Source: Perkinsus chesapeaki ATCC PRA-425 (lineage: Eukaryota > Protista > Perkinsozoa). Taken from it: a DNA stretch of 46,588 nucleotides. The translations under genes and the position numbers were made by a program. The notes under the pieces were generated by a model. That model did no database searches, was not told where the DNA came from, and worked only from the letters and a program-made list of their open reading frames with translations. This document shows, piece after piece, positions 1-46,588 of the stretch (position 1 is its first letter; each line of letters opens with the position of its first letter). The DNA lies in contig JAAPAO010000252.1 of NCBI GenBank assembly GCA_013115145.1, forward strand, positions 1-46,588, written 5' to 3'.

Positions 1-20895: not shown

Positions 20896-23800
20896 ATGGA
20901 TGACTTCAGGGAATACAGCGACTCTGAGATAGATGAGGAGGATCAGGTCTCCGTCCTCGACGACGGCAGCGTTGGTAGTATAAGAGCCAACGGAACATGG
21001 GTCACTTTGGGGTTTAGAGTCCGAGGATGACGATATCGAAATGAACACTAGTGATCTGGCTGAGATGGACCTGCAGAAGACAGCTGAGGTGGATGAGGAT
21101 TCCGGCGACGAGGAGGGGGAAGAGCAGGGGCCGGGGAAGACTGTTTGGGACGAACTTGGTGAGGTTCAGGGTGCCAGGGTTGGTGGGGGACTCGTGTCGA
21201 TCAGAGGAGGCAAACCCGCTGCCGGAGTCACAGGAAGAAATTGTTACGACCCTTCAAGAGAAGATCGATCGGGTTAACCAGGAGAGCCACGAAGAGGAGG
21301 AGGAACCGTCGACTGAGGAGACACCGGAGTCCTCGGAAACAATGGAGAGTGAGAAGCCTGCAGAGAAGAGCAAGCATCTTCAGACACGTAATGAGGGGGT
21401 TGGTTTGGGTGTGTCGCAAAGGTGGTGGTTCAGGTGTCGCATGGGCATCGTTGCAGTTGTCGAGGCCAGTGCTGAGGGGCTTAAATGCATTGGGGTTCTC
21501 GGAGCCTACTCCGGTCCAGAGAGATGTCATTCCGGTGGCATTGCGAGGCCAGGATGTAATAGTAAAGGAAAGGAGGGGTAGAGCAGGTGTGATAGATTCT
21601 TGCTACTGCGGAGACGGGAAGTGGTAAAACGGGAGGATTCCTCTTGCCTATAGTGGAAAGGCTGTGCCAAGCGAGTCATGTAATCCCACCTATGGAGTAT
21701 CTTGCACGCTTCAAGCTCAGGTGCGCTCTCGACGTAAGGATCCTCATACGGGTCGGATAACTGGTGGCAGAGCTGCGACGAAGGCCTTGGTACTTCTACC
21801 GACTCGCGAGCTTGCTGTTCAATGTTACAAAATGCTCCGCGATTTCACCAAGTACTCCCGGGAGCTCGAAATGCACGCTTCAAGCTGACGGTTTCAGATT
21901 CGCCCCTCTGACATCCTGTCTGGTCGTTGGTGGTTTTGACTCCCAGAAGCAAGCCGCGGAGATGCGAGCTCAGCCTGACGTAGTTCTCGCTACACCCGGA
22001 AGGATTCTTGACCTGGTACTAGGTCGTAGTAGCATCGATCGGGAATGCCGTGATCGTCTTTTGTAGCTGTTAAACTCGCCCAACGTCCACTTGGAGATGT
22101 GCGAGATTGTGGTTCTAGATGAGTGCGATAGGCTGTTGGAGATGGGCTTCCGAGATGAGTGTTTGACGGTAGTGTCATGGGTTTGGTGGCTCGGTTTTGC
22201 TTGGGATTAAAATGAATGAGGAGGGTTTGACCCGGGGATCTTTGGGTTTTAAGTCGGGAATTTCACCGCTATACCAAAATGACTAATATACTGTTGTGGC
22301 AGATTATTCAGAAGCACTGCAATCGGTCCCGTCAAACCATGATGTTCAGTGCGACCATGAACCAAGAGGTATTGCCGCCCCTTCATCCGTCCTCCACTTT
22401 CCATACCGGTCTTAGGTGCTGAAGCTTGCTAAGGTGGTGCTGTCGAAGCCGGTCACGATTGAGACCACTAAGGCCAACCGCGTGTCGCCGACTCTGACAC
22501 AGGAATTTGTAACCACATCTATTATATTCGTGAAAGTATCGCTTCGAGCTTAGATCCGCGTCACGTCAGAACAGCAGCGGGAGGCTACATTACTGGCGGC
22601 TTGCGCAAAACATTTTACGTGAGTCGCAAAAAAGGCGGAGCGAAGCTCTTAGAACATGATTGGTTTTCAGAAAGCGTTGCCTTATCTTCTGCGCGCAGAA
22701 GAAAACAGCGCACCGCATGGCAGTCCTGTTGGGTTTGGTGGCGAAGGTGAAGTTCGCCGAGCTACACGGCAACCTCAGTCAGCAGCAGCGAGTTAAGGCA
22801 CTGGCCGACTTTGAATCCGGTAAGAACTTTCTATAGCGGAGCGAAACAGAAAGTTTAGATCTGCAACTCAATGACAAATGATTGGGCGTATTAGCTGAAT
22901 CATATCAAAGTAGCTCGGCGCTAAAATATGTGATAGGAAATGCACGAGGTGTCCGAGACATGTAAAGTCTCACATGGCTACTATTAGTGATGTTGTGACG
23001 CTGCCGTATTGTGAAGTGTGGATGTGCCCGAGAGTTTTTCCTGTCCTCGTCTTCGGTGAGAAGTTATGTGCTCATTATGTAGGGAAGGCGACTCATCTCA
23101 TCTGTACGGACTTGGCGGCCCGCGGGTTGGATCTCCCTCATATCGAGACGGTCATCAACTTCGAGCTTCCTCCAGATGTTACGAAATACGTCCATAGAGT
23201 GGGCAGGTGGGGAAGATTTACGGTGGTGATTGTGTCGGGATCTGTCCCTATTAGAACGGCGAGAGCAGGAGCGTCTGGTACCAGTGTGACGATGTACACT
23301 CCTGGGGAATATAAACAGGTTAAGCACATTGCTAAGAAATGTAGTAGAGGACCTGGCGGCCGGGCGGTTGGGAAAGGATTGAGGGGCGTTAGTGATTCAA
23401 CTTATAGACTTGGTTTGGCTGTGGTAAGGAGCACTAGGTAGGGAAATGAAAACTAGAGGAAGTAGTATGGAAAGAAGTACGGTGCATTATTATTTTAAGG
23501 AGATGTAATTGTGAGAATGGTTAAGGTGGTTTTTTGAGGTTGCTTGTGACGTCGGCCTTGGAAGCTTAATGATTTGTGAGCTGTGGGCTGCCTGTAGGTA
23601 CCGCTGATGTTAAGAAGAAGAAGTCAACTGATCCTAGCAAGCAGTCCAAGGTCTTGGAGAGAACGGTCGACTCGGAGGATGTTAAGGCGATGGCCTGTAG
23701 GGCTGCTGCTGCTGGATGGGAGGGACAGTGAATGGAATGAGTTGTGTCAGTGAAAATAACGGAGAGCGAGGATAAGGTTAAGCAGATTATGGAGCAGGAG

Positions 23801-24953
23801 TCGGTAGAGAGGGAGCTGCGGTTGGCTGATGTGATGGCAAAGAAGGTGGATAATATGAAGGTAGGCATAGCTAGAGGTGTCAGAAAAATATGGTGTGCTG
23901 TAGACACATAGGAAGGAGATTGACAGGCGGCCGAGGCAGCAGTGGATTAAGAAGGGGGCCGGTGCTGAAGCCATCGAAGCTGGTACGTGTTGAGAAGGGA
24001 AGGGGGATTCGTCAGAGCGCAACTTTCGAGAACTTTCGAGCGTATCGGACAGAATAAATGCGATGGGAGATTCGGAATCGGGTGGGAGGATCAATGAAAC
24101 TCTACATTAGAATGGCATCGCGCGCGGCGCGGAATAGTGTTTGTGTTTAGCGTCTAAGGTGCCGAAGAGCAGATCCGAGAAGCGTGCGGCTAGGAAGCTG
24201 GAGGTACAGCAGGCTAAGAAGGATCAGGAGAGGGCGGAGAGGCGTCATGAAGAGGGAATGCAAAGGAGTCTTGCTAAACGGATAAGTAATATGAAAGGGG
24301 GTGCAGGTGGTAGAGGGGATATTGAGGAAATGTCGTCGTAGTTTGGGGAGCTTCACGAAGGATGTGTTGTTGTGGGAAATCTCAGGAGTTGACGATTTAT
24401 GGTTCTCGATACTTGAAATTAGCAATTTACCTTTATTTATAATTTTATATTTTCAACATCATTTCTCGTCGAGTTGAATTTCCGTCATATTTTTCATTTG
24501 CCTTATAGTTTATAGCTCACTTTCTCACTATTTTGCACTCATAGTTTCATCAGTCTATGCACGCCTTGCCGAAACCTCATTTGTTATGGATTGGATTTGG
24601 TAAAAATAGGAGTGTTTGAAAGTGTAATGGTTACTTCGAGTCTCGATAGCGCAGAGGGTTGGTGAGAAAGCTGAGCACGCTGGTGGTTGTAGGGAAGCAA
24701 GATAAGGGCGGACGCATGCGTGCTGGATTTGAGGGAGATGAGGATCGAACTGATATGGTACCTGGAGGAAAGAAAAAGGGGAACAAGAAGGCTAAGGTAA
24801 AAATGACCTCGGTGTTCGAACGTGTGCGGATTCATATACTGCATGTAGGTTTCTCGTGCGGCTCCAGCGGGTCCGGCCAAGGCCAGCAGTGTGAAGAAGC
24901 CCATTAAGAAGCAGAAGGGCCCCAAGGGGAAGTCTCGCTTTAGAAGGCGATAA
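20896..24953 (+). CDS. DDX27: DDX27/Drs1-like DEAD-box RNA helicase (ribosome biogenesis), multi-exon
   Basis: Acidic N-terminus, Q motif [27 protein letters not shown], motif [46 protein letters not shown]|TARAG and a K-rich tail ending at TAA 24951-24953. Confidence 0.9.
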
Positions 24954-25059
24954 GTGGAAGGAGAAGCCTCAACGTATTTACCATCACGTTCCTTACTACT
25001 ACGTTTCCATTCACTGAAGCAGCGATTTGCGTGTAGTAGTCCTGTGGTGGAGCAGGGGT

Positions 25060-25864
25060 ATGTCGGTTTTCGAGGGCTATGAGATTGATTGCAGAAGGCA
25101 GATAATGGAGGCTCAGGACAGGGGGGATCAACGGATGTTGGAGGAAGCCAGACGTAGGCGACTGGGGAAGGGGAAGGCTTCAATTGGAGACTATATAGAA
25201 ATGTAACATTTCAAGTGTGATGAGAAAGGAATAATATAGAAATGAGATAAGTAATATATAGAGGTTTAACGAGATCAGAATGAGATAGCAGCCAACTGAA
25301 ATTAGAAGACCTTATGGATGAAATGAGGCATAGAAATAAAGGGCAGTATTTTCAGGGACATTGGGGAGATTAGATCAGCAGGCTAGGTTGGGTTCGAAGA
25401 GGGAAGCCAAGATGGAGGCTGTAGCTGAGCTAAAGGGTCTTATAGGGGAGGTGCATATGAAGGAGGAACGCACTAAGGCAGAGAGTAGTGTTGGCTGGTG
25501 ATATTTCTATACGGAGTGATGGCTTAGCTGAGAGAAGGTCGGACTCGACGCGGCGGCTGGAAGACATAGGCCGGGCCTCGACGGCGACATTGAACCAAGC
25601 AGTGCTGAATGCAATAGAGACGGAAAGGACTGCACTAGGTGGTCTCGAGTTGGCCTAGGCTATGAGATGGGTGCCTTAGAGATAACAAGCGAGCTTGGCA
25701 GGCAAAGGGATATGTTAGTAAGGACAAGTGGTAACGCTGGAAGAGTGGGGGAGGAGCTTGCGGAGGCTCGAGGAAGTGTAGGCAGCGGTGAGGTAGTGTG
25801 GTGTAGGTGTGGTGGGCAGGTAAGGAGGATGGAACAGAAGAAAAAGCAATGCTTGGTTATGTAG
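25060..25864 (+). CDS. VTI1: VTI1-like Qb-SNARE ending in KKKQCLVM (CaaX), with no TM helix
   Basis: N-terminus MSVFEGYE is typical of VTI1. SNARE motif ETERTAL...ELGRQRDMLVRT...ELAEARGS|VRRM has Q at the zero layer. TAG at 25862-25864. Confidence 0.75.
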
Positions 25865-25955
25865 CCGCCGCCGGGCGGCGGTGATATGATTTCCTGGCTT
25901 TGAAGGTTCTGTGGTGTTTAAGGGAAGAGGGAAGTGTTGTATTAGGATTGGTTTG

Positions 25956-27315
25956 ATGGATCACGCCTGGGCCTACAGTCTGCCTGATAAATCCAAGCGA
26001 GGGTCGCCGAGTAAGCAGGCCCCGGTGGCACTGACGCCGGAGGAAGGGAAGGCCAGAGGGAGACGGAAACGGTTTTATGTTGGGTTGATCACTATTATAG
26101 ACCGCTGGGAGCGTACGTGGATGGGGAGGGGAGAAGTATACGGACTACACCATCTCAAGACCGTATGTGATGCACATGTGCGTGAGATGGTAGAGGCGGC
26201 TTCATCGACATCATGGAGAACAGGTCGCTGAATTCATGTGGGGAAATATTAAATTGATTTTGGATTTTATTGCTTAGATCTTAAAATGGCGTAAATAGTA
26301 TACTGCGTGAACGGGCTGAAATATCACACCACTTCGCATGAAAAATGGCCCAGAATTTTTTCGTCGAGTAAGAGCTCGGGTAACTGAACACGAGGGATCC
26401 AATAGAAAAGGAATTACCTCGAAATTCGCCGTACTTATCGATATCTTTGCCCGCTCAGACCGCGCATCTCTGGATGTCGCGTACTGTAGCATAGTCGGGT
26501 TAAGTCGTGATAAACCGTATATTTATCAGCTCAATACTAGTTCAGCATGGAGATTACACTCGGGTGTGCTTGGGACTAGAGATAGCTTCGGACTGGAAGG
26601 CCCTGCTTAGTGGAGTCCCGGGGTAATGGATAGTGGTTGTGCCAGGTACGTGTAGTGGAGGGTGTCTGAAGCAAGTGAGAAAGATGGCGGAGCTGAAGAG
26701 GCAGAGTTGGGGTATTAGTGAAGCCGGGAGGAAGAAGTAAGCCGATGGTAGTAGCTGTTGAAGGGACCAGCACCCTTTAGAGGCTTCTCTCCGTGTTGGT
26801 CCTACCAAATAAGGTCAGTGGCTTCGAGGAATACTGAGGACGTCGCCAAGCAGGCATCTGTGGAGTTGGCCCGAGCGCTTTCGGATCTAGTAGCATCGAT
26901 AGTTGCTTCGCGAGGGGATGGCGGTCTGTAGGAAGGAACGATAGAAGATCTGCATCACCTCTGGGCGGATTACGAACAGGATTGTCCTGGCCGTCACTTC
27001 GCCACGAATTTAGAACGAGCGTATCGGGAGGAACTGTCTTTTCGAGAGGACTTGGTCGAAGCCATGGCCCTGCTAGAGTACCCGGACGACTTTAACGGTC
27101 TCCAAAGGATCTTGATAGTCTTTACAGGTGATCGAGCACCCCCCCTTTGTTTTCCGAAGTGTCTCTCAGAGCTCTCAGCTGCTGGCTACTCTCTGGTGCA
27201 GGGCTGTTGCGGTATTCCTGAGCTACAGGGTTGCGTGGACGATGATGCCGAAGGGGGTTCCACGGATTTGCCTGGCCGATTTAAGGACCGGTTGAGGGAC
27301 CTGGCAGGCGACTGA
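25956..27315 (+). CDS. Multi-exon hypothetical protein
   Basis: Coding-like exons MDHAWAYSLPDK..., LEIASDWKALLSGVPG, TIEDLHHLWADYEQD...EAMALLEYPDDF and ...RLRDLAGD*. No recognisable domain. Confidence 0.55.
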
Positions 27316-27383
27316 TGGTTTCTACCAGAGAGCTATGGGTTGAGTTTTGCCTAGGGTATCGGTGGTGCCAGCTTCAACCTAAG

Positions 27384-28001
27384 ATGCGTTATAAGGTAAA
27401 TGCCACCGATATCATAATTGCTACTATAGTGGGGGGAGGGAGCATGCTCTACACTTGCTATCCTATACTAAGGCGACTGGAGGACCATGATAAGGTGGGG
27501 ATGGGAAAGATTCTTAGGAGGTTAACTCGAGGCCTCCTTGGCAGTTAAGAACTTTTCAAGGAACCGAATCGAAGCTATGGGTCCTGCTAGATGCCGTGGG
27601 TCATAAGGGTTTCGGCTTCACTGCGAAACTCGATTTGAAATCTCTCGGCTATGTTTCTCACGTCATTTGATTTTCCTCGATTTCTCCTGCATGTATTTAT
27701 TGTTAGTTGTTGATTGTCTGTCCCTCGTCTGGATTCTACCGTCGCCACGAGAGACTCATTTGTTGGTTGATAGAAGCGTATCCTTACTCAGGCGATACTA
27801 GAGGCCCGGAAGCGTCGATCAGAGCGTAAGGAGGCAGAGGCCGCAGCAGCACTAAGGGCCGCAGAAGGCATCGAGATGGAAGAGGACGAGGAATCCTATC
27901 CTCGACCTAGCATTTATGACCCTTTGGGGCCGCCAATCGAGCAGCCTTCTGCCTCCAGCGTATCTTCTACTCGATGGTGGGGGCGGCTTAAGTTCTGGTA
28001 G
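27384..28001 (+). CDS. Small single-pass membrane hypothetical protein
   Basis: Exon 1 is MRYKVNATDIIIATIVGGGSMLYTCYPILRRLE. The last exon is ...RILTQAILEARKRR...WWGRLKFW*. Confidence 0.6.
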
Positions 28002-28131
28002 ATGCATGTAGACGTCGTTTCTGTACTAGCCTCCTTGCGCTTACAGGGGCTTAGGGGGACAGCGATTGCGTCGGCGGTCGGGATGATTGGTGTCGTATAA
28101 CTGGTGAAGATACGTGTCAGTTTTTGCTATT

Positions 28132-30018
28132 ATGTCTGGTCCGGCCAAGAACACTATGATGGGGGCTGTCATACACTGTGACAGACGATCGGTCACAGCC
28201 TCGCCTGGCGAGGAGGGGAGCAAGAAAGCTCTATTCCCAGCCTTGGAGCTCAAGAGGGACCTGCCGTTGCCAGGTGAGGATGGATTCGTCGATGCTGAGT
28301 CCTCCGGCGGCGTGTGGGGGTTTGCTCGTCCCAGTGGCGCTCGCTATGAGGAGCTTTAGTCCACGTTACCTCGTGCAGTTCGAGATGTTGGCGACTTCCT
28401 CGGAATACAGCACCGGAGCTCCGCTTACATCAGAAGGAGACAAGTGGAGATTCCGTGTTCGCATCAGATCCGTCGGAGGTCCGCAGTGCCATCGGAGATG
28501 AAGCCTACGAGGCATTGGTGAACTGTGGAGAAGGCGGTGAGGCCGGAGGGGAGCTGAGGCTGATCAAGGTCCTCAGAGCTGGCATTTGCGGCACAGACAT
28601 ACACATGCTGAAGGGTTATGTAGACGATGCTGTGGCGGTGGACGGGAAGAGTCCGCTGATCCTCGGACATGAGTTTGTTGGTGGGCGCAGGTTCGATCCC
28701 TGGCTAGGGTATTTCTGTTGTGTTCAGGTGTCGACAGTAAGACTCACGAGAGAGTAGTGGCCGGTATTAATATCCCTTGTGGTCGTTGTCCACTTTGCAA
28801 GCGAGCTACCGAGGAGGGAGGCGAGGATCTCCTGGTCCGTCGACGAAATCATTGCCCACACCGTCACTGCATAGGGATCCACCAGTGGTCCGGTTGTCAC
28901 GCCGAATACCTGCTGGCTCCTTCTGGCAACCTGTTTAAAGTCCCCGCCTCCCTAACTGACCTCGAAGCCTGCTGTACCGAGCCTCTGGCAGCTGCCCTCA
29001 GAATCGTCGAGCAAGGCATCGTTAAGTCCGGCGATAGGGTAAGCCTTCCTTAGTCTCCTGTGTTCGAGCGTGTTTGGCCAGGTCTGCATAGTAGGCGGAG
29101 GGCGGCTCGGGCTGATGGTCGCCGAGGTGATGATGCGCCTTCCCTTGGCCAGGCGGGTGGCTTGTGGTGTCCAAGATGAGAGGGGTGTTGCTGAGCTTTG
29201 CGTTATCGGCACTGATGTTGATCGTATGCGACAAGTGTTAAGTCTGCCCAAAGGTGAGTGATGAATCCTCGATGAGCTCTAAGAGCGTAGCAGGTACGAC
29301 CTCCACTTCTGGAGAGGACCATTGCTGCTACCGAGCCGTCGTGAACTGTCCTAGCGGCAAGCCCATGCTCGTGAAGCTGGTTAGTCGGTACTGTCCCGAT
29401 TGTGCAACAGCCGGCACGAACTCTGCTGAGCCCAACTTGTTCGACGTCGTCGTTGAGTGTACCGGTAGCAGCAGCTACGCCGTCGCCTTCAATAACGCAT
29501 TGAATCTCTGCCGAAAGATGGGTAGGTCGCACGGAGAGCTTAGGCTGTGTTTGGGCAGTACTGTCAGGTACTGTTGTAATGAAGACAACCGCTTCGGCGG
29601 ACGAGGCTCCCTCCACGGACCCGGCTCTGGCCTTGGGCTCTCTCATGACCAGGTGCGTGGTTGATGAAATGAAACTGATGGGCTCACGGTGCGGCCCCAT
29701 GGGTAAGGCGGCTCTCGCTTCGCCATGGTTCTAGTGTTGCCTCTTCCAGGTGCCGGCCTTTGGTTCATCGAGGAGGCCAAGGAGGAGCCCAGTGGTAGCG
29801 GAGTAGAGTCCACGGCTTCGGAGGCCCTTCCCTTGTGTTCGGCGTGCAAGTGCGTGACTGCGGCCTATCTTCCCTGTGCCCCAACGATGCATCTCGACCG
29901 CCACATCGGTGCAGTTCTCCCTTTGTCAGAGGCTGTCCAGGCATACACCTTGGCTGCTGTCCACCACAGCCAAGGCGGTGTGGCTGGCAGAGTTCAGCTT
30001 GTAGCTGCGGAGGAGTGA
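28132..30018 (+). CDS. Zinc-dependent medium-chain dehydrogenase (threonine/sorbitol-DH-like), multi-exon
   Basis: [27 protein letters not shown]...[12 protein letters not shown], Rossmann [16 protein letters not shown] and [10 protein letters not shown], ending at TGA 30016-30018. Confidence 0.9.
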
Positions 30019-30954
30019 TCATCGATGCTTGCCTTCTACATTGTTTTTATAAACTCGCCTCACTCGGTTTTCTTTCTCCGCAATGCTCGTTTTGTAGAGT
30101 TCTTAACAATGCTCTGAAAGAGGTTCACGGCTTGAAAGGGTTCCCAGACCAATTTGGTGACATAGTTGCGAAATATCGATGCTAATGTGGTTTTTGGCTG
30201 GGTGCGGGCGCCTTTCTTCTTCTTCTTATCCCTCGGACGCGACACGATCTATGAGACCCAGCAGCTACCTTTGCGGACTTTACGACATAAGAATATTTTT
30301 CTATAATACTTCGCGTTGGCATATGGCGACTATGAGTGTTTATGGCATTTATGATCATCTTCATAACCTCGTTAATTACTGAGAAATTAACCGTAATCCT
30401 AGTTTTGCCCATCTCTAGGCACACCATCCACACAAAAGCTTCTGGCGAAGGTCTTGATTCGACCCCTTCATTTAAGTGATTCCTGCATCCTCGAGTATAC
30501 CCATCAGTCAGGAACGCTACTGAATATTTCCCCTTTCCTATTTTCTAGCCATCCCTTCACCATGTACATTTGATGACCTCCATTCAGCCATCCTCTACCC
30601 TCCCCACACCCACCCAGCAATGGGCCCTACCTACGGTGACGGTTGAGGATATAGCCAAAGCTTGTAACTCTGCAGGAGTTTTATGTAGGCACACTTCAGT
30701 TGGCCGAGCACCGCTCGAAACGGTATTGTATTGTACGCAACATATTACTAGCGAATCGCGCTATCGGAGGATACAGCTTCTCACTACCTTCGATTAAATA
30801 GTGGAAAATTTTTGATGTTGGGAGATGCAAAAAATTATTTGGAATGATGAAAATAAATAATATATCTTGATGGGATTTTCTGAAATAGTCTTTCTAGGAT
30901 GAGATGCATTTATTCCAAGACTGTTTGCAAGTAGACCGACGATCACTGTATTAA

Positions 30955-32272
30955 ATGGTCTCAGATATAAGCGGAAGATTTTCACCACTTGGTCGCCGAA
31001 TGCTTCTTAGTCTCCATTATGATGCCTCCAGTTCGGAATATAAGGTGGATGTGAGGGCCACAACGACGACTATGGAAGTGATGACGAGAAGGCTCACTGG
31101 ACAGGCCCCTAGTGATGGCTTCACCACGCCACAGAAACCCAACAGGTCATCATCGTCTGCAATGGCGTATCCTTTTCCCTACTACACGGTAACGATTGGT
31201 CATCGGGGAGTTGGGGAGTTGGAACCAACGCAAGTGCAAGGGGACGACGGTGAGGCCTTGGTTTCCCATGGGGACGCGCTTTCCTTAGCAGACCTTGCTA
31301 TTGGATGTAGCTATGGTGTTGTGGGATGGCTATAAGAGTGCCGTTAGGCACTTGTGACGATCCCAGAGAGGGCCTGTGTAAGCACGCCGCTTTGGCAGCC
31401 CGTCTGCTGTTGGTTCGAGGGCAGTCCATTGGAGGAGGCCGAGAGGAGGCATTCACTAATGAGGAAGCCAGCAGCCTGTGCACCTCTACAGTTAAGAGTC
31501 CACAAGAGAGGTAGGATTGAGCCTGCGCTGTACAGATCTTGGATGGTTCTTGGTCTCAGTGATGGCGAGGAGTCCAGGCCGCTCCGAGCCGCGAGTTCGC
31601 TATTGTCGGGTTACCATCTCTACCAAGTTGTTGTTCATCCAGCCATCACATGTGAGACACCAGAGGTGTGCTCGGTCAACAGTCGAAATGCAGGTTCCGT
31701 TGTAATGAAGGATCCCATCAAAGTTGGTGCCTCCAGCTCGGTAGCCATGGCCATATGTGAGCATCTTCGCACCGTAGTCGGAGCCTTCATGCATCCTGCT
31801 AGGTTCGGCATGTCCCGAAGGGCAGCATCAGGAGCGCTGTGAACACATAGCTTTGGCCGTGGATACTGTAGCGAGACATTCGTTCAAGAGAAGTCCTGTG
31901 GACAAATTGGCTCCGGCCAAGACCGAGAACATTGCCAGGAGGCTTGTATTTACAGAACCTATTACAGAACTGAAAGGTCAGCTACAACCTGGGGAAGATA
32001 TGCAGAGGTCCCTAGTCGTGATCGAGGATGGCGATACACGTGACCACCAAGGAGCGCGAGATGATTGCCCTTCGTCGAGCCTGAAGAGGCGGCGAGCCAT
32101 ACCACACTCATCGGCAGATTTGTCAAGCGTGGCGTTGACAGCAGCTGTGAAGCAGCGGAGGAGTCAGTGCGAGAATGTCATCGAGGGAGTTGATGATGAA
32201 AGGAGGGCTTCAGGCGGGGGAGGGCAGGCAATGCCTGGATCTTATCGGGCACTACTGCAGCAGTACTTATGA
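30955..32272 (+). CDS. SWIM-type zinc-finger protein, multi-exon
   Basis: Removing the GT-AG intron 31307-31347 joins IG-CTCDDPREGLCKH (CxCx7CxH), preceded by a YTVTI strand. The low-complexity C-terminus ends at 32272. Confidence 0.7.
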
Positions 32273-32874
32273 TGCCAATGGTATTCTATGATGAGCGTAT
32301 AATTCAGAATCATTAATTCTCTTGCAGGATTTAAGAGAGACTAGTCTTGTGTTAGTGTACTGTTAATAGCTCCCACTTGGATACGGCGAAAGCGCACTGT
32401 ATCGTTTTCCAAATCACTCCGCCGGAATGATTCCGGGCTGAAGACTCCATTATGCGAGTCTCGATTATTGTGTAATGAATATCAGACGGGTAACAATACG
32501 TGTTATAATTGAATCGTGAGGATTCGAACTCTCCTATATAGAGCAGCACCCAGATGACATAGATGGTCACTCAGGTTAACTCCTTAAGCTCCTGGTGTAT
32601 CTCGTAAGTAACCCAGTTTAGTTGATTAGCCGCTTAGAAGTCAAGCCACTGCACTCAACGCATCGCCGTGGAAGTCTTTGGGAAAGCTTGATCAAAAAAG
32701 CCTTCATTATTAGCCTTTTCGATAACCATTCATTCTACCTGTATCGTGCCGTACTCAAGTTGATAAGTTGCCTTAATATAAAATTTGATAATCGAAACCC
32801 ACTGTTCGCTACGCTTGTGTGAAGTGTAGGATCAAGAAGGTTTCACAAACGCGATATAGTGTAACTCATGACCT

Positions 32875-34245
32875 TCATAGCAGGTAGCGCACAAAAGTTA
32901 TCCACGTCTCGTCCCCTGAAAACATATAACACAGTATGATGTTACATGGGGATTCCATACTGGACATCTGGTATCTTCGACATCGCTTACTTTTAATTTC
33001 TTCAAATCCTGTCTTTTTATAAAGGGCGATCGCTGGCTCGTTTGTAACTAGTACTATGAGATACATAGCAACAACCTTGGGCATATCCATTCTTATCTGA
33101 GTGAGATATGTTGTGTGGGTGTTATCAATTATGAACTCCCAGAAGTCCTGAACAGGTTGCATCAATGGGACTCACGTCCAGATTTTTTTTCTCTATAAGA
33201 TTAGTGGCGATCCCTTTTCCGCGCCACTTGGTCACCACGAAAATCTGACAAATATCAGCAACTAGCAGCAAAACTGTTGAGAAAGTTGAAGTTCCCCTGC
33301 TATGGCGTAATTTACGCTGCGTAAAATATCGATCGGCCTTCCCGGAGCCCTGATCACCAGCGGAACATCGGTGCTACATCGTACGGAAGTTTGGGCCCCT
33401 GTCACTGTCAGACTGACACTATAGCTCGCCGCAGCATACCACGGCAGAAAGCAATGTACATATCAAAGGCACGTTATTTCATGCGCCAGATACTGAAAAT
33501 GCAGATGTTATACCCTCGATGATATCGTGGTAGAGATAGTAGTCTAAGGACTGATATCACAGTTTAGAACTCAAAGTGCTGCGAAAGTTTCATTGGTAAC
33601 GCGACGAGAAGGCAAAACCCTATTTTAGGGAGATGGAGGGCGGCGAAGTCAACATCAACTCACATAATCAATGTAGCCGATTAGGCCATCCCTTTTTGAG
33701 GGCGGACTGAAATGAAGAAGTGTGGTGAGCCTCACCAGGTGAGGAAGCAGGTGCGGTTATGTGGGCCACACATTGGGGGAAGTGCTTACACTTCAGCCAT
33801 GATGAGCTCCTTCAATTTCGGTCCTATTTCCTTGTCGGGTATATGCATCTCGATAACACCAACAACCGTCTGAAGACAAGTAAATTAATGGGACGCGGTC
33901 TCGTAATTGCATTATAGCCGCCTTATGGCATTTGCCATTAGTCATGGCCCATGACCGACAGCCCAGCGCACCAAGCTCTTCAAATACAATGATAAAACTC
34001 ACGTGTGGACTATCCGACTTGTCTATGGCCACGTAGCATATCTCATCGTGGTCAGCGCAATCATACACGGGTCCCGATTTCAGCTTGTCACCATCTTGAT
34101 AGTCCCTGTAGATGATGTCATTCTGTTGGAGCTGCTGCTGTATGGGATCGGAGAAACCGGTGAGATTGTATAAACGAACTGCATCTCCTTTGATGAGACC
34201 AACAGCAACAGCACTGAAGAATAGCATACTCAAAGTGGGGTTCAT
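32875..34245 (-). CDS. GNAT acetyltransferase with N-terminal signal peptide, copy 1 (193 aa, 6 exons)
   Basis: Exons 34003-34245, 33790-33869, 33664-33706, 33176-33244, 32991-33096 and 32875-32915 are all GT-AG and in phase. They give ...CYVAIDK..TVVGVIEM..GYIDYIFVVTKWRGKGIATNLI..NEPAIALYKKTGF.. Confidence 0.88.
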
Positions 34246-36066
34246 TTGATTGAAAGCCTCTAAGGTGACTTCGCTGAAAGGAAACCCTGAGCATTCATCC
34301 GTGAGCTAGCTGAGGAGGGAGAGTCAAGTGCAGCGAGCATGTTCACTATTATTCAGTAATAATCACTATTCAGGGTCGTTACGACCCTAAAGTTCAGGGC
34401 CTGAACAAAGTACGGCACTCTTTGTTATTGTGAATCGGGCTCTGATGTGTTGTATGCAGAAATTCCGGTTTTTAAAACGCAAGCGTCCTCACAAGATGGG
34501 TCAATAGTAGATGTGTCAAACAGTGAACCACTAACAATTCCTTGTCACGACATCAACTTTCTCAACTAAATGATGAATACTACTAGCCGTACAGCGTGGC
34601 GCAGCAAACTGTCTCCACAGGTGAACGGATGCACATACAGCGTCTAGTTTCAGAAATAAGCCGGGAAGTCGAAAAGCGAGAAAAATGATTGTCAATATTC
34701 CATTCCCAGGGAATAAGGGAAGATTGCCGGGAAGAATGTGGGAAGGAAGGGAAATTTAGCCACGCTGCAGGACGCGAAGTTCTGCTCGAAAGGAGCGTAA
34801 GCTCACTTCGGAGCCCCCGGAGCGGGAGGTTCCGGCGGAACCGTTCAGCATTCACTAGGAAACCTGCTAGCCCCAGCTGTGCTCGTGCAAAGCGCGTGGC
34901 CTACGAAGTACCGTCGGCTACTAATAGTAGCCTACCATATGGAACAAACGTACTGACGAACCTTTGTCGGGAGTTTCAACTTGAAGCTTACAAAGCTCAG
35001 AGGGAGCCGCTCCGTTACGGAGCGCTATCCTGGAGCGCTCCCCGATTAGAAATCCTAATTTAGATCTCGGCGGCATTTATGTGGCTGAATCGGTCGGGCT
35101 GATGTGACCCGGGTTTCCCACTGGAAGATAGGGAACTAACACGTCAATCTTTCATCGATGTTTGTTCATGACAGCTCATGCTGTGTCAACTTGATATCGA
35201 TCAAGAGAGAGCGAATATTCAGACACCGCAGTGTTGGTGTTGCTGGCCGAAAGCTTCCTGCTCATCGTGCTAAATTAGCGTTGCTAATCGTTGGAATAGT
35301 ATATTGTGGATGAATAGATTGTCAATTTTCCTTCCTAGATTTACGGAAACGTGATAATCGTATTGTAGTTTCTCCACGTCGTTACGAGTTGGGACTTCCA
35401 ACCAAATCTGCTCGACTTTAACAATAGAAGTAGACGGCTCTCTATGTAATAACCACCCGGCAGTCAGGGCCACCACTCTTAAACTCACGAGTCAATCATA
35501 ATCCGTCAGATTCATTAATAAGATAAAATTCAGACTGAGAGCATGAAGGATTGGAACGGAGTAGGGAGCTGACATGAGCACACTCAGAATCTCCACTCTG
35601 AGCCACTTGAACTCGTTATGGAGCTTACTATTTGAATATTTAGCTGTGGGGATTCTAAAATTACTATCAGACGGGTAACAATACGTGTTATAATTAGATC
35701 GTGGGGATTGGAAGAATCTCTCTCCTATATAGAGCAGCACCCAGATGACATAAATGGTCACTCAGGTTAACTCCTTAAGCTCCTGGTGTATCTCGTAAGT
35801 AACCCAGTTTAGTTGATTAGCCGCTTAGAAGTCAAGCCACTGCACTCAACGCATCGCCGTGGAAGTCTTTGGGAAAGCTTGATCAAAAAAGCCTTCATTA
35901 TTAGCCTTTTCGATAACCATTCATTCTACCTGTATCGTTACATACTCAAGTTGATAAGTTGCCTTAATATAAAATATGATAATCGAAACCCACTGTTCGC
36001 TACGCTTGTTGTGAAGTGTAGGATCAAGAAGGTTTCACAAACGCGATATAGTGTAACTCATGACCT

Positions 36067-37364
36067 TCATAGCAGGTAGCGCACAAAAGTTATCCACGTC
36101 TCGTCCCCTGAAAACATATAACAGAGCATGATGTCTCAATATTGGTATCCCCGACATCGCTTACTTTCAATTTCTTCGAATCCTGTCTTTTTGTAAAGAG
36201 CGATCGCTGGCTTGTTTCTAACTCGTACTTCGAGAGAGATAGCAACAACCCTGGGCATCTCTTTTATCTGAGTAAAATAGGATGTGTAGGTGTTATTGAT
36301 TACGAAGTCTAGAAGTCCTGAATACGTTGCACTAATGGGACTTACGTGTGAAAATTTTTTCTCAATAAGATTGGTGGCGATCCCTTTCCTCTCCCACTCA
36401 GGTAGTACCTTGACCTGACAAATATCAGCAATTGACAGTGACACTTTCAAGAGAAAAAAGTTCAACTCTTAGAATAAATCCCTTGGAATAACGGAAAATC
36501 GCGATCAGCGTTTCCTGACCCCTGGTGGCCAGCGGAACATCGGTGCTACATCGTACGGAAGTTCTGGCACCTGTTACTTTTAGACTGACGCTATAGCTCG
36601 CCGCAGCATGCCATGGCAAACCGCAATGGAATGTACATATCGAAGCCACATTATCTTTCGCGGGAAATCTGAACATACTGGCGTTATAACCTCAATGGGG
36701 TGGTGGTGAAAATCGTCAGTGGCTTTAGATCTAACATCACAGTTGAAGTGCTGCGTCAGTTTTTAGGGAGGCAGATGGAAAGCAGCGAATTCAACTCACA
36801 AAATTTATGTAGCCGATTATGCCGTCCTTTCTTGAAGGTGGACTGAAATAAAGAAGTGTGGTGAGCCCCACCAGGTGAGGAAGCAGGTGCGGTTATGTGG
36901 GCCGCACCTTGGGGGAAGTGCTTACACTTTAGCCATGATGAGCTCCTTCAATCTCGATGTTAGGTAGGGGTCGGGTATATGCATCTCGATAACACCGAGA
37001 ACCGTCTGAAGGTATGTGAATTAATGAGATGCGGTCGCGTGATTGCATTATAGCCGCCTTAGCCATGGCCCATGACCGAGAGTCCAGTGCATTAAACTCT
37101 TCACAGAATGATAAAACTCACTTGGGGACTGTCCGACTTGTCTACGGCCACGTAGCATATCGCATCGCGTTGAGCGCAACCAAGCACAGGTCCAAAATTC
37201 ATCTTGTCACCATCTTGATAATCCCTGTAGATGATATCATCCTGTTGGAGCTGCTGCTGTTTGGTATCGGAGAAACCGGTGAGATTGCATAAGCGAACTA
37301 TATCTCCTTCGATGAGGCCAACAGCGATAGCACCGATGAATAACATACTCAAGGTGGGGTTCAT
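36067..37364 (-). CDS. GNAT acetyltransferase with N-terminal signal peptide, copy 2 (192 aa, 6 exons)
   Basis: Exons 37122-37364, 36926-37005, 36800-36842, 36346-36414, 36165-36267 and 36067-36107 have the same phases as copy 1. Motifs GYINFVKVLPEWERKGIATNLI and SLEVRVRNKPAIALYKKTGF. Confidence 0.88.
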
Positions 37365-39453
37365 TTGATTGAGAGCTGGGCTAGCTGAGTAGGGGCAGTC
37401 AATTGCGGACTCTCATGCGGTGTCATTTCTATTATGACACCACCTTGTCGTGTTATGGTTCCCAGGACACAAAACTTCTAGCAGCTGCTTCACGCACAAA
37501 TAGACAAGCATGACAAACGGTCACCGTCGGTGACTCACCTTTAGTTCTCTATGCACGCCCTGCTATTCACCCGTGCCGTACTCCCATTTTTTGCACCACA
37601 CATATTAGTCTGAGCCATATCCATCGTTTGCTCGTTTCCTGAAGTGAATTCCACACAGCGGTCCACACACAGAGTCAATAATGAAGTGTTTCGGAGTAAA
37701 CAGTAGTGTAGTGTTTCTCGGTCACACACGCATGCGCATCGGCGAGATGTCACGCTTACTTGTAAGAACCTCATGGTGAGAGTTAGTGTCGGTAATGCAT
37801 CCAAGCTTTGATTGTCATCTTTCTTGACCCACCCTACTCTCACCCCTACTTAGAGGAATTAGGGAATGTCCAGCTCGTGACATGATTGAGAATATCTTTT
37901 TGATATTACCTGTATCATTCTGTCTGATGAGCTGTTCGCTTTCCGTGATGCGATCTCACCTTCCCATTGTCTTGAGTAGCTAGTTCGCGGACGAACAGCC
38001 AGGATTTTAGAGAGGTGCCGACAGCCTCCTCGAGAGAGAGTAACGGGTACGGCATTCTGTCCCAACCTGACCACTGTTAACTGACCATTAGGAGCGTACT
38101 ACAGTGCAACAGTGGCTGACAGACCTAGTCAATCCTGTAAAGAGTAGCTTCACGCGTAGGCATGCAGGCCCAAAACCAGCAGCTGGAACTAATATCATGT
38201 TTCGGTGCTACCCAAGTCTGGTCGAGATGGCATAGTCAAACCCGTTTCGCGCACAAGTTATTTTGGCGTACAGTATCACAATAATGAATAACAGAAGGCT
38301 CGTTTCCATCTGAAGCTACAAGTGGCTTGTAGGTAAGCGAGTCGGTACCGTAGGAGCTTAGCAAACTTAACAACTGAGCCATGGGCCGAGTGCATCAGGT
38401 GGACGCTAGGAATTTGAGCACACGAGTTGTGACAGTTGTGGGCACAATTGTGAGAAAACAAATGGACGCGGATAAAGTCAGAAATAGGGACAGAATAGCA
38501 TCAGCACAGCAAATATGTTGTGCTACACAGCGTTCGCCCAAGGGCCGTTACCGCACAGTGTTAGGGTGGAGACATGCCGGTAGCGGCATGTCTAATACCT
38601 CAACGATATATATTGTCCGGCACATTATTATATCTGTGCCGACAGTGATTGCCAATGACAATTCGCCATATGGTATTGAGGCTGGCAAAGAATCGGTCAG
38701 CATCAGACATAACTTTGATGTATTGTCGGTTATCTCTCAAGTTGAGGGTCGCAACTCCGTGAGCTTATCTGAGCGGGCGCCAATCTGAAATAACACTCGG
38801 TCTTTTGGCTCCACTCGCGACAGGGCGTAATTGATTAGTATTAGTGACTAACAGTTAGCCAGAGTGCCAAGAATAGGATAATCTCACGAGTGTTGAGTTG
38901 ATCAGAACACTTGGAGTAATTGGATTGGTGTTATGAAGTCAAGTGGCACCGGTGCGTTCTGACTCCAAGTTGAAACTGAGCTTAGATGTGATGAGCAAGG
39001 TTCATACATTGGAGAGCTCATTGGACTTAGTTTACAACTCCGAGACTCGTACCGGCTTCAAGGTTCTGAGGCGGCCAACCGAGCCACGACTCCTAGAGGC
39101 AGCTTTTCAAGTCCCCTCGAGCACAGGACTGTCATGATCAAGTCTTTCTAAACGTTCAATCGCGTGTGCCAAGCCACCGCTAAAAGTGGTCGTGTGCTTG
39201 GTAACCATGTTCAAGCTGGATTTCAGCTACAGGGTGAGAACTTCTAGTACAAAGTGATTGGGACGAAATCCGAGAATCCATTACCAGCCGGCGCGTGAAG
39301 AGCATTGTTGGGTATCGGAACAAGACTCTGAGAACTCAACACTAATGCCACTGAAAAAGGCAGAGTAGATTTTCTAGTGGGACAGTTATTCTGGTGAGAG
39401 TTAGGCAATAAGGGTAGGTGATGGATTCACCCGCAGCTGGAAGTTGTCAAGAT

Positions 39454-39816
39454 TCAGCAAGCGCATGGAATATCTGTACCATGACAAACGTTTGGGAGCT
39501 TATAAGTCATACAGAAGCTACCAGGCTGCTTGGAGGCACAAAAGGCATCGCACGCTCTACCAGTTGTAACAGCTCCTTCGGTCGTCGTAGTGGACGGCAA
39601 AATGGTGGGGGCACCAGTAGGTTGCATGCTTGTCGAGACTTCAGTACAACTGCATGCCGCTGTTGTGCCAAAACAGACCGGAGGATCTTGCCAGTATTTA
39701 CAGTACGACGCCGGATTGATGCTTTCACAGTAGGCATCGCAAGTTAGATCGTTAGTGGCGAAGACGGTTGACGAGAGGAAGAGAGAAAATATCACGATGA
39801 AGTTGGCATGGACCAT
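39454..39816 (-). CDS. Small secreted cysteine-rich protein (120 aa): signal peptide, two 6-Cys modules and a Thr-rich linker
   Basis: MVHANFIVIFSLFLSSTVFA, then CDAYC..SYC..PVCFG..CSC, the linker PSTTTTE, and CDAFC..SFC..NVCHG..CAC*. Both modules have spacing Cx3Cx8Cx8Cx6CxC. Confidence 0.85.
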   Translation of the reverse strand: MVHANFIVIFSLFLSSTVFATNDLTCDAYCESINPASYCKYWQDPPVCFGTTAACSCTEVSTSMQPTGAPTILPSTTTTEGAVTTGRACDAFCASKQPGSFCMTYKLPNVCHGTDIPCAC

Positions 39817-40457
39817 TATTAAGAACAATAAATCAAACAATCTATCACAGATTGATATCGTGAAGTCATCAATGTACATAAAGCATCTTAGTTGTGATAG
39901 TTTATTTTTATAGCCTGCTTGTGCAGTCTGTGCAGTCGCCATGTAACACACTATTTGTCTTCCTGTCTTAGTAGAGTGCTCCAGGTGTCTGTCGGCAAAC
40001 AGTATGCTCCTGGAGTACTGTCTCTTAGAAAGTGAACGAGCGATGTTACCAGCAGCGACTGGCTACCGTTGTTCATAATCGTGTGGGATTAAACGGGTCA
40101 ACTTTTCCTCAAATTCGGTCATCGTCTCTACGGGTGACCCCTGGGCCCAGAGACGTTTTCTGAGGCATCTGTCCGAGTTAGTGTGAATCTCGTAGGGCAT
40201 ACCGTCCCCATCCTCTTATTTCCCGACATGTTTCTTAGTTTCTTATTGCCATGTTTATCTTAGCTCTCTTGAGAGCTTTCGGAGGAGCCCGCGCAAATGT
40301 GCGACTGCATGATCTTTGACAGGTAGCAATGTTCACTAGCTTTGACAACTCAATACTTATTCAATGAAGAAACGTAAGACAGTTATGGTTCAACTTGACG
40401 TAAAGGTAACAGCACAATAACAGTGACCATGATGATAGCGGTGAATCAATCAGTATC

Positions 40458-42762
40458 TTAGCCCAAGTCAGGGGTCACAATAACGCGTCCGGCAACTTGT
40501 CCCAGGAAAGCCGCCTCCAGATCGCTAGCACACACGCACATAACCTGATTACAGAAATGATCTCCATTGCCAGATCGATTCTCCCCCTGAATCGCCCCTT
40601 CACAGTACACATAGTAAAACAGAGAAGGAACCCCAATAGCAAATTATCATTCAATAACGACATAATGCAACTGCTGAACGCAGAAGTGATAGCAATCGTA
40701 ATGCAACTAAATTCCTATGACAATCTGAGGGACACAAACGATTATCTATCTCACCTGCTGATCGAAATATGTTTCACTTCCTTGGTCCAACTTAAACCTG
40801 GCATTCCCAATCTTCATCATCACTTTGCCAGACCTACACTCACCCATGAGCTCCCCTCCTCCTCCAGTTGGCTTACTTGTAAATCTCCAAAGTGCCAATG
40901 CGTCCATCAGGTATATCAGTCAGCGGCGTCACAGCGTTCGCCGCACTATCGTCGACCACCTTAGGCGCCTAACGAGCCATCCACAGCCAGTTCAAAAGCT
41001 CTCGTACATGTTTCTTATTGTCACATGGTTCCTCCTCAACGAGCTTGGGCAGCAGCTGCGGAAGTTGTACCAAAAGGAAGCTATCTTCTCTAAACTCACA
41101 GTCCTCATCGACGACTGCTGTCTTGCCCGCTTGGAGATGCTAAACACTAACCGTTCCGACAATCCCGGCTCATCCGTGCTACGCCCGTTTCAGGATTCTC
41201 GTTGGTCAACATGAACATCTTCGCTGCGTTACGATTTTTCTCATCGATGTTGAGCAGAGTCGGTCGCTTAGGCTTGCCCTTGTTCTCCTGATTCTCCTCC
41301 TCGTCCGTGGACTTCAAGTCGGTCATCTCCCTAATAGCAATCTTCTGCTCCTAGTAGCTTGGCCATCTCCTTACTTGGTCTGGAAATACGGTATGCCTAT
41401 CGGTCGATAGGTGAGATCATTTTCATCACCGAATGCGATGTCCGACACACCTTTACTTTTGCCTGAGACAGGGAGGCAGATAGACAATCTAGCCTTAAAA
41501 TGCGTTACCAATGCTGAGATATAATAGAAATCCCACTCGATGATGTTAAAGACAAAAATGAGGGCCGTAAAGTGCATTCCCTCTTAGGCTCAACATATGA
41601 TGTTGCTCTATGATTCTCTGGTAAGCATTATTGTGCCAGAGGCGAAACTAATACTCGAATGCCGACAGCTGAAGAACCCGTGTTGGACTGTGAACGTGTA
41701 GTCTCATGCATATCTTGGCGGAAAAATCCAATAAAAATTATCAATTTCACATTATCGATTTTTATTAGGAATATTATAAGGATATAATTGGGCTCATTTT
41801 TGAAAGGCTCACGAATACTCCAACGCGGATTACGGCATCACCAGTTGCCTGTAGGCCGCGAGATTCATTCGCAAGTACGCAATTCCCACATCAAAGCGAG
41901 TGTGGCGTGGTACAGTCTACCTTCTATATTACCTCTGTGACCCTCCTGCTTTTTAGGTTTAACGAACCACTGTGATCCGATGATTTGCTGAGCTGAAGTA
42001 AAGATACGCCCCAGTTCGCAGCCGGGAGATTTCTTTGCTACATCGGCCGACTGCTGAGTTCTGACTTTGTTTCATCTTGGCCATCTGATCGAAGCTCATT
42101 CCCATCGCCTGAGCCTGGCGCCGCTGAAGCTGTTGTCTGAATAGAACAGATGGAGTAAGGAAAAGAGCTATCATGAATCTTCTAAGGATATCTTGAAAGA
42201 TACAAAATAGGTCGGGTTACATTCCAGCACCACACACACCGATCGACCACATCCCAAACTTGACGCGGATCTCGTAAACCCAGTGTGAAGTGCTACTTCT
42301 TATCCGCCATCAATAGCAGTTGCTTAGCGCTGGCTCCTCGCCCAGCTCCTGTTCCCTCCTCATCCTCTGCCTTCGCCGCAGCGGCCACTAGCTGCTCGTA
42401 TTCAGCCTTGTCTGTCTGTCGCGGCTTAGATGGAGCGAACTGAAAGGGCGTGTGATACACTACTCGTTTGACCAAGTTTCACAATACCAAGCTCTTAGAG
42501 TGAAAACTCACAGAATTTATTAACGTGAGAGGTCGGTTGAAAGTTTAACCTCTTTTTATGGCTCCACAGTTTAATGCACTTCATCCCCGTAACAGACAAT
42601 TTTCAAATGTTCGACTGCTCCCTTACTAGATACCCTTTTCCTCAAGAACTGCGGCTGGCTCTCCGTCTGTGGTTCTGACTTTATCGATGAAAGTCTTGTA
42701 TAGGGCCGAAGGGGCACGGCATGGCGTCGCGAGGGAGGAGTTGGAGGCCGATTGCCACTCAT
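40458..42762 (-). CDS. RPC4: RNA polymerase III subunit RPC4/C53-like, multi-exon; the 5' part is less certain
   Basis: The C-terminal RPC4 signature is spread over exons: FLLVQLPQLLP, IPDGRIGTLEIYK, KIGNARFKLDQGSETYFDQQ and FLGQVAGRVIVTPDLG*. N-terminal RLSSIK...FQFAPSKPR resembles the C53 start. Confidence 0.72.
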
Positions 42763-42934
42763 CAACTCAACGAAATAGATCAAACCCAAGCCTGAGAAAT
42801 TCCCCTCCATGACATTCCCTCATAATACTACACACAACAACAAGCAAGAAGTAAGGCAGAGACAATGTTATCTGCAGTAAATCTCCGCCCAACAGTTTTT
42901 GACGTGAATCGCTTGCCACCACCAGTGTAGGAAC

Positions 42935-44206
42935 TTATACGCAGAGTCGGTAGGTGACGTATCTTCCAGCCGTTTCAGAGGGTCGAATGATCTTCATAAC
43001 TTGTCCCTTTTTCAGACCGTAGTACCTGCCATCGCCCTCACGGCTGGCCATGGTGCCCCAGTTCTACCTTGCGACTGGATCGGAGCTCTGTATCCTAGGC
43101 AGCTGGTTCTCCTTCACCTTGTATCTCTCCAGTAGCAAACGCTTCTCCTAAAGGCACTCGAAGTTCCTCCTACAGACGAGCGTGGGTCCAACCTCCGGCA
43201 ACAAGGGCTTGTGTTCCGGAACGAGCTCGTGATGAGTTATGTTCACGACCAACTCCGACTCGTTGAACACCTCGATCTCCATCTGGGGACTAGCCTCTTG
43301 AATCTGCGGAAAACAATGGCCGGATTTGCAGGCCCTCAGACGTACCGCAGTCTTGGCGAATGCAGTCAAGGGCTGCTGGACGACAAGAATGGCACGAGAG
43401 AGCCTCTGCTCCTCCATTTTCAGGGCCAAACTGAGGGAGGAGAAATGATATGATAGGTAGGGGGGCAGTACGTTCTGATGGGCTTCACGCCGACACGTTT
43501 GTTCTCATCGGGGAAGAATACGATGAGCTGGTCGCTCGGGTCGTCTTGCTTTGAGACCTGTTGAGTGGATGGGGCAGAGGGCGGAAAGGAGGGTATAGTA
43601 CCAGAATAATAAGATCGTGGCGACCACCTTTTCTTTCTTGAATCTCATTCCACTGTTGGGCAAAGGACTCCTTGGTCTCATTCAAGTACCTGTTAGGAGA
43701 GTGGGATGGTACAATATAAGTTGGTTAGGGAAAGGAGCGGTATTAAACGAGACGACTTAACCGTAGCTTCTAGCTAGCTCCGGAGCTTGGAGCTAGCAGT
43801 CAGCTACGGTGCATCCCGGTGACTCTTCAGGCACAGATTCTCCCCATCAAGATGGAAATAGGTTCCTCTATGGTTAAGAAAATTTTAGTGGCGCGTAGAT
43901 GGAATGGCAAATACGGATCTATTATGATTATTATTTCTGACGGCTATGTTATGATATATTCGTCACAAAGCCCTCAGAGCGGGAAGAAGAACCAGGAAAA
44001 CACCTCCTACTGGGTTCAACATTCAACGTTCCTCTAACCCTTCCCCGACCCGATATCAGATCCGTTCCAATTTTTTCCCGCTTTTTTCCGGTGCTCCTGT
44101 ATTACTTCTGTGCCACTACATATCCTCTATCCTGTAGGAGCTCGAAGATGGTCTTACGCACCCGCCACAGACGGATTGTCGCGTCGTCGATGGGCCCAGA
44201 CGACAT
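42935..44206 (-). CDS. RPB5: RNA polymerase I/II/III shared subunit RPB5 (RPABC1), multi-exon
   Basis: [18 protein letters not shown] (exon 44106-44206), [19 protein letters not shown] and [42 protein letters not shown]. Confidence 0.97.
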
Positions 44207-44334
44207 TTCGAGGAGAATTGAGATCGATTGCTTGGGCGCACGCTAAATGAAAACAGAGGGATCCACTCGACTTTGCGTGTCAGCTTTTTGCTAGCAATAT
44301 GGAATCTGATAAGAAGCATCAGTACTTATCAATA

Positions 44335-45385
44335 ATGTCAACTCCGTTCCCGTTTAGTACTACACCATCCCCATCTGGAACAACCAGCAGTAGAGACACT
44401 CTTCTTATAGTCACCAGCGTTGCCATGGCTGTTGCGACGCTCGCTCTCGTCTTTGTGGTACCACTAGAATGTTAGGGCCTTGGCGGAAGTTACGGTATCA
44501 GGTGAGGCTAATGGACAGATGCTCCCCGTCGCGGACTACAATGACGGCCTCGGAATCCTCGCATAGACGAGAGACTCCCGAAGAACGAGCGGAGCGATTA
44601 CAAGAACTGATCAACGAGCAGGGAACTCGGTTAACCTATAACGTATGGGGCGCGAAGCAGAGGCGAAGGCTCAGTTCTATAGTAGCCTAGGGGGGCTCCA
44701 ACCCGACCTAGAAAATATCTTTCAGGCAATGCCTAAAGGGGAAGCGATAGATGAGGATCCTGCTTCGCCTGGCGCAATAGGGACGAAAAAGTCCAGCGAG
44801 CTTGCTGGAGTTGGAGCAATGAACAGTTCAGAAGAACTACAGTCGATGGAGGAGGGAACGCCGAGCGAGAGCGGGGTGGACGAGTAGGGGTTGTTGGTGT
44901 TGATGTCATTAGCGACATCTCCGTCAGCTCGGATTGGACGTGCGACTGCGCTATATGCCTGGGGGAATTCGAAGGGGAAGAGATGGTATGCGAACTTAAA
45001 TGCGGACATATATTCCACGAGGAATGCTTGCATGGGTAAGGAGTTCGCTGTGGTACTGTTAGGTACCATTAACTTGTGGGTTTAAACTCCTTTATGAGTC
45101 TTAAGTCTTATTCAATACTAAAGCCTGCTTATATAGCACGTTCTGGTACTTGGCGACTTTCAGGTGGTTCGTGACATCGCGTAAGCCTCAATGTCCAGTA
45201 TGCAGGATGCAGGTAGGATATGCCTCTGTCAGTGTTGAAAAAGGACCGTTTCCTTGTAGGTTAAATCAGAGCGCAAGGACGGGGAAGAAGCCGCGGATCG
45301 AGCGTCGAGCGTGCCCGAGCAACAAGTGTCGGAGCGTGCTGAGAGCGTGACCCATCGAATTCACCACTCAATAATTGCGATTTAA
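44335..45385 (+). CDS. N-terminal TM plus RING-H2 E3 ubiquitin ligase (ATL-like architecture), multi-exon
   Basis: TM LLIVTSVAMAVATLALVFV. Spliced RING-H2 CAICLGEFEGEEMVCELKCGHIFHEECLHG|WFVTSRKPQCPVCR. Probable stop TAA 45383-45385. Confidence 0.85.
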
Positions 45386-45624
45386 CCAGTACTTTTTGTA
45401 GCCTTTGTTCTCATCGTAAACGAGAGGCCAAATGCCTCTAGCTGTAACATGGTACTAGTCTGCCAGAATTGATACTAGCCTTTCTGATAGGGCGGCTGTA
45501 GTGGCGGCAGGATTCATAGTAGGCTGTTTACAAGTCCTCGTATTTATTCTAGTCTCCTCGCCTAAAAGGATAATCTACGTTTCATTTTCATCTGCCTTCT
45601 GCTTTGGTTGGTGGTGGATAAATA

Positions 45625-45697
45625 TGGAGGTACCGGGGATCGAACCTGCAGCCTTATGATTGCTGGCTGAAGATCCTACCACTGAGCTAAAGATACG
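45625..45697 (-). pseudogene. Degenerate tRNA-Ala(AGC)-derived sequence (pseudogene or SINE head)
   Basis: The minus strand has the A box TAGCTCAGTGGTAG, AGC in the anticodon position, the B box GGTTCGATCCCC and an Ala-type 3' end TACCTCCA. The stems pair poorly. Confidence 0.6.
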
Positions 45698-46154
45698 CCT
45701 TGAATCGGCTATGTAGCATCTTAATCGGTCACCTTTGAATACTTTCACCCTTCAACCAAGAAGTGTTCAGCGATCGCTATCTGCATCGCCAGTGCCTCAT
45801 TACGTAACACTTCCCCCTGCTCCGTGGCTCCTTGGAACCTCCTTATCGAGCCGCTAGCCATCGCTAGCGTGGCACGACTGTCTCCCACCGCCCTGAATCA
45901 GCAACTTATCATCTTCCCTCAATTAAAATAGGGCACTATTAACCTAAGGGCATCCCTGTCGTCACACTATAATGCTACGACCCGACGGCAGGTATCTTCG
46001 GCGGAGCTTTATCGGTCAATCGTGAAGTAGTTGTCAGATTCGTACTAGCGCAACTTTGTGTGATTTTTAGGCTTCCGATTAGCACTTGTTGTTGATTCAG
46101 CCTTTTCTGGCAATTTACTTTATTTGTATATTACTCGCCTCCTAGATTCATCCA

Positions 46155-46588
46155 ATGGGAAGTGGCGAGGAAGCAGCTCTTATTAGCATATGTGCAATCC
46201 TCGGCGTTGTTACACTAGTATTTGCAGCTTGGGTAAGCAGCAGCAGCAGCCAACACTCGCCGCCACAGTCGCAGTAGCAAGGAAGGATATGTCGTCTCAG
46301 GTCGGTTATGTGAACAAGCGTGTCCATAGAGAATGGGATGAGTATGCAGCTAACGAGTCAAACAGGGCAGCCACCAAGCGTCGAGCTTGCCAGGCTTTGA
46401 ACTCTGTTCGACGGAAATGCAAGTGCGGGGAGTATCGCACCTTCGATTCTCGACAACGGAAGCTTTCGGAGGTACGTCGGGCAGCGTTGGGCTTCCCCGT
46501 TTTGGCATATGGTGGGGCTCAGGCCACTACATGCAGCGATGCCGGTGGAGACGATTTGGAGAGGACCATGTCAGAGCCGGCCAACGAG
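46155..46588 (+). CDS. 5' part of a gene with an N-terminal TM helix, truncated by the window end
   Basis: MGSGEEAALISICAILGVVTLVFAAW|VGYVNKRVHREWDEY...RKLSE|ATTCSDAGG..., with in-phase GT-AG introns. Confidence 0.65.

Follow-up and report, generated by a model that had tools for sequence, protein, structure and literature searches.

The window, a 46,588-nucleotide stretch of the genome of the clam parasite Perkinsus chesapeaki, encodes on its minus strand two neighboring genes, copies A and B, each divided into six exons (Table 1). Spliced, they form open reading frames of 582 nt and 193 aa (B) and 579 nt and 192 aa (A), from exons of 243, 80, 43, 69, 106 (B) or 103 (A), and 41 nt whose entry phases—0, 0, 2, 0, 0 and 1—are the same in both. 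The introns are GT-AG, and each copy has exactly five GTRAGY donors, at homologous positions. Aligned to full-length Perkinsus proteins, among them one derived from an MMETSP transcript, the six exon pieces of each copy follow one another in sequence, leaving no gaps and not overlapping. Because the pieces tile the family alignment in this orderly way, and because the open piece spanning exons 4 and 5 of A scores above the Pfam GNAT threshold, the gene models go beyond what chance would produce. Judged by their sequences, then, A and B are tandem paralogues and both are intact, much as the original prediction had it: the six-exon pair with identical phases stands, and all of the peptides quoted in support of it occur on the minus strand where they had been placed.

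Table 1. Positions in the window of the two genes, their exons and selected introns
Feature	Position	Strand	Description
Copy B, complete gene, ATG to stop	32875..34245	-	6 exons, 193 codons plus stop
B exon 1	34003..34245	-	leader MNPTLSMLFFSAVAVGLIKG, acidic/Gln-rich linker with NLT sequon, first GNAT strands (IIYRDY ... C-x6-CYVAID)
B exon 2	33790..33869	-	TVVGVIEMHIPDKEIGPKLKELIMAE; strand β3 and start of long β3–β4 insertion
B intron 2	33707..33789	-	83 nt
B exon 3	33664..33706	-	PPSKRDGLIGYIDY; start of β4; Tyr aligned to Arabidopsis Naa60 Tyr
B exon 4	33176..33244	-	IFVVTKWRGKGIATNLIEKKNLD; acetyl-CoA pyrophosphate loop R-x-x-G-x-A
B intron 4	33097..33175	-	79 nt; misleading internal AG at 28 nt
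B exon 5	32991..33096	-	IRMDMPKVVAMYLIVLVTNEPAIALYKKTGFEEIK; β5–α4 (motif B); Ile at Naa60 His138 position
B exon 6	32875..32915	-	DETWITFVRYLL plus stop; last strand; identical to A exon 6
Copy A, complete gene, ATG to stop	36067..37364	-	6 exons, 192 codons plus stop
A exon 1	37122..37364	-	leader MNPTLSMLFIGAIAVGLIEG, linker with NLT, first GNAT strands
A exon 2	36926..37005	-	
A intron 2	36843-36925	-	counterpart of B intron 2
A exon 3	36800..36842	-	
A exon 4	36346..36414	-	VKVLPEWERKGIATNLIEKKFSH; acetyl-CoA loop, Arg shifted by one, as in expressed paralogue P0018
A intron 4	36268-36345	-	78 nt; 1-nt difference from B lies inside the intron
A exon 5	36165..36267	-	IKEMPRVVAISLEVRVRNKPAIALYKKTGFEEIE; Glu at Naa60 His138 position, as in archaeal Ard1
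A exon 6 plus stop	36067..36107	-	

At the junction between exons 4 and 5, the earlier reading may have chosen the wrong acceptor. The acceptor used here, CTCAG followed by ATAAGA or ATAAAA, gives the 79/78-nt intron and is backed by five more distant paralogues in which exon 5 begins IRQTMPK; two annotated proteins, P0001 and P0002, support it as well, as does P0013, a protein derived from a transcript. A 28-nt intron would leave the frame open in B, but it leads immediately to TAG in A, and since paralogues, annotated models and transcript product alike use the downstream acceptor, we reject it. An extra exon hidden in the long intron 3 was also considered and rejected, because exons 3 and 4 already join β4 to the acetyl-CoA loop without a gap relative both to the family and to Naa60.

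The unit of tandem duplication is approximately 3.1–3.2 kb long. A and B are 73% identical in amino acid sequence, with a dS of 0.28 and a dN/dS of 0.59; per site, synonymous changes significantly outnumber non-synonymous ones (0.231 vs 0.147), and the frames and all ten splice sites are undamaged. A ratio of this size, free of frame or splice-site damage, implies that selection has constrained both copies to some degree. A third close copy, on contig C329, is degenerate: its acetyl-CoA loop has lost G-K-G through a 9-nt deletion, and its exon 5 is shifted by an insertion of 14 nt. Intron 2 of B is 95% identical to its counterparts in A and in the C329 copy, and thus better conserved than the exons that flank it. 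This intron and the core of intron 3 were considered as a possible relic of a non-coding RNA or tRNA, and the idea was set aside: they have no Rfam match at E up to 1, and there is no tRNA in the region. The conserved element folds no better than shuffled sequences (z -0.68), and is confined to the three close copies. The 3' flank, too, is present in these three copies only, and so is not a dispersed repeat. Neighboring open reading frames in the window have no Pfam match, which leaves the genomic context uninformative. In the protein collection neither A nor B is represented, whether by a transcript product or by an annotated protein; a query with exon 1 of B returns the degenerate third copy only.

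That a complete GNAT fold lies split over the six exons is supported. The PF00583 scores of A and B come from exon pieces, and the open piece of A, comprising exon 4, the unspliced in-frame intron 4 and exon 5, reaches 25.1 bits against the Pfam gathering threshold of 20.7. The short exon pieces of B, taken alone, score 13.5 and 15.3 bits, and the same pieces tile the family alignment, whose full-length members score 30.7–49.7 bits. The acetyl-CoA loop, R/Q-x-x-G-x-G/A, follows β4 in both copies, as W-R-G-K-G-I-A in B and E-R-K-G-I-A in A, and motif B of β5–α4 (N..A..LY.K.GF) is present as NEPAIALYKKTGF in B and NKPAIALYKKTGF in A. Look-alikes in the ESM Atlas belong to generic GNAT clusters only, with Naa60 clusters among the structural neighbors.

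By sequence, A and B are members of an expanded, Perkinsus-specific family of small GNAT acetyltransferases. A profile of exon 1 matches Perkinsus proteins only among 1.84 billion representatives searched, and each of the three parasitic Perkinsus species sequenced has members of the family. The same profile answers the call for a census of the family, finding at least 36 loci in the P. chesapeaki genome. The entire family alignment, used as a profile in a word-based search limited to 8000 candidates, brought up no strong relative outside Perkinsus, and no apicomplexan relative appeared in the family searches.

The feature that sets these enzymes apart is the leader. It is encoded in frame with the first GNAT strands in a single exon, and neither A nor B has a Met between residue 7 and β1; any complete domain must therefore carry it. 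Inspection and simple counts over 28 family N-termini find a Met followed by an uncharged hydrophobic core of 10–17 residues at 10 loci and in 4 database proteins, and the same pattern at 14 of 16 additional loci in which the module could be placed. Small residues occupy positions -3 and -1 (IKG, VKG, AQG, SAS, TRA, SSA, ASA and the like), the n-region is neutral to basic, and the flank that follows is neutral to acidic. With n-, h- and c-regions and no basic downstream flank, the family N-termini have the attributes of Sec-type signal peptides, and these features fit a predicted cleaved signal peptide. In most paralogues β1 starts 1–3 residues past the putative cleavage site, which leaves no room for a transit peptide; a plastid transit peptide is further disfavored by the linker, which is acidic and is missing from most paralogues. 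Two claims made for the leader from these two genes thus hold up: that it precedes a complete GNAT domain, the same leader recurring across the family of at least 36 loci, and that the short acidic segment behind it is unlike a plastid transit peptide. The NLT sequon that was also pointed out is indeed present, but is kept in the three closest copies only. Two cysteines (C-x6-C) are invariant in the family; the counterpart of the second in Arabidopsis Naa60 is a Ser. No KDEL- or HDEL-type tail is found, the proteins ending RYLL, ARYHF and the like. Against the leader, it must be said that the transcript-derived P0013 product begins only beyond it, at an internal Met.

Among solved structures the nearest relative by profile is Arabidopsis Naa60 (6tgx), matched at E 3.6e-14 and unbroken through the β3–β4 insertion; archaeal Ard1, Naa30, human Naa60 and Naa50 rank behind it. 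A Foldseek search with the AF2 model of paralogue P0002 (pLDDT 81) places Naa60, human and Arabidopsis, at all of ranks 1–7, and UniRef automatically names two paralogues N-alpha-acetyltransferase 60. The resemblance applies at the level of the family, since the profile includes the exon pieces of the window and the model is that of a paralogue. The Naa60 structures are 5icv and 5hh0 (human) and 6tgx and 6th0 (Arabidopsis), with catalytic residues and long loop as described (PMC7790372). The family shares with Naa60 the GNAT core from β2 to β7, the acetyl-CoA loop, the N-x-x-A-I-x-L-Y-x-K-x-G-F helix and the long β3–β4 insertion: exons 2 and 3 align to the Arabidopsis version with gaps of only 1–2 residues, and in the P0002 model approximately 26 residues, including a helix, separate the strands at 76–84 and 111–120. 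The Tyr of the family G-Y-I motif, in A and in B, aligns with that of V-Y-I in 6tgx, and this β4 Tyr is taken as the putative equivalent of Naa60 Tyr97.

In other respects the two part company. Naa60 is one gene, and acts on the cytosolic face of membranes; the Perkinsus family has many copies, bears a signal-peptide-type leader and is predicted to be lumenal. It lacks the C-terminal amphipathic membrane-binding helices of Naa60, ending with the last strand 12–13 residues past exon 5. The catalytic His138 is replaced, YLHV in 6tgx corresponding to YLIV in B, SLEV in A and YLDV, YLVV or YLMV in paralogues. The α1–α2 segment is the peptide-binding wall of NATs, and in this region the PDB alignments begin only at β2 (profile position 60 or later); the short β1–β2 connector of the family, with its C-x6-C pair, does not align, and in the P0002 model comprises approximately 19 residues with one 6-residue helix. 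Because His138 is not kept, and because this connector cannot be aligned to Naa60, the acetyl group may be passed to something other than a peptide N-terminus. Archaeal Ard1/SSO0209 (4r3k, 2x7b, 6ag4), the second-best PDB sequence match, over β4 to β6, shares with copy A the Glu at the Glu127 position named in the titles of PDB mutants (SLEVRVRN in A, YLEVRVSN in Ard1). Ard1, however, is cytosolic, and has neither the leader nor the long β3–β4 insertion.

The gene models, the family membership, the leader features, the Naa60-like core and a transporter homologue are all shown by the analysis, and with them in hand we consider it reasonably likely that A and B are leader-bearing, Naa60-like GNATs that enter the ER and acetylate secretory cargo in its lumen. 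The family as a whole probably acts within the secretory pathway. A roughly 20-residue signal peptide of the Sec type would take the nascent chain into the ER and be cut off after I-K/E-G, or at small-x-small sites in paralogues; the invariant C-x6-C pair would form a disulfide; and the mature product, we infer, would be a soluble enzyme of approximately 173 residues. Acetyl-CoA in the lumen could be supplied by an AT-1/SLC33A1-type transporter, the genome encoding a homologue of that family (PF13000) at C431:7194-7614. The enzyme, before moving on itself or while in transit, might then acetylate amino groups on secretory cargo, and the likeliest targets would be the newly created N-termini of secretory proteins; that it does move on is suggested by its lack of a retention tail. 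A narrower proposal, that these are soluble lumenal N-terminal acetyltransferases acting on N-termini exposed by signal-peptide or maturase cleavage, we put forward tentatively, as possible though doubtful.

Other readings must be weighed against this one. A, B or both might be unexpressed pseudogenes, decaying duplicates in a family whose other members function. This would account for the want of annotation or transcripts of either copy in the protein collection, for the decay of the close third copy and for the Ile of B at the catalytic His/Glu position, but we regard it as very unlikely, since at a dS of 0.28 both copies retain uninterrupted frames, all of their splice sites and their acetyl-CoA motifs, and have accepted significantly fewer non-synonymous changes than synonymous ones. 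The same divergence can be viewed as the mark of an exported effector, secreted from the trophozoite after cleavage and acting in the parasitophorous vacuole or the clam haemocyte, where it would acetylate host proteins or amines using host acetyl-CoA. Neighbors do diverge fast, at 73% identity and a dN/dS of 0.59, yet the ratio stays below 1, with no sign overall of diversifying selection. A family that has expanded within its lineage to 36 or more loci, often arranged in tandem, that occurs in each of the three parasitic species sequenced and that has no KDEL/HDEL-type tail would suit an effector. Acetyl-CoA, however, is not available extracellularly, our literature searches turned up no secretome or proteomic study that reports them, and we know of no host-translocation signal or machinery in Perkinsus; export to the host therefore seems unlikely.

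Alternatively, the leader might not be cleaved at all, but serve as an N-terminal anchor in place of the C-terminal helices of Naa60, holding the domain on the cytosolic face of the Golgi or ER as an equivalent of NatF that acetylates the N-termini of membrane proteins. Such an enzyme would draw on cytosolic acetyl-CoA and need no transporter; Naa60 is the nearest relative by sequence, by fold and, for two paralogues, by UniRef name; and its C-terminal membrane segment is precisely what the family is missing. The leader itself makes this quite improbable, its hydrophobic cores of 10–17 residues being short for a bilayer span, its small-x-small cleavage motifs conserved, and its charges, neutral to basic before the core and neutral or acidic after it, placing the C-terminal domain in the lumen by the positive-inside rule. 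Also against it, Arabidopsis Naa60 has no such invariant Cys pair at the aligned site, and 36 or more copies would be surprising for a housekeeping NAT.

If A and B do work in the lumen, as we favor, they have company. N-terminal acetyltransferases are usually described as cytosolic, ribosome- or membrane-face enzymes. Mammalian NAT8 and NAT8B (ATase2 and ATase1) are membrane-anchored lysine acetyltransferases with ER-lumenal GNAT domains, fed by the acetyl-CoA transporter AT-1/SLC33A1. P. chesapeaki resembles that system in encoding the transporter homologue, and differs in that the nearest relatives found for its own proteins do not include NAT8/NAT8B; neither these nor TgNAT8 and Pf3D7_1437000 are among the family-search matches. 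TgNAT8/Pf3D7_1437000 is an ER-resident apicomplexan N-acetyltransferase whose GNAT domain is predicted to face the lumen (PMC10038149), and given its existence the original premise that GNATs belong outside the secretory pathway was too strong. The Perkinsus proteins and the apicomplexan enzyme have in common that they are GNATs of myzozoan parasites for which a lumen-facing position in the secretory pathway is predicted. By the published description, two transmembrane domains are predicted for Pf3D7_1437000, which lacks a signal peptide, as do all of the P. falciparum NAT candidates (PMC10038149), whereas the Perkinsus proteins look soluble, with a leader of the cleavable type.

In Apicomplexa, secretory proteins, including malaria export cargo, are N-terminally acetylated, by a lumenal enzyme that is still unidentified (PMC10038149). 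The Perkinsus family does not identify that enzyme, since no orthologue was found outside Perkinsus. Should its members prove to be lumenal N-terminal acetyltransferases, they would form the earliest class of enzymes to be identified for N-terminal acetylation of secretory proteins as it is seen in these related parasites. A transformable species exists in Perkinsus marinus, according to a preprint (bioRxiv 10.1101/2021.06.11.447996). With dozens of NAT-like enzymes behind predicted signal peptides, and a homologue of the transporter that feeds the mammalian system, Perkinsus offers a testable example of how a lumenal acetylation activity might be assembled.

The peptides quoted in the original prediction lie on the minus strand, and the tandem genes that they implied, copies A and B, stand as proposed: six exons each, alike in length (243, 80, 43, 69, 106/103 and 41 nt) and identical in phase, once intron 4 is amended to 79 nt in B and 78 nt in A. 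A scan for GTRAGY donors finds exactly five per copy, at homologous positions. A 28-nt intron 4 leaves the frame open in copy B but runs into an immediate TAG in copy A, and was rejected. With the homologous acceptor—CTCAG/ATAAGA in B, CTCAG/ATAAAA in A—the 1-nt length difference between the copies falls within the intron, and the open frames come to 582 nt (193 aa) for B and 579 nt (192 aa) for A. In five more distant paralogues exon 5 begins I-R-Q-T-M-P-K, following an intron of ~65–100 nt with the same GTRAGT donor. When the six in-frame pieces of each copy were given a row apiece in an alignment with the family's full-length proteins—the NCBI paralogue models P0002 and P0018, and P0013, among them—they tiled the alignment in order, with neither gap nor overlap between pieces. 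Because P0013 is the MMETSP transcript product of a paralogue on contig C2904, all five junction positions are RNA-supported for a paralogue.

The leader does not occupy an exon of its own: exon 1 also codes for beta1 (IIYRDY) and beta2 (CYVAID) of the GNAT fold, and neither copy has a methionine between residue 7 and beta1; a complete domain therefore cannot lack the leader. The PF00583 GNAT threshold is passed by the open piece of A that runs from exon 4 through exon 5, with the in-frame intron 4 between them unspliced, and by full-length paralogues likewise; exon tiling, PF00583 and the features of the leader support the predicted structure, a leader followed by a complete GNAT.

Both genes are indeed hidden. 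In a collection of 5.8 billion proteins neither A nor B is represented by a transcript or an annotated product, and exon 1 of B, queried with a length window fixed by a 150-aa ORF, matched only P0001 (P. chesapeaki hypothetical protein FOL47_001269), the sole strong database match to the first exon. P0001 is the annotated product of a third close copy, on contig C329, which is degenerate: exon 1 has lost 12 nt, a deletion of 9 nt takes G-K-G out of the acetyl-CoA loop, and 14 inserted nucleotides shift exon 5. The copy was annotated despite this damage, its frame kept open by an alternative splice, and a Pfam scan of P0001 gave no match. It could represent either a pseudogene or a haplotig.

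Coordinates of the features discussed, in the window or on other contigs of the 41.7-Mb assembly (G000), of which the window is contig C1654
Feature	Position	Strand	Remark
Copy B	34245-32875	minus	six exons
Copy A	37364-36067	minus	six exons
Third close copy (L002)	G000:C329:1158-2511		4.2-kb contig; degenerate
Intron 2, copy B	33707-33789	minus	83 nt
Intron 2, copy A	36843-36925	minus	83 nt
Intron 2, third copy	L002:1602-1684		83 nt
Exon 6 and ~400 bp downstream	32467-32942, 35652-36134		
PF13000 matches (L012, L013)	C431:7194-7614		
Leader-bearing GNAT paralogue	C431:22577-22819		~15 kb from the PF13000 homologue
Family member L014	C1272:35072-35278		
70-nt 'tRNA-Stop', anticodon TTA	11292-11361	minus	ARAGORN
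tRNA-Leu(TAA) gene	11570-11653	minus	~200 bp from 'tRNA-Stop'

N-termini were inspected at 10 loci and in four database proteins, then at 20 further loci (module present in 16). Nearly all begin with methionine and continue with an n-region that is neutral or basic, a hydrophobic core of 10–17 residues that carries no charge, and small residues at –3/–1 (such as IKG, VKG, AQG, TRG, SAS, TRA, SSA, AAG, VSG, STA and ASA); the 15-residue stretch that follows the core has a net charge of 0 to –4, neutral to acidic. Most paralogues start beta1 just 1–3 residues past the predicted cut, which leaves no room for a plastid transit peptide and bears out its dismissal in the original prediction. The window's subfamily has an extra acidic, Gln-rich linker of ~24 residues; the NLT sequon noticed earlier is present there, though kept only in the three closest copies. 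A C-x6-C pair is invariant across the family, its first cysteine immediately ahead of beta2 and its second where that strand begins, and the mature part of copy B has no further cysteines. Judged by inspection, the short core, charge bias, cleavage motif and cysteine pair all speak for a leader that is cleaved as a signal peptide and a domain that is lumenal or secreted. One member, L014, apparently starts MSDGVAYRWY, in an open frame that lacks a hydrophobic leader; it is either leaderless or has its leader encoded further upstream, on another exon.

The census profile, built from seven exon-1 peptides, gave 14 matches at E <= 0.001 among 1.84 billion representatives. Those that are named and of family type all come from P. 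chesapeaki, P. olseni or P. marinus; Logan contigs without a name make up the remainder, along with four proteins of 572–1107 aa that matched in 6–8 separate stretches and are taken to be spurious. Among the matches listed for this profile and for the family-alignment profile there are no orthologues outside Perkinsus, a myzozoan alveolate related to dinoflagellates and apicomplexans. In the window's own genome the exon-1 profile matches at least 36 loci, a count that may include haplotigs. A literature search found no report describing a leader-bearing Perkinsus GNAT family. In the P. olseni model P0005 (KAF4681716.1, 389 aa) a subtilisin domain is joined to the leader and GNAT start of a family member, which make up its N-terminal two thirds. 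Probably two neighboring genes have been merged, in which case a P. olseni family member adjoins a secreted-protease gene.

The duplicated unit is ~3.1–3.2 kb long. Exon 6 and the ~400 bp downstream are 96–100% identical between A and B and 88% identical to the C329 copy, whereas exon 1 of B is 90% identical to the C329 copy and only 78% to A; this mosaic suggests gene conversion between tandem neighbors at the 3' end of the pair. Across the three close copies intron 2 keeps 95% identity, against just 84% and 79% for its flanking exons when A is compared with B. The intron has no Rfam match, no unusual fold and no occurrence elsewhere in the genome beyond these copies. The core of intron 3 around TTCCGTACGATGTAGCACCGATGTTCC is conserved, too, and such stretches could be conversion tracts or splicing signals. 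Elsewhere in the window, the 'tRNA-Stop' reported by ARAGORN may have arisen by decay of a tRNA-Leu copy, or may be suppressor-like.

What kind of GNAT is this? In a search of all PDB sequences with a family-alignment profile that took in the window's exon pieces, the top match was Arabidopsis Naa60 (6tgx; E 3.6e-14), its long beta3–beta4 insertion aligned unbroken, followed by archaeal Ard1, Naa30, human Naa60 and Naa50. An AlphaFold2 model of paralogue P0002 (mean pLDDT 81; residues 1–34 disordered) had human or Arabidopsis Naa60 as each of its best seven Foldseek matches in the PDB. Naa60 is distinguished among NATs by its long beta3–beta4 loop, and its catalytic residues are Tyr97 and His138 (PMC7790372). 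The family keeps the tyrosine (G-Y-I aligned with V-Y-I) but not the histidine, which is replaced by Ile in B, by Asp, Val or Met in paralogues, and in A by Glu, as in YLEVRVSN of Ard1. The C-terminal membrane helices of Naa60 are missing, because the family proteins stop at the last strand; the beta1–beta2 connector, only ~19 residues, is unalignable; and the second invariant cysteine aligns with a serine in Arabidopsis Naa60. Several defining features of Naa60 proper are missing from the family. The family is probably Naa60-derived and, by sequence and predicted fold, would be a NAT-type GNAT in its workings.

We favor, with some confidence, a lumenal acetyltransferase with a cleaved signal peptide, dependent on acetyl-CoA and acting most likely on protein amino groups. 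The genome's only PF13000 matches (66.7 and 35.2 bits) mark a homologue of the AT-1/SLC33A1 acetyl-CoA transporter family. Export as an effector seems unlikely. Less likely again is an equivalent of NatF, anchored and facing the cytosol: the family resembles Naa60, but such an anchor does not fit the short core, charge bias, cleavage motif and cysteine pair. Least likely, and by our reckoning improbable, is that A and B are silent pseudogenes. Products of neither were found, but their proteins are 73% identical with dN 0.163 and dS 0.276, and since dN/dS is 0.59 and the synonymous excess is significant (p ~ 0.03, our own two-proportion estimate), constraint appears relaxed but real.

A lumenal enzyme of this kind would have relevance beyond Perkinsus. 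Secretory proteins of Plasmodium and Toxoplasma carry N-terminal acetylation; of the P. falciparum NAT candidates none has a signal peptide, and the ER-resident candidate Pf3D7_1437000, the TgNAT8 orthologue, which has two TM domains, probably does not account for it (PMC10038149). For these reasons, and in view of the PF13000 homologue, the Perkinsus family is a candidate lumenal NAT from a lineage related to Apicomplexa—a variant, to judge from its sequence, of a known enzyme type: a Naa60-like NAT with a signal peptide.
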